The notes: a model not told the origin generated them from the letters alone. A stretch of DNA of 64,000 nt from an uncultured Helicobacter sp. (GCA_949287835.1 CASEHV010000014.1:17576-81575), one strand, 5' to 3'; shown: positions 1 to 64,000, numbered from the stretch's first letter. Program-made: numbers and translations.

Positions 1-425
1 AGTTACAGAAATTACTGGATTCTGATGTATGGATATGGCAGTTTCCGGGCTGGTGGATGGGGGAGCCTTGGATTGTGAAAAAATATATTGATGAAGTATT
101 TTTGGGTGGTCATCCAAAACTCTATGAGAGCGATGGTAGGAGTAGTAGTGATAAAAGTAAGAAATATGGTAGCGGGGGATTATCGCAGGGCAAAAAGTAT
201 ATGTTTAGCACAACATGGAATGCACCGCTAGAGGCATTCGTGGAAAAAGGGCAGTTTTTTGAGGCTCAAGGCATTGATGGATTACTCTTTCATTTGCATA
301 AGGCACATGAGTTTTTAGGTATGCAATCTCTGCCGACTTTTATGTGTAATGATGTGCACAAAAATCCTACTTTTGATGAGTATGTAGCAAATTATAAAAA
401 GCATTTGCATAATATTTTTGGATAA
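1..425 (+). CDS. mdaB: NAD(P)H:quinone oxidoreductase MdaB (modulator of drug activity B), 5'-truncated by the window edge
   Basis: The frame is open from the window start. The translation ..DVWIWQFPGWWMGEPWIVKKYIDEVF..KKYGSGGLSQGKKYMFSTTWNAPLEAF..LPTFMCNDV.. matches my recollection of the C-terminal two-thirds of E. coli/H. pylori MdaB. Confidence 0.85.
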   Translation, partial: LQKLLDSDVWIWQFPGWWMGEPWIVKKYIDEVFLGGHPKLYESDGRSSSDKSKKYGSGGLSQGKKYMFSTTWNAPLEAFVEKGQFFEAQGIDGLLFHLHKAHEFLGMQSLPTFMCNDVHKNPTFDEYVANYKKHLHNIFG

Positions 426-436
426 ATGAGGGAAAT

Positions 437-1162
437 ATGTCTTATAGATATGACGAGGATTTAGAATTTTTGAGGGAAGTGGAGGATAGTGAGATTGACT
501 GCCTAGTGAAAATATTAATCTATGATAAAAATGGTAGTAAGAGATTTGCAGAGAATCTCAGTAAAAATCCACTATATCAGCAATACAAGGGGCAGCATAG
601 CAAATATTTGGATTTAATCTTGGAGGAATTACAAACATTTGGTGGAAATAGCTTTGCAAATATCCTTAGAGGAGGAGGGGTATATTACAAAGAGATTCTA
701 TGTGATGTGTGTGATAAGATGAAGGTAGATTTTGATAAAAGCGATAGTGCTAGTGCTATTGAGCAAGAGTTGTTGATGAAAATCATAGCAGATTCTATGG
801 ATAAGATGAGTGATAGTGAGCTTAGAGCGGTGGCAAATGAGCTAGATTTAGGTGTGTCATCATACTCAAAGCAGGTGCTTCTTTTATCAATGCAGACATT
901 GATTAGGGCAGGTGGGTTCATGTCCTATCAGATAGCATTAATCGTTGCAAATGCCATTTCACAGGCAATCATTGGGGAGGGATTAAGCCTTGCTGCAAAT
1001 GCAGCTTTGACAAGGGCTATTGGCATTTTTGCAGGCCCCATTGGATTAGCCATAACGGGCATTTGGGCAGCCATTGATATTGCAGGTCCGGCATATAGGG
1101 TTACGATACCTGCTGTGATTCAAGTAGCATATTTGCGTCAATTACATTTACACAATAAATAA
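437..1162 (+). CDS. YaaW-like protein (DUF3944 N-terminus + UPF0174 domain) with a hydrophobic glycine-rich C-terminus
   Basis: 241-aa ORF 12 nt after mdaB. The N-terminal motif YRYDEDLEFL and the ELxxFGGNSFANxxRGGGVxYKEIL block are typical of the YaaW/UPF0174 family. The C-terminal half is Ala/Gly/Ile-rich and membrane-like. Confidence 0.6.
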   Translation: MSYRYDEDLEFLREVEDSEIDCLVKILIYDKNGSKRFAENLSKNPLYQQYKGQHSKYLDLILEELQTFGGNSFANILRGGGVYYKEILCDVCDKMKVDFDKSDSASAIEQELLMKIIADSMDKMSDSELRAVANELDLGVSSYSKQVLLLSMQTLIRAGGFMSYQIALIVANAISQAIIGEGLSLAANAALTRAIGIFAGPIGLAITGIWAAIDIAGPAYRVTIPAVIQVAYLRQLHLHNK

Positions 1163-1211
1163 TTCACACTCTTTTTGTTACAATCTCTGCATTGTGATAG
1201 TAGGGGTTTAG

Positions 1212-2651
1212 ATGAGTTTTATTTATAGACGTATAAATGCAAATATGCACACGCCGCTTTTTGTTTATAAGGCACTTAAGGCAAAGTTTTTATTGGAATC
1301 TGCTTCTATGGAAAGTGGGAAGGGTAGATTCTCAATTATTCTTAGGGACTTGAATTTTGGCATATCTAAGGATGCTGATTCTTATAGATTCCATGATTTT
1401 AATGAAAATAAAGTCTATTCGCATATTCCAAAGCATTTAATCAGAGATGGTTTAGATATAGAAAAATTAGATTTTTTATCCATATCAAATATATTAAAAG
1501 ATTCTTTTGAAAAGATTCCAAAAGAGTTAGAATCTCTCCCGCTTCCATTTGGGGGGCTAGGCTATGTTAGCTATGAGTTTTTTAGTGAATGTGAAAAATT
1601 TAACTTTAGCAAAAAACCTCTTTATGATGCACCCACTGCTATGCTAGTATTTCCTAGAGAGTGCATTGTATTTGACCATTTATATGATGAAATGTATCTT
1701 GTTATAGCCACGCCGAAAGAAAGTGATATTAATGTCAAAGATTGCATGGATAGATTAGAAAATGAAGTATTGCATTTATCATCACAACATAGAGCAAATA
1801 CGCAAAAAACACTTGATAATCTAGCGCTTCAATCCTCAATAGTCTATGAGGATTCTAGGGAATATTATGAAAAACATGTAGAGATTATAAAAGAGGAAAT
1901 TTATAAAGGCACATTTTTGCAGTGCGTTCTCAGTAGAGCATTAAGCATTCAGAGCAATATGAATCCTATGTATTTTTATGAGGAATTACGGCGGAATAAT
2001 CCTAGTCCATATATGTATTACCTAGATTTTGATGATTTTAAGATTATTGGTGCAAGTCCTGAAGTCATGCTTCGTTGTGATATGGGTAGGCAAATTTTAA
2101 GACCCATTGCTGGCACTAGACGTCGTGGGAATGATGTAATGGAGGATAGGGAGCTAGAGTTAAATCTATTAGCTGATGAAAAGGAGAATGCAGAGCATTT
2201 AATGCTTGTTGATTTGGGTAGAAATGATATAGGAAAATGTTCTAAGGTGGGTAGCGTAAAATTAGAGCAGTTTAGAGTTGTGGAGAAATATTCAAAGGTT
2301 ATGCACATTGTATCTCAGGTAAGTGGTGAGATAGAATCTAATAAGACGTCGATAGATTGTTTTAAGGCATGTTTCCCAGCAGGCACAGTTAGCGGTGCGC
2401 CAAAAATTGAGGCTATAAAGAGATTAAATTCATACGAGCCTCATGGACGTGGCATATACTCTGGAGCCATTATGCTTTTTAAACAAAATGGAGATTTAAA
2501 CTCTGCTATCACCCTGCGTTCTGCAGTCTTTAAAGATGGTATTTATTATCTACAAGCAGGTGCAGGCATTGTTCTTGATTCCATACCACATAATGAATAT
2601 ATCGAGACTTGTAGCAAAATGGAAGCATTGCGTAGTATTTTGATTGATTGA
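1212..2651 (+). CDS. pabB: Chorismate-binding enzyme, probably aminodeoxychorismate synthase component I (PabB); TrpE not excluded
   Basis: 479-aa ORF with C-terminal chorismate-utilising motifs: SPYMYYL, RPIAGTRRRG, AEHLMLVDLGRNDIG, FPAGTVSGAPK, GIYSGAI. No trp genes are adjacent. Confidence 0.7.
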   Translation: MSFIYRRINANMHTPLFVYKALKAKFLLESASMESGKGRFSIILRDLNFGISKDADSYRFHDFNENKVYSHIPKHLIRDGLDIEKLDFLSISNILKDSFEKIPKELESLPLPFGGLGYVSYEFFSECEKFNFSKKPLYDAPTAMLVFPRECIVFDHLYDEMYLVIATPKESDINVKDCMDRLENEVLHLSSQHRANTQKTLDNLALQSSIVYEDSREYYEKHVEIIKEEIYKGTFLQCVLSRALSIQSNMNPMYFYEELRRNNPSPYMYYLDFDDFKIIGASPEVMLRCDMGRQILRPIAGTRRRGNDVMEDRELELNLLADEKENAEHLMLVDLGRNDIGKCSKVGSVKLEQFRVVEKYSKVMHIVSQVSGEIESNKTSIDCFKACFPAGTVSGAPKIEAIKRLNSYEPHGRGIYSGAIMLFKQNGDLNSAITLRSAVFKDGIYYLQAGAGIVLDSIPHNEYIETCSKMEALRSILID

Positions 2652-2826
2652 GGTTGTGTTTGTAATTATCTCACAAAAAGAATTTTCATTTATCCGAAAA
2701 ATCACAAAAATACAACGTAAAAAATAAAAGATTCAAACCACGCACATCATGAAAAAGAGAATATTTAGGAATCTGGTCATCAATACTGCTAGAAAAATCC
2801 TCTTTAAACTATCATATCAAACGTTC

Positions 2827-3018
2827 TTACTTCTTTTTCTTTTTTAACGTTCGCAATGTAGAGGCAGCTACTTTAATGCGTTGAGTTGTACCGTCATCTA
2901 GTTTTACCCTAATGCTTCTAAGGTTTGGGAAACTTCTTTTTTTAGTTTTATTATTAGCGTGGCTTACATTATTTCCAACCATAACGCCTTTGCCTGTCAA
3001 ATCACATCTACGTGCCAT
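2827..3018 (-). CDS. rpmB: 50S ribosomal protein L28
   Basis: 63 aa, [33 protein letters not shown].., the canonical L28 N-terminus. Confidence 0.95.
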
Positions 3019-3088
3019 AAATAAATCCTTGCTATAAAATTTCTCGTATTATACAATATAAAATCTCATTTGATGATTAAACCATTGA

Positions 3089-3598
3089 TTATGCTTTTTG
3101 CTTCTTTTTTAATTCTTTTTCAAATTTTTTACGTTTGATGAGAGATAGCTTATCTACAAACAAGATTCCATTCAAATGGTCTATCTCATGCTGCAATGCA
3201 ACAGAGGTAAAGTCATTAAACCATTCCTTATGAAAATTACCGAATCTATCTTGATACTCTAATAAAATATTATCATGTCTTATTACATCTTCATAAAATC
3301 CGGGGACAGATAGGCAACCCTCACTCCATGTAATCTCACCTCTACTTTCAAGGATATTTGGATTAATAATTTCAAGTAAATCCTCTTTGTATTGATTATC
3401 ATCTTCACGAGGGATATTTACAATCAATGCTCTAATAGGATTTGCAACCTGTATGGCAGCTAGACCAACACCTTTTTTTGCCATCATCGTATCATACATG
3501 TTATCCAAAAAGACATGTAGCTCCTCATTAAAGCACTCAACCTTGCTAGATATTTTCCTTAATATTTTGTTTGGATATGCTACTACCTCTAAAATCAT
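3089..3598 (-). CDS. def: Peptide deformylase
   Basis: 169 aa with all three deformylase motifs: GVGLAAIQV, EGCLSVPG, HEIDHLNG. Confidence 0.95.
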   Translation of the reverse strand: MILEVVAYPNKILRKISSKVECFNEELHVFLDNMYDTMMAKKGVGLAAIQVANPIRALIVNIPREDDNQYKEDLLEIINPNILESRGEITWSEGCLSVPGFYEDVIRHDNILLEYQDRFGNFHKEWFNDFTSVALQHEIDHLNGILFVDKLSLIKRKKFEKELKKKQKA

Positions 3599-3613
3599 GA
3601 CAAACTCCTAACA

Positions 3614-4327
3614 CTACTCTACATTCTTTGGAATATTTGTCCTTGCAAGCTTTGCTCTACTAACACCCTTGGGATAACAGAATCTATAACCCCTCCGCCT
3701 AACTGTCTCTATGGTATGTATGTTTAGCACTTTATCCATTTTCTGCCTAATCTGATTAATGGCCACCTCTATCACATTTGGCGTAACAAGCTCTGGCTCG
3801 TCCCATATAGCATTTAGCAATTGCTCCTTTGATACGATTTGGTCTTTTCGTCTAGCTAAATGTGCTAATACCTCGAAAGGCTTACCCTTTACATCAATAT
3901 CCTTTCCCCTAAAGGTAATTCTCTCCTCGTCTGGAATAATGATTAAATCCTCTATCTCCACGATATTGGAATCCCACATTTTTAGTCTAGCACGTATTCT
4001 AGCTAGTAATACATCTGGATTAATGGGGTGTGCTAGATAATCATCAGCCCCTGCATAGAAAGATTCTATTTCGTGTTCTGGATTATTGTCGCCTAGTGTT
4101 ATGATTGGAACTTTTGGATACCTATTCCTCACTATGTTTATAACATCTTTTATATTACCGTCAGATAAAAGTAGTCCCCCCAATATCAAATCATAACTTC
4201 TCACATTAATATGATAATCACCATCTTTAATGCACAAAGCGATATCCACTTGATAACCATTAACAGATAGAGATTTAACTAAGTGTTCCAATGTATCTTT
4301 ACTGCCATCGATCACCAAAATACGCAT
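3614..4327 (-). CDS. hsrA: Atypical orphan OmpR-family response regulator, HsrA (HP1043) homologue
   Basis: The C-terminal winged helix (..VKGKPFEVLAHLARRKDQIVSKEQLLNAIWDEPELVTPNVIEVAINQIRQKMDK..TIETVRRRGYRFCYPK) is near-identical to my recollection of H. pylori HP1043. The receiver domain lacks the phospho-acceptor Asp (YDLILGGLLLSD). I chose the start at MRILVIDGS (ATG 4327) because of the GGAG SD; the ORF track starts 12 nt upstream. Confidence 0.85.
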   Translation of the reverse strand: MRILVIDGSKDTLEHLVKSLSVNGYQVDIALCIKDGDYHINVRSYDLILGGLLLSDGNIKDVINIVRNRYPKVPIITLGDNNPEHEIESFYAGADDYLAHPINPDVLLARIRARLKMWDSNIVEIEDLIIIPDEERITFRGKDIDVKGKPFEVLAHLARRKDQIVSKEQLLNAIWDEPELVTPNVIEVAINQIRQKMDKVLNIHTIETVRRRGYRFCYPKGVSRAKLARTNIPKNVE

Positions 4328-4558
4328 CAAACACTCCAAAGTAACAAATAATGAAATTATAACACTAATTCATATCAAATGGTTATCAAACAAAACTGCA
4401 ACCTCATCAAACCACGATAGAATCAAGACAGGTATTAAGAGAGGAATAGCAACGTGTATCATGGCACCAAAAACACATAATTACTAAAAAAAATTCCAAA
4501 AATTAAGACAAGAATTAAGAAAACATTATCTTTAAAGAAAGCAAGATATACAATAAAA

Positions 4559-4578
4559 GCTAGATTCTATAATCTAGC
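4559..4578 (-). terminator. Hairpin GCTAGATT-CTAT-AATCTAGC followed by TTTTATT on the minus strand; likely intrinsic terminator of the 4599..4934 gene
   Basis: 8-bp perfect stem 21 nt downstream of the stop at 4599, followed by a T-rich tract on the transcribed strand. The stem is built from the over-represented AGATTCTA motif. Confidence 0.6.
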
Positions 4579-4598
4579 CCTCTTATATTAGCTAAAAG

Positions 4599-4934
4599 CT
4601 ATTTTCTCCAATAGTTGTTAGCCTTTGCGATAGTTGCAAACTCAATTGCAACTGCCTGCTCAGCCTGTATTAAATCAGATGGATTTGTAGAGTATTTTCC
4701 TCTACCATCTTTAAGTTTATTAAGACATGGCTGAATATTGTGAATTGTATGCTGTGCTAGTGTAATCGCTAGTTTTCTACCTTCCTCTGGTGTGGCAGTA
4801 ATTAGCGAATTGCCCGGTACTAGAACCAATGCCTCTTTTGGCAGTGGCTCACATTTACCCTTAACTATCGAATCCGCAAAACTAAAAGAACTAATAGCCA
4901 AAGCGGCTAGGATTGAAGCTGTAATCTTTTTCAT
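4599..4934 (-). CDS. Small secreted hypothetical protein (signal peptide MKKITASILAALAISSFSFA)
   Basis: 111-aa ORF with an N-terminal Sec signal and a terminator downstream. I recognise no family. Confidence 0.6.
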   Translation of the reverse strand: MKKITASILAALAISSFSFADSIVKGKCEPLPKEALVLVPGNSLITATPEEGRKLAITLAQHTIHNIQPCLNKLKDGRGKYSTNPSDLIQAEQAVAIEFATIAKANNYWRK

Positions 4935-5038
4935 TGAATCTTCCTTACAAAAAATGTTGAGTTTGAATACTATCGCAAAATAATTAATAAGTAATTTTTA
5001 TTTCATAATAACTATATTTTTTACATACGATTATCTTT

Positions 5039-5055
5039 TGGTATATATTTTGCAT
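5039..5055 (+). promoter_or_regulatory. sigma54 (RpoN) promoter TGGTATATATTTTGCAT upstream of the flgE2-like gene
   Basis: GG (5040-5041) and GC (5052-5053) are separated by exactly 10 nt with a TTGCA -12 box. The element lies 55 nt upstream of ATG 5110. Confidence 0.7.
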
Positions 5056-5109
5056 ATTCACAAGACAATAAGCATTAGGCTTTTTATATATGCAGGAGGC
5101 ATAATACTC

Positions 5110-6909
5110 ATGAATGATACGATGTTAAATGCGGTTAGCGGTATAAAGACTCATCAATTTGGATTAGATAGCATCTCAAATAACATCGCAAACGTAAATA
5201 CAAATGGCTACAAGGCAAATAGCCCGGAGTTTAAAACTCTTTTTTCAAGAAGCATGGATACCATGAATAGCTCTACTGTTACAAACAATGATTTTAGCTA
5301 TGGTGTAACAGGTGGGAGTAATAATATTATTACAAAAATGGGAAATTTGAGAAAATCCGATAATCCAACTAGCGTTGCATACACAGGAAAAGGTTGGTTT
5401 GTCGTGGGGAAAAATAAGGAAGGGCAGTTTGAGATAGATGATGATGATTTTAAGGTAAGTGATGAGAATTTTTTTACAAAAAGCGGGGATTTCACGATAG
5501 ATTCCGATGGATACTTGGTAAATTCAGAGGGATATTATTTATATGGTGTGAATCTAGGAAAAATTAATGGCAATAATTTCAAAGCTTCACAAGACCCAGA
5601 AAAGGATTATAAGGAATTAGCAAAGGGCGTTATGAAGCCAATTTCTATTCCACCACAGATTAGCTATCAGCCTGTTGAAACCACCAAAGTGGATTTAAGT
5701 GTGAATCTAAATAGGAAAGGTGCACTTAGCAATGTCGTAAAGGCATATTCTAACAATGGTGTTTTTAATGAAATAGGTTTTTTCAATCATGATTTCAATG
5801 CCCTAGCAAATGCCAATGACCAAATGCTAAATCCAGATAATTATCCAAAGGTAGATATAGAAGTAACCATGCCAGATGGCACATTGCTTGTTGCAAAATA
5901 TGAGTATGGCGATGGGACATCTTCGCAGGGTAGATTCCATACCATAGGGCAGTTGCAGTATTTAATAAAGAGAGATACGGGACTTGATTTGGAGTTAAAT
6001 AGGGGACCAAATGGCGTAATTGACCCAAGGGGTATGCTAGTTTTGAAAAATAATACAAATACTCCTGTTGATGTAAAGCTAAGTGGCAATTTGCTTGAGA
6101 GATTGAATCTTGTAGGAGAGCAGAGTTTAAAACCAAAAGATTACATCGCAGGCACTAGCCTTTATGTGCCTAGCTTTTCTAATACAACAGAGATTTATGA
6201 TGAGAGTGGTAAGAAATATGCACTTCATAATGAATACTATCTTGTCAATTCCGGTGATTCTCAAGGCACACAACAAACTCCAGAAACATGGAATGTAAGG
6301 ACATATATCCATGAGTTTTCAGGAGATAAAATGATAGTTAGCAGCACTGTAAAAGAGGGAAAGATTGTATTTGACCAAAGTGGCAAGGCTAGCTCTGATG
6401 ATATAGAGGTGCCTTTTTTGGGACAAAAAGAAGTCAAACTAAGCCTAGCTAGAAGCACAAATCATGTTTATTCAGATTCTGGCGTAAATGATACAAATCA
6501 AGACGGAAAAAATCGTGGCGAAATGTCAAATATTAGAATCAACGACAACGGTGTCATATCAATAGCCTTTAGTAACGGACAAACAGAGGCAATAGGCAGA
6601 GTGGGCTTAGCTATGTTTGCCAATGACCAAGGATTAAGGAAAGTAGGGGGTAATTTATTTGCTCTAAATCCTACAACGGTAAATGGCGAAACAACGCAGC
6701 TAAGTGGTAAGCCAAAGCTTGTATGGGGAGATGATTCCAATCTCAAGCAAGGTAAGATTCTGCAAGGTTATGTAGAAACTAGCAATGTAGATGTAGGCGA
6801 GGCATTGACAAATCTAATATTAATGCAGAGAGGATATTCTATGAATGCCAAAGCCTTTACAACCTCTGATGATTTAATCAAAGAGGCTATAAATTTAAAG
6901 CGAAGTTAA
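5110..6909 (+). CDS. flgE2: Flagellar hook protein paralogue (FlgE2 / HP0908-like)
   Basis: N-terminal rod/hook motif MNDTMLNAVSGIKTHQFGLDSISNNIANVNTNGYK and C-terminal LQGYVETSNVDVGEALTNLILMQRGYSMNAKAFTTSDDLIKEAINLKR. AGGAGG SD at 5092-5097. The ORF-track start (5038, TTG) would overlap the sigma54 promoter. Confidence 0.8.
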   Translation: MNDTMLNAVSGIKTHQFGLDSISNNIANVNTNGYKANSPEFKTLFSRSMDTMNSSTVTNNDFSYGVTGGSNNIITKMGNLRKSDNPTSVAYTGKGWFVVGKNKEGQFEIDDDDFKVSDENFFTKSGDFTIDSDGYLVNSEGYYLYGVNLGKINGNNFKASQDPEKDYKELAKGVMKPISIPPQISYQPVETTKVDLSVNLNRKGALSNVVKAYSNNGVFNEIGFFNHDFNALANANDQMLNPDNYPKVDIEVTMPDGTLLVAKYEYGDGTSSQGRFHTIGQLQYLIKRDTGLDLELNRGPNGVIDPRGMLVLKNNTNTPVDVKLSGNLLERLNLVGEQSLKPKDYIAGTSLYVPSFSNTTEIYDESGKKYALHNEYYLVNSGDSQGTQQTPETWNVRTYIHEFSGDKMIVSSTVKEGKIVFDQSGKASSDDIEVPFLGQKEVKLSLARSTNHVYSDSGVNDTNQDGKNRGEMSNIRINDNGVISIAFSNGQTEAIGRVGLAMFANDQGLRKVGGNLFALNPTTVNGETTQLSGKPKLVWGDDSNLKQGKILQGYVETSNVDVGEALTNLILMQRGYSMNAKAFTTSDDLIKEAINLKRS

Positions 6910-6921
6910 TATAAACCCATA

Positions 6922-7365
6922 ATGATAAAACCTGAATATATGGTTATTCTTGCACAAACTGATACTACTATCGGATTCTTATCTAAAAATCCTGTGATTA
7001 TTAATCAAAAAAAAGGCGCCAAAGAATCTAAGCCATTGTTGCTAGAAGTGCCGAATCTAAGCTATATCCCATATCGCGTTCCTGTGAAATTTAGAAGTAT
7101 GATAAGGAGAGCTAAAAAAACCTCTTTTATCCTAAAAAATCAAGCTAGTTTTCGCATTGTTTCAGATTCCTATTGGCATCATACGTTTTTGCAATATTTT
7201 GGCAATGCCTACTCATCATCTGCAAATCCAACCAAAAAAGATTTTGATTTAGATTTTGCCCTAGATAAATGTGATGCAGTAATCCTAGATAAAAGGGGAT
7301 TATTTCCATCGCAAAGTAGCAGGATTATAAAAATCGGTGCAAATCGTCTAATAAAAATACGATAG
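6922..7365 (+). CDS. Sua5/YciO/YrdC (TsaC-like) family protein
   Basis: 147 aa with the QTDTTIGF and SSSANP motifs characteristic of the YrdC fold. It is shorter than canonical TsaC. Confidence 0.6.
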   Translation: MIKPEYMVILAQTDTTIGFLSKNPVIINQKKGAKESKPLLLEVPNLSYIPYRVPVKFRSMIRRAKKTSFILKNQASFRIVSDSYWHHTFLQYFGNAYSSSANPTKKDFDLDFALDKCDAVILDKRGLFPSQSSRIIKIGANRLIKIR

Positions 7366-7367
7366 CT

Positions 7368-8669
7368 CTATTTCCCCACATACACCTGCATAGGTCGCGT
7401 AATCTTTGTGTTAGGGTCTTTTACATGCTCGATGAGATTTGCACACCAGCCCGGCATTCTGCCTAGCACGAATATAGGTGTGAAAAGATTTGTTGGAATC
7501 TTTAGTGCGGTTAGAATTATTCCACTATAAAAATCCACATTTGGATATAGCTTTCTCTGGATAAAATACTCATCATTTAATGCAACTTCCTCGACTTTTT
7601 CGGCAATCTCGCTTAGCCTCATGTCCATTTTGATTCCACGTCCATTTAGGTCATCTTTTAGTTTTTTAAGCGTCTTTGCCCTCGGGTCATAATTCTTATA
7701 CACCCTATGTCCAAAGCCCATTAGCCTAAATGGGTCATTTTTATCCTTCACTCTAGCGATATATTTATCCACATTTTTCACATCGCCAATCTCATTTAAC
7801 TGCTTTAATACCGCCTCATTTGCCCCGCCGTGTGCAGGACCCCATAGTGCTGAGATTCCCGCTGAGATTGCCGCATACGGATGCACACCTGTGGAGGCTA
7901 CATTCCTTACAGTCGTAGTTGAGGCATTCTGCCCATGCTCTGCATGAAGTGTTAGAATCTTATCTAGTGCCTCAATCTCAACGGGGTGAATATCCTCTTG
8001 CACTTCCTTTCCATTATCTAGTCTGTATTTTAGTTTGCCATGAGGATAGCCTCGTAGCATGTAGAGGAAATTTTCCACATAGCTTTTTGACACATCTGGC
8101 TCGATGAATGGCGCACCAACACTATGTCGATAGCAGAATGCTACCATAGTGGAGGTCTTTGCGATAATGCGCCTTGCCATCATCTGATAGTCGTCCTCAT
8201 CGTCCATATCCTTGTGGTCGTAATATAATGTAGCCAAAACGCTAACAAGTGCCGATAATGTCGCCATAGGGTGTGCCTTATCTGGAAAGGCATGAAAGAC
8301 GCTTTTTAGTCGCTCGTGTAGGAATCCTCTATGTCTTAGCTCCATGTCAAACTCAAGAGATTCTAAGGGATTCTTTGGCAGTCCTTCCTCTGTAATCAGC
8401 AGCCTACACACATCTGTAAAACTATACTGCGCTACTAAATCTTGAACAGGAATGCCACGATATAGTAACTCTCCATCGGCACCATTCACATAGCTAATCG
8501 TAGATTTACACCCCGCAGTGCTACCATATCCTGGGTCATAAGAAAATAGCTTTGCCTTGTCATATAGCTTACTAAAATCTATCGCTCTAGCCCCTCTAGT
8601 GCATTCTATCAAGTCAAAATCAAACTTGTCTCCATTCTCGTTATTAATCAAAGTAACGGTCTTGCTCAT
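7368..8669 (-). CDS. gltA: Citrate synthase
   Basis: Motifs [44 protein letters not shown]. Start taken at [11 protein letters not shown] (ATG 8669, GGAGAC SD); the ORF track extends 45 nt further. Confidence 0.95.
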
Positions 8670-8761
8670 AGTAAGTCTCCTAAAAAATAATATAGCAATG
8701 TTTCTTAACCGCAAGGACCACTGCTAATTGTATTGTATCGTTTTTTTATTTTGGCTATGTG

Positions 8762-9334
8762 CTAAAACTTCATATAAGCATTGATTCCATAAAAATCATG
8801 CCCATAATTATCATAGCTGACATTTGGCGTTATTAGAATCTTTGGTTTTGGATTATATTTTGTGGTAAATAAATATGCAAACCCCCATGCGATAGCACCG
8901 CCTGCGATAGCCTGCAATAATGTATGCTTTCTAGCATCAATCCTTGATGCAGCAGTAACGATTCCTATGCCAATTAGAGGCAGACTAGCTTTCCAACCAT
9001 ATCTATAATAGACATAACCTGCCGCACTAAATGCCCCTCCTGAGTGTCCGCTAGGAAATCCTTTATAATCCTCGCAACAAGGTCTTTTTGCAAATGCAAA
9101 ATCATTTCCTAACAAATGGCTATATTCAAAGCTTCGCTTAATTCCCTCTATGGTAAGCTGTGTGGCAACGCTCCCTGCGGCAAGCTGCCATGCCCCCTCA
9201 TAATCCTCCATGCCAAGAGATATGATAAGCATACCAACTGGTGCTAGGGTCAAAATATCGCCTAGCCTTTCAAATTCACTTTTGGCAATGGAAATATTAA
9301 ATAACAACACAAAAAGAATAATTAAACGTCTCAT
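8762..9334 (-). CDS. PAP2-family (acid phosphatase / lipid phosphate phosphatase) membrane protein
   Basis: 190 aa with a signal/TM N-terminus and PAP2 motifs KRSFEY..AKRP, FPSGHSG, SRIDARKHTLLQ. A lipid A 1-phosphatase (LpxE-like) role is possible but cannot be established from sequence. Confidence 0.7.
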   Translation of the reverse strand: MRRLIILFVLLFNISIAKSEFERLGDILTLAPVGMLIISLGMEDYEGAWQLAAGSVATQLTIEGIKRSFEYSHLLGNDFAFAKRPCCEDYKGFPSGHSGGAFSAAGYVYYRYGWKASLPLIGIGIVTAASRIDARKHTLLQAIAGGAIAWGFAYLFTTKYNPKPKILITPNVSYDNYGHDFYGINAYMKF

Positions 9335-9476
9335 AAATACCGTAATCCTTGAAGCAATGCACTCTCATGGATTATTATACGCAAAAATTTGCAAAGTTAT
9401 ATTTCTCATATACATAGATATTTTGATAAAATTAGCAGAATTTCTAGGTATAAAGAGGAATATTATGAGATTTAAT

Positions 9477-10655
9477 CCCTACCCATTTGAGAGGCTAAGA
9501 AAGCTATTAGGGGTGCAACAATATAATTATAGTAATGTGAATCTAAGCATAGGCGAACCCGGATTTAACCCACCTCCTAGCGTTGTGGAATCATTAAAAG
9601 AAAATGCTGAATTGATAAGATATTATCCTAGTTTACAGAAAGATTTAGTTATATCGCAGATTGATTTTGTGAAAAAAAGATTCAATGTGTCATTAGAGGA
9701 AAATGAGATTATTCCTACATTTGGCTCTAGGGAAGTGCTGTTTAATTTCCCTCAATTTATATTCTTAGATAAGAAAAAAGATAAACCCATCATGTCTTTC
9801 CCGAATCCTTTTTACCAAATCTATGAAGGTGTACAGATTGCAAATAATGCGAATGTAATATATATGCCATTAAATGAGGAAAATCATTTTAAACCACAAC
9901 TTTCTTTGAGTGATTGTCAAAAAGTGGATATGGTGATACTTAATTCCCCAAATAATCCGACAGGGCAAACATTAGACATTGATGAATTGGCACGATGGGT
10001 AGAGTTGGCACTAGAGTATGATTTTATTCTTATTAATGATGAATGTTATAGCGAGGTTTATGTAGATACTAGACCTCCTAGTTTGCTTGAGGCTAGTATT
10101 AAGGTGGGGAATACTAACTTTAAAAATGTCTTTGCGATTAATTCTCTTTCTAAAAGATTATCTGTTCCAGGGCTTAGAAGTGGATTTATCGCGGGGGATT
10201 CTAGCATTCTTGAGAAATATAAGATATTTCGCACATATTTGGGAATCAGCATACCAAATACCATTCAGAAAGCTTCAATAATCGCATGGCGTGAGTATGA
10301 ATATGCAGAAATAATACGTAAAAAATTCACACAAAATATAGCTATAGCTCAGAGTATTTTTACAAACAGCACGATTTTCCCTTTTACATTTTATCTATGG
10401 CTAAAAGTACAGGATTGCAATGAGATACATTTAAACTCAAATAGGCTTTTTAACGATGAGGTATTCGCCAGAGAGTTATATGAGAAAAAGGGATATGTGG
10501 TTCTGCCCGGCTCATATCTTGGTAGAAATAATGGCGGAATAGGCTACGTTAGAGTGGCACTTACAAAAGAGGAGGATTTAATGAAAGAAGTGCTAGTAAA
10601 TCTTAAACATTTTAATGATAATTTTATTAATATTCACTCATGTCAGAATCTTTAA
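9477..10655 (+). CDS. Class I/II pyridoxal-phosphate aminotransferase (succinyldiaminopimelate aminotransferase-like)
   Basis: MRFNPYPFERLRKLL N-terminus, NSPNNPTG motif, and SLSKRLSVPGLRSGF (PLP lysine region). Start at ATG 9477 after an AAGAGG SD; the longer ORF (9210) overlaps the PAP2 gene. Confidence 0.8.
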   Translation, partial: PYPFERLRKLLGVQQYNYSNVNLSIGEPGFNPPPSVVESLKENAELIRYYPSLQKDLVISQIDFVKKRFNVSLEENEIIPTFGSREVLFNFPQFIFLDKKKDKPIMSFPNPFYQIYEGVQIANNANVIYMPLNEENHFKPQLSLSDCQKVDMVILNSPNNPTGQTLDIDELARWVELALEYDFILINDECYSEVYVDTRPPSLLEASIKVGNTNFKNVFAINSLSKRLSVPGLRSGFIAGDSSILEKYKIFRTYLGISIPNTIQKASIIAWREYEYAEIIRKKFTQNIAIAQSIFTNSTIFPFTFYLWLKVQDCNEIHLNSNRLFNDEVFARELYEKKGYVVLPGSYLGRNNGGIGYVRVALTKEEDLMKEVLVNLKHFNDNFINIHSCQNL

Positions 10656-11527
10656 AGCAAACCAAATCTCAATATCTCATCATAGCTAGGTATAGATGAG
10701 ATAGCACCCTTTCTAGTTACACTCATTGCGGCTACTCTATTAGCAAAATCTATTGCCCTCTGCATTCTCTCTCCATAAGAGATTCTAATTGCCAATGCAC
10801 CAAGGAAGCTATCTCCTGCGGCAGTCGTATCCACTACCTTTACCTTGTGTGCGTCAAAATGCTCTCGTGTATCTTTTGAGATAAGTTCGCAACCCTTGCT
10901 TCCTAATGTTAGGACAATATGCTCCACTCCACAGCCAAGGACATAGTCTATTCCGCCAACAATCTCTATCTCAGTCTCATTTGGCACAAGTATATTTACA
11001 CAACCTAAAAAATCCTCATCAAGCCTTACGGCAGGCGATGGATTCAAAATCACGGTTTTATCTAGCTTTCTTGCCAACATCGCTACATGTTTTGCAAAAT
11101 GAAGTGGAATCTCAAGTTGTATAATCACAATGTCAAATTGATTTAAAAAATCCTCTGTTACATCATCATTTGTAAGAAGTGCATTTGCCCCCGCTGAGAC
11201 CATGATATGATTTGCCCCATTTTTATCTAGTGTAATTACCGCTATGCCACTAGATATATTTTCTTTTATCAAAATATGCGTAGTATCTACGCCACTACTT
11301 TTTAATGATTCTAAAAGCTCTGTGCCAAACACATCGTTTCCTAGTGCACCTAGCAAACTAACATTTCCCCCAAGCTTTGCAATAGCAGATGCTTGATTTG
11401 CCCCCTTGCCACCGTTGCTACTCTCAAAGCTTTTAGCAAGAATGGTTTGCCCCTCAAGCGGAAAGTCATCTACTCTAAGCACCAAATCTTTATTAATGCT
11501 ACCTACAACGAGAATCTGTTTTTGCAT
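10652..11527 (-). CDS. rbsK: Ribokinase
   Basis: 291 aa with motifs GGKGANQA, NETE, DTTAAGDSF. It lies directly downstream of the rbsB remnant. Confidence 0.9.
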   Translation of the reverse strand: MQKQILVVGSINKDLVLRVDDFPLEGQTILAKSFESSNGGKGANQASAIAKLGGNVSLLGALGNDVFGTELLESLKSSGVDTTHILIKENISSGIAVITLDKNGANHIMVSAGANALLTNDDVTEDFLNQFDIVIIQLEIPLHFAKHVAMLARKLDKTVILNPSPAVRLDEDFLGCVNILVPNETEIEIVGGIDYVLGCGVEHIVLTLGSKGCELISKDTREHFDAHKVKVVDTTAAGDSFLGALAIRISYGERMQRAIDFANRVAAMSVTRKGAISSIPSYDEILRFGLL

Positions 11528-11530
11528 TTA

Positions 11531-12335
11531 TTATTTTGCCTCTTGCTTAATGAGTTTTACTTCCACAGGAATGTTTTTTTCTATTTTTTCCCCATTAATG
11601 ATTTTTAGTGCATTTTGCACCGCTACGCTTCCCATTAACTCTGGCTGCTGTGCTATGGTCGCACTCATTTTTCCCCTCCTCTATAGCACTCATCGCATCA
11701 TCTGTTGCATCAAAGCCCACTATGACAATATTTCTATTTCCTATCGCCTCTAGGGCTCCTAGTGCCATTTCATCATTGTGTGCAAATACGCCTTTTATGT
11801 CTGGATTTGCCTGCAATATATTTTCCATGACGCTTAAGCCTTGCGCTCTATTGAAATTTGCACTTTGAATTGCCACTACTGATAATTCCTTATCTGCTAC
11901 TAAATGAAAGCCTTTTCCTCTATCTATGGTAGCAGATGCTCCAGGAATGCCAATTAATTCCGCGACTTTAGAATCTTTCCCCACAAGCTCTACTAGATAT
12001 TTTGCAGCCATTGTAGCACCCTCTACATTATCTGAGATAATTTGACTTGTTACCTCTACGCCATTTACTGCTCTATCTAGGGCTATTACAGGGATATTTG
12101 CTTTTAGTGCATCTTTAATTACAGGGGCAATAGCATCGGAATCTACGGGATTAACTATAATGACACTAACCTTTTTAGCGATTAAATCCTCGATGTCATT
12201 ACTCTGCTTTGCACTATCATCAGAGGCATTTACTACTGCTAATTTTACATTTAGTTTTTTAGCCTCCTCCTCTGCACCCTTTGCTAGATTCACAAAAAAC
12301 GGATTATTCAATGTGGATATGGCAAGACCTATAGT
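11531..12335 (-). pseudogene. rbsB: Ribose ABC transporter substrate-binding protein RbsB, N-terminally truncated and frameshifted
   Basis: The reading frame begins abruptly at TIGLAISTLNNPFF with no signal peptide and no start codon. At the A5 run (11668-11672 on the plus strand) the frame shifts. The +1 frame continues with the canonical RbsB C-terminus MSATIAQQPELMGSVAVQNALKIINGEKIEKNIPVEVKLIKQEAK, ending at 11531. Confidence 0.85.
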
Positions 12336-13185
12336 CCATACACACCTAGGATTTCGCCATAGTGTAAATCAAAGGAAATATCTTTAAAATGCTTTTTATG
12401 GCTAAAACTCTTAATTCTTAATGCTAGGGATTTCTGCCTTTTTAACGTCTTTGGGAATCTATCTCCAATCTCCCTGCCTATCATCATATTTACCACTTCA
12501 TCTATGCAGGTATCTTTTATATTTTTTGTGCCGACAAATTCTCCATCTCGTAGCACCGTGATTCTATCGCAGAGTAGAAAAATCTCCTCCATTCTATGAG
12601 AAATATAAACAATACTAACTTTTTCTTTTTTAGATTCTCTATGATTTCAAAAAGATGTTTTGTCTCGCTATGTGTTAGGGCAGCGGTTGGCTCGTCCATA
12701 ATAATTACCCGAGATTCACAAAGTAGCGCCTTTGCAATCTCTATCATCTGCCTTTGCCCCACAGATAAATCTCCTAGCCTTGTATTGACATTAATATTCA
12801 TGCCAAGCTTTTGTAGTAATTGTGTCGATTTTTTCTGCATAGATTTTTTATCTAAAATGCCAAAACGATTATATATCTCTTTGCCTAGAAAAATATTTTC
12901 CTCAATACTCATATCAAGCAGATTATTTAGCTCCTGATGTATAAAAACAATACCATTTTTCTCCGCATCTTTTGGGTGGCTAAATGATATGGGCTTGTCA
13001 TCTATGAAAATTTCCCCACTATCCATACTATACACGCCTGTTAGAATCTTCATAAGCGTAGATTTCCCCGCACCATTCTCTCCCATTAATGCGTGCATTT
13101 CTCCAGAATCTAAATGGAATCTAACATTATTTAGAATCCTAACAGAGCCAAAACTTTTTGTAATATCCCTCATTTCAATATTCAT
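12329..13185 (-). pseudogene. rbsA: Ribose import ATP-binding protein RbsA, frameshifted and truncated within the second nucleotide-binding domain
   Basis: NBD1 is intact (GENGAGKST, LSVGQRQ, IIMDEPT). The frame breaks in the A6-G-A5 tract at 12620-12631. The second ORF resumes with MEEIFLLCDRITVLRDGEFVG.. and stops at ..GEILGVYGL, just before the NBD2 Walker A motif, where it abuts rbsB sequence at 12335/12336. Confidence 0.85.
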
Positions 13186-13338
13186 AAGTCTCTCCGTGAG
13201 ATAGAGACTACTTAAATCGCATTTGTTAAGTCAAGTTTATATCCAAAAATCACTCATTGTATATATTACATGTTACAAACATATACAAAACCCCCACCCA
13301 AATCCGATTCTATCCCAAACACAAAAGCGGAGATATAT

Positions 13339-13902
13339 ATGGACAATCAATACCTAGATTCTATACAAAGCTTTTTCACAAATCTATGCAGCACCATAGG
13401 CGAGAGCAAGGATAGAGAGGGATTAGCAAAGACGCCACACAGACTAGCGGAGCTATATCAGAATCTTTTTAGCGGATACAAAAGAGACCCAAATCAAGCA
13501 CTAAACTCCATCTTTAGCGATGGTGTATGTAACGAGATGATAATCATTCGCGACATTGAGTTTTACTCCATGTGTGAGCATCATTTACTGCCTTTTTTTG
13601 GCAAAATCTCGATTGGCTACATTCCAAATGACAAGATAGCAGGTATCTCAAATTTCGCAGAGCTAATCGATATTTTTGCACGCCGCCTTCAGATACAAGA
13701 GAATCTCACGACACAAATCGCAGACACAATCATGCACTCGCTAAATCCAAAGGGCATCATGGTTGTATGCGAGGCACTTCATCTCTGCATGGCTATGCGT
13801 GGATTGCAAAAGCAGAATGCAAAGATTATTACATCAGCGGTTCGCGGACTTTTCCAGAAAGATTCTAGGACTAGAATGGAGTTTATGAAACTAATAAGTT
13901 AA
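13339..13902 (+). CDS. folE: GTP cyclohydrolase I
   Basis: Motifs REGLAKTPHRLAELY, CEHHLLPFFGK, RRLQIQENLT. Start at MDNQYL (ATG 13339). Confidence 0.95.
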   Translation: MDNQYLDSIQSFFTNLCSTIGESKDREGLAKTPHRLAELYQNLFSGYKRDPNQALNSIFSDGVCNEMIIIRDIEFYSMCEHHLLPFFGKISIGYIPNDKIAGISNFAELIDIFARRLQIQENLTTQIADTIMHSLNPKGIMVVCEALHLCMAMRGLQKQNAKIITSAVRGLFQKDSRTRMEFMKLIS

Positions 13903-13907
13903 TGTAA

Positions 13908-14585
13908 AATGCTGTTTTAATTTCTCATAAGGAATCTAAAGATTTTCTCTACAACAACCTCTTCACCCGCTACACGCTGCATAAGGACTTCCCGTATATC
14001 TATGACTTCACAGGCACACTGCAGGGGGCAAAAGCGGCACTTGATTGTATACAAAAACTCTATGACAAAGAGAAGTTTAAAAAGCAAAATGAGCACCAGT
14101 TCGAAGATGACTTCATCACCGCAGTGCTCAAGATTCTAGGCTGGGAATTTCTGCGTCAAGAGGAGAAAATCGTGCAGGGCAGGCTAGAGAAGCCCGACTT
14201 TTTGCTTTTCTCAAGTGGAGAGCTAAAAGAGGAATATATCTCTATACCCAAAGAGAGCAGAGCAGCGAGTAACGCAATCTTTGATGTCATCTTAGAGGCA
14301 AAGGCATGCAGCATTCCAATCGACAATAAAAAGATAAAAGGCAATCCGCATTTCCAAATCCTGCGCTACCTCTCTAGCCTCAAAAAAGACTATGGATTCC
14401 TAAGCAACGGACGCACCTGGTGCTTCTTGGATAACTCCAAACTCACCAGCACAAAGGTCTTTTATGAGATAGACTTAGAGGCAATCTTAGAGATGGACGC
14501 AGAGGAGGCGCTAGAGGATTCTTTAGTAGATGAGTTGCTTTGCAAATCACGTCATATTGAGGCTTTAATTGAAATATCTTTATAA
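13908..14585 (+). pseudogene. Remnant of a restriction enzyme N-terminus (HsdR_N / type IIG-like PD-ExK nuclease domain), without start codon and C-terminally truncated
   Basis: A 226-codon open frame starts right after a TAA, with no ATG; the first start-like codon is GTG 14124. Sequence ..FEDDFITAVLKILGWEF..EKPDFLLF..DVILEAK..PHFQILRYL..YGFLSNGRTWCF shows the PD..(D/E)xK and GxLxNGxxW signatures of restriction-enzyme N-terminal nuclease domains. No methylase or helicase part follows; repeats follow instead. Confidence 0.65.
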
Positions 14586-14591
14586 TTAACT

Positions 14592-15051
14592 CAGAATCTA
14601 AATTCTTCGCCAAAGGCTTACAATGACGATATCCGCCGTCATGTTGAACAAAGCGAAATATCTATGGAATCAATGTAGAATCTAGATTCTTCAAATTTTC
14701 GTCATTCTGAGAGCAAGTCGAAGAATTTAGATTCTTCAGATGCGTTCAGAATAACCCAAATTTACAAAAATTATATTCCTCATTCATTCAGACGTCATGT
14801 TGAGCGTAGCGAAACATTTTTGTTTTTAGAACCTGTTTAAGTGGATTCTAATACTCATCACCATTGCAGAAAGGTGTCATGGGGATGGGTATGTCATTCT
14901 GATCTTTTGATGAAGAATCTTTTATTTTTGGAATCTAGATTCTTAATATTAGTTCAAAAAGCGAATCTAAATTCCAAAAAAGATGTTTCGGGCTTTGCCC
15001 TCAACATGACATTTGTGTCATTCTGAATAAATGTGAAGAATCTAAATTCTT
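14592..15051. repeat. Intergenic cluster 1 of composite hairpin repeats (units A, B and palindrome C)
   Basis: Unit A GTCATGTTGA..GCGAAA.ATCT at 14638-14663 and 14794-14817, and reversed at 14981-15010. Unit B GTCATTCTGA-N-GAAGAATCTA at 14701-14731, 14893-14920 and 15018-15045, and reversed at 14597-14627. Palindrome AGAATCTAGATTCT at 14677-14690 and 14931-14943, plus A/G variants at 14593, 14722, 14962 and 15038. Confidence 0.85.
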
Positions 15052-15087
15052 AAAACCAAATTTTTTCCTCCTGCTTTTAAAAGATTC

Positions 15088-15705
15088 CTAGTTAATATAC
15101 TCCAAACTCTCTTTTGCAATTTTTGTAATCTCTCCCCATTGTTTATTTTCTAAAATATCTTTTGGCGTAAGCCATGAGCCGCCAACGCAGAGGACATTCT
15201 CAAGTGCTAAATAGGATTTGATATTATTAAGAGAAATGCCACCTGTGGGACAGAATCTCACTTCGCTAAAAACAGGGGCAAGGGATTTTAACATCGCCAC
15301 GCCGCCAGATGATTCTGCAGGAAAGAATTTGAGATTACTAAAACCAAACTCAAGGGCTAGCATAAGCTCACTTGGCGTAGAGACTCCTGGTATTAGAGGA
15401 ATGTCAAGATTCTTACTCTCCTTTGCTAGACTTGGCGTTAATCCCGGGCTAATGGCAAATTTTGCTCCCGCTTTTTTTACCGCCTCTAGCTCCCTCTCAT
15501 TTGTTACCGTCCCAGCACCCACAACTGCATTTGGCACTTCATTTGCAATGCGTCTAATGCCCTCTAGCCCCGCTTTTGTCCGTAATGTGATTTCTAGGAT
15601 TCTAATGCCACCTTCTATAAGTGCATTTGCCAAATCTATGCTTGTATCTGCATTATAGAGTGTAATCACAGGAATGATTTTACTGATTTTTAAAAACTCT
15701 TGCAT
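15088..15705 (-). CDS. eda: 2-dehydro-3-deoxyphosphogluconate (KDPG) aldolase
   Basis: 205 aa with GIRILEITLRT, GAGTV and FCPTGGIS motifs. It lies immediately downstream of edd. Confidence 0.9.
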   Translation of the reverse strand: MQEFLKISKIIPVITLYNADTSIDLANALIEGGIRILEITLRTKAGLEGIRRIANEVPNAVVGAGTVTNERELEAVKKAGAKFAISPGLTPSLAKESKNLDIPLIPGVSTPSELMLALEFGFSNLKFFPAESSGGVAMLKSLAPVFSEVRFCPTGGISLNNIKSYLALENVLCVGGSWLTPKDILENKQWGEITKIAKESLEYIN

Positions 15706-15751
15706 ATTGTTCCTTTATCTAAAATTTTACTTGAATCATCAAATAAAATAG

Positions 15752-17578
15752 CTATTTGAAATATCCTCCAAAGCTAGTTGCCCCAGTCTCTGCACTGCTA
15801 GCATTTGCCCTAAAACTTGCAAAAAGCTCCACACCACAGCCAAACTGCTCCTCTCTTTGTGGAATCACAATCTCCCTTTGCTCCCATTCTTTTTCATCAA
15901 CTAGCACTTCTAGCACACCTCTTTTGGCATCTAAAAGCATCATATCACCATCTCTAATCTTAGCGATATTCCCGCCTAGCAAAGCCTCTGGGCTAAGATG
16001 AATGGCAGCGGGAATCTTGCCTGATGCTCCAGACATACGGCCATCCGTTACAAGTGCTACTTTGTATCCTTGGTCTTGCAGGATTCCCAAAATAGGTGTT
16101 AGCTTATGCAATTCTGGCATTCCACTCGCACATGGTCCCTGATAGGCAATCACAGCTATGAAATCTCTTTGCAATTTTTTCTCCTCAAAGCTTTTTTGAA
16201 ACTCACTTTGAGAGTGAAAGACTAATGCAGGGGCTTTTATGACTTGATGTTCCTCTTTGACTGCTGAGATTTTTATCACCGCCCTGCCTACATTTCCTCT
16301 TAGAATCTTTACACCGCCATTATCGCTGAAAGGATTCTCTACGCCTCTAAGGATACTCTCCTCCCCGCTTACTTTAGCACCATCTCTATACACTAGTCTC
16401 TCTGCTAGAGGTTTATTATCCTCTAGTAAGAAAGGATTCTTAGTATATGCCTCCATGCCAACGCCCATTATCGTATTGACATCATCATGCAAAAGACCCG
16501 CTTTTAATAGCTCATGCACGATAAAGGCAATGCCCCCTGCTGCCTCGAACTGATTCACATCTGCCTTGCCATTTGGATATACCCTTGCTAAAAGTGGAAT
16601 GAGAGAGGAGATTGCATCAAAGTCTTCCCAATCAATGATTACTCCCGCCGCTTTTGCTATGGCTACTAAATGTATAGTGTGATTTGTAGAACCACCCGTT
16701 GCCATAAGTCCTATCATAGCATTAACAATATTTTTCTCACTTACAATCTCGCCTATGGGCTTTACCTCTTTACTTGCAAGATGAGCTGCTCCTGCTCTCA
16801 CTAGAGATTCTCGCAATGTCGTGTTTGGATTGATAAATGCAGAGTTTGGCAGATGCATCCCCATAAACTCTATCATCATCTGATTAGAATTAGCAGTGCC
16901 ATAAAATGTGCAGGTACCGACATCATGATAGGATTTCATCTCACTCAATAAAAGCTCATCACGAGAGATTTTCCCCTCTGCAAAAAGTTGTCTTGCCTTT
17001 GATTTTTCATCATTTGAGATTCCACTTGTCATAGGACCGGAGGGTATGAAAATGCTAGGCAGATGCCCAAAGCTAAGTGCACCGATAAGCAGACCTGGTA
17101 CTATCTTATCACACACGCCAAGATAAAAGGCGCCATCAAAGACATTATGAGAGAGGGCAACTGCCACACTCATAGCGATAACATCTCGTGAAAAAAGACT
17201 TAACTGCATTCCCTCATAGCCCTGTGTGATTCCATCACACATAGCAGGTACACCACCTGCAAACTGCGCTAATGATCCGCGTTTAAAAACTTCCTCTTTG
17301 ATTAAATCTGGATAGTTTTTAAAAGGTTGGTGTGCAGATAGCATGTCATTATACGCTGAGACTATGGCAAAATTTGGTTTTTCACTTTTTTCTATATTTT
17401 CCTTGATATGTTTGGGGATACTTGCATAAGCATGGGCGAGATTAGCACAGCCTAAATCCTTGCGAGATACCTTTCCCTTGCTTTTGCTAGATTCTAATCG
17501 TTGTAGATATGCCTCTCTTGTTTTCTTGCTTTTTTCTGAGATTCTTTGGGTAATTTCTATGAGCTTTCTTTGTGCCAT
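15752..17578 (-). CDS. edd: Phosphogluconate dehydratase
   Basis: 608 aa, IlvD/Edd family ([21 protein letters not shown]), paired with eda. Confidence 0.9.
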
Positions 17579-17679
17579 TGACCTTCCTTAAAGATTCTTA
17601 TACGAACAATTATGCTATATTTCTGCAAAGAAATCGCTGAATATTGATATATTATGAAATTTATTGCAAAGGATAATCT

Positions 17680-19065
17680 ATGAAAACTCTTGATTTTATC
17701 TTGTTTGGCGCCACTGGTGATTTGGCAATGCGAAAGATTTTTCCTTCTTTATTTGCGGCTTTTAGAGATGGATTTTTACCGCATTCCTTGCGTATTATAG
17801 CGACAAGTAGAAGCGAATTTAGCAAAGCAGAATTTGAGAGTGAATTACAGAGACGTTCTAAAATCCACATAGAGCATTGTGATGAAAAAATATGGGGAGA
17901 TTTTACTCATCATATTCACTACGTTAGCACAGACCTTAACAAAAATCTTGAGAATCTCAAAGAAATGCTAGGAAATGGTAGTGAAAATATTGTTATTTAT
18001 CTTTCCATTTCTCCGGAATTTTTCATAAAAGCTTGTAAGAATCTTGCAGCAATCTCTCTCAATGATGAGAGGGTGAAAATCGTTTTAGAAAAACCACTAG
18101 GCAGAGATTTGAAATCCTGCAATGACATAAATGACGAGATTGCAAAATATTACAAAGAGGAGCAAATCTATCGCATAGACCATTATTTAGGTAAGGAAAG
18201 CATACAAAATATCCTGTTTTTGAGAGCTTACAATCCTTTTTTATCTTCTCTTTGGAATAAAGAGCATATAGAATGTGTGGAAATAACCGTTTTTGAGACA
18301 TTAGGCGTTGAGAATCGTGGCGAGTTTTATGAACGTATGGGAGCATTGCGTGATATGTTGCAAAATCACATGCTACAGATTCTATCTCTTGTTTCAATGA
18401 AGATTCCACAAACTCTAAATGCAGACAGCATAAGGGTGGCAAAATGTGAGATTCTAAAAAGTCTAAAAACATGGGATAAAGAAAATCTAAAAAACAATGC
18501 CATTAGAGCGCAATATGCAAAAAGCGGGGAGCTTCGCGGCTATGTGGAGGAGGAAAATGTGGCAAAAGATTCCAAAACAGAGACATTTTGCGCCATAAAA
18601 ACAGAACTTTTAGATGAGAATTGGCGTGGTGTGCCTTTTTATCTTAGAACGGGAAAACGTATGGCAAAATCCTTTGTGCAAGTCGTGATTACCTTTAAAA
18701 ATAATGCCACCCATACAAATAAACTCATCATTTCTCTGCAACCTCAAAGCAATATTAGCCTCAATCTAGCGGTAAAAAAGATTGGCAAAAATACAGAATA
18801 TGAGGAAAAAATGCTAAATCTCAATCTTGATAGTAAAGATTCTATGCAGCCTTATGAAAGATTGATTTTAGATGTCATTGATAATAATCCCACCTCTTTT
18901 AATCACAAGGCAGAGTTAGAAGCCGCATGGAAATGGATAGACCCGATTTTAGAGAGTTGGCAAAACGATGAAAGTCCTCTATACTACTATCCCGCAGGTA
19001 GTCATGGTCCAATGGAATCTTTTTCTCTTTTACAAAAAGATGGACACTCATGGCATAATGCCTAG
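17680..19065 (+). CDS. zwf: Glucose-6-phosphate 1-dehydrogenase
   Basis: FGATGDLAMRK NADP motif, RIDHYLGKE active-site motif, DMLQNHMLQ. Confidence 0.95.
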   Translation: MKTLDFILFGATGDLAMRKIFPSLFAAFRDGFLPHSLRIIATSRSEFSKAEFESELQRRSKIHIEHCDEKIWGDFTHHIHYVSTDLNKNLENLKEMLGNGSENIVIYLSISPEFFIKACKNLAAISLNDERVKIVLEKPLGRDLKSCNDINDEIAKYYKEEQIYRIDHYLGKESIQNILFLRAYNPFLSSLWNKEHIECVEITVFETLGVENRGEFYERMGALRDMLQNHMLQILSLVSMKIPQTLNADSIRVAKCEILKSLKTWDKENLKNNAIRAQYAKSGELRGYVEEENVAKDSKTETFCAIKTELLDENWRGVPFYLRTGKRMAKSFVQVVITFKNNATHTNKLIISLQPQSNISLNLAVKKIGKNTEYEEKMLNLNLDSKDSMQPYERLILDVIDNNPTSFNHKAELEAAWKWIDPILESWQNDESPLYYYPAGSHGPMESFSLLQKDGHSWHNA

Positions 19066-19211
19066 TTTATCTTTACATTTTGTTATATTGCATAATAAAA
19101 TTAGGAAAAAGTGAAACATAATACAGAATCTCCCCACCTTTTTTTGACTGCAAATTTGCTTTTTTTCATGTTTTTTTGTAATCTAAAACGGATAACATGA
19201 AAAGGAAATAT

Positions 19212-19919
19212 ATGTCGTTTGAGATATATGAGTTTGCAAATAGTGAGGAAAAAGATTATGCTTTATCTAAGAATTTTGCCGCACTCATTAAAGGAAGTCT
19301 TGAGATTCTTAGATTGAGAGGTTTGCAAGATTCTCTAGTTTTAGCATTCTCTGGTGGCAAGTCCCCCATAGTTTTTTTGAATCATTTAAGTAAAGAAAAA
19401 CTACAATGGGAAAAATGCTATATTTCTTTGGTCGATGAGAGAATAGTAAATACAGAGCATGAGGATAGTAATACAAAATTACTGCATACACATCTGCTAG
19501 AGAATCATGCCAAAAATGCTGCTTTCATTCCCATGCTAAAAAATGAATGGCAGGAATCTTTGCAAATAGATGAAATAGTAAAATTAGCAAACACAGGCTA
19601 TAAGCAACCCGATTTTGCAATTCTTGGCATGGGGAATGATGGACACACTGCTTCTCTTTTTTCAAATGCTAAGGAATTTGAATACGCTATCACGACAGAG
19701 GATAATATCGTTAGCACAACGCCAAAAGATGCCCCCTATCAAAGACTCTCTTTATCATTAAATGCCTTGCAGAAATGCAAAAAACTTTTTCTCTCCATAT
19801 CTGGGGAGGAAAAATTTGCCATTTTACAGGAGGCACTAAAGGGTATTAATCCTCTTTTGCCTATTTCCTACATACTCCACTCAAGAAAGGTTTGTTGCGA
19901 TGTCTATTACTCAAGATAA
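19212..19919 (+). CDS. pgl: 6-phosphogluconolactonase
   Basis: [14 protein letters not shown] and [13 protein letters not shown] motifs. Start chosen at the second ATG (19212, AAGGAA SD); the ORF track begins at 19197. Confidence 0.85.
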
Positions 19920-20913
19920 AAATACATATCCACGACTTCTAGCAGACATTGGTGGCACGAATGCACGTTTCGGTCTGCAAATCTCGCCTGATGTGATAGA
20001 GAATATAGAAGTGCTGCCCTGCAATGATTACAACACAGTCGTAGATGCTACAAAGGCATATTTGCTAAAAGTAGGTAGCCCTAGTGTGCGTTTTGGTGCC
20101 TTTGCGATTGCAAATCCTGTCATTGGCGACTGGGTGCAGATGACAAATCATCATTGGGCATTTTCCATAGAGACTACAAGGCAGGCACTTCATCTCGAAT
20201 CTCTTATCCTCATCAATGACTTCACAGCACAGGCTTATGCCATAGAAAAGCTAGGAGCGCAGGATTTGGTGCAAATAGGCGGCACTGTGTGCGAAAAATT
20301 CGCACCAAAGGCAGTTTTAGGTCCTGGAACAGGTCTTGGTATAAGCGGTCTTATTCCTTGCCATGATGGTAGCTATGTGGCATTATCTGGTGAGGGGGGA
20401 CATAGGAGCTTTTCCTCATTTGATGACACGGAGGTAATGATTTGGCAGTATGCCAAAAAGGAATTTGATGGGCATGTGTCTGCAGAGAGATTCCTAAGTG
20501 GCTCTGGACTTGTGCTTATCTACAATGCCCTAGCAAATCGCGAGGGCATAAAGGGCAAGGTCATGACGCCAGAGTTGATTAGTGAGCAAGCCCTTAGCGG
20601 ACGTTCCCCGCTTTGTCGCTTGACACTTGATATTTTCTGTGCGATGTTAGGCACTGTGTCTGCTGATGTGGCACTAACTTTAGGTGCTAGAGGCGGCGTG
20701 TATTTGTGTGGTGGAATCATTCCTAGATTCATTGATTATTTCAAGACCTCGCCTTTTAGAGTTCGCTTTGAGGACAAGGGACGTTTTAGCTCCTATCTGG
20801 CTAGTATTCCTGTTTTTGTTGTGTTGGCAAAATATCCCGGAATCTACGGCATAGCGGTAGCATTAGAAAATCATCTAAGAGAAAGGGAAAAACATGAGTC
20901 TTACAAATCTTAA
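19900..20913 (+). CDS. glk: Glucokinase
   Basis: [13 protein letters not shown]-terminal ATP motif, GPGTGLG, GGIIP. Overlaps pgl by 20 nt. Confidence 0.9.
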
Positions 20914-22558
20914 TTCTTATAAAGCATTACACTCTCATTTTGAAAAGATGAGGGCTGAAAGTATGCGAGATATGTTTGAGAGAGATTCTGAGCGTTACAA
21001 GCGATATTTTATAAAAGTCGGCGGAATTAGTCTTGATTATTCTAAAAATCGCATGAATGACGAAACATTAAAGCTACTTTGGAATCTCGCAGATGAGTGT
21101 GGGCTAAAAAGTCGCATAGAATCTATGTTTCGTGGAGAAAAAATTAATTTCACAGAACATCGTGCCGCACTGCATACTGCCTTGCGTAGTCGCCCAGGTG
21201 GTAATACTGGAGGAGATAGCATTATTGTAGATAATCATGACGTCATGCCAGAGATTGCTAATGTGCTGCATCGCATGAGTGATTTTAGTGATTCTGTTAG
21301 AAGTGGCTCTTGGCTTGGATATAGTAATCAAATCATTACAGATGTCGTAAATATCGGTATAGGTGGCTCAGATTTGGGTGCGTTAATGGTGTGTAAGGCA
21401 CTCAAAAGCTGGGGGCATCCGCGTCTAAATATGCACTTTGTCTCAAATGTAGATGGCGCACAATTGCAAGGTGTGCTAGAGCATATCCACCCTGAAAGCA
21501 CACTTTTCATCGTAGCCTCAAAAACATTCTCTACTCAAGAGACACTCACAAATGCCCTCACTGCGAGAAAATGGTTTTTAGCACATGCGCTTGATGAGAA
21601 ATTTATAGCAAAGCATTTTGTGGCAGTTTCTACAAATAAAGAAGCGGTGAAAGCCTTCGGCATTGATGAAAGAAATATGTTTGAGTTCTGGGATTGGGTA
21701 GGAGGTCGTTATAGCCTTTGGTCTGCGATTGGACTTTCTATCATGCTTTATTTGGGTAAAGAGAACTTCTATTCTCTGCTAGAGGGTGCATATCTTATGG
21801 ATTGTCATTTTAGAAATGCCCCATTTGCGGAAAATATGCCCGTGATTCTTGCCATGCTTGGAATCTGGTACATCAATTTCTTTGACGCAGGTAGCCATTT
21901 GATTGCGCCTTATGACCAGTATTTGCGTTATTTTCCAAAATTTATCCAGCAGCTAGATATGGAGAGTAATGGCAAACAGGTAAACTCAGATGGGCAAAGA
22001 GTAGAATATGATACCGCACCAATCATTTGGGGAGATATGGGTATAAATGCCCAGCACGCATTTTTCCAGCTACTGCATCAAGGCACACATCTCACGCCCA
22101 TAGATATGATAGCCTCTTTGAGTAATAAGGGGAATCTACCCGGACATCATGAGATTCTCTTAAGCAATGTTTTTGCACAAGCACAGGCCTTTATGAAAGG
22201 TCGCACATACAACGAGGCACTTTCACAGCTCATTGCAAAAGGCTTAGATGAAAATGAGGCAAAAAAACTAGCCCCTCATAGAGTTTTTTCTGGAAATAGA
22301 CCTAGCAATATACTCTTGTTAGATGAGATTTCACCAAAAAATATCGGCTCTCTCATTGCACTTTATGAGCATAAGATTGTCGTGCAGGGCATTATTTGGG
22401 ATATTAATAGCTTTGACCAATGGGGTGTTGAGCTAGGGAAGGAGTTGGCTAAGGATATTTTGAGTGAGTTAAGCGGAGAGAGTGCTTGTAGCAATAAGCA
22501 CGATAGTTCTACGCAGCACTTAATCAAAATTTATCGCGAATTTAACAAGAAAGGATAG
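20894..22558 (+). CDS. pgi: Glucose-6-phosphate isomerase
   Basis: 554 aa with [33 protein letters not shown] motifs. Confidence 0.95.
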
Positions 22559-22561
22559 AAC

Positions 22562-23782
22562 ATGCAAAAATCAAATACATTTGCACTAGGCACATTGACG
22601 GCATTATTTTTTGCCATGGGTTTTATCACAGTTTTAAATGACATTTTGATTCCACATCTCAAAGTTATTTTTGAGTTAAATCACTTTGAGGCGGCACTTG
22701 TGCAGTTTTGTTTTTTTGGTGCATATTTTATAACGGGCGGAATCTTTGGAAAACTGCTTTCAAAAATCGGCTATCCTCTAGGCGTTGTCTTCGGATTTCT
22801 CCTTGCTGCCTTTGGGTGTATCCTTTTTTACCCCGCGGCTTCTACTGCATCTTACCCTATTTTCTTAGGCGCTCTTTTTATTTTGGCTAGTGGTGTTGTG
22901 TTGCTACAGACAACAGGGAATCCATTCGTTACACTTCTATCCCCAGGTAAAGAGGCTAGGTCGCTTACACTAGTGCAGGCGTTTAACTCGCTTGGCACCA
23001 CTGTGGGACCTCTTTTTGGTGCTGCCTTTATCCTTACAGGTGCCGCCTATGCTTCTAAGGCAGAGGAGGCGCAATCTGTGCAGATTCCCTATCTCATCAT
23101 TGCGGGTGTGCTGATTTTACTTGCCATTATCGTGTATTTTTTGAAATTACCTGATGTTAGGCAGACTGCTGAGGAGATTAGCGAGAGAAATCACGATGGG
23201 AAAACAAGCGTCTTTGAGTATCCGCATTTTGTGCTAGGTGCGGCTGGCATTTTCTTTTATGTCGGTGCAGAGGTATCCATTGGCTCTTTCCTTATTCTAA
23301 CTATGAAAGAAGTGGCAAATATTGCGGAGGAAGTTGGAGCAAAATATATTGCTTTCTACTGGGGCGGGGCTATGGTTGGAAGATTTTTGGGTAGCTTTAT
23401 AATGAGTAAAATTGCGCCAAATAAATGTCTTGCATTCAACGCTAGTGTGAGCCTTGTTTTAATTATCTTTGCTATTGCAGCCGGTGGTTATGTGGGCATG
23501 GTTGCTTTGATTGCTATTGGATTTTTTAATTCAATTATGTTTCCTACGATTTTCTCGCTAGGCACAAAGAATCTTGGCAAATTCACAAGTCAAGCATCTG
23601 GAATCATCAACATGGCCATCGTGGGCGGTGCTTTAGTGCCTCCTATTCAAGGCTTACTAGCGGATTATCATGGCATTATTATCTCTTACATCGTGCCATT
23701 ATTTTGCTATGTATATATTCTGTTTTTTGCAATCTTAGGATTTAAGGCTGGACAGAAAGGAAAAAGTCATTATGCTTCATAA
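22562..23782 (+). CDS. gluP: Glucose/galactose MFS transporter (FucP/GluP family)
   Basis: 406-aa polytopic membrane protein. N-terminus FFAMGFITVLNDILIPHLK and the GNPF motif are typical of the GluP/FucP subfamily. It is the last gene of the sugar cluster. Confidence 0.85.
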   Translation: MQKSNTFALGTLTALFFAMGFITVLNDILIPHLKVIFELNHFEAALVQFCFFGAYFITGGIFGKLLSKIGYPLGVVFGFLLAAFGCILFYPAASTASYPIFLGALFILASGVVLLQTTGNPFVTLLSPGKEARSLTLVQAFNSLGTTVGPLFGAAFILTGAAYASKAEEAQSVQIPYLIIAGVLILLAIIVYFLKLPDVRQTAEEISERNHDGKTSVFEYPHFVLGAAGIFFYVGAEVSIGSFLILTMKEVANIAEEVGAKYIAFYWGGAMVGRFLGSFIMSKIAPNKCLAFNASVSLVLIIFAIAAGGYVGMVALIAIGFFNSIMFPTIFSLGTKNLGKFTSQASGIINMAIVGGALVPPIQGLLADYHGIIISYIVPLFCYVYILFFAILGFKAGQKGKSHYAS

Positions 23783-23822
23783 CTCATATGTTTGGGGTGT
23801 GGTGTAGTGTTAGCCACTTTTG

Positions 23823-24647
23823 CTATATTCCAAATAATACCTTAGCATTCTTACTTGTAATTCTTTCTATCTCATCTTTGCTTATATTTAATAACTCTGA
23901 GAGTTTATCTACCACATGCACGAGATATTTTGACTCGTTTCTTTTGCCACGATGAGGTATGGGGGCAAGGTATGGGGCATCTGTTTCTAGCAGGATTCTA
24001 TCTTTTGGAATCTTTTTGACTATTTCTTGCAGATTCTGAGCATTTTTGAATGTAACAATCCCCCCTATGCCATAATAAAATGTATCGCTAAATTCCAACA
24101 GAGCCTCACAGGCATTATAGCAGTGAAAGACGCCTCTAAGACGTTCTGCATTGCCATATCCCCTATTATGATATTTCCTTAAAATATCGCATACCTTAAG
24201 ACTAGCCTCATTGCTATCTTTAGAATCTCTTACATGCAGGATTAGGGGTAGATTAGATTCTAAGGCAAACTCTATTTGATACTCAAAACATTCAATTTGT
24301 GCCGCTTTTATAGAATCTATATCCCCACTAAGACGAAAGAAATCTAGCCCACACTCACCTATCGCCTTGCATTTTTGGCTAATTTTACTCTCCAGTAATT
24401 CAAATCTAAAAGACCCCGCACTCATATCATATATCTCATCAATGCAACAGGGGTGGATTCCTAGCGCGTAGTAGATATTATCATATCGTTTAGCAATGTC
24501 AATAGCGTGATTTAATGTATCTAGCGATGCAGCGGGGATAATAAAATCACTCACGCCACATAGCCTAGATTCCTCTATCACATTATCCAAATCCTCCCTA
24601 AACTCATCTGAATCAAGATGCGCATGTGTATCGATAATGTGGCTCAT
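23823..24647 (-). CDS. TatD-family metal-dependent hydrolase/DNase
   Basis: N-terminal IDTHAHLD, GECGLDF, HVRD and ETDAPYL motifs. Confidence 0.85.
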   Translation of the reverse strand: MSHIIDTHAHLDSDEFREDLDNVIEESRLCGVSDFIIPAASLDTLNHAIDIAKRYDNIYYALGIHPCCIDEIYDMSAGSFRFELLESKISQKCKAIGECGLDFFRLSGDIDSIKAAQIECFEYQIEFALESNLPLILHVRDSKDSNEASLKVCDILRKYHNRGYGNAERLRGVFHCYNACEALLEFSDTFYYGIGGIVTFKNAQNLQEIVKKIPKDRILLETDAPYLAPIPHRGKRNESKYLVHVVDKLSELLNISKDEIERITSKNAKVLFGI

Positions 24648-24655
24648 GCTCCCCC

Positions 24656-25444
24656 CTAGTAGCTCTCGCTAGAATCTGGAAACCTAGCATTCTTTACATC
24701 ATCTGCATATTTCCTTATGGCATCTTTTAGCATTCCCTTGCCATCGCAGTATCGCCTTACAAATTTAGGCTTAAATTTATCAAAAAAGCCAAACGCATCG
24801 CTCCAGACTAGAATCTGCCCATCGCAGTCTGCCCCCGCGCCAATGCCTATGGTAGGAATGCTAAGAGATTTTGTAATCTCCCCTGCCACTTCGCTTTTCA
24901 CACCCTCGATTAGCACACCAAACACGCCTGCCTCCTGCATGGCTAGAGCGCATTCTAGCAATTCATTACGACTATTATCATCTTTGCCTTTTACCTTGAA
25001 TCCCCCATCAAATCGCATAAACTGCGGCTTTAGCCCGATATGTGCCATAATGGCTAGTCCCTCACTGCAAAGCGTTTTGATAATATCTAGCTTGTCTATC
25101 CCCACCTCTAGCTTTAGTGCATCAATATTGCATTCTTTATAGAATCTAATGCAGTTTTTAAGTGCATCTTCTTGCGTGGCATAAGTGCCAAATGGCATGT
25201 CCGCTAGTAAAAATGACTTGCTAATGCCCCTGCTAACCGCCCTTGAGTGATACATCATCTCCTCAAGACTAGCACTAAGCGTATCATCTCTCCCCCCAAA
25301 GCTCATCTGCAGACTATCGCCCACTAATATCAAATCCACCTCGCCATCAAAGATATTAGCCATGAGAGTATCGTATGCGGTAATTGCAGTAATCTTTTCT
25401 TTGCCTTTTTTAGATTGTAAAACATTTTTTGTAATTTTATCCAC
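24656..25444 (-). CDS. panB: 3-methyl-2-oxobutanoate hydroxymethyltransferase
   Basis: ITAITAYD, LVGDSL, DMPFG, KLEVG and IGIGAG motifs. Confidence 0.95.
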   Translation of the reverse strand: MDKITKNVLQSKKGKEKITAITAYDTLMANIFDGEVDLILVGDSLQMSFGGRDDTLSASLEEMMYHSRAVSRGISKSFLLADMPFGTYATQEDALKNCIRFYKECNIDALKLEVGIDKLDIIKTLCSEGLAIMAHIGLKPQFMRFDGGFKVKGKDDNSRNELLECALAMQEAGVFGVLIEGVKSEVAGEITKSLSIPTIGIGAGADCDGQILVWSDAFGFFDKFKPKFVRRYCDGKGMLKDAIRKYADDVKNARFPDSSESY

Positions 25445-25594
25445 TTATTTTCCTTTCAAGTGATATGCTAGATTGTATCTTAACATGATGAAGTTTTTGA
25501 TGAAAGTCTTTTTTGATTTGCATTAGCATGATTTTAGTGGATTTCTAGGATTTGTTAAAATAGTAAAAGTACCACTATTATCACGCTTTTTAGA

Positions 25595-26650
25595 TTAAGC
25601 TTTGCTTACAGGGAAAAACACCTTAGCATTCTCGCCCACTCTAGCCTCTCCGTGAAACATTCCTAGCTTATCTTTTGTCCAAGCAAAGCCTGTATTCCCA
25701 AGCTTATCGATGCTAACAATACCGCCACTTCCCCCTAGCTTTGCGACTTGCTCTATCGTGCCTTCTATTGCCTTTTGCAAGGAGAGTTTTTTGTATTTGT
25801 ACAGCGCACTTGCCTCATGTCCGCTCACCACACGCATGAAAATATCTCCCGTGCCTGTGCAAGATAGCCCTAGAGAATCATTATCCGCATAAGTGCCTGC
25901 ACCAATGATAGGCGAATCCCCGATGCGACCCGTCATTTTGTTGGTTAGCCCTCCTGTGCTTGTGCCAGCGACAAGATTGCCTTTAGAATCTAGTGCCACC
26001 GCTCCCACTGTGCCAAGATAGGGCTCTGTGTATTCTCCCAAAAAAGGCTTCTCTAAAAATGCTTTTGCCTTGTCGCTATCTAGCAGGAGTTGCTTATTTT
26101 TCTTTGCCTCCTGCAGTTGGTCCCATCGCTCTTGTGTGAAATAATATTTCTGCTCCACCATCTCTAGCCCATATTTTTTCGCAAGATTATCTGCCCCCTC
26201 ACCTGCCACAAGCGTATGCCAAGTCTTTTCCATGACAAGTCGCGCTGCCTCTATGGGATTTTTGATATGCCTACTCATCGCTATTGCGCCTGCTTTTCTG
26301 CTACCTCCGTGCATGAGGGCGGCATCTAGCTCGTTGTAGCCATCAGAGGTAAAGACTGCGCCCTTTCCTGCATTAAAGATAGGGCTATCCTCCATGACCT
26401 TGATAGCGGCGATGACAGCATCCATTGCCTCGCCACCCTTTGCTAGAATCTCCTGCCCAGCCTTTAGTGATTGTAGCATGACAGATTCCCTCTTGCTAAA
26501 CTCCTCTTTGCTAAGACCTAGCCCACTCGTGCCACCGTGTATGACTATTACGGGTTTTTGCTTCTTATTTGCCCCGTAGCTTATACTCTGTGAGAGTGCT
26601 ATTCCGCCTGCTAGGATTGCCGCATTTTGTAGAAATTTTCGTCTTTTCAT
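25595..26650 (-). CDS. Exported Ntn-hydrolase isoaspartyl peptidase / L-asparaginase (plant-type)
   Basis: Tat-like signal MKRRKFLQNAAILAGG; HGGTSG, GTVGAVALD (autoproteolytic Thr), and TSTGG motifs. AGGAA SD upstream of ATG 26650. Confidence 0.85.
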   Translation of the reverse strand: MKRRKFLQNAAILAGGIALSQSISYGANKKQKPVIVIHGGTSGLGLSKEEFSKRESVMLQSLKAGQEILAKGGEAMDAVIAAIKVMEDSPIFNAGKGAVFTSDGYNELDAALMHGGSRKAGAIAMSRHIKNPIEAARLVMEKTWHTLVAGEGADNLAKKYGLEMVEQKYYFTQERWDQLQEAKKNKQLLLDSDKAKAFLEKPFLGEYTEPYLGTVGAVALDSKGNLVAGTSTGGLTNKMTGRIGDSPIIGAGTYADNDSLGLSCTGTGDIFMRVVSGHEASALYKYKKLSLQKAIEGTIEQVAKLGGSGGIVSIDKLGNTGFAWTKDKLGMFHGEARVGENAKVFFPVSKA

Positions 26651-26825
26651 GTCTTTTCCTTACGACACTGATGCCTTGTAAATATGACTCGTTGTCTGTA
26701 ATATCCAAATCAGGTATGTCCTGTGTGTATAGGGTCTCAAACTCTTTTGGAGCTGTGTTCTTAGCCTCTACCTTCTTAGTGGTTGTCTTTTTAGCTTTGG
26801 TTGTTGATTCTTTCTTAACAGCCAT
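26565..26825 (-). CDS. Lysine-rich small ORF (hypothetical); the 3' 86 nt overlap the asparaginase start
   Basis: 86-aa ORF, MAVKKESTTKAKKTTTKKVEAK.. No clear SD, and its tail is read out of frame through the asparaginase signal peptide. Coding status is uncertain. Confidence 0.25.
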   Translation of the reverse strand: MAVKKESTTKAKKTTTKKVEAKNTAPKEFETLYTQDIPDLDITDNESYLQGISVVRKRHEKTKISTKCGNPSRRNSTLTEYKLRGK

Positions 26826-26874
26826 TATCTATGCTTTATAGTGGTATATATTTCCAATATAGTGTTTTTGTGAA

Positions 26875-27198
26875 CTAGACTATTCTGCCTGCACTTGATG
26901 GTAGCTTACTATAAAATCTAGCTCTACCATTTGCATACATTACGGTGGCGGTATCCCCGCTAACACAAACACCTGTGGGTGCGGCTTTAATGCCCGGTGC
27001 AGGGCTTAAGTATCCTCTAGCAGCCATTCCCTTTGTTTCATACACATATATAGTTCCCTTAGCGGTAACTCCCACAATCCATTTATCTGAGCAACTCGCA
27101 GCTACCCACTTATCATTTACGGGGCGTTTTGAGTTTTTACCGAATCCATTTTCATATAGATAGAGGAGGTTGTTTTTTATCAGCACTGAATACGACAT
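26875..27198 (-). CDS. Hypothetical 107-aa protein (predicted beta-rich, no signal peptide)
   Basis: AAGGA SD 7 nt upstream of ATG 27198. GC looks visibly higher than the flanking AT-rich genes. I recognise no family. Confidence 0.55.
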   Translation of the reverse strand: MSYSVLIKNNLLYLYENGFGKNSKRPVNDKWVAASCSDKWIVGVTAKGTIYVYETKGMAARGYLSPAPGIKAAPTGVCVSGDTATVMYANGRARFYSKLPSSAGRIV

Positions 27199-27299
27199 AT
27201 TGTTGTCCTTTTAATTTACATTATAATGCTGTTATTATAACTTGAAAAATCGGGCTTCTTTTCCACCTCTATGGATTCTATATCCTCTTCATAGTTTTT

Positions 27300-27746
27300 T
27301 CATTTTAATAAAAAAACAATAATTGTGCAAATTGATGCGACAAATATTCCTGCAATATATACAATGGGGTAGAATAAATGAAATATTTCTAAGATTATCA
27401 ATGTGGCTATCATCACAATAAAGGCTAGGATTCTAGCAAATGAGAAGCTTAGTTCAAATCCCAGTGAAGCCTTTGAGAAATCTATGAATTTTAGAAGTTT
27501 TTTTGATTTCTCTTTCTGTTCCCCCTCTAGCTCTTTTGCCTTTTTGATTTTATCAAGCAATTTTGCATTAATGGATTTATAGGAGGCAAACATTATATAT
27601 ATATATGACAGAAAAGAGGCAATAAAAGAGTATATATACTCAATATTATATATACATAAACCAACTATAATAAAAGCTAATGAGATAATTAATATAGTGT
27701 ATTTAGCATTTCGCATAATATATCTGCTCATAAATCCTATAGTCAT
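27300..27746 (-). CDS. Small integral membrane protein (2 TM - charged coil - 2 TM), hypothetical
   Basis: 148-aa ORF overlapping the end of the upstream phosphoesterase gene. It has two hydrophobic pairs separated by KKAKELEGEQKEKSKKLLKF. The start may instead be an internal Met (27731 or 27716). Confidence 0.55.
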   Translation of the reverse strand: MTIGFMSRYIMRNAKYTILIISLAFIIVGLCIYNIEYIYSFIASFLSYIYIMFASYKSINAKLLDKIKKAKELEGEQKEKSKKLLKFIDFSKASLGFELSFSFARILAFIVMIATLIILEIFHLFYPIVYIAGIFVASICTIIVFLLK

Positions 27747-28380
27747 TTAAAATATCTCTAAGCTTTCGCGGTATGAATCCTAGCCTTTCTGTGGAAGCAT
27801 TAAAACAATATGGCTGTGTGGAATCCTTTTGATGCAAATGTCCATGTATATTAATATCACATTGTGCTAGAGAGAAAGCATAGTCTATAATGCTCTTTGC
27901 CTCCTCGTATTTATCATGCTTTTTTTTATGATTGACAGGAAAGTGGCTAAACATGATTCTAGTATCATCTATATCTACTATGAGACCTGTGGCATAAGGA
28001 TTTTTTAGACTATTTCCCCATTTTTTTTTCATATCTTTTTTAAATTCTTTTTTGTCTTTTATCTTAAATTTAATTTTATCTATCACTTTCCAATCATGCA
28101 GTATCTCATGTTTGCCTATATCATTATTGCCTACGACTAATGTCTTTCTGCCATTTAGCCATTTTAGAATCTTATATCCGTCATTAAAGAATAAATCTCC
28201 TAAATGCAGTACAGAATCATTTTCTCTCACACGCTGATTCCATAAATGCAGACTAAAATCATCGAAATTCATAAAGGAAGTTTTGCTTAATGCTAATAGT
28301 CGGCTTGTGTGTTTTTTTAGAACTTCTTTGTGTCCAAAGTGGGTATCTGATATGATAAAAGTATCTAATGTAATATCCAT
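27703..28380 (-). CDS. Calcineurin-like metallophosphoesterase
   Basis: 225 aa with the ordered motifs ISDTHFGH, LGDLF, VVGNND, H (SHFP), and HGHLH. It contains a Lys-rich insert and A9/A8 homopolymer runs. Confidence 0.75.
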   Translation of the reverse strand: MDITLDTFIISDTHFGHKEVLKKHTSRLLALSKTSFMNFDDFSLHLWNQRVRENDSVLHLGDLFFNDGYKILKWLNGRKTLVVGNNDIGKHEILHDWKVIDKIKFKIKDKKEFKKDMKKKWGNSLKNPYATGLIVDIDDTRIMFSHFPVNHKKKHDKYEEAKSIIDYAFSLAQCDINIHGHLHQKDSTQPYCFNASTERLGFIPRKLRDILNDYRIYEQIYYAKC

Positions 28381-28427
28381 TGAAAGCCCTAATGGAAAAT
28401 TTAATCTCTATTATACTTTTAAATTGA

Positions 28428-30962
28428 TTAATTCAATAGCCTCCTTGAATTTAGCACGACACTAATAGAGCTAAGACTCATGGCTAGGCTTGCTATCATG
28501 GGGTTTAGATAGATTCCAAAGGGGGCTAGGATTCCCATAGCTAGTGGAATGCAGAGGGCATTGTAGATAAAGGCAAAGCTTAGATTCTGTTTTATATTCT
28601 TAAGTGTGTCCTGCCCTGTGAGTAGTGCTTCCTTTATGCCTAGCAGTGTTGAGTTAAAGTAAATAATATCGCCACTTTTAATGCTAATCTCACTGCCGCT
28701 TGACATTACTATGGATACATCTGCACTAGAGATAGCAATGGAATCATTCATGCCATCTCCTATCATTACGACTTTATAGCCCTTTTGCTTCATCTCTTGT
28801 ATATACTCCATTTTGCCACTAGCACTTGCTCCTGCTTTGTAATCCACCCCTAGCTCTTGTGCTATTTTCGCTACATTTGCTTCTTTATCCCCGCTTAGAA
28901 TCTCTACTTTTATATTGTTTGCCTTTAGATATTCTACTAGCTCTTTTGCATTTTCTTTTAGTCTCTCCGCTAGGGTAATTTTCCCTAGCACTAGATAGCC
29001 ACTAGATTCTCTAATATACCTTGCTACATAGACTTCTATGCCTATGTCATCTCCCTCTAGCACATCTGCATTTATAATGTTTTTGCTTTTCATAAATGCC
29101 TTGCTACCTATGATAAATGTGGAATCTAGATTCTGCAGAGATGTTTCGCTAGCACTCAACATGACGGGGGGTTGCAACATGCCTTGTTTGTTAAACATAA
29201 TGTTTTTATTTAATGTTGCGTTATTGTTTGCATTAAACTTAGTAGGACTTCCCAATGTAATGTTATTTAATGTAACGTCATTTTGAGCCACAGGCAAAGA
29301 TTCTTTCACATTTAGCCCCATGCTACCAGCGGGATTTTGATAGTTATTTTGTAGCACCGCTTCCATGCCTTGATTAATGAGGCTTTTTTGCGATTTCACA
29401 GCATAAAGTGGCACGTCTTTTAGAATCTCACAAATATTCTTTGCGATGATATGAGAGCTAAAAGATTCTATGGAAGCACATATCTTTAGCAGGGTAAATT
29501 GCAGTGGCGAATTAATTTTTAGCTTTTTTGCTAGATTCTCATCTAGCTTTTCATCAAATAAAAAGTCTTTTTGATTTTGGCTAAAAACCTCTATGCTTTG
29601 TATATGCAGTTTATTGTCTGTAAGTGTGCCTGTCTTGTCAAACAAAAAGGCATTGCAGTGCGAGATTTGCTCTAGGCTATTTGCATTCTTAAAAAAGATT
29701 CCAGCTTTGTTTGCCCTTGCATTTGCAAATAATATTGCCATAGGCGTGGCAAGACCTAGCGCGCATGGACATGAGATAAGGAGTGTGCTAACAAAAAATA
29801 GCATACCTCTCTCTATGCCATCTACATATAGCCAAAAGATTCCGCTAAGTGTGGCTAGAGCGATGATTAAAGGCACAAAAACCGATGAGATTCTATCGGC
29901 TAGGTTTGCGATATTTGCCTTGCTTGATAGACATTGATAGATGAGATGATGAATCTTTGATAGGCTAGAATCTTTACTGCTAGAGGTGGCTTTGATTATG
30001 ATAGCACTATCTGTATTAATACTGCCGGCATTTAGCGTCTGCCCCTTTGTCTTAGCCACAGGGATACTCTCACCGCTTAGATTACTCTCATCGATATTTG
30101 CATGAGGGCTAAGTAATGTAGCATCTATGGGTATGAAGCTATGGGGTAGCACTTTTAGATAATCACCCTTTTGTATGGAATCTACACTTATCTGCACCCC
30201 GCTATCTGTGTCTTTTTCACTTTTTAGTTTGTATATAATGCTTTCTTGCTTTTTTAGTAGTCTTTTCGCACTCTCTAATGCCTTTTGCTTTGCACTATGC
30301 TCGATATATTTGCCTATCATGACAAAGGTTAGAATCACACATACGCTCTCAAAGTAGAGATTATGCAATATCTGCGGACTATCAAAATCTCTTAAAAGAG
30401 TGTAGAGACTATACAGAAATCCCGCACCGCTACCTAGTGCCACTAGGGAATCCATATTTGGATTCCTAAGATATAGTGCCTTAAATCCCTTAAAGAAAAA
30501 TGCCCTGCCAAAGTGCATAACGCATAATGCGATAAATAGCTGAAGAATTGCATTGCTTTTATCATCTATGAATGTGGGGAGATGAAACATATCTCTTAGC
30601 ATACTAATATAAAGTATAACAAGAGATAGAATAACACTTAGGATAACTCTAATCTTATCATTTAGAATCTTTGTCTCTAGGATATGAAAGATTCTAAGGA
30701 TAGGATTACTTGGCGCTTCTATTTTGGAATCCTCAAAAAGTCCCTCTAACAAATATGCTCTATATCCCATATCCTCTATGAGTTTTATGATTTGCTCCTT
30801 GCTAGTTTTATTGGCAAAGAACTCAATATTAGCGCTATTACTTAGCAGAGATACTTCTGCTTTGTGTATGAAATCTTGCTTATTTAGCATTTTCTCTATA
30901 CCAGATTTGCAAGCCTGACAACTCATGCCTGCAATGCCTAGTGATAATGTCGTAGTTTGCAT
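28428..30962 (-). CDS. copA: Copper-translocating P1B-type ATPase
   Basis: N-terminal HMA GMSCQACKSGIEKML, TM CPC motif (SCPCALGLATP), DKTGTLT, and GDGMNDS. It carries a ~70-aa Asn/Gln-rich insert in the N domain. Confidence 0.9.
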   Translation of the reverse strand: MQTTTLSLGIAGMSCQACKSGIEKMLNKQDFIHKAEVSLLSNSANIEFFANKTSKEQIIKLIEDMGYRAYLLEGLFEDSKIEAPSNPILRIFHILETKILNDKIRVILSVILSLVILYISMLRDMFHLPTFIDDKSNAILQLFIALCVMHFGRAFFFKGFKALYLRNPNMDSLVALGSGAGFLYSLYTLLRDFDSPQILHNLYFESVCVILTFVMIGKYIEHSAKQKALESAKRLLKKQESIIYKLKSEKDTDSGVQISVDSIQKGDYLKVLPHSFIPIDATLLSPHANIDESNLSGESIPVAKTKGQTLNAGSINTDSAIIIKATSSSKDSSLSKIHHLIYQCLSSKANIANLADRISSVFVPLIIALATLSGIFWLYVDGIERGMLFFVSTLLISCPCALGLATPMAILFANARANKAGIFFKNANSLEQISHCNAFLFDKTGTLTDNKLHIQSIEVFSQNQKDFLFDEKLDENLAKKLKINSPLQFTLLKICASIESFSSHIIAKNICEILKDVPLYAVKSQKSLINQGMEAVLQNNYQNPAGSMGLNVKESLPVAQNDVTLNNITLGSPTKFNANNNATLNKNIMFNKQGMLQPPVMLSASETSLQNLDSTFIIGSKAFMKSKNIINADVLEGDDIGIEVYVARYIRESSGYLVLGKITLAERLKENAKELVEYLKANNIKVEILSGDKEANVAKIAQELGVDYKAGASASGKMEYIQEMKQKGYKVVMIGDGMNDSIAISSADVSIVMSSGSEISIKSGDIIYFNSTLLGIKEALLTGQDTLKNIKQNLSFAFIYNALCIPLAMGILAPFGIYLNPMIASLAMSLSSISVVLNSRRLLN
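29122..29304 (-). mobile_element. Copy of the composite repeat element embedded in frame in copA
   Basis: The coding strand reads AGAATCTTTGCCTGTGGCTCAAAATGAC ... CCCCCC GTCATGTTGAGTGCTAGCGAAACATCT CTGC AGAATCTAGATTCC. The final 44 nt match the unit at 60796-60840 and, reversed, the unit at 14962-15010. The block order is colinear with 60728-60840. Confidence 0.7.
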
Positions 30963-31107
30963 GTTAGTCCTTTTTTAACAATGACATCTACCCCTTTCCA
31001 GATATGCAATATACATATAGGGGGTTAGGGTATTATAGCGGAAATTTTGAAATGTGGAATCATTTTTATATAATACATTCATGATTTTTATTTCCCAAGG
31101 GGTAGTA

Positions 31108-31545
31108 ATGAGCGATGAGATTACAGCAAATACATTAACAAATCATTTAGAAGACAGAAGTATCGCTAAAGACATAAACTTTCGATTATCAGGCGAGTTA
31201 AGAGGGCTAGGACATAATATTTCTCAAGTGCATTTTATACCCACAGAGGATATGTGTGTAGATTCTAGATTGATACATAATGGCTTTATTTTTAGTGCGG
31301 CATCGCATTGTGCCTTGACTGCGTTAAATAAGAAAAATAGCATTATCATCGGAGCGGATATAAAATTCCTAGCACCAATCGAGCTAGGGCATGAGGTGCT
31401 TTTCAAAGGCGAAGCACTGCAAGATGACACAAAGAAATGCGAGGTGAAAGTCGAGGGTTTTTTGCTAGATATTAAGATTTTTTATGGAATCTTTCATATC
31501 GCTGTGTTTGATAAGAAGATATTTAAGCTTAAGTTTGACCAATGA
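31108..31545 (+). CDS. Hotdog-fold thioesterase (HP0420-like)
   Basis: 145 aa, PaaI/hotdog-like (HNGFIFSAASHCA..). Its stop overlaps the next start in an ATGA. The same thioesterase-cgt pairing exists in H. pylori (HP0420/HP0421), as I recall it. Confidence 0.65.
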   Translation: MSDEITANTLTNHLEDRSIAKDINFRLSGELRGLGHNISQVHFIPTEDMCVDSRLIHNGFIFSAASHCALTALNKKNSIIIGADIKFLAPIELGHEVLFKGEALQDDTKKCEVKVEGFLLDIKIFYGIFHIAVFDKKIFKLKFDQ

Positions 31546-32783
31546 TTATTACATTTGTCGTAGATACCTACAAAGATAGGAGTAATGGCACGTCCATGAC
31601 TGCTTTCCGCACGGCACGTAAGCTAAGAGAACTAGGGCATGAGGTACGTATTGTAGCCACTAGGACAGATAAAGGTAAGCTAGATTCTAATATCGAAATT
31701 GGTAGCGAGGGTGAGAGGCTATATTTAGTCAAAGAGAGATATATTCCTATCGTTACAGAGATTTCGCACAAGCAGCACATGATATTTGGCTATCCGCAAG
31801 AGAGCATTCTAAGAGAGGCACTAAGTGGTAGCGATATTGTGCATTTATATCTGCCTTTTGCACTAGAGATTGCCGCACTGCATTTATGCCGCACACTAAA
31901 GATTCCATACATATCTGCCTTTCATCTCCAGCCCCAGCACATAAGCTATAACATGAATATGGATTTTGAGTGGTTTAATGACTATCTGTATAGACGCTTT
32001 TACAATCATTTTTACAGATATACCCATCATATTCACTGTCCAAGTAAGCTTATGCAAGATGAGATAGAGAGGATTGGCTATGATGCTAAGTCGTATGTGA
32101 TTAGTAATGGCTTTGATGTCGGGGTGCATGGGGGGAATCTTGAATTCTTTGAAGATGGTCTTTTTCATATCGCATCTGTGGGTAGATTCTCAAAAGAGAA
32201 ATGTCAAGATGTGCTAGTACGCGCTATTGCTAATAGTAAATATGCTAAGAATATTAAGCTACATTTACACGGGCTAGGTCCTAGGGAATCGTATCTAAAA
32301 AAGCTATGTGATAATCTATTAGATAATTATGAATTTGGCTTTGTAGAAAATTCTGCTCTTATGCAAAAGATCTCTAAAATGCACCTATACGTCCACCCTG
32401 CACAAGTCGAGAGTGAGGCTATATCATGCCTTGAGGCTATATCGCTTGGAGTCGTGCCTTTGATTGCGGATTCTAAGATTTCTGCTACGAATCAATTTGC
32501 CCTTGATGAGAGGAGTATTTTTCGCACAAATGATGTAGAGAATCTAAGCAAAAAGATAGAATATTGGTATGAGAATAGGGGAGATTTACTAGCCATGAGA
32601 GAGAAATATATGCAATCTGCTAAGAAATATGCCCTAAATCTTAGCGTGGATAGAATCTACTCACTCTACAAGGAAGCTATCTCAGATTTTAGAGAGAATG
32701 AGGGATTGTTTGGGAGGGTTAATTCTCTATTACAGAAACCTCCATTAAATCCTGCAAACTATGCTTTTGAAACTCCTGTATAA
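31542..32783 (+). CDS. cgt: GT4 glycosyltransferase, cholesterol alpha-glucosyltransferase (Cgt/HP0421) homologue
   Basis: MIITFVVDTYKDRSNGTSMTAFRTARKLRELGHEVRIVA.., ERYIPIVTEISHKQH, HLQPQHISYNM, HHIHCPSK, and ESEAISCLEAISLG closely match my recollection of H. pylori HP0421. Confidence 0.75.
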   Translation: MIITFVVDTYKDRSNGTSMTAFRTARKLRELGHEVRIVATRTDKGKLDSNIEIGSEGERLYLVKERYIPIVTEISHKQHMIFGYPQESILREALSGSDIVHLYLPFALEIAALHLCRTLKIPYISAFHLQPQHISYNMNMDFEWFNDYLYRRFYNHFYRYTHHIHCPSKLMQDEIERIGYDAKSYVISNGFDVGVHGGNLEFFEDGLFHIASVGRFSKEKCQDVLVRAIANSKYAKNIKLHLHGLGPRESYLKKLCDNLLDNYEFGFVENSALMQKISKMHLYVHPAQVESEAISCLEAISLGVVPLIADSKISATNQFALDERSIFRTNDVENLSKKIEYWYENRGDLLAMREKYMQSAKKYALNLSVDRIYSLYKEAISDFRENEGLFGRVNSLLQKPPLNPANYAFETPV

Positions 32784-33141
32784 ATGCGTCCTTTGCACGA
32801 TGAATAATTGCTTTTAGATTGCATTTATTTTTGTATGGGCAGTCTGTGTGTTTAATGTTATGCTTTAGACATTCCACAAAGTCTGTGTTTACCTCTGTGT
32901 ATAATAAAACATCGGATAATCCTATGTCTTTTGGCTCTTTTGCTAGTCGTATCCCTCCATCTCTGCCTTTGAAAGATTCTATGAATCTGCCCTTTGATAG
33001 CTTGTGAATGATTTTTTTGAGATGATTCTGTGATATTTTTAACTCGCTTGCCATTTGCTCTATGGTGCTTAAGCCCTCTGTATTTTCTGCTAGATATATA
33101 AGCGCTCTAAAGGAGTAGTCGCTAAACTTTGATAACTGCAT
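32719..33141 (-). CDS. Rrf2-family transcriptional regulator (NsrR/IscR-like)
   Basis: MQLSKFSDYSFRALIYLA wHTH N-terminus and GRDGGIRLAK motif, with Cys residues in the C-terminal half. The 3' end overlaps the cgt 3' end by 65 nt (convergent). Confidence 0.85.
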   Translation of the reverse strand: MQLSKFSDYSFRALIYLAENTEGLSTIEQMASELKISQNHLKKIIHKLSKGRFIESFKGRDGGIRLAKEPKDIGLSDVLLYTEVNTDFVECLKHNIKHTDCPYKNKCNLKAIIHRAKDAFIQEFQKHSLQDLMEVSVIEN

Positions 33142-33223
33142 GTTTTACTCCATGGATAATATTGCTAAACATAATAGCATAAAAGTTTTGATTACAACTT
33201 TTTAGTAGAATAGAGGTTTTGTT

Positions 33224-34336
33224 TTGGGAATTGCTATGTATAAAATATTTATATTATGTGTATTTTGTATTGCCGTGCCACTAAATAATTATAAAGGTGA
33301 TTTTGTTTATATCAAGCAGTCTTTATCTCTCATGGCAATAGGCGATGCACTGCTACACTCGTATGTATATAATGACGCCAAAAATAATAATGAATATGAC
33401 TTTTCCTCTATGCTTACATTTCTAAAACCAATCGTGAAATCCCATAACCTAGCATTTTATAATCAAGAGACAATACTAGGCGGAAAGGAGTTAGGACTTA
33501 GTAGCTACCCCTCATTTAATTCCCCTCAAGAATTTGGCATAAATATGCTTGATTTAGGATTTAATCTAGTATCACTTGCGAATAATCATACATTAGATAG
33601 AGGGGAGAGGGCGATTAAAAACTCTCTTAGATTCTGGAGTGATAAGGGAATTTTATACGCTGGTAGCTATGAATCTTTTGAGGATAGGAATAAAGAGAGA
33701 ATATTTTATAGCAATGGAATCTCTTATAGCATGTTAGCATATACCTATGGCACAAATGGCATACCGCTAAAAAAGGGCAGGGAATACTTGGTAAATGTGT
33801 ATAATAAAGATATGCTAAAGCAGGATATACAACGCATTAGACCAAAGGTAGATTTACTAATAGTATCTATGCACTGGGGAAATGAATATGAATTTAATCC
33901 CACAAAAGAACAAAGAGAATTTGCCGCATATCTATCATCTCTTGGCGTTGATATAATCATAGGACATCACTCCCATGTGATAGCTCCTGTGGAATTTATA
34001 GGGAAGACATTAGTGATATATTCGCTAGGGAACTTTATATCCGCACAGCAAAAATTAGATAATAAAATAGGTTTGCTAGTCTCTTTGAATCTCACTAAAA
34101 AAACTCGCAAATCCCCATTAGATGAGTTTGTGTTAAAAGATATTAGTATAGATGAGGTCAATTTGGAACTACTATATACATATAATGATTCTAATAAGCA
34201 GAAATTTGCAGTATATCCATTTCATAAACTAAATGATTCTATATTACAGAATCATAAAAGTATATATGATAAATATATAAAAATCGCTTGTAAAAATCCT
34301 ATGTATAATACACAAAACTATACACGTTGTTTTTGA
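33224..34336 (+). CDS. CapA-family (PGA_cap) metallophosphatase-like membrane-anchored protein
   Basis: MAIGDALLH, ANNHTLDRGE, SMHWGNEY and GHHSHV motifs, with an N-terminal TM anchor. The true start is probably ATG 33236. Confidence 0.75.
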   Translation: MGIAMYKIFILCVFCIAVPLNNYKGDFVYIKQSLSLMAIGDALLHSYVYNDAKNNNEYDFSSMLTFLKPIVKSHNLAFYNQETILGGKELGLSSYPSFNSPQEFGINMLDLGFNLVSLANNHTLDRGERAIKNSLRFWSDKGILYAGSYESFEDRNKERIFYSNGISYSMLAYTYGTNGIPLKKGREYLVNVYNKDMLKQDIQRIRPKVDLLIVSMHWGNEYEFNPTKEQREFAAYLSSLGVDIIIGHHSHVIAPVEFIGKTLVIYSLGNFISAQQKLDNKIGLLVSLNLTKKTRKSPLDEFVLKDISIDEVNLELLYTYNDSNKQKFAVYPFHKLNDSILQNHKSIYDKYIKIACKNPMYNTQNYTRCF

Positions 34337-34591
34337 TTACAACTTAAACGGATTCTCCACCACTTTTCTAGTATCCACGACATAAGGAATCAAAGCCATG
34401 TGCCTAGCTCTTTTAATAGCTATCTCAACTCTCTCCTGCCATTTCTTGGAGTTACCTGTAAGTCTTCGTGGCATAATCTTATATCTCTCAGATAGCGAAT
34501 GCTTTAATAGCTCTATATCCTTGTAATCGATAAAGTCGATTTTTGCCTCTGTATATTTGCAGTATCTCTTAGAGTATTTTTTTCTTTCCAT
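34337..34591 (-). CDS. rpsR: 30S ribosomal protein S18
   Basis: 84 aa with [24 protein letters not shown]; last gene of rpsF-ssb-rpsR. Confidence 0.95.
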
Positions 34592-34611
34592 GATATATCC
34601 TTTATAAAAAA

Positions 34612-35214
34612 TTAAAATGGAATCTCATCATCTATGTCAATGTCTGGCATCTGTGCTTTGTTTGCATTATAGCCCTCACTGCCACGATTTTGATTCGCAT
34701 TAGTATTGCCCATGCTGACATTCCCCATATTTCCCATATTAGAGTTTGCCATATTATTATTTGACATGGGAGTATTTCCCATAGCATTTTTTGCATAATT
34801 ATTACGCATGTTTTGATTAAATCCCTGAGAGTTACCTTCATAGTTATCATTACCCAAGTAGGCATTATCCTGCGGGTAATCACTCTGAGATTTATTATCT
34901 AGCATGACCATAGATTCGCCTAAAATACTATGTTTGCTACGTTTATTTCCCTGCTGGTCTGTCCATGTGTCGTATTGTAATTTTCCCTCTACGAGGACCT
35001 TGGAGCCTTTCCTTAGATATTGATTTGCTATCTCTGCGGTTCTGCCAAACATATTCACATCTACAAAGCAGGTGTCATCTACAGTTGTTCCATCCTGCCT
35101 TTTGTATTTGCGATTAGATGCAATGCCAAATACAGCTACGGCTACACCTGTATTAAGATAACGCAAATCTACATCACGGGTAAGATTCCCGACTATTACA
35201 ATTCTATTAAACAT
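34612..35214 (-). CDS. ssb: Single-stranded DNA-binding protein
   Basis: OB-fold N-terminus [19 protein letters not shown], an Asn/Met/Gly-rich linker, and the acidic tip [10 protein letters not shown]. Confidence 0.95.
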
Positions 35215-35217
35215 GGA

Positions 35218-35757
35218 TTATCCCTGCACTTCCTCGCTACCGCTATCTTTACCTGAAGTCTCGCTAGGGAGATTCTCACTAGGATTCTGACTTAAATCTT
35301 TTGCTTCCTCAAAGTCTTTGGCAAAATCTTTAGCCTCACCCTCGCCAACTCTCTCTCTATGCTCACTTCTACGTTCTCTATCGCCTCTATCATCATCTTT
35401 TTTTAGTGATTTTGGCTTCTCTTTCTTATCGGCACGATTGACTAGAGATTGCCAAATTTTCTGGTCTTTTTTGCTCTCATACTTGATAATGATAAATCGA
35501 AGAATGTCCTCATTGATTCTATACAATCTCTCAAGCTCAAAAGTTAGCTCTGGATTTGCCATAAAATAAATGACAAAATAATAGCCTCGACTTTGCTTTT
35601 TAATCTGATAGGCAAGATTCCTCATTCCCATGTCAAGGCAGGTTTGTATTGTCCCGCCATTCTTGGTAATGACCTCTTTGAAAAAATCAATCTTAGCCTT
35701 TATCTCCTCCTCTACAAGAGTAGGCTTTATGATAAACATTGTCTCATAATGACGCAT
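35218..35757 (-). CDS. rpsF: 30S ribosomal protein S6 with extended acidic C-terminal tail
   Basis: [15 protein letters not shown]-terminus; 179 aa, with a tail rich in D/E/K/R. Confidence 0.95.
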
Positions 35758-35780
35758 TAAATCTCCTTGTGGTATTAGCC

Positions 35781-35796
35781 TAGAATCTAGATTCTA
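35781..35796. repeat. Perfect 16-bp palindrome TAGAATCTAGATTCTA between holA and rpsF
   Basis: Isolated copy of palindrome C of the repeat family, 24 nt upstream of the rpsF start and 38 nt downstream of the holA stop. Confidence 0.8.
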
Positions 35797-35833
35797 ATAC
35801 TTGATTCTAAGCAAGGTAAAACCACGCATTGTA

Positions 35834-36820
35834 TCATAAAATTCTCTGCATTGCAATAGCACAAGAAAGCAGGGAGTCATCGCCATTTAGCCTTTTAATC
35901 CTAGCTAGGTTTAGAATCTCAAATATATCTAAATATTGCTTTGTGCTAATTTTTAGACTCCTTTTACTCCATGTATTTAGAATATGGCTTGGCGCCACAT
36001 AGCCTAATGCCTCTTTGGAATCTATCTTTCCATAAGCCTTTGAATGTCCATATAGCTTAAATAAAATATAAAAATATCTATGAATCTCTCTTAGAATCTC
36101 TACCTCATCTATGCCCTCATCGCTTAGACTTTGCACCATATAGGCTAGATTCCCTCTTTTATCAAAAATGCAGTCAATTAAAGATTCTATCTTAGTGCTG
36201 CCTAGCGTGTGGCTTATCTCCTCTAGTAGTTCCTTTGTTATCTCTTTGTAGTAAATGAATTTTTCTAGCTCATTATATGCCATGCCTAAGTCATAGTTCT
36301 GAATCTCAAGTAGATATTGCAAGATTCCATAACTAGCATTTATGCCTAGCATTTTTGCCCTAGAATCTAAAATTGCCATAGCCTCATTTTGGTTAGGATT
36401 ATAGAATCTCACATCTGCTATGTTAAGGGAATTGTCTTTAAAATTTGCACTTAACCCCTTAAATCTCTTTGCATACTCGGCGTTATTAATGCTAGGTGAT
36501 TTATATAACTCTATAATGAGATAGCTATTTGCATTATCTTTTAACGTCTGCAGTATTTGGCTTGACTGCTTTTTATTTGGCACTACATAGAGTTTTAGCC
36601 GCATGATATTTTGTGTGCTAAAAAGACTGCTAGAGCCAAGAAAGTCTATTAGATTCTCAAAGTCATATTCCTCAAAATACATACTCTCATGAGTGCTACC
36701 TAGCCTTTGTGTTATTACATCTCCATAGAAAGATAGCATAAACTCGCTATCTCCATAAAAGAGGCAAAGACGTGGAATCTCTCCTCTTTTTAGAGTGCCA
36801 TCAAGGACTGCCTTTGTCAT
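35834..36820 (-). CDS. holA: DNA polymerase III subunit delta
   Basis: About 328 aa, with size and position (upstream of rpsF, as in H. pylori) as expected. The N-terminal CLFYGDSEF block is typical of delta subunits. ATGA start/stop overlap with the upstream ORF (start 36820). Confidence 0.65.
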   Translation of the reverse strand: MTKAVLDGTLKRGEIPRLCLFYGDSEFMLSFYGDVITQRLGSTHESMYFEEYDFENLIDFLGSSSLFSTQNIMRLKLYVVPNKKQSSQILQTLKDNANSYLIIELYKSPSINNAEYAKRFKGLSANFKDNSLNIADVRFYNPNQNEAMAILDSRAKMLGINASYGILQYLLEIQNYDLGMAYNELEKFIYYKEITKELLEEISHTLGSTKIESLIDCIFDKRGNLAYMVQSLSDEGIDEVEILREIHRYFYILFKLYGHSKAYGKIDSKEALGYVAPSHILNTWSKRSLKISTKQYLDIFEILNLARIKRLNGDDSLLSCAIAMQRIL

Positions 36821-37095
36821 TGTGCCTCGCATTGCAGAGCATAGATTTTAATATTACTAAACTGCTTTTTTAGATTCCTAGCAAGATTTATAGCCACATC
36901 ATGCTCTAGGTAGATTTTAAACATAGCATAGCTCTGTCGCCCACTTACCTGCTCCTCGTCTCCTTGTAGCATGTGTTTTGCGGCATATTTTTTTGTATCA
37001 ATGTAGAAAAAATCATCATAGCCATTCTTTAGCAGAAAGTCCGTAAAATTATCTTTAGAATCTGCCTTTATGTATATATCTAGCATTGTCATCAA
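36817..37095 (-). CDS. Small conserved hypothetical protein (92 aa), translationally coupled to holA
   Basis: The ORF ends in an ATGA overlap with holA. I cannot assign a family confidently. Confidence 0.5.
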   Translation of the reverse strand: MMTMLDIYIKADSKDNFTDFLLKNGYDDFFYIDTKKYAAKHMLQGDEEQVSGRQSYAMFKIYLEHDVAINLARNLKKQFSNIKIYALQCEAQ

Positions 37096-37162
37096 AGAGT
37101 TCCCATATAAAAAGAATTTTTGAAGTATAATACAAGGTTTTTGATGAAAAAGGAAAGTAGAG

Positions 37163-39139
37163 ATGAAAAGACTCCTTACAACGCCAATTTATTATGTAAA
37201 TGATGTTCCTCATATAGGGCATGCCTACACGACCATTATCGCTGATATGCTAAAGAAATATTATAGCCTTTGCGGACATGAAGTATTCTTTCTCACAGGC
37301 ACAGATGAGCATGGGCAAAAGATTGAGGATTCTGCTAAAAAGAAAGGGATACAGACTATCGAGTATGTTAATTCTATAAGTGAGAAATTCCGCCATACAT
37401 GGCAGGACTTTGAGATAGATTTTGATAAATTCATACGCACAACATATCTTGAACATATTCTAAGTGTGCAGAAAGCTTTTGAAATCATGTATAGCCGCGG
37501 TGATATTTATAAAGGTGAGTATGAGGGTCTTTACTGCGTTAGCTGTGAGACTTTCTTTACCAAGACACAGGTAATCGATGATATGTATTGCCCTGATTGT
37601 GGCAAGGAAATAAATAGCGTTAAGGAAGAAAGCTACTTTTTTGCATTATCAAAGTATCAAGATAAACTTTTACAATGGTACAGAGAGAATGAAGACTGCA
37701 TTATGCCAAATAGTAAAAGACAAGAGATTATAAAGTTTGTAGAAAGCGGTCTGCATGATTTATCTATCACTAGAACAAGCTTTGAGTGGGGGATAAAAAC
37801 GCCACTAAGACTAAAAGACCATAAGCATATCATCTATGTGTGGCTAGATGCACTTATAAATTACATTAGTGCTTTGGGCTATGGACTAGATTATAATGAC
37901 GCAAAGGAGCAGCTATCTTACAGAAAGGAGCAGAATCCATGTTTGGAATCCAAAATGGAGTTTTTCAACCACACCACACATGTCGTAGGTAAGGATATTT
38001 TAAAATTCCATGCCATATATTGGCCTGCGTTTCTTTTAAGTCTCAATCTCCCCATGCCAAAGCATATTTTCGCACATGGTTGGTGGACAATTGATGGTGT
38101 CAAGATGAGTAAGAGTATTGGCAATGTGATAAGTCCTATGAGTATCAAGGAAGCCTACCCGTTAGATGTATTTAGATATTTCATGCTAAGGGAAGTATCA
38201 TTTGGGCAAGATGGGGATTTCTCTGAGAGTGCGTTAATAAATCGTAATAATGGCGAATTAAGTAATGATTTAGGCAATTTACTAAGTCGCCTTATTGGCA
38301 TGGCTGAAAAATATTTCTCACTTTCTTTAAAAAATAATTCTCTTAGTGATTATAGTTTGCAAAAAGATGAGATAGCAGGGATTATAAATAATGCTATGGA
38401 ATCTATGTCGCAGATGAAGCCGCATAAATATTTAGAGGAGATTTGGCGATTACTTAGCATGGCAAATACTCTTATAGCAGAAAAGGCGCCATGGGAGATG
38501 ATGAAAAATGGCAGGGAAAAAGAATGCGAAGAATTTTTATGCTTTATCTCAAATATACTCTCAAAGGTAGCCCTGCTGGTGTATCCTGTCATGCCAAAAT
38601 CCTGTGAGAAAATCGCTAAGGCACTTGGCATTAGCATAGATTCTAAGAGTTTTGATTCGTTGGTGGTTAAGGGAGAATATTTACTTGGGTTTAATTTGCT
38701 AAAAAGCGAGGCACTTTTCCCAAAGATAGAATCTGCCCGTATGAAGCAGTGCGAACTACCGCAAAAAGATGAAAAAAATGGTAGTCAAAATGGTAAAAAT
38801 GAAAATAGCAAAGCACTAATTAGCAAAAGCGACTTTGAGAAAATGGACATAAGACTAGGCACAATTATAGATGCAGAGGAGATGAGTGGTAGCAAAAAAT
38901 TATTAAAACTACAAATAGATTTAGGCGAGGGCAAACCTAGACAAATCATCTCTGGCATTAAAGAATTTTACTCTGCAAAAGGGCTAATCGGCACACAAGT
39001 ATGCGTTTTGGCAAATCTCAAACCCGCCAAACTTATGGGCGAGATTAGCGAGGGCATGATTCTATCCTGTGAGGATTCTAGCGGACTTAGCCTTCTTGGT
39101 GTAGAATCTAAACGGGATAATGGTGCTGTGGTGGGGTAG
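37163..39139 (+). CDS. metG: Methionine--tRNA ligase
   Basis: HIGH motif (PHIGHAYT), zinc knuckle CVSCETF..CPDCG, KMSKS, and a C-terminal tRNA-binding (EMAP-like) domain. Confidence 0.95.
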   Translation: MKRLLTTPIYYVNDVPHIGHAYTTIIADMLKKYYSLCGHEVFFLTGTDEHGQKIEDSAKKKGIQTIEYVNSISEKFRHTWQDFEIDFDKFIRTTYLEHILSVQKAFEIMYSRGDIYKGEYEGLYCVSCETFFTKTQVIDDMYCPDCGKEINSVKEESYFFALSKYQDKLLQWYRENEDCIMPNSKRQEIIKFVESGLHDLSITRTSFEWGIKTPLRLKDHKHIIYVWLDALINYISALGYGLDYNDAKEQLSYRKEQNPCLESKMEFFNHTTHVVGKDILKFHAIYWPAFLLSLNLPMPKHIFAHGWWTIDGVKMSKSIGNVISPMSIKEAYPLDVFRYFMLREVSFGQDGDFSESALINRNNGELSNDLGNLLSRLIGMAEKYFSLSLKNNSLSDYSLQKDEIAGIINNAMESMSQMKPHKYLEEIWRLLSMANTLIAEKAPWEMMKNGREKECEEFLCFISNILSKVALLVYPVMPKSCEKIAKALGISIDSKSFDSLVVKGEYLLGFNLLKSEALFPKIESARMKQCELPQKDEKNGSQNGKNENSKALISKSDFEKMDIRLGTIIDAEEMSGSKKLLKLQIDLGEGKPRQIISGIKEFYSAKGLIGTQVCVLANLKPAKLMGEISEGMILSCEDSSGLSLLGVESKRDNGAVVG

Positions 39140-39141
39140 GG

Positions 39142-40185
39142 CTATGCTCTAAATTCCTCTAAGACTTCCATTATTATTTCTTTTGAAATATTTTTATGTA
39201 GTTTTGCTTTTAACATGCCCTTTGATTCTAGTAAAACAAAATTTAGCTTAGAATCAAGGCTCTTTTTATCCATGAAAAATGATTGGTAAAATGATTCTAT
39301 ATCCCTTATCTCATATCTTGTTGGTAGGTCGCATTTCTGTAATAATGATTCTATAAAATTGGCTATCTCATCGCTAAGAATGCCTAACCTTACAGAAAGT
39401 CTATTTGCCATGACGATTCCCATGCTAACTGCCTCGCCATGCAGATATTCGCCATATTTTGTCTCAAGCTCAATGGCATGCCCAAATGTATGCCCGTAGT
39501 TTAGCAATACTCTAGGTCCGCCCTTTTCTCTCTCATCTTGCTGCACGATATAGGCTTTTATCTCTATGCTTCTTTGAATGTAGAACTCAATATCACGTAG
39601 ATTAAAATTCTGCAAGAATGAATACTCAAAACATGCGAAGACTTTTATCATCTCTGCTAATCCTGCATTAAACTCCCTTTGTGGCAGTGTCCTTAAAAAC
39701 ATAGAATCTACATATACTTTCTTTGGCTGATGAAATAACCCTATGAGATTCTTGCCATATTGATTATTAATTCCACATTTCCCACCCACACTAGCATCTA
39801 CCATTGCCAAAAGCGTGGTGGGAATGCTAATAAAATCAATGCCTCTTTGATAGATTCCGCTCGCAAATCCAACCATATCGCTAATCACGCCTCCACCTAG
39901 TGCAATCATGATTGAATTTCGATTTAACTTTGCCTTAAACGCACAATCAAGTATGTAGTTGATTGTCTCCATGTTTTTATGTTCTTCACCATCCTCTATG
40001 ATACATGTGGTTACATCATTTCCATCTGTGGCGTGGATAATTGTTAGTAAGTATTCCAAAAATAATGTCGCTACTCTCTGTGAGCTTACGATAAAAATCT
40101 TTGATGGAATCTCAATTTTTTTTATCTTTCCCAATACCACTTCGTATGGATTGTCTCTGAGCGCTATTTTTATTTTTGCTTTCAT
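39142..40185 (-). CDS. aroB: 3-dehydroquinate synthase
   Basis: GGGVISDMVGFA, VDASVGGK, NYGHTFGHAIE and HGEAVSMG motifs. Confidence 0.95.
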   Translation of the reverse strand: MKAKIKIALRDNPYEVVLGKIKKIEIPSKIFIVSSQRVATLFLEYLLTIIHATDGNDVTTCIIEDGEEHKNMETINYILDCAFKAKLNRNSIMIALGGGVISDMVGFASGIYQRGIDFISIPTTLLAMVDASVGGKCGINNQYGKNLIGLFHQPKKVYVDSMFLRTLPQREFNAGLAEMIKVFACFEYSFLQNFNLRDIEFYIQRSIEIKAYIVQQDEREKGGPRVLLNYGHTFGHAIELETKYGEYLHGEAVSMGIVMANRLSVRLGILSDEIANFIESLLQKCDLPTRYEIRDIESFYQSFFMDKKSLDSKLNFVLLESKGMLKAKLHKNISKEIIMEVLEEFRA

Positions 40186-40274
40186 ATATAATCCTCACAA
40201 AATTATTATATATTTCGTATTCTACCTAATTATAAGTCTGATTCTTAATGAAATTTAAAACATTTTGAAAGCAT

Positions 40275-41618
40275 TTAAAGTATATGATTTAACCTCCCCT
40301 CCAGCATTTCAACCAACGCAATTTCGCATTCCTCTAATGCCTTATAATCCCTACCCTCTAGTAAGATTCTAAGTTTATTTTCCGTGCCAGAGTATCGTAT
40401 GAGATGGCGGATTCCTTTAGAATCTAGCTCTTTTGTGAAATCTGTAAAGCCCTCTATATCTTGGAGTGGAATCTTTTTTGTGATATTAATATTTTTCTGT
40501 CTTTGTGGATATAGTGAGAATGGATTTAGTGCTTCGTTACTGCTTTTCTTACTATCAATGAGTAATGCTAATACTTGCAGGGCAGAGACTAGGCCGTCAC
40601 CTGTTTTTGCAAAATCAGAAAAAATAATATGCCCACTTTGCTCACCGCCGAAATTTAGATGATTGCCTAGCATTTCCTGCATGACAAATTTATCTCCAAC
40701 GCTACATCGCATAAGCGAGATTCCATTCGTGCCTAAGAAATCCTCTAATCCAGCATTACTCATAAGGGTAGCCACGATTGTGTTATTTCTTAGTGCATTC
40801 CTATTTTTCTGATAGAGTGCAAGAGAGCCTATGAGTTTATCACCATGCACGACATTGCCCTCATTATCCACGACCACTAGCCTATCTGCATCGCCATCGA
40901 GTGCAAAGCCAATATCTGCTCTAAGACGTTTTACTTCATTTGCAAGGATATTTGGATACATGGCACCACTATTTTCGTTAATGTTATAGCCATTTGGGGA
41001 ATCATTAATGACAATCAAATCTGCTCCAAGCTCTCTAAAGACGCTAGGACCTACTTTATATGCCGCACCATTAGCGCAGTCAAGCACGATGCGGATTCCC
41101 TGCAGAGTTAGATTCTTAGGAAAGGAATTTTTGATATGCACAATATAGCGACCAATGACATCATCTATTCTTTTGCTATATCCTATGTCTTTGTCTATCT
41201 TGTAGTAGTGCGTAGAATCAAGATTATGATAGATAGATTCGATTTGTGCCTCCTTATCCTCATCTAGCTTGAATCCACTCCTATCAAAAAACTTGATTCC
41301 ATTATCATAGTATGGATTATGACTAGCGCTTATCATGATTCCCGCATCACATCGCATATCCTCTGTTAGAAACGCAACCGCCGGTGTCGGCATAGGACCT
41401 ATCTGTATGACATTCATGCCCACAGAGGTTAGCCCAGATACGAGGGCATTTTCTACCATGTAGCCACTTTTTCGCGTATCCTTTCCTACCAGGATTCTAT
41501 TTCCGCTACTGTGTTTTTGAAAGTAGATTCCCGCCGCAATGCCTAAACGCAGTGCAACCATAGCAGTAATATCTACACCAGCCCTACCTCGAACGCCATC
41601 TGTGCCAAAGATTTTCAT
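40275..41618 (-). CDS. glmM: Phosphoglucosamine mutase
   Basis: [10 protein letters not shown], active-site [17 protein letters not shown] and GGEQSGH motifs. Start at ATG 41618 (AAGGAA SD). Confidence 0.95.
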
Positions 41619-41699
41619 CAATTTCCTTTGCATGATTTTCGCAATTTTAGCAATTTTAATGGTAGAATTGCAGATTTTATTTCATTAAAAGAGGTAATC

Positions 41700-41969
41700 A
41701 TGGCAAATCATAAGTCAGCAGAGAAAAGAATACGACAGACAGAGAAAAGGACTATTCGCAATCGTTATTACAGAACTAGAATCAAAAACATAACAAGAGC
41801 CGTTAGAGAGGCAGTCTCAAGTGGGGATAGCACAAAGGCTAGTGAAGCATTTAAGATTGCAAATAAAGAGATTCACAGCTTTGTTAGCAAGGGTATTTTA
41901 AAGAAAAATACCGCCGCAAGGAAAGTTAGTCGCCTAAATGCCCTTGTGAAAAAAATGAGTGTTGCGTAG
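41700..41969 (+). CDS. rpsT: 30S ribosomal protein S20
   Basis: [18 protein letters not shown].. after a GAGG SD. The ORF-track N-terminal extension overlaps glmM. Confidence 0.95.
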
Positions 41970-42011
41970 TTTTGTAGATTTGCTATCTGCCTACTCACTT
42001 TTGGATAAATC

Positions 42012-43079
42012 ATGCTATTAGATAGATTAAAGCCAATTATTGCTAGGAATGATGAGTTAGCATTACTCCTAGCTAAAGATGAAATCATTAATGATATTGC
42101 TACTCTAAGAGAGCTTAGTAAGGAAAAGAGCGATACAGATGAGATAGTGCAGAGTGCTAGGGAGTACATAAAACTATTAGATGACATAGCAAATAATAAG
42201 CTTTTGCTAGAGGATAAGGAGCTAGGTGAGCTTGCCAAAGAGGAGCTAAAAGAGTTAGAATCAAGGCAGGTAGAGCTAGAGAATGAAATAAAGATTCTGC
42301 TTATCCCAAAGGACCCCAATGATAAGAAGAATATTTATCTTGAGATTCGTGCTGGCACAGGTGGCGATGAGGCTGGGATTTTCGTAGGAGATTTGTTTAG
42401 TGCGTATTGTCGCTATGCAGATTCAAGAGGCTGGCGCGTAGAGATTATGAGTAGCAGTGAAAACTCTGTGGGTGGCTATAAGGAAGTCATAGCCCTAGTC
42501 AAAGGCGAGGGTGCATACTCTAGGCTAAAATATGAGGGCGGGACGCATAGGGTGCAAAGAGTGCCAAAGACAGAATCTCAGGGTAGAATCCACACTTCTG
42601 CAATCACTGTGGCAATCATGCCGGAGGTAGATTCTTTAGAGATAAATATTAACCACAATGATTTAAAAATCGATGTTTTTCGTAGCGGGGGGCATGGCGG
42701 ACAGAGTGTGAATACGACAGATTCCGCTGTGCGTATAACGCACATTCCCACAGGCATTAGCGTATCGATGCAAGATGAGAAGTCGCAGCACAAAAATAAG
42801 GAAAAAGCATTAAAAATCTTGCAATCAAGACTATATGAGGCAGAGTTAGAGGCGCAGAATGCACAAAATAGGGAATCGCGTAAAAATCAAGTCGGTAGCG
42901 GCGATAGGAGTGAGAGAATCCGCACCTACAACTATCCGCAAAACCGCATTACAGAGCATAGAATCAATCTTACGATTTATAGCCTAGAGGAGATTATGCT
43001 AAATGGGGAGCTAGATAAGATTATAGAGCCACTTATCGCTTATAATCAGAGTTTGGCATTAAGCGGGGAGCAAAGTTAG
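42012..43079 (+). CDS. prfA: Peptide chain release factor 1
   Basis: GGQ motif ([10 protein letters not shown]) and the RF1-type tripeptide region ([12 protein letters not shown]). Confidence 0.95.
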
Positions 43080-44374
43080 TTTAGTCTCTCTTTTATAGAC
43101 ATCTCATGGGCTTGTAGAGATTCTATATTTGCTATATTCATACATGGTTTCGCTAATTTTTCTAGTCCATCTTTGCAGAATGCAATGATTGAATTTCTTG
43201 TATAAAAATTCTCTGTGCTAAGTGGTGAGAAAAATCTAGCACTTCCACCTGTTGGCAATGTGTGATTTGGTCCCGCTAGATAATCTCCTATTGCCTCTGG
43301 TGTGTATTCTCCTAAAAATACCGCACCAGCAGATTCTACATGCGGCAGAAGTGAAAATGGATTTTGCGTCATTATCTCTAAATGCTCTGGTGCTATTTCA
43401 TTCATTAACTCTAATGCTTGTGTTAGATTCTCTACAATAATAATTGCCCCTCTATTATCTATGCTCTCCCTCGCTATATGCTTTCTTGATAGTGTTGCTA
43501 TTTTTTCCTCTATTGCCTTTGAGACATTTAGGGCTATCTCATCGCTGTCTGTTATTAGAATGGAGCTTGCCATTTCATCATGCTCTGCCTGAGATAGCAT
43601 ATCTATGGCTATGAAATTAGGATTAGCATATTTGTCGGCTATGATTCCAATCTCGCTAGGTCCTGCTATCATATCTATATTTACTTCGCCAAACACTAGC
43701 TTTTTTGCACTAGCCACATAGATATTTCCCGGTCCTGTTATCACATCTACCTTTTTAAATCCACTTGCCTTAATGCCATAAGCCAACATACCAATAGCAC
43801 CTATGCCACCGATTTTATAGCCCTCATTAATATCGCAAAGATACATTGCTGCTAGGAGTAGATTATTTATTTGATTATGCGGAGTTGGCGTTGTTATGAT
43901 GATTTCTTTTACATCTGCTACTTTTGCAGGTATCGCATTCATAAGCAGGGAGCTAGGATAAAATGCCTTTCCGCCAGGGATATAAAGCCCCGCCCTTTTT
44001 ACCGCCCTTACATTCTGTCCTAATAGATTATTTAGATTATCATATTTGATAAATCCCTTTGGTTTTGTGCTGTCATGGAAATCATAGATTCTATCGTATG
44101 CGATTTTTAGGGAATCTTTTATGTTGGAATCTAACTTATCATAAGCATCTTTTGCCTCATTCATATCTATTTTTAAATCATCTAGGCTTTTTGGATTCCA
44201 ATTATCATATTTGCTTACAAGTTCTAATAATGCCTCCTCCCCCCTTCGCCTAATATCCTTTAGCACCTCTAAGACTTGTGGCAAAACATTATCCATGTCT
44301 ATATTTGCCCTTTGCAGGATAGTATTAAAACTTTCCCTAAAATCTAGGTTTTTTGTAGATAGAATCTTTATCAT
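43076..44374 (-). CDS. hisD: Histidinol dehydrogenase
   Basis: [21 protein letters not shown] and [13 protein letters not shown] motifs. Start at ATG 44374 (AAGGA SD). Confidence 0.9.
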
Positions 44375-44420
44375 AACAATCCTTAGCAATGTGATTTTAG
44401 CATTATAGCTAATATAAACT

Positions 44421-46310
44421 TTGCTAAAATGTAGAATAAATTTTATAAGGAATCTTGTGGCTAAAATCCTAGCATTTCTCCTCCTAACCTCCCTCCTCTT
44501 TGCAAAGGATACTAGGGCATATCTTTATACAAATATGCAAAGTGCGCTTTCTATGGATACACTTCCAAAGCATATACATGATAGCCATCTTCCATATTCC
44601 AATCCCAAGGCTAAGAAGGGAGGCAGCATTAAACTCATGTCGTTAGGGGGGTTTGATTCCCTTGATTTATTCGTGCTAAAGGGGAATAAGGCAAGTGATT
44701 TAGATTTAATCTATGATAGCCTCATGGCACAGAGCCTAGATGAGCCTTATGCAGTCTATCCGCTTATCGCACAGAGAGTAAGTATAGCTAGTGATTATAG
44801 CGGTGTGCGGTTTTATATCAATCCTTTGGCAAAGTTTAGCGATGGGAGCCCTATTAGGGCAGAAGATGTAAAATTTAGCTTTGATATGCTAATACAAAAA
44901 GGCGACCCAACGCAGTCTCGCTACTATGCCGATGTCAAGGAAGCAGTCGTGATTGATGAGCGGGTAGTCGAGTTTTTGTTTAAAAATAAAGAGAATAAAG
45001 AGTTGCCATTTATCCTAACGCAGTTATATGTGATTCCAAAGCATTTTTATATGAAAAATAATGAGAATCTCTATGGTAGTAATCCCCTACGTATTCCGCA
45101 AGGCAGTGGCCCATATAGCATAGAATCCTTTGAGGTAAATAAACGCATTACATATAAACGCAATGAGAATTATTGGGCAAAAGATTTAATGGTAAATAGG
45201 GGGGCATATAACTTTGATAGAGTAGTCATTGAGTATTATAAAGATGACACGGTGGCACTTAGGGCATTTCTAGCTGGGGAGTATGATTATAGATTTGAAT
45301 CGCAGGCAAAGGCATGGGCAAAGGATTATATAGGCAGTGCTTTAAGAGAGAAAAAATTTTCCATGTTAGAGATAAGGCACGGATTACCCACAGGTATGCA
45401 GGGATTCTACATGAATACGCGAAGGCAGATTCTAAGCGATAGATATGTCAGAGAGGCGATACTTCAGGCATTTGACTTTGAGTGGAGTAATAAATATTTA
45501 TTTTATTCGCAATACTCCCGCACTAATAGTTATTATGAAAACTCAGAGTATGCCTCTAGCGGATTGTTAAAAGATTCCCCCCTTGAGATTTCCATACTAA
45601 AAGAGCTAGGAATCTTGCAGGATAAAAATGGAGATTTAAGCATTGCAGAATCTTACAAAGATGAGATAGATTCTAGAATCCTAAATCATGTTTATAGTAA
45701 TCCTACCACGACTCCACCGCATTCCAAAAGAGAGAATCTAAAATATGCCAAGAGGCTTTTAGAGAGCAGGGGATATAGGGTGGTAGATAATACGCTAAGA
45801 GATTCTAAGGGTAGGGAGGTTAGGCTAACTATTTTGCTAAATTCCCCTCTGTTTGAGCGCGTGGTGCTTGCGTTTAAAAAGAATCTGGCAATACTAGGCA
45901 TAGGGCTAGATATAAGACTAATTGACCAAGCGCAATATGAAAATAGGGTAAAAGATTTTGATTATGATATGATTATCGGCGTGATTCCGCAAAGTCTTTT
46001 TCCGGGTAATGAGCAGGATTTTTTCTTCTCCTCGCTTAGTGCGGATATGAAAGGTAGCAGGAATTTCTCAGGCGTGAGGAGTAAGGCGGTGGATTTATTA
46101 ATAAAGCTTTTAAATAAGACTACATCGCATGATAGGCGCGTAGCTATTTTGAGGGCTATGGATAGGATTTTGCTTTGGGGATTCTATGTCGTGCCACATT
46201 ATTATAGCCCTAATTTTCGTTTGGCTATTAAAAGCGGCATTGCTACTCCAAAAATCTTTGCCCCATACTCCTCGCCCTTTAGTATGTATCATTATTGGTG
46301 GAGAGAGTAG
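44421..46310 (+). CDS. ABC transporter substrate-binding protein, family 5 (YejA/oligopeptide-like)
   Basis: About 620 aa with a signal peptide (..KILAFLLLTSLLFA) and SBP family 5 organisation. The probable true start is GTG 44457. No permease or ATPase genes are adjacent. Confidence 0.75.
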   Translation: MLKCRINFIRNLVAKILAFLLLTSLLFAKDTRAYLYTNMQSALSMDTLPKHIHDSHLPYSNPKAKKGGSIKLMSLGGFDSLDLFVLKGNKASDLDLIYDSLMAQSLDEPYAVYPLIAQRVSIASDYSGVRFYINPLAKFSDGSPIRAEDVKFSFDMLIQKGDPTQSRYYADVKEAVVIDERVVEFLFKNKENKELPFILTQLYVIPKHFYMKNNENLYGSNPLRIPQGSGPYSIESFEVNKRITYKRNENYWAKDLMVNRGAYNFDRVVIEYYKDDTVALRAFLAGEYDYRFESQAKAWAKDYIGSALREKKFSMLEIRHGLPTGMQGFYMNTRRQILSDRYVREAILQAFDFEWSNKYLFYSQYSRTNSYYENSEYASSGLLKDSPLEISILKELGILQDKNGDLSIAESYKDEIDSRILNHVYSNPTTTPPHSKRENLKYAKRLLESRGYRVVDNTLRDSKGREVRLTILLNSPLFERVVLAFKKNLAILGIGLDIRLIDQAQYENRVKDFDYDMIIGVIPQSLFPGNEQDFFFSSLSADMKGSRNFSGVRSKAVDLLIKLLNKTTSHDRRVAILRAMDRILLWGFYVVPHYYSPNFRLAIKSGIATPKIFAPYSSPFSMYHYWWRE

Positions 46311-46559
46311 ATGAGGATTGATAAATTTTTAAATGCTACTAATATTACAAAACGAAGGGCAATAGCACAGGATATGTGCGATAGTGGCGTGGTATTAATT
46401 AATGATAAAGTATCAAAGAGTAGCAAGGAAGTAAAGGTAGGCGATGTGATTACTATAAATTTTTTGGAATACAAAAAAGTCTATGAAGTCTTAAAGATTC
46501 CAACGCTAAAGACCATTCCTAAGAATCAAAAACACGAATACGTCCATGAGATAAGCTAA
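46311..46559 (+). CDS. S4-domain RNA-binding protein
   Basis: 82 aa; MRIDKFLNATNITKRRAIAQDMCDSGVVLINDK is a canonical S4 motif. Confidence 0.8.
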   Translation: MRIDKFLNATNITKRRAIAQDMCDSGVVLINDKVSKSSKEVKVGDVITINFLEYKKVYEVLKIPTLKTIPKNQKHEYVHEIS

Positions 46560-46825
46560 TCCTTGCTAGCCTTATATGATGACTGCGAGTTTTGTAGCCA
46601 GATAAATACGTCTACGACTGCTTGATAAAGCTCTGGTGGAATATTGCTATTTATCTCCATTTTTATTAGAGAATCAACCAATTCTACATTGCAAAATAAT
46701 GGCACGTCATATTCTTTTGCCTTTTGTATGATTGCCTCTGCGATTTTCCCTCTGCCACTTGCTACCACTTTTGGGGCGTGGTCTTTATACTCCTCGTATG
46801 CTAGTGCTACTGCCTTTTTATTCAT
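46556..46825 (-). CDS. flhX: Stand-alone FlhB C-terminal-domain paralogue (FlhX-like)
   Basis: 89 aa; AVALAYEEYKDHAPKVVASGRGKIAEAIIQKAKEYDVPLF..PPELYQAVVDVF matches the FlhB/YscU cytoplasmic domain downstream of NPTH, as in H. pylori HP1575. Confidence 0.75.
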   Translation of the reverse strand: MNKKAVALAYEEYKDHAPKVVASGRGKIAEAIIQKAKEYDVPLFCNVELVDSLIKMEINSNIPPELYQAVVDVFIWLQNSQSSYKASKD

Positions 46826-46834
46826 AACAATCCT

Positions 46835-48455
46835 TTAAATATGTAGCAAATCAATCTTTGCAATGAAATAATATGCCACCGCGCCAAATACTACAGATAG
46901 CGGCACGGTAATAAGCCATGAGGCTATGATTCTATTAATCGCATTGCGTTTGACTAGCTCTTCTTTATAAGTTTTCTTGAGATATTTTACCTCTTTCTTT
47001 TTTAATTGCGGGAGGGATAGATTCTCATTTTTTGCCTTTTTCTTATTCATGCGACCATTCTTTATGAGTTTTAGCATAATTTTTTTCTGCCTAATATTTG
47101 CCCGCTGGAATCTCTCTAAAAATCTCTGCATAGCCTCCTCATCTCTGCCCTTGTGCGCATCTATGATTTGCTGCTGCATATTTACATATCGCTTTTTTAT
47201 ATACTCACGTAGGAATCCTACGCCAAAGATTGCCCCTATGGCTATGTGTGTAGAGCTTACAGGCAATCCTAGCTGACTTGCTATAAGCACTGTGATAGCC
47301 GCTGAGAGTGCTACGCAAAATGCCCTCATCTTGTTTAAATCCGTAATCTCACTGCCGACAGTTCTAATTAGCCTTGGTCCATATAATGCAAGTCCTAGCG
47401 AGATTCCAAGTCCGCCTATTAGCATAATCCAAAATGGCACACTAGCCTTTCCGTGGTGCATGGCAGAGGCATTTTGTGATATTGCCTCATAGATTCCAGC
47501 AAGGGGTCCTATGGCATTTGCTACATCATTTGCTCCATGGGCAAAACTTAGCAATGCGGCAGAAAAGATTAATGGCATGGTAAAAAGCTCGTTTATGCCA
47601 TCTTTTGTGTTTGGCAGATTCTGCGCTCTTTTAGCTATGAATGGCTTTGAGAGAAAATAGCATGCTAGTGCTATGACAAAGCCAAATAATGCCGCACTCT
47701 GAAGTGTGATAGGGAAAAGCGTGGTTTTCTGCACTATATATATGCTAAAGCACCATGTCATCACAAAGATTAATATAGGCACGACACGACTAGCCGCCAT
47801 TCTTTTATCGCTTTTATAAGTGATGAATTTTTTAATAATAAGCAATAATATCATGGCTATAATTCCGCCAAGCACAGGGGAGACTATCCAGCTTAGGACA
47901 ATGCCCCCTATAACGCCCCAATTTGCAATGCCAAATCCCCCTGCCATGATTCCAGCACCTAGCACACCGCCAACCAAAGAGTGCGTAGTAGAGACAGGAG
48001 CACCCAAAGCGGTAGCAATGTGAAGCCACAATGCTCCAGAGGTTAGCGCGGCTAACATGATATAAATAAAGGTCTTAGAATCACTAATGGCATGTGGAGA
48101 GATGATTCCAGATTTTATCGTATCCACTACATCGCGTCCTGCTATGATAGCGCCTAGTGCCTCTGCTATGGCGGCTATGATGATTGCCCCAATGAGTGTA
48201 ATGGCATGGGAGCCCACAGCGGGACCTACATTATTTGCCACATCATTTGCCCCGATATTTAACGCCATGTAGCCGCCTACCACTACGGCAAAGATTAACA
48301 CAATGGGGCTGCTAACAGGATAGCCATTTACCACGGCAATGATTGATGCTATGATAAAAAATATTAGAACTAACCCAACTTTTACAATGTCTTTTTGTCC
48401 AAAATACGTTGCACTTTCGATTTTTTTGTATTTATCTATATCCATTGTGAATCCT
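46835..48455 (-). CDS. PiT-family inorganic phosphate transporter
   Basis: Duplicated GANDVAN motifs (GANDVANNVG, GANDVANAIG) and a large central basic loop. Start at MDIDKYKK (ATG 48455, GAGGA SD). The longer ORF (to 48796) runs antisense through exbD. Confidence 0.9.
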
Positions 48456-48602
48456 CGTTGTTGGGGGCAATGTGGCAGCCTAGTTTTTGATTTTGTAAAA
48501 ATAGAAACTTTATAACACAAGCATAATTTTTGCAAGAAAAATGTCTTATAAATGACCGCGTAATTTATGCTAAAATAGAGGACTCTTAACTCAAGGATAG
48601 CT

Positions 48603-48980
48603 ATGAAAAAGATTGATTCTATGAATTTAGTGCCTTTCATAGATATTATGCTGGTATTGCTAGTTATAGTTATGGTTAGTGCATCATTTAATGCCTCTAG
48701 CAATTTACCCATACAGATTCCAAAAGTCGATGAAAAGCAAGAGAGTGTTACGCCGCCAAAGCGATTAAATATCGCATTTGATAAGAGTGGTGCCATATTT
48801 GTAGATAGTCAGAGTGTGGATAAGGCTGGATTATATGCCTTTTTGCGACAGGTAGATTCTAATACTAGCATTATTATAAAGGCAGATAAAGATGCAAGTG
48901 TGCAGCAATTCATCGATGTCATGTCTGCACTTAGTTATTTTGGTTTGACCAATGTTTTTACAGAGGTTAGCGATGATTAA
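48603..48980 (+). CDS. exbD: ExbD/TolR-family biopolymer transport protein
   Basis: 125 aa; MNLVPFIDIMLVLLVIVMV single TM followed by a periplasmic domain. No exbB or tonB is adjacent. Confidence 0.8.
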   Translation: MKKIDSMNLVPFIDIMLVLLVIVMVSASFNASSNLPIQIPKVDEKQESVTPPKRLNIAFDKSGAIFVDSQSVDKAGLYAFLRQVDSNTSIIIKADKDASVQQFIDVMSALSYFGLTNVFTEVSDD

Positions 48981-49749
48981 GTCTAGTAGTATTGAATTAT
49001 TTAAGGATAGCAATCTCTCATTTATCCTTACTGACAGGCACGGCGGCGTTAGTCTTTCTCCTTATGAGAGTATGAATCTAGCCTACCATGTAGGAGATAG
49101 AGCAGATGATGTAAAGAGAAATAGGGACATAGTTATGGAATCTTTTCCTAAAAAAACCCTCTTATATCTCAATCAGATTCATTCAAATACAATTATCTCT
49201 GTAAAAAAAGATTCCTATGCCACATATAGTAATGCAGAAAAGATTGGTGAAAATGATAGGAATTTTAGGGATAGTGAGATAATGCTAGGAGATGGGGACG
49301 GATTTATATGCAATGATTCTAGCGTTGCTTGTATGGTTATGGTGGCAGATTGCAATCCTATTTTGCTTTATTCTCAAAAGAGCGGGGTGTTTGCACTTCT
49401 GCATGCAGGGAGGGTTGGTTTATATAATAATATTATTAAAAACTGCCTTGATATAATGGCATTTGAGTATGGAATCTCTCAAGAGGATTTATGGGTATTT
49501 GTGGGAGCATCTATTAGGAAATGCTGCTATGAGATTGGCAGAGATTTAGCCTCTAGTTTTAAGGATTTTGTAGATATTAGGAAAAATGCTTATTATCTTG
49601 ATATGTTACCTCTTATTTTAAGAGATATAAAACATGTGGCACATAAAGAGATTCTACATACATGCACCTGCTGTGATAGCAATTATTTCTCATACAGACG
49701 AGAGAGGAATACAGGTAGATTTGCACTAATTGCTACATTGGAGAATTAG
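48973..49749 (+). CDS. pgeF: YfiH/PgeF (DUF152) purine nucleoside phosphorylase / peptidoglycan editing factor family protein
   Basis: NQIHSNTI, MVADCNPILL and LHAGRVG motifs. The start overlaps the exbD stop by 8 nt. Confidence 0.8.
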   Translation: MIKSSSIELFKDSNLSFILTDRHGGVSLSPYESMNLAYHVGDRADDVKRNRDIVMESFPKKTLLYLNQIHSNTIISVKKDSYATYSNAEKIGENDRNFRDSEIMLGDGDGFICNDSSVACMVMVADCNPILLYSQKSGVFALLHAGRVGLYNNIIKNCLDIMAFEYGISQEDLWVFVGASIRKCCYEIGRDLASSFKDFVDIRKNAYYLDMLPLILRDIKHVAHKEILHTCTCCDSNYFSYRRERNTGRFALIATLEN

Positions 49750-51126
49750 ATGCAGGTATTAGATAGCGATAATTTTGTCTTGCAAGTAAGCGAGGTTACT
49801 ACTCAAATAAAAAGCTATCTTGAACCCTACTTTACTAATATTTCCATAGAGGGCGAGGTAAGCGGTCTTGTGAATCATAGCAGTGGGCATACCTATTTTA
49901 GCCTTAAAGATTCTAAGTCTGTGCTATCTTGCACGTTTTTTAGACATAATGCTATGCGTTGCTCTGTGAAATTAAAAAATGGGGATAAAATCATCGCTAG
50001 AGGTGCTATAAAAATATATGAACCACGTGGCACTTATAGTTTAAATGTGCTTGATTGTGTTTATAGTGGCATTGGGGATTTAAAAGCGCAATATGATAGA
50101 TTAAAACAAGACTTAGCTAAAAAAGGCTATTTTAATAAAAATAAACCTCTGCCAAAATATCCAAAGAAAATTATTTTTCTAACAAGTAAAACGGGTGCCG
50201 CATTGCAGGATATGATTAGAGTGGCATCTAATCGCTTTTGTCTATGTGAGTTTATATTGATTGATACTTTGGTGCAGGGTAGTGAGGCTAAATATGCCAT
50301 TGCTAAGAATCTTGTCTATGCGGATAGATTGAATGCAGATATTATTGTATTAGCAAGAGGTGGAGGGAGCATTGAGGATTTATGGTGTTTTAATGAGATA
50401 GAGGTGCTAGAGGCAATCTTTAGGGCTAATACCCCCATTGTCTCTGCTATCGGACATGAGATTGATTATATGTTAAGCGACTTTGTAGCAGATGTGAGAG
50501 CGGCAACGCCTAGCATGGCTATGGAGATGATACTTTGTGATAAAGAGGCATTATTTGATGAGCTTGTAGCAAAAGAAATGTATTTAGAATCTATTATGAA
50601 AAATATATTTCAAAAAAAGCAAGAAGTAATATCTCTAAGGGCTATGCGAATAGAGGCATTAAATCCTATTGGCAGAATATCACTATTAAAAAGCACTCTA
50701 TCACAGATGGCTAGTAGGCTAGATTATGTCATGCAGGAGTTAGTCTCAAATAAAAAGGCACTGATAAATAAATATCAATTACAATTAGTCTCGCTAAGTC
50801 CTATCGCACTGCATAAAAAAAGAATATATGAATGCAATCTAAGACTGCATACTGCCTATATGAATCTAATCGCAAGGCAGAAAATGAGATTGCAGAATCT
50901 AGCAGAGATTCTAACCTTAAAAATGCGAGATTTATTGACACAAAAGAAAATGCGACTAGAGCAGAGTATGAAAATATTAGAGGGAATCAATATAGAAAAA
51001 AGAGTGCCTAGTGGATTAGCAGAAATATTAAAAGATAACAAAAGAGTGCGTGTATCGGAGCTAAAAAGTGGCGATAAAATAGAAATAGTAGATTCTAGCG
51101 GAAGTAGAAATGCCTATATACAGTAG
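49750..51126 (+). CDS. xseA: Exodeoxyribonuclease VII large subunit
   Basis: N-terminal OB fold (ISIEGEVSGLVNHSSGHTYFSLKD), ARGGGSIEDLWCFN, and a long C-terminal coiled coil. Confidence 0.9.
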   Translation: MQVLDSDNFVLQVSEVTTQIKSYLEPYFTNISIEGEVSGLVNHSSGHTYFSLKDSKSVLSCTFFRHNAMRCSVKLKNGDKIIARGAIKIYEPRGTYSLNVLDCVYSGIGDLKAQYDRLKQDLAKKGYFNKNKPLPKYPKKIIFLTSKTGAALQDMIRVASNRFCLCEFILIDTLVQGSEAKYAIAKNLVYADRLNADIIVLARGGGSIEDLWCFNEIEVLEAIFRANTPIVSAIGHEIDYMLSDFVADVRAATPSMAMEMILCDKEALFDELVAKEMYLESIMKNIFQKKQEVISLRAMRIEALNPIGRISLLKSTLSQMASRLDYVMQELVSNKKALINKYQLQLVSLSPIALHKKRIYECNLRLHTAYMNLIARQKMRLQNLAEILTLKMRDLLTQKKMRLEQSMKILEGINIEKRVPSGLAEILKDNKRVRVSELKSGDKIEIVDSSGSRNAYIQ

Positions 51127-51637
51127 CCTTTTGTTTATATTGCTATGTTTTAGCACTCTTTGCGGTGAGACGTTAAATAAGGATTTGAATCTAAATAGCT
51201 GGGATAGACTTTTTAGTATGCCAAAGAGGGCTTGTTCTGGTTGCGATTTTGTCATTTCATTTTTGACAAAAGATGCAAATATAGAATCGTTAGATGAGAT
51301 AATAGATAGTGCTGATTTTAATACAGATGATTTTAGCCTTGCAAAAGCGGTATTTATAAAAAAAGGCATAGATTCTAGCTATGAGGATTTTTTGCGACAT
51401 AAATATGTGTTTAGATGTATGTATTGTGGTAGCCTTGATTCTGTAAGTAATTTCCTGCCATCGCAAAATAACGTTATTGTGAGAAATAATATTAAATATT
51501 CTTTCATGCCACTTCAAAGTGGCTATAAAATTGAGATTAGCGATGAGATATGTGGCGTTAGTGATGTTTTACTATTTAAGGCACATGATAGCACGACGGA
51601 ACTATTTGTGTTTAGTCAATTTGCATGCAAAAGTTGA
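51110..51637 (+). CDS. Hypothetical exported Cys-containing protein
   Basis: 175-aa ORF with a hydrophobic N-terminus (LLFILLCFSTLCG) and CSGC / CMYCG pairs. Overlaps xseA by 17 nt. Confidence 0.5.
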   Translation: MPIYSSLLFILLCFSTLCGETLNKDLNLNSWDRLFSMPKRACSGCDFVISFLTKDANIESLDEIIDSADFNTDDFSLAKAVFIKKGIDSSYEDFLRHKYVFRCMYCGSLDSVSNFLPSQNNVIVRNNIKYSFMPLQSGYKIEISDEICGVSDVLLFKAHDSTTELFVFSQFACKS

Positions 51638-51683
51638 TATTACCAAGTTTTATTATAATTACAATATATTTTTTAAAAGAGTG

Positions 51684-52343
51684 ATGATGGCTCCACTTGA
51701 TAGATATATGAGCAGAGAGACGCAAAAAAAGCTAAGAAATGGTTATCTCCACGCTGTCATGTATATGTTTTCAAAGCTGTGCTATAAGACTTGCAGAAAT
51801 AGATTCCATATTTCTGATTATGCCAATAGCAACTCTTTTATCGCATGTCTTTGGCATGGGAATTTCCTCATGATGCCGTATTTATACAGAAAGGTTAGAA
51901 GTAATCCTAACATGGTATTTGTAACCTCCGCTCATGATGATGGTGATATTATAGAAAAATATTTTGCAAAGTTTGGGCTAGAGGGTATAAGGGGTAGTAG
52001 AGGTATTGATAAAGGCGGCGCTAAGGCATTGATTAAGGCAATTAGGGCATTACGCGAAGGGAAAGACTTAGCCATTACCCCAGATGGTCCAAAGGGTCCG
52101 TATAAAAGTATCGCTAATGGAATCTTGCTTATGGCTATGAAAAGTGGCGTGGGTATATGTGGTTGCAGGGTGAAGCCTAGCAGATTCTGGCAGATGAAAA
52201 CATGGGATAAATTCTGTATTCCAAAGCCTTTTAGCCGCATTGATTATTATCTTGGTGAGCCTTTATTTTTAACTCCTGATATGGATATAGAGGAGGCTAA
52301 AGATAAACTAGCGCAATATATGAAAAAGATAGATGAATTGTGA
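51684..52343 (+). CDS. DUF374-family (lysophospholipid acyltransferase-like) protein
   Basis: LWHGNFLMMPY, SAHDDGDII, GSRGIDKGGAKAL and ITPDGPKGP blocks are typical of DUF374. Start at ATG 51684. Confidence 0.7.
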   Translation: MMAPLDRYMSRETQKKLRNGYLHAVMYMFSKLCYKTCRNRFHISDYANSNSFIACLWHGNFLMMPYLYRKVRSNPNMVFVTSAHDDGDIIEKYFAKFGLEGIRGSRGIDKGGAKALIKAIRALREGKDLAITPDGPKGPYKSIANGILLMAMKSGVGICGCRVKPSRFWQMKTWDKFCIPKPFSRIDYYLGEPLFLTPDMDIEEAKDKLAQYMKKIDEL

Positions 52344-52410
52344 TTTTCAATATCTTTTTTCATGATTTTTGTTTATAATTGCGTTTATTTTCTAGTCTAA
52401 AGGATTGAAT

Positions 52411-53184
52411 ATGAGAGTATTAGCCATTGTTGTCGCTATATATGCTTTTATGTTTCATGCTTTGTTTGCAAAGGAGCTAAAGGTTGGGGCAAATCCTCTG
52501 CCTCATGCTAAGATTCTGGAGTTTGTAGCACCCATGCTAAAGGCTAAGGGTATAGACCTAAAGATAGTTGTATTTAATGATTATATACTGCCAAATGTAG
52601 CGTTAAATGACAAGTCTCTTGATGCCAATTTTATGCAGCATGTGCCATACATGGAGAAGACAAATAAGGATAAGGGCTATCATTTAGTTAGCGTTGGAGC
52701 AGTGCATGTAGAGCCTTTGAGTATGTATTCTAAGAAATTAAAATCTATAAATGATTTAAAAGATGGTGCTACCATAGCTATCCCATCTGACCCGTCGAAT
52801 CTAGCTAGGTCTCTTATTTTGTTACATAATAACAACATTATTACCCTAAAAGATTCAAAAAACCTTTCATCAACTATGCGTGATATTAGGAAAAATCCTA
52901 AGAATCTTAAAATAAAAACCATTGATGGCGTTTTGCTTACTAAGGCATTAGATGATGTTGATGCGGCTATTATTAATGGTAATTTTGCCTTGCAAGCAGG
53001 TCTTAGAACAAAAGATGCGATTTTAGTAGAAGACGCACGTTCGCCGTATGCTAATGTCCTTGCAGTGAGAGCAGGAGATGAGAATAGAGAGGATATTTTG
53101 GAGCTAAAAAAGGCATTGCAAAGCGAAGAGGTAAGGAAATTTATACAGGATACTTATAAAGGGGAAATCGTTCCAGCTTTTTAA
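52411..53184 (+). CDS. metQ: MetQ/NlpA-family methionine-binding protein
   Basis: Signal peptide, then LKVGANPLPHAKILE.., and FNDYILPNVAL and NFMQH motifs. No metN or metI is adjacent. Confidence 0.8.
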   Translation: MRVLAIVVAIYAFMFHALFAKELKVGANPLPHAKILEFVAPMLKAKGIDLKIVVFNDYILPNVALNDKSLDANFMQHVPYMEKTNKDKGYHLVSVGAVHVEPLSMYSKKLKSINDLKDGATIAIPSDPSNLARSLILLHNNNIITLKDSKNLSSTMRDIRKNPKNLKIKTIDGVLLTKALDDVDAAIINGNFALQAGLRTKDAILVEDARSPYANVLAVRAGDENREDILELKKALQSEEVRKFIQDTYKGEIVPAF

Positions 53185-53265
53185 TTAATCATTTTCCTTA
53201 TATCACTATTAGTTAGTTTCTTATAACGTGGTATCATATTTTCCTTATTCTATTTAGGAGAATAT

Positions 53266-56200
53266 ATGCTTACCAAAATCCTTTCTAAAATTTCATTCAA
53301 AAGCCTAGCATTGACTATACTAAAAAGCCTCTTTGCCTCCATTCCACTAAGTATTTTTCTAATGTGCATTTATGCGGCAAGTATTGGCTTTGCTACCTTT
53401 GTAGAGAGGGATTATGGGACTATTGTGGCAAATGATGTTATATACCATTCATTTTGGTTTGAGTTTATCAATGTATGGTTGCTTATAAATATACTTGGCT
53501 GCATGTATCGTAGTGCTAAACATGGATTTAAAATTAGTGTGCAGATATTTCACCTATCATTTGTTGTAATGATTATTGGTGCTGGTATAACGAGGTATTA
53601 TGGCTTTGAGGGAAATATGTCTCTATCTGATGGACAAAGCTCTGCATTCATTACCTCTAGTGATAAGTTTTTAAATGTTTTTGTGAGTAATGAGATTGCA
53701 GATGATGGCGATGAGAGAGATATTATGCCACTTGAGAGTTTCAAGAAGGGCTATGACATATATCTTAGCCCTTATGTAAAGCACTCTTCATTTAAGCTAA
53801 ATGAAAAAGTCTTTGATAAAGCATTGCATATAGAATCTACTCAGATTATAAACTACTCTTTAGCATCGCTATTTAATGAGGCAAGGAAAGAAAACAGAGA
53901 ACCTAGCGATGAGGAGCTAGATGAGAAAAAAAAGGAAAATCATTATATGGCAATGTTTGAGGTGGAATATAATGGTATAAGAAAGGAGATAATGCTATCT
54001 AATTTTGGCAATATTGTTAGCGAGAGATTTGGCAATCGATATATAACTCTATCATGGGGGCAGAAATCTGTCAAACTCCCCTTTGAGATTAAGCTAGATA
54101 AATTTGAAGTGCTAAATTATCCGGGTTCTAAAATGCCCTCCAGCTTTGCATCCTATGTGCAAGTCATTGATAATGATTATAAAAGCATGGATTATAAAAT
54201 ATACATGAATAATGTGCTAGATTACAAGGGATATAGATTCTTTCAGAGTCAGTATAATATAGAGCAGGACGAGGATGGGAATCCAAAAGAAGATGAAAAT
54301 GGGAATCCAATATATGCAGGCACAATTCTATCGGTAAATAAAGACCCAGGAAAGATTCCAACCTACATAGGCTATACGCTTTTAATACTTGGTGCTATAT
54401 GGCTATTATTCGATAGAGATTCTAGATTTAAAAAACTTAGCGATTTTATTAAAAACCAAAAAATGCTATTTGCACTTATTGTTAGCATTGGCATTTCGAG
54501 TAATTTTCACACATTGCAAGCAGATGAGATTCCAGATGCAAATATGAAATTTGAGGAGTTTAAAAATAGCATTACTAAGATTGTAGATTTACAAAAAAAG
54601 CTATCTCCAATACTAGCAGATAGGAGCAATGATGCTATTAATAAGCGACTAGAAGGGTTAAAAAAGATTCCAAAAGATGTCTTAGAATCATTCTCTACTC
54701 TGCAGGTGCAAGGAGCAGATGGCAGGATTAGAATCATGGATACATATAGTGATGAAATCATGCGAAAAATTACAGGAGCAAAAACCTTTGGTGGACTAAA
54801 TCATAATCAATTCATGATAGGGCTAATGACTATTCCACGGGATATGACAAAGCTTAGATTCATAAAGGTAAAAAATGCTGAGATTCTAAAACTACTAGAT
54901 ATAAAGCATGGCAATTATATATCATTTGAGGATTTATTTGTAGCCAAAGATATTGAGAGCGTTTATGATTTTGCTATATCTCAAAATATACAAACAAGGC
55001 ATGATTTCCAGCAGAGCTATAAACTCTTTCATTTAGTCGTTACCGCATTGAAAAAACCAGATTCTGAGAGAAGCGATTTTGACAAGGAAGTTTTAAAGCT
55101 AAATGAAAAGGCAGATTTTCTACTACCGCTATCTGTCTGGAGCTATATGAAGATTTTCCCTCAAGGGAAAGTCATAGAGGATTTTATGAATGGTGCCACT
55201 GGCACAGATAAAAACCTAGATAGATGGCAGGTTTTAGGGAATCCAATCGATGTAGAGGACCCGTTTTTAAATTATATATACATGAGTTTTAGCACACAAG
55301 GATTGCATGGAATAATAGACAATGACTGGAGCGATTTCTCTAAGACTTTGAATGTATTGCACGACTATCAGAGGGCAACTGGCGGGGATTTGTATCTAAA
55401 CGCTAACAGAGTAAAGTCAGAGCTTTGGTTAAATAAAATTGATATTTTTCCGCTGTCGCAGTATTTTTATATAATCGCTGGAATCTTACTATTCTTTATA
55501 GCACTTGTAGCCATTATTGCAAATAAAAAGATTCCAAAATGGCTAGGTGGTGGATTATATTTTATTCTTTTTATCATATTCTGTCTTCATACAATAGGTC
55601 TTTTACTGCGTTGGTATATAGGAGGACATGCCCCATGGTCAAATGCCTATGAATCTATGCTTTACATTGCATGGGCTAGTGCATTATCGGGCATTATTAT
55701 TTTACGTAAGTCTTATTTTGCAATGTGCGGGGCAAGTTTCCTTGCAGGTATGGCGTTGTTGATTGCCCACTGGGGATTTATGGACCCACAGATTGGTAAT
55801 CTTGAGCCTGTGCTAAATTCCTATTGGCTAAATATCCATGTGGCTATCATCGTGGCTAGTTATGGATTTTTAGGTTTATCGTTAATGCTTGGCTGCATTA
55901 ATCTTATTTTATTTATCTTTAGAAGTGCTACAAAACCGCAAATAGACAAATCCATACTATATTTAACTGCACTCAATGAGATGAGTATGATAATAGGCGT
56001 TTTAATGCTAATTGTCGGCACATTTCTAGGCGGCGTCTGGGCTAATGAATCTTGGGGTAGATACTGGAGCTGGGATTCCAAAGAGACTTGGTCTCTAGTT
56101 TCTGTGGGCGTGTATGCAGTGATTTTACATGTGAGATTCCTAAAACCTGTGTATTTGCCCTATGTGTTTAATATGCTTAGTGTCATAGGATTTTATAGCA

Positions 56201-56376
56201 TCATCATGACATATTTTGGTGTGAATTATTATTTAGCCACAGGACTGCACTCTTATGGTAGAGGGCAGAGTGATGGCATAAGTGAGAAAATTTATATTTC
56301 ACTTATCATATTATTTGTGTTTATTCTTATATCTTTTTTCAAAAGAAAACTTATTGCTAGTAAGGAATTAGGCTAA
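53266..56376 (+). CDS. ccsBA: System II cytochrome c biogenesis fusion protein CcsBA
   Basis: 1036 aa with a ResB-like N-terminal half and a CcsA C-terminal half carrying the WWD motif (WGRYWSWDSKETW) and conserved His residues. Confidence 0.9.
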   Translation: MLTKILSKISFKSLALTILKSLFASIPLSIFLMCIYAASIGFATFVERDYGTIVANDVIYHSFWFEFINVWLLINILGCMYRSAKHGFKISVQIFHLSFVVMIIGAGITRYYGFEGNMSLSDGQSSAFITSSDKFLNVFVSNEIADDGDERDIMPLESFKKGYDIYLSPYVKHSSFKLNEKVFDKALHIESTQIINYSLASLFNEARKENREPSDEELDEKKKENHYMAMFEVEYNGIRKEIMLSNFGNIVSERFGNRYITLSWGQKSVKLPFEIKLDKFEVLNYPGSKMPSSFASYVQVIDNDYKSMDYKIYMNNVLDYKGYRFFQSQYNIEQDEDGNPKEDENGNPIYAGTILSVNKDPGKIPTYIGYTLLILGAIWLLFDRDSRFKKLSDFIKNQKMLFALIVSIGISSNFHTLQADEIPDANMKFEEFKNSITKIVDLQKKLSPILADRSNDAINKRLEGLKKIPKDVLESFSTLQVQGADGRIRIMDTYSDEIMRKITGAKTFGGLNHNQFMIGLMTIPRDMTKLRFIKVKNAEILKLLDIKHGNYISFEDLFVAKDIESVYDFAISQNIQTRHDFQQSYKLFHLVVTALKKPDSERSDFDKEVLKLNEKADFLLPLSVWSYMKIFPQGKVIEDFMNGATGTDKNLDRWQVLGNPIDVEDPFLNYIYMSFSTQGLHGIIDNDWSDFSKTLNVLHDYQRATGGDLYLNANRVKSELWLNKIDIFPLSQYFYIIAGILLFFIALVAIIANKKIPKWLGGGLYFILFIIFCLHTIGLLLRWYIGGHAPWSNAYESMLYIAWASALSGIIILRKSYFAMCGASFLAGMALLIAHWGFMDPQIGNLEPVLNSYWLNIHVAIIVASYGFLGLSLMLGCINLILFIFRSATKPQIDKSILYLTALNEMSMIIGVLMLIVGTFLGGVWANESWGRYWSWDSKETWSLVSVGVYAVILHVRFLKPVYLPYVFNMLSVIGFYSIIMTYFGVNYYLATGLHSYGRGQSDGISEKIYISLIILFVFILISFFKRKLIASKELG

Positions 56377-56387
56377 ATATAGTATTT

Positions 56388-56404
56388 TGGGAATGAAGTT
56401 TGCT
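56388..56404 (+). promoter_or_regulatory. sigma54 (RpoN) promoter TGGGAATGAAGTTTGCT upstream of flaB
   Basis: GG (56390-56391) and GC (56402-56403) are separated by 10 nt, with a TTGCT -12 box. It lies 42 nt upstream of ATG 56446. flaB is RpoN-dependent in H. pylori. Confidence 0.65.
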
Positions 56405-56445
56405 TTGCACTCTTTGTATTCAAATTTTTAGCAAAGGATGCAGGC

Positions 56446-57990
56446 ATGAGTTTTAGGATAAATACGAACATTTCCGCACTCAACGCACATACTATCGGTG
56501 TGCAGAACAACAGGTTTATTCATGATTCGCTAGAAAAGTTAAGCTCTGGATTGAGAATCAACAAAGCCGCAGATGACGCTTCTGGTATGTCGATTGCAGA
56601 TAGCCTAAGAAGTCAGGCTAGCTCACTAGGACAGGCTATTGGTAACGCTAATGATGCGATTGGTATGATTCAGATTGCAGATAAGGCAATGGATGAGCAA
56701 TTAAAGATTCTTGATACAGTGAAAGTCAAAGCGATACAAGCCGCACAAGATGGACAAACCACAGAATCAAGAAAGGCACTACAAAGCGATATTGTAAGAC
56801 TGCTAGAGGAATTAGATAATATTGCAAATACCACTAGCTACAATGGTCAGCAAATGCTATCTGGCTCATTCTCCAACAAAGAATTTCAAATCGGTGCATA
56901 TTCTAATACAACGGTAAAAGCTTCCATAGGTCCTACAAGCTCTGATAAAATAGGGCATGTAAGACTTGAAAGCTCATCTGTAACAGGCATAGGAATGTTG
57001 GCTAGTGCAGGGCTTAAGAATCTACAAGAGATTGCACTAAAGTTTAAGCAAGTAGATGGTAAAAAGAGCTTTAAGCTAGAGACCGTTGTAGTCTCTACGA
57101 GTGCGGGGACAGGCATAGGTGTATTAGCGGATACAATCAATAAGTTTTCAGATACGCTAGGCGTTAGGGCTAGTGCGAATGTGCTAGGCACAGGTGGCGT
57201 TCCTATTTTATCTGGAACAATACATGGCTTGGTTGTAAATGGCAACACTATCGGAACAATCAATGATGTTAAGAAAAATGATGCCGATGGTAGATTAATT
57301 AATGCCTTTAACTCTATCAAGGAAAGGACAGGTGTAGAAGCCTATGTAGATATTGAGGGTAGATTAAACCTCAAGAGTATGGACGGACGTGCTATTTCCA
57401 TACATGCAGAGGGTGATTCTGGAAAGGTGCTAGGTGGCGGCAGCTTTAATGGTGTATCTGGAATGAATCATGCCATTGTGGGAAGACTTAGCCTAGTTAG
57501 GACAGATGCTAGAGATATTATCATTAGCGGCACGAATTTTAGTAGTGTCGGATTCCACTCTGCACAAGGCATTGCACAATACACTGCAAATCTTCGCTCT
57601 GTGCGTGGAAACATGGATAAAAATATCGCAAGTGCTTCTGGTGCTAATGGCAACTGGGCACAGGCAGAGCAGAATGTAGATGGTATAGGTGCGGGTGTTA
57701 CTTCGCTTAGAGGTGCTATGGTTGTTATGGACATGGCAGAATCTGCCATAAGGCAACTTGATAAGATTCGTGCGGATATGGGTTCTGTGCAAGTGCAGCT
57801 TGTATCTACCATCAATAACATTTCTATTACTCAAGTTAATGTTAAAGCCGCTGAATCTCAAATTAGAGATGTGGATTTCGCACAAGAATCTGCTACATTC
57901 TCCAAACACAACATTCTTGCGCAATCTGGTAGTTTTGCTATGGCACAGGCTAATGCTGTTCAGCAAAATGTATTGAGATTGTTGCAGTAG
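56446..57990 (+). CDS. flaB: Flagellin B
   Basis: [65 protein letters not shown] closely matches my recollection of H. pylori FlaB (FlaA begins MAFQVNTN). 514 aa. Confidence 0.9.
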
Positions 57991-57996
57991 TGTAAT

Positions 57997-58027
57997 GATT
58001 TGCAGAATCTATTATGGAATCTGCAAA
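57997..58027 (+). terminator. Hairpin ATTTGCAGAATC-TATTATG-GAATCTGCAAAT downstream of flaB
   Basis: 12-bp stem with one mismatch, starting 7 nt after the flaB stop. No clean T tract follows. Confidence 0.45.
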
Positions 58028-58079
58028 TAGCAAATTAGTTGTATAATTACAACTTCATGTTGTGATTATAAGGAAAGCT

Positions 58080-59030
58080 ATGAGTAAGGATTCTATAAAC
58101 CACACTAATGACAATCAAGATTTCATCTCCAAAAAACTTCAGACTATATACAACATAACCATAGATATTATTAAGACATTAGGAAATGATGAGATTCTCT
58201 CTCTTTACTCCAATATGCAAAGTGGCAAGATGCTTAGGTCAAAGCTTGTTTTAAGCATAGTGGATAATGACATGGCATTAAAACTTTGTGCCATTATAGA
58301 GCTAATACAGGCGGCATCTTTGCTACATGATGATGTTATCGATGAGAGTGATACGCGACGGGGCAGGGCTAGTATCAATGCTATGTTTGGTAATAAAAAT
58401 GCCATTATGCTAGGTGATATACTTTACTCAAGTGCCTTTCATGAGCTATCAAAGATGGAATCTAGCATAGCCCAGAGCCTCTCTCTTAGCGTTTGCAAAC
58501 TTAGCATGGGCGAGATAGCAGATGTATCATTAGAGAGTTGCTTTAATGACAATGAGGATAAATATCTCAATATGATAGAGCTAAAAAGTGCAAGTCTCAT
58601 TGCCGCAAGTAGCGAGTGTGCCGCACTTCTAGCAGGATTTAAAAATCACAGGGATTATTATGAGTATGGGCTAAATCTTGGCATGGCATTCCAAATCATA
58701 GATGACATACTAGATATAGTGCAGAGTAGCCAGACTTTAGGCAAGCCAGCCCTTAGCGACTTTGCAAGTGGCAAAAGCACACTGCCTTATATCTATCTGT
58801 ATGAGAGCCTAGATTCTAACAATAAAGAGTGGCTACTTTCACTATTTAAAATAAGAGCAGATTCTAAAGATGAGGGCAAATTACTAGATTTAATGAAATC
58901 TAGCGGGGCATTAGAGAGGGCAAAGCAAAAAGCACTACATTATGGGAATCTATCTTTGCAAATATCACGCAAAATTAATAATAAGAAATTAGAATCATTA
59001 ATTACTTCTATGATTGAGAGGAGTTTTTAA
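58080..59030 (+). CDS. ispB: Polyprenyl (octaprenyl) diphosphate synthase
   Basis: Two DDxxD motifs (LLHDDVIDESDTRRG and IIDDILD). Start at ATG 58080 (AAGGAAAG SD). Confidence 0.9.
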   Translation: MSKDSINHTNDNQDFISKKLQTIYNITIDIIKTLGNDEILSLYSNMQSGKMLRSKLVLSIVDNDMALKLCAIIELIQAASLLHDDVIDESDTRRGRASINAMFGNKNAIMLGDILYSSAFHELSKMESSIAQSLSLSVCKLSMGEIADVSLESCFNDNEDKYLNMIELKSASLIAASSECAALLAGFKNHRDYYEYGLNLGMAFQIIDDILDIVQSSQTLGKPALSDFASGKSTLPYIYLYESLDSNNKEWLLSLFKIRADSKDEGKLLDLMKSSGALERAKQKALHYGNLSLQISRKINNKKLESLITSMIERSF

Positions 59031-60355
59031 TGTATATTGCCATAAGTTTTTCTCATCAAAATGCCGATATGGCATTGCGTGAAAGACTATATTTCTCTAA
59101 TGAGGAAAGCCTTGAGATTCTACCAAAAATATGCTCTATCCCGCAGGTAAGCGAGGCTATTATTCTTTCTACCTGTAATCGCTGTGAGATATATGCCTAC
59201 ATAGATATTAATAATGATTATTATATCATAGCAAAGCAAATATTGCAATGTCTAGCAGAGCATAAACATATAAATTCAGAGATTCTGAATATCGCAAATA
59301 TCATGGTAAATCTTGATGCCATACATCATGTCTTCTGTGTGGCTAGCTCCCTTCTCTCTGTCGTGATTGGCGAGACGCAGATTAGCGGTCAGCTAAAAGT
59401 CGCTTATAAACTAAGCTATGATAATCATTTTTGTGCTAGATTCCTAACGCGTCTTGTGCATTTTGCCTTTCGTTGCGCCGCTAGTGTGAGGGCAAATACG
59501 GATATTTCTAAAAATCCCATTTCCATAGCCTCAGTTGCCTCCTCTCTTGCGATAGATTTTATCCAAAGACATGGTTTAAGTAATGCTGGGATTCTAATTA
59601 TCGGCGTTGGCGAGATGGGGACTTTAGCCCTAAAGCATCTATCAAAGCATCATGTGAAACTCACACTTTGTAATCGCACAAGGCACAAGGCAAAGGCACT
59701 TATAGAATCTCTAGGGCTAGAGTGCGAGGTGCTAGACTTCTCAGTGCTAAAAGATAGAATCAATGATTACGACATAGTGCTAAGTGCGGTGGCAAATGGC
59801 GTTATTATAGAATCTAGCATGATTTGCGCTAAGGAGCAGGTGCGAATGTTCCTTGATTTATCCATGCCTAGAAATTTTGGCTTTAATAAAGAGGATTTGT
59901 CAAAAGAGATTCTAAGCACAGATATTGAGATGGTAGGCATCGATGACTTAAAGATTCTAGCAAAGGAGCATATCGCAAAAAGGGAGGAGAGTGCAAGGAG
60001 TGCTATGGGAATCGTGGGGCGATTTACACATGATTTTTCGCATTGGATAGCTAGTCTTGGCGTAGAGCCTTTGATAAAGACCATGCGGCTAAAGGCAAAG
60101 GAGGCAAGTCTCAAAGAGATTGATAGGGCTATCAAAAAGGGCTTTATCAAAGAGGATATGCGGGATAATGTGATGAAGCTAGTGCATAGTGCTTTTAATG
60201 AGTTTCTACATGAGCCTACTATGAGACTAAAGGATATGTCAGAGGACGAAAATGCGGATTCTATCATCGAGGCGATTAGTAGTGTCTTTGGTATGCAGGA
60301 TAGAATCTTGCTAAACCGCTACAAATGCGAGTATGATAATGTTAGGAATGGGTAG
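59030..60355 (+). CDS. hemA: Glutamyl-tRNA reductase
   Basis: LSTCNRCEIY active-site Cys motif, GETQISGQLK, and a GVGEMG NADPH fold. Confidence 0.9.
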   Translation: MYIAISFSHQNADMALRERLYFSNEESLEILPKICSIPQVSEAIILSTCNRCEIYAYIDINNDYYIIAKQILQCLAEHKHINSEILNIANIMVNLDAIHHVFCVASSLLSVVIGETQISGQLKVAYKLSYDNHFCARFLTRLVHFAFRCAASVRANTDISKNPISIASVASSLAIDFIQRHGLSNAGILIIGVGEMGTLALKHLSKHHVKLTLCNRTRHKAKALIESLGLECEVLDFSVLKDRINDYDIVLSAVANGVIIESSMICAKEQVRMFLDLSMPRNFGFNKEDLSKEILSTDIEMVGIDDLKILAKEHIAKREESARSAMGIVGRFTHDFSHWIASLGVEPLIKTMRLKAKEASLKEIDRAIKKGFIKEDMRDNVMKLVHSAFNEFLHEPTMRLKDMSEDENADSIIEAISSVFGMQDRILLNRYKCEYDNVRNG

Positions 60356-60394
60356 AAAGTCTTTGTTAGATTCTGTTGTGGGGTTTTTGGCTTT

Positions 60395-60840
60395 GTCATG
60401 TGGAGTCTTTGCTTTGTTTAGAATGACTAAGTCGATTTTCAGAATAGCTAATAATGTCATGTTGATGACTTGTTGCTTTGTCATATTGAGTCTTTGCTTC
60501 TGCGTCATGTTGAAGATGTGCTACGTCGTCATGTTGAGGCGTAGCCGAAACATCTCTGTTTTTAGAATCTAATCTTTTTTAGAATCTACTAACATAGATT
60601 CTAATTCCCCCTCGCCTGCAAGGCTGTAGGGGGGGGTGTTAGAATCCAAATAATCTATGTCATGTTGAGACATGGCACAAACATCTTTTATAGATTCTTC
60701 GGCTAACGCCTCAGAATGACGGCTTAGGGATTCTTTGCTTTGCTTAGAATGACTGAGAATCTAGATTCTTCACATGCGTTCGGAATGACACAAATGTCAT
60801 GTTGAGCGATAGCGAAACATCTACATGGAATCTAGATTCT
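60395..60840. repeat. Intergenic cluster 2 of composite hairpin repeats
   Basis: Unit A at 60528-60555, 60659-60686 and 60796-60822. Reversed unit B at 60691-60720. TCTTTGCTTTGYTTAGAATGAC at 60405-60427 and 60731-60753. AGAATCTAGATTCT at 60756-60769 and GGAATCTAGATTCT at 60827-60840. TTAGAATCTA-CTAACA-TAGATTCTAA hairpin at 60579-60604. Confidence 0.85.
60456..60555 (+). repeat. Degenerate tandem array, 4 x 24 bp, each unit starting GTCAT(G/A)TTGA
   Basis: Unit starts at 60456, 60480, 60504 and 60528, an exact 24-nt phase. Only the last unit carries the full CGAAACATCT tail. Confidence 0.8.
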
Positions 60841-60842
60841 AT

Positions 60843-61862
60843 TTAGTTAGGAATCTCCCTTTTTAAACGTGTATGATTCATATATTTATGAATAATTTTC
60901 TTACTATCTGTTAGGATAGCACTCTCATGTCTATTATCCTCTTTGATAGGATAGAAAGATAGAAAGTTAAAACTACCTACCAAAATCCATTCACATATAT
61001 CATCATTCCATAAAAGCACTTTTGAATGGTCGCAGTCCTTTTGCTTATAAAAGCGAAACTGCCTGTCATATTTATCCTCTAATCCTTTTAAAATATTCTC
61101 TACCCTCTCTTTATTATTCTCTTTAATCTCTGTCTTTTTATCCATCATGCCGATACGAATTGTAATGTCCACTCCCCTATTTAGTGCAGATTCTATAAAA
61201 GGCAGATATTTTTCTAAAATAAAATCATATACCCACGGGCATCTAATGTCAATATAGCTTTTAGCATTGCTAAAGACAAGAGAGAAAATATCTAAAATTT
61301 CTCTGCATGATAGAATCTGAACAGAGGAGTTTGTCAGCTCTCTATATCTATCTACACTTGGCAGGGCTATGCTAAAGTCATCTTTTCTAGGCTCTTCTTT
61401 TGGCAGATTAGGAAGAGTAGATTCTAAAGGAGTGGGTTCAAAATGATTTTTGAGATATTCTACTAGCTTTCTAGCATCACTAAGATTCCTATCTGGCATC
61501 TCTTGAGAATAGATTTTAAATCTTGCCTTGATTGGAATAGGATTTGTGTGATTAGAGATGGGATTTTTAAGAGCACTAAAGCAATATAAAAGATTATTTT
61601 TTGCCTTATCTGCACTGCAAAAAAGCATTCTAAACTCCCTATTCTTTGATATAAATTTAATCGCAATCTCTTTTCTGTCATTGTTGGAATCAAAACCATA
61701 GGAAATATATACAAGCTCAGAGCTATCAATCTCTTTTTGCAGAAAATCTACATACTCCTCCTCTGTGTTTAAACCGTTTACCTTTGTCCCCTTGTCTAAT
61801 GAGCCAGCAGACAATAAGATTCCATATATCTCATCATTACCAATAATTTTACTCTCATTCAT
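60843..61862 (-). CDS. Orphan protein: unknown N-terminal domain (~170 aa) + C-terminal single-HKD phospholipase D-family nuclease domain
   Basis: C-terminal DHSKVLLWNDDICEWILVGSFNFLS fits the HxK-x4..D-x6-GSxN PLD nuclease signature. Start probably MNESK (ATG 61862, AGGGG SD); the ORF track starts at 61877. No signal peptide. Confidence 0.7.
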   Translation of the reverse strand: MNESKIIGNDEIYGILLSAGSLDKGTKVNGLNTEEEYVDFLQKEIDSSELVYISYGFDSNNDRKEIAIKFISKNREFRMLFCSADKAKNNLLYCFSALKNPISNHTNPIPIKARFKIYSQEMPDRNLSDARKLVEYLKNHFEPTPLESTLPNLPKEEPRKDDFSIALPSVDRYRELTNSSVQILSCREILDIFSLVFSNAKSYIDIRCPWVYDFILEKYLPFIESALNRGVDITIRIGMMDKKTEIKENNKERVENILKGLEDKYDRQFRFYKQKDCDHSKVLLWNDDICEWILVGSFNFLSFYPIKEDNRHESAILTDSKKIIHKYMNHTRLKREIPN

Positions 61863-61905
61863 GATTATCCCCTGCATGTATACTTTGAGGATATTAAGGC
61901 AGTGT

Positions 61906-61926
61906 TATATATATATATATATATAT
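61906..61926. repeat. (TA)10 dinucleotide repeat in the promoter region of the PLD-domain gene
   Basis: tatatatatatatatatatat at 61906-61926. It lies 29-44 nt upstream of the candidate starts and 48 nt downstream of the TonB-dependent receptor stop. Confidence 0.9.
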
Positions 61927-61973
61927 CTTGTAAGTATCGCATTTATAATCCTTTGATGCAATCATAGCATATT

Positions 61974-64000
61974 TTACCAATCTGCCTTTATGCTAAGCCA
62001 ATAATTCCTGCCGGGTAAATGTCTTTGATAGGCATTGATATAGCTATTACTTGCAACCCTATAATCGATAAAATTCGTATTTAAAATATTATTGAAAGAT
62101 AAGGTAGCGCTAAAATGTTTATAGAATCTATAAGATAGTGCTAAGTCAAGTAGAATATAATCCCTATAAAACTCACCTAGCACCACGCGCGGATTTAGCC
62201 CTCTATTTGTCGGTAGTGTGGGTGTTTGGAAATTCCCCTGCATTCTAATAAATGTTGAGAAATCATTATATTTATAGCTAAGTTTTAGCATTAGCTTATG
62301 TCTAGGAACGGAATTAACAGGCAAACCCTTATTTATCCCAGATAACTGCTCTGTGTATGTAAAAGAATATGAAGCATCAAAGGTTAGAGAATCAATAATA
62401 TTTGCTTGAAATGTCCCTTCAAATCCCGTTAAAAAACTTCTATCTACATTATTAAAAAATTGACAAGTAGTAGCACCGCATGTAAAGCCACCTGGCAAAC
62501 CTGCTCCCATAGTAGCAGTCTGTGTTTGTATTTGGTCTTCAAAATCTGTATAGAATGCAGTTAGTCCCGCATAGATTCTATTTGTATCAAGGATAACGCC
62601 TAATTCATAATTCCACGACTTCTCAGCCTGCAAATCTTTAAATCCATACTGATGCACGCCGCTACCATCGATATTATATAATCCATCATAACTTTGATTT
62701 AGATTCGGTATCAAAAAGCCATTTGCTACCCCTGCCTTTATAGTGAGATAATTCGTAGGATTATAGTTTATATAGAATCTAGGCGTAGGACGTGCGGAGT
62801 AAAGATTTGCATAATTAAGCCTCACTCCTAAAGTAGCCGAGAGGCTAGGTATAATGAAATACTGCCCCTCTGCAAATGCCGCTATTTGATGACTATCTCT
62901 ATTAAAATGATTTGCCCTTATAAATAACTTTTCATATAAATAATAGATTCCACCTGTAAATGCTATATCCCCCCATGATTTTAAGTTAAAGTCATTATTA
63001 TACATAGAGCTTAACACAATAGTATCATTCTGCCTAAGACTAGCGTAGTTAAGAGGACCGCTTACATTTCCAAAGCCACTTGTCATTTGTGGAATCCTCT
63101 GCGTTAGCGTGTATTGCACATAGCTTGATACCTTACCTGCCTTCTCATAATCGCCATCATGGCTTAATATCGCATTTGCCTTATTAAAATCATTTGTGGC
63201 ACTTATCGCACGTGCGGAGGTATTTAACGTAGTGTTTGTGGTATGATAAAACTCACCATCAAAATATATCACATTGCTAGAATCTATCTCATAGCTTAAT
63301 CTACCTCCTAGATTCCATGAATACCACCTACCCGGCGAGTGGCTTGTGTAGGGATTATTATTTGTAAGTTTAACGCCAGAGGGTGCGTAAAAGAAATTTT
63401 CCTGATTGTATTTATACGAGGCTCTTAGATTCCCAAATAATTTATCTTTTATAAGCGGCGAGGCTAAATATGTATTTACCCCATACGAATCTCCCCAATT
63501 TTTCCTTTGCTCCTGAATGGTAGTCTCCACCATAACGCTACCTGTAAAATTCTTTGGATTTTTCTTTGTAATGATATTTATAACGCCACCTAATGCGTCT
63601 GCACCATATATAATAGATGCAGGACCACGAATAACCTCTATTTTCTCAATCATAGATAGCGGTGGCAGAAAGCTAGTATGCGCGCCATTAAAGCCATTTG
63701 CCTCAAATGCTCCATTTACATTTTGTCTTTTTCCATCGATTAGTATTAATGTGTAGCTAGATCTTAAACCACGCATGTAGATTTGATTCTGCCCTGTTTT
63801 TGTAGTCTCCACATATACGCCTGGGACGTCTTGCACCGCATCACCTAAGTCTTTTATAGGGCGGGTTAGAATCTCTTCTTGCGTTACAACCGTAATCGAT
63901 GCTGGTGCATCTTTTATATCTTTTCTAAATCCCGTTGTAGTAGTAACGATTCTATCTAGCTTTTTTAGCGTTTTATCTGTGTTTGCATTATCTGCCTTAT
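61974..64000 (-). CDS. TonB-dependent outer-membrane receptor, 5' end beyond the window
   Basis: The frame stays open upstream of the listed GTG through to the window end (..ITVVTQEEILTRPIKDLGDAVQDVPGVYV = plug domain). IRGPASIIYGADALGGVINIITK motif; C-terminal beta-barrel ends in ..YWLSIKADW. Confidence 0.9.
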   Translation of the reverse strand, partial: KADNANTDKTLKKLDRIVTTTTGFRKDIKDAPASITVVTQEEILTRPIKDLGDAVQDVPGVYVETTKTGQNQIYMRGLRSSYTLILIDGKRQNVNGAFEANGFNGAHTSFLPPLSMIEKIEVIRGPASIIYGADALGGVINIITKKNPKNFTGSVMVETTIQEQRKNWGDSYGVNTYLASPLIKDKLFGNLRASYKYNQENFFYAPSGVKLTNNNPYTSHSPGRWYSWNLGGRLSYEIDSSNVIYFDGEFYHTTNTTLNTSARAISATNDFNKANAILSHDGDYEKAGKVSSYVQYTLTQRIPQMTSGFGNVSGPLNYASLRQNDTIVLSSMYNNDFNLKSWGDIAFTGGIYYLYEKLFIRANHFNRDSHQIAAFAEGQYFIIPSLSATLGVRLNYANLYSARPTPRFYINYNPTNYLTIKAGVANGFLIPNLNQSYDGLYNIDGSGVHQYGFKDLQAEKSWNYELGVILDTNRIYAGLTAFYTDFEDQIQTQTATMGAGLPGGFTCGATTCQFFNNVDRSFLTGFEGTFQANIIDSLTFDASYSFTYTEQLSGINKGLPVNSVPRHKLMLKLSYKYNDFSTFIRMQGNFQTPTLPTNRGLNPRVVLGEFYRDYILLDLALSYRFYKHFSATLSFNNILNTNFIDYRVASNSYINAYQRHLPGRNYWLSIKADW

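Follow-up and report, generated by a model that had tools for sequence, protein, structure and literature searches.

Can a small palindromic repeat of the kind that gathers between genes settle inside a housekeeping gene, be translated in frame and leave the gene product intact? This question is raised by the copA gene of an uncultured Helicobacter sp., which lies in a 64,000-nucleotide stretch of DNA (GCA_949287835.1 CASEHV010000014.1:17576-81575), called the window below. A sequence-only reading of the window had proposed that an intergenic repeat is embedded in the part of copA encoding the nucleotide-binding (N) domain, in the manner of the Rickettsia palindromic elements (RPEs). The gene and the segment in question are as follows.

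28428..30962, minus strand: copA, encoding a P1B-type copper ATPase of 844 amino acids in an intact frame (ORF and translation)
29121..29333, minus strand: lineage-specific in-frame insert of 213 nt or 71 codons (CopA residues 544-614, by protein alignment)

As shown by direct reading of the translation, CopA has every mark of a P1B-type Cu+ ATPase: the GMxCxxC motif of the HMA domain (GMSCQAC), the membrane CPC motif (SCPCAL), the DKTGT phosphorylation site (FDKTGT), and the GDGxND hinge (GDGMND). The sequence-only reading was thus right that these motifs and the frame are intact, and the coding-strand sequence and translation that it quoted agree exactly with mine. The Pfam families PF00403, PF00122, and PF00702 were found on CopA homologues, and the closest solved relatives in a PDB sequence search are copper ATPases.

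The insert is bounded by the invariant glycines G532 and G619 of CopA, contains no stop codons and keeps the reading frame. An extra segment of about 70 residues had been noticed in the N domain; alignment with orthologues sets it at 71 residues (544-614). It is missing in 24 other Helicobacter CopAs, and no orthologue carries a homologous insert. In an exhaustive phmmer search of 1.84 billion representatives, the insert was found in this CopA only. Four weak extra matches were unrelated tandem-repeat proteins whose scores had been summed over copies, and were discarded as non-homologous. A word index of 5.8 billion proteins gave no match to the insert peptide or to the H. bilis composite peptide, a result that is uninformative since the insert query missed P0001 as well. 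The databases contain no empty-site copA allele or close insert-free relative; the next CopA is about 50% identical, and the insertion event is not reconstructable.

In an AlphaFold2 model, the insert is predicted to replace the turn of a β-hairpin of the N domain, between strands 532-538 and 613-619. The flanking domain has a predicted pLDDT of 75-88. The insert is predicted to be disordered, without secondary structure, at a pLDDT of 23-31, which is partly due to the alignment, as only 2 of its 26 rows cover the insert. It is predicted to form an unstructured surface loop. For P1B ATPases, the earlier reading gave only a short connection at this point; support for this comes from the 24 orthologues and the model, because the PDB alignments end before the N domain. 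Within the clade the site is prone to indels; a few extra residues of unrelated sequence occur at it in P0035, P0003, and P0004. No direct repeat or target-site duplication flanking the insert is visible. An 11-nt inverted repeat, TAAATGTGRAA (29114-29124 and 29304-29314), was considered as the ends of a MITE and rejected; it is no better than in shuffled sequences, and part of its right arm lies in the conserved TFI codons of copA. There is no terminator-like site on the coding strand of the insert, and the folding of the whole insert as RNA gave z = +0.38. Predicted tryptic peptides of the insert include ESLPVAQNDVTLNNITLGSPTK, FNANNNATLNK, and QGMLQPPVMLSASETSLQNLDSTFIIGSK.

What is the insert made of? 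Its parts, in the order of the coding strand, are listed below.

29305..29333, minus strand: 5′ end of the insert (29 nt), PAGSMGLNVK, with no match to any repeat or locus
29276..29304, plus strand: putative unit 1, degenerate, CGTCATTTTGAGCCACAGGCAAAGATTCT, head to head with unit 2
29167..29275, minus strand: Asn-rich spacer between the unit heads (109 nt), which matches nothing elsewhere
29166..29171, minus strand: C6 run, ending on the coding strand in the C of the CGTC tag
29138..29166, minus strand: unit 2, a clean hairpin with a CGTC tag, CGTCATGTTGAGTGCTAGCGAAACATCTC, encoding (P)VMLSASETS
29121..29134, minus strand: companion palindrome AGAATCTAGATTCC, 3 nt downstream of unit 2 and encoding (Q)NLDS

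One clean unit and its companion palindrome, about 46 nt together, form the 3′ end of the insert. Using a covariance model (R1) trained on 126 units, none of them from copA, unit 2 was found at 37.5 bits, the second best score in the window (E = 5.4e-7 window-wide, or 1.8e-9 when the insert is the search space). Its 27-nt core GTCATGTTGAGTGCTAGCGAAACATCT at 29139-29165 on the minus strand differs from 60796-60822 on the plus strand by 2 mismatches, none being expected in 100 shuffles. The companion palindrome AGAATCTAGATTC follows, in the same arrangement as at 60796-60839 (blastn-short), and the window has 10 sites with GAATCTAGATTC, versus 0.4 expected. The 44-nt composite at 29122-29165 is 84% identical to 60796-60839. 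Thus, the claim that the last 44 nt of the insert are the composite unit of the intergenic clusters holds, and for this 3′ unit the nucleotide similarity is far above chance. A metagenome scan for the unit-plus-palindrome composite gave no matches.

The family to which unit 2 belongs is visible in the following intergenic loci of the window.

14550..15050, both strands: intergenic cluster 1, at least 9 units, plus palindromes, between convergent ORFs (R1 matches at 14550-15044)
60371..60840, no strand assigned: intergenic cluster 2, units, palindromes, and 24-nt tandem repeats of unit heads, between convergent ORFs
35782..35795, no strand assigned: solitary palindrome AGAATCTAGATTCT, intergenic, upstream of rpsF

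Head-to-head dimers were detected by R1 at 14980-15011 (minus) with 15016-15044 (plus) and at 60762-60790 (minus) with 60795-60823 (plus); cluster 1 includes one such dimer and one tail-to-tail dimer. A candidate unit at 35726-35753 was rejected, being the first codons of rpsF. Within the 64-kb window, copA is the only gene with an internal copy, and the ORF at 14124-14585 has one at its C-terminus.

The unit can be written as [C/T]GTC-AT-NNN-GA-(GCGAAGC-like mini-hairpin)-GA-N'N'N'-AT-C, with a tail consensus of C-T-C. The CGTC/TGTC tag, the A-T start of the stem (AT...AT), and the GA...GA flanks are invariant in the 126 aligned units; the invariance of the tag is partly imposed by the selection pattern, and the window-wide R1 matches also show the tag. 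The stem has 5 bp, followed by GA opposite GA, an inner stem of 2-3 bp and a loop of 3-4 nt. GA opposite GA may form tandem sheared G-A pairs, and the stem counts 9 positions only if these are taken as paired. As a DNA oligonucleotide, the unit would be TGTCATGTTGAGCGAAGCGAAACATC, with the GA/GA pair and the GCGAAGC mini-hairpin as its proposed fold. The inner pair covaries (GC 107, AU 11, CG 3, and GU 3), with a score reached by 0 of 500 shuffles, and several outer-stem types occur within the same loci; in copA, unit 2 has ATGTT/AACAT, and unit 1 has ATTTT with a decayed 3′ arm. The folding energies are -1 to -3 kcal/mol in standard models, no better than those of shuffles. Since they do not discriminate the units, the structure is argued from covariation only. 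A loose structural regular expression proved too noisy (44 observed vs 29 expected), and a strict pattern was used in its place together with the covariance model. No Rfam family covers these units.

How much of the remaining insert is repeat-derived? Only the last ~46 of the 213 nt are securely so; nucleotides 1-166 match nothing significantly, either in the window or among about 120 other loci. Unit 1, translated as ESLPVAQND on the coding strand, keeps the CGTC tag, the 5′ arm, the GA flank, and the inner GCC-ACA-GGC hairpin, and its outer 3′ arm is decayed. The first block (29277-29304) had been likened to the intergenic repeat, and the likeness is weak: R1 scores unit 1 at 9.3 bits, with E = 4.1 window-wide and 0.014 within the 213-nt insert. 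It had also been suggested that the blocks are colinear with 60728-60840. This is true of the order of the units and not as a continuous alignment; because insert nucleotides 1-166 match nothing, the colinearity holds only as a reverse unit followed by a forward unit and palindrome. The direct repeat noticed in the Asn-rich stretch exists (20 nt, 85% identity, 57-nt spacing), and its significance is marginal, as it was equalled by 19 of 500 shuffles (p about 0.04). Direct repeats of the spacer lie at 29206-29225 and 29263-29282 and at 29254-29268 and 29269-29283, and include the head of unit 1. The Asn-rich middle looks to be partly a local duplication. A generic inverted repeat between the two unit heads was no better than in shuffles. 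For the 109-nt middle and the 29 nt at the start, which match nothing, derivation from the element can only be inferred. Other Asn-rich tracts occur in the same genome, for example in the SSB tail.

Is copA hit in other genomes? The unit was found in more than 118 stretches from many phyla; H. bilis, H. saguini, and H. aurati are among the sources. The H. bilis-group copA genes have 2-4 significant units within the coding sequence, on both strands, in frame and at other sites than here, and their presence or absence varies between strains. A 213-nt difference between P0021 and P0025 has breakpoints that fall at AGAWTCT motifs. A check for in-frame copies in further coding sequences of other genomes revealed units in an FtsK linker, in RsgA, and in an H. 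saguini DUF2972 gene. The units of L064 recur every 58 nt; they form a plain tandem array in which the spacers are identical, and are not CRISPR-like. A literature search found no description of such in-frame repeats for Helicobacter.

Taken together, I estimate a probability of about 0.75 that a hairpin repeat of the intergenic-cluster family arrived head to head and was fixed in frame in copA as a passenger loop. The unit 2 match and the CGTC tag support the earlier idea of an RPE-like intergenic palindromic repeat within an intact housekeeping gene. Two units would have come in together, head to head as is usual in the family, and one of them would have decayed later; the spacer between the heads may have expanded through tandem duplication on the spot to become the Asn-rich stretch. 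Insertion could have proceeded by hairpin-directed single-strand transposition with some enzyme, or else by illegitimate recombination or gene conversion with an intergenic cluster as the donor. The insert may be a tolerated passenger whose peptide itself is not useful, remaining in frame because frame-breaking variants would destroy the essential downstream half of CopA. A different order of events is possible, if clearly less likely: an Asn-rich low-complexity loop of about 55 residues was formed by slippage, favored by an AT-rich genome and a site where indels are tolerated, a single unit with its palindrome entered later at the 3′ edge of the loop as a piece of about 48 nt (16 codons, PVMLSASETSLQNLDS), and unit 1 is a chance resemblance. 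The insignificance of unit 1 window-wide, the lack of repeat matches in insert nucleotides 1-166, the indel-prone site, the Asn-rich tracts elsewhere in the genome such as the SSB tail, and the divisibility of 48 nt by three all suit this order. However, unit 1 has the tag, the 5′ arm, the GA flank, and the mini-hairpin in the orientation typical of the family, and its E value is 0.014 within an insert that was defined independently. Moreover, the duplicated spacer motif includes the head of unit 1, which suggests that the spacer grew after the unit had arrived.

The remaining alternatives can be judged from the alleles. All 8 sampled alleles encode the full-length 844 residues with an identical insert length. 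Five of the 13 variable amino-acid sites lie in the insert (7.0% of sites there vs 1.0% elsewhere, Fisher p = 0.003), and any inference of neutrality is based on these 13 sites. None of the five is among the 15 unit-encoded residues. This last point and the constant length might indicate a loop exapted to modulate nucleotide binding or a partner interaction and kept by selection, as might the position between G532 and G619, likened to that of the ATP7B loop, whose shortening abolished ATP binding of the isolated domain (PMC3203118). Such a function is improbable, since amino-acid variability in the insert is about seven times that in the rest of CopA, the insert is predicted to be disordered, and it is confined to a single shallow lineage. 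In addition, related species carry units at quite different copA sites with strain-variable content, which fits opportunistic insertion rather than a specific function. It had also been suggested that the C6 run at 29166-29171 makes copA prone to slippage. The run exists; yet it is short, reads CCCTCC in the sister strain L002 and is interrupted in 2 of the 8 alleles (P599S), and every allele is full-length, with exactly C6 in three further DNA copies. Thus, phase variation of copA as a contingency gene is very improbable. Almost no weight can be given to a chimeric assembly of repeat DNA into copA or to a random match. Repeats are classic sites of misassembly and the genome is metagenome-derived, but several independent assemblies together give at least 8 sequence versions of this 844-residue protein, identical or 99% identical, the insert has its own polymorphisms, the frame is intact, and chance is excluded for unit 2.

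With the copA insert, the REP-type in-frame colonization of essential genes, known from Rickettsia and a few other groups, is extended to Helicobacter. copA has been struck separately, at a different site in each species, and strains differ as well. When enterohepatic Helicobacter proteins are annotated, a repeat may be the source of length differences and of 'hypothetical' low-complexity segments; peptides such as VMLS.SETS, CHVERSETS, and ..SL..QND mark the translation of one DNA unit. According to the model, the β3-β4 turn of a P1B-ATPase N domain may tolerate about 70 extra residues. Since this turn is the site of the dynamic loop of the human copper ATPases, the copA insert is a natural experiment on that loop. 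A near-identical unit is present across many phyla without a known mobilizing enzyme, and the strain-polymorphic H. bilis, as a tractable host, could help with this question. It is quite unlikely that the hairpin is an actively mobile element without its own transposase, nearly identical in every base among distant phyla, that again and again remodels surface loops of CopA and other proteins in enterohepatic Helicobacter and thereby makes protein lengths differ between strains, with the copA loop, placed like the regulatory loop of human ATP7A and ATP7B, affecting nucleotide binding.

How does the insert compare with known systems? RPE-1 and its relatives, from the work of Ogata and colleagues in 2000, are reportedly selfish palindromic repeats lying in frame in housekeeping genes, surface-exposed and with function kept. 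RPE-1 is an element of 100-150 bp with its own consensus and hits many unrelated genes of one Rickettsia genome. Like the RPEs, the copA insert is in frame in a conserved gene that remains intact (8 of 8 alleles full-length), at a predicted surface loop with the modeled fold undisturbed. No sequence relation to RPE-1 was found. In the 64-kb window, the Helicobacter unit hits internally only copA, plus the C-terminus of one ORF, and the further in-frame cases come from other genomes. The REP/BIME elements and REPINs of E. coli have a GTAG tag and a dedicated RAYT transposase. The Helicobacter clusters resemble the E. coli REP/BIME loci in their mosaic intergenic organization, short hairpins, alternating orientation, companion motifs, and position downstream of convergent genes, and differ in their CGTC/TGTC tag.

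On the protein side, the N domain of ATP7B has a flexible loop of 30 residues (A1114-T1143) between β3 and β4 that bacterial CopA lacks; the isolated domain no longer bound ATP once this loop was shortened, and the dynamic loop of ATP7B and ATP7A has been proposed to have a regulatory role (PMC3203118). The copA insert is likewise long and non-conserved, is predicted to be flexible, and lies in the nucleotide-binding domain between the glycine-rich strand and the G-N strand; it is unrelated in sequence and origin. From the motifs, I take G532 and G619 to correspond to the GxG loop and the G1149-N1150 region of ATP7B, respectively.

The nearest relatives are the CGTC-tagged REPs of Di Nocera et al. 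(2013). According to that paper (PMC3733652), this superfamily includes Neisseria dRS3 and the R. conorii RPE-6 (CGTC-1) and RPE-4 (CGTC-4); its units have CGTC, or TGTC or CCTC, at one end, a stem opening with complementary A and T, and a location mainly between ORFs that are convergent or co-directional; head-to-head arrangement predominates, in-frame intragenic copies encode 10-80 residues, and there is no known dedicated transposase, unlike the GTAG REPs with RAYT. In the published families, the stem is a contiguous 8-9 bp with a loop of 4-5 nt and the tail is CCA-like, from which the interrupted stem and the CTC tail of the Helicobacter unit depart; Helicobacter and Campylobacterota are not mentioned there, and the intragenic cases listed there include no P-type ATPases. 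The likenesses are many. The Helicobacter units have a terminal CGTC/TGTC tag (both copA units start with CGTC), a stem opening with A then T, a small hairpin, and a short tail, and occur in several phyla. They are multi-copy and, in the 64 kb examined, mainly intergenic, with both clusters between convergent ORFs and with head-to-head dimers; the copA units are themselves head to head, 109 nt apart. The encoded peptides also parallel each other in their reading pattern: '...LDSRFRGND' for R. conorii CGTC-1 (PMC3733652) and '...ESLPVAQND' in Helicobacter copA. Judged by its sequence, the unit fits the published superfamily and may fall in one of its four families. Thus, the copA insert is a further example of a known phenomenon, and the element is not new in kind.

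Translation of copA, which encodes a P1B-type ATPase, revealed an intact HMA motif (GMSCQAC) and intact CPC, DKTGT, and GDGMND motifs. The sequence-only reading had placed an extra segment of about 70 residues in this frame; the coding-strand sequence that it gave for the insert was re-read and is correct. I aligned the window CopA with 25 other Helicobacter CopAs (26 rows), including those of H. didelphidarum, H. bilis, H. trogontum, H. muridarum, H. aurati, H. suis, and H. pylori. It was found that the window CopA and P0001, a 99% identical protein, have 71 extra residues (544–614) between '...NQGMEAVLQNNYQN' and 'TFIIGSKAF', without a counterpart in the 24 remaining Helicobacter CopAs, where the connection is direct or nearly so. 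The nearest insert-free CopA is only about 50% identical to the window CopA. HMMER, run exhaustively against 1.84 billion representative proteins, found the whole insert only in the window CopA; four weak extra matches were rejected as unrelated tandem-repeat proteins.

The copA gene and its insert
28428–30962, minus strand: copA, P1B-type ATPase, 844 aa (translation)
29121–29333, minus strand: copA insert, 213 nt (protein alignment mapped to DNA)

The in-frame repeat in copA is real. Its clean copy, unit 2, lies at the 3′ end of the insert, and the likeness to the intergenic repeats that had been pointed out there was confirmed. A 27-nt core at 29139–29165 (minus strand) has 2 mismatches to 60796–60822 (plus strand), a match of which none is expected in shuffles, and the match grows to 44 nt at 84% with the palindrome GAATCTAGATTC, a companion motif of the unit, included. 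The palindrome has 10 sites in the window vs. 0.4 expected by chance. A covariance model of the unit (R1) was built from 126 aligned clean units of the window and about 120 other loci, with every copA copy left out. The copA unit (29138–29166, minus strand) scores 37.5 bits with R1 run without filters (E = 5.4e-7), second-best in the window, and all other window-wide matches with E < 0.01 are inside the two intergenic clusters, 14550–15044 and 60527–60823. The nucleotide similarity of the 3′ unit is thus above chance by both shuffles and R1.

The unit is a hairpin repeat of the form [C/T]GTC-AT-NNN-GA-(inner mini-hairpin, mostly GCGAAGC)-GA-N'N'N'-AT-C(TC). Other outer stems (TCT/AGA, TCC/GGA, CCT/AGG, and GCT/AGC) co-occur in loci with GTT/AAC units. 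The complementarity of the outer stem is no evidence of pairing, since it was imposed by the selection of units. The inner pair, which was not imposed, covaries (GC 107, AU 11, CG 3, GU 3, and 2 unpaired), with a score reached by none of 500 shuffles. The DNA mini-hairpin d(GCGAAGC) is of unusual stability, and tandem 5′-GA/3′-AG pairs are stable too. Standard energy parameters, a nearest-neighbour model without parameters for the GCGAAGC mini-hairpin, predict the proposed fold, but only with −1 to −3 kcal/mol, values that shuffles match. The palindrome half-site AGAATCT equals the 3′ arm and tail of TCT-type units. At 14700–14752, the palindrome is the junction of a tail-to-tail dimer (by R1, 14700–14729 on the plus strand and 14729–14752 on the minus strand); elsewhere it is solitary beside a unit, as in copA and at 60796–60839. 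Both clusters lie between convergent ORFs, and Rfam has no family for the unit sequences. A G+C-rich second module (CCCCCTCGCC...GGGGGGGG) is present in the clusters at 60600–60632 and 14850–14890; a related module bearing CCCTCGCC is found in the H. bilis copA (L001 3841–3930), translated as GYQGEGEGSVYKIHDQALAADS, and twice in the CopA P0021. At 60456–60545, on the edge of cluster 2, a 24-nt unit that starts with the unit head GTCATRTTGA is repeated in tandem about four times, as if half-units had been amplified locally.

The first block of the insert had also been likened to the repeat. On the opposite strand, 29276–29304 reads CGTC-ATTTT-GA-GCC-ACA-GGC-AA-AGATT-CT, which retains the tag, 5′ arm, GA flank, and inner mini-hairpin, with a decayed 3′ arm. 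R1 gives this putative unit 1 only 9.3 bits, a much weaker match than unit 2; E is 0.014 within the 213-nt insert, whose bounds were set independently by the protein alignment, and 4.1 window-wide. Degenerate intergenic copies accepted as such score similarly (e.g., 13 bits for 60727–60754). A second unit here, head to head with unit 2, is probable but unproven. Neither the Asn-rich 109-nt spacer (29167–29275) nor the 29 nt that open the insert has a match in the window or other loci. In the spacer, 15 nt are duplicated in tandem and 20 nt recur (85% identical, 57-nt spacing), and both repeats take in the unit 1 head; the internal direct repeat noticed earlier does exist, but its signal is marginal, being reached by 19 of 500 shuffles. 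The element would have come in as a dimer of two units head to head, of which the second has since decayed, and the spacer between the unit heads would then have grown by local duplication into the Asn-rich stretch; these steps jointly have a probability of about 0.45. Alternatively, an Asn-rich loop would have been made first by slippage and a single unit inserted later, unit 1 then being a chance resemblance; this order is less likely. Neither target duplication nor significant terminal inverted repeats are present at the insert. An 11-nt inverted repeat, 29114–29124 / 29304–29314 (TAAATGTGGAA / TTTCACATTTA), lies on either side of the stretch of the insert that contains the repeats. The right arm shares bases with the conserved TFI codons and is similar to ATAAATGT, the loop of the unit at 15016–15044. 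The inverted repeat may be chance or insertion microhomology, since it is no better than shuffles.

The 26-sequence alignment was used for an AlphaFold2 model, whose mean pLDDT is 71.8. Residues 541–610 have no secondary structure and a pLDDT of 23–31, partly expected because only 2 alignment rows cover the insert. They sit between strands 532–538 and 613–619, the flanking domain having a pLDDT of 75–88, and in this model the insert would replace a β-hairpin turn. G532 and G619, which flank the insert, are invariant in 26 of 26 CopAs and, by motif reading, would be those of the ATP-contacting glycine-rich loop and G-N strand of P1B ATPases. In human ATP7B, a flexible loop of 30 residues (A1114–T1143) lies between β3 and β4; bacterial CopA lacks this loop (PMC3203118). 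By motif reading, its position is the same as that of the copA insert, so the site is demonstrably permissive. At this permissive hairpin turn, the repeat unit and its palindrome have become fixed in frame, and they are translated as a floppy loop.

Eight distinct alleles of the window CopA were found in the protein collection, all of 844 aa. The insert has 5 of the 13 variable residues (7.0% of its 71 sites vs. 1.0% elsewhere; Fisher p = 0.003), which points to a segment that is translated but under weak constraint. The suspected slippage at a C6 run in the insert was not borne out: the run is CCCTCC in one strain (P599S, a change present in two of the eight alleles), and none of the eight showed a frameshift, so phase variation is unlikely. 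The insert has no terminator-like structure on the coding strand and is not unusually stable as RNA. The window genome readily bears low-complexity extensions in conserved proteins; ribosomal protein S6 (35218–35757, minus strand, 179 aa in total) has a long acidic C-terminal tail, and SSB (34612–35214, minus strand) has an Asn/Met/Gly-rich linker.

Is the unit common elsewhere? In a scan of one genome per species, its GTT/AAC version was found in at least 118 stretches. Among the matches listed are Bacteroidota, Verrucomicrobiota, Chloroflexota, Clostridia, Spirochaetota, Cyanobacteria, Bdellovibrionota, and Saccharibacteria, as well as H. bilis, H. saguini, H. aurati, and Helicobacter MAGs. 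Near-identical 25-nt units (e.g., TGTCATGTTGAGCGAAGCGAAACATC) occur in at least 10 phyla (loci L003–L120), with no mobilising enzyme known. The H. bilis copA (L001) has TGTCATGTTGAGCGAAGCGAAACATC in frame at nt 117–141 and 621–645, translated as CHVERSETS, in another register than VMLSASETS owing to a loop shorter by one nt; AGATTCTAGAATCT-type palindromes are present in this gene too. By R1, three H. bilis-group copA genes have 2–4 significant units each inside the CDS, on both strands; they lie in the extension at the N-terminus and in the linker from HMA to TM1, not in the N domain. Module content varies between strains: at the CopA N-terminus, P0014 has no unit, P0025 has one, and P0021 has one. 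P0021 has 213 nt more than P0025, an indel with breakpoints at AGAWTCT motifs; its length equals that of the window insert by coincidence.

Genes bearing units outside the window copA
L001 3001–5982, L121 1501–4638, and L122 1501–4488: H. bilis-group copA
L067 1–1470, minus strand: Cloacibacterium FtsK, in-frame unit deep inside, in the 4TM-to-alpha-domain linker, TDVSTPLNMT (gene confirmed by Pfam)
L007 2–1210, minus strand: Bacteroidales RsgA GTPase, three in-frame tandem units deep inside, CHSEL...CHSEL...CHSELVEESL (gene confirmed by Pfam)
L037 5019–6893, minus strand: H. saguini DUF2972 protein, in-frame unit deep inside, DVSLPLNMT (gene confirmed by Pfam)
Window 14124–14585, plus strand: 153-aa ORF ending in the first unit of cluster 1 (14550–14580, R1)

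In the last case, the unit supplies the last ~12 codons and the stop (...SRHIEALIEISL*), a C-terminal rather than internal extension. Units also lie within tandem repeats, of 105 nt (7 copies) in a Bacteroidaceae MAG (L003 3563–4217), where the opposite strand is open for 301 codons, and of 58 nt (4 copies) in a Bdellovibrionota MAG (L064 4245–4443), an array that is not CRISPR-like because its spacers are identical.

Literature searches, among them one by unit sequence, found no description for Helicobacter, and PMC3733652 does not mention Helicobacter. The RPE-like (Rickettsia palindromic element-like) behaviour proposed for copA is right in substance, in-frame REP/RPE copies being already established. 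Among repeats already described, the CGTC-tagged REP superfamily comes closest; it has a CGTC or TGTC tag, an A-T stem start, and a short tail, forms mostly head-to-head dimers, prefers sites between convergent or co-directional ORFs, and is known from five phyla without a dedicated transposase (PMC3733652). Its members include Neisseria dRS3 and R. conorii RPE-6 and RPE-4, and its copies in frame inside genes encode 10–80 residues (PMC3733652). The R. conorii peptides 'SFLRKQES...' and '...LDSRFRGND' in its supplementary table share their reading pattern with '...ESLPVAQND' and '...NLDS' of the copA insert. The window unit works like this superfamily and probably belongs to it. In contrast, the published contiguous stem of 8–9 bp, loop of 4–5 nt, and CCA tail (PMC3733652) are not those of the window unit, which is therefore a distinct structural variant. 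The unit is thus a member or a close neighbour of a superfamily already described. The novelty lies in Helicobacter as a host clade, the N domain of a copper ATPase as a target at the ATP7B-loop position, copA having been colonised repeatedly and independently in related species, and the unit's particular architecture.
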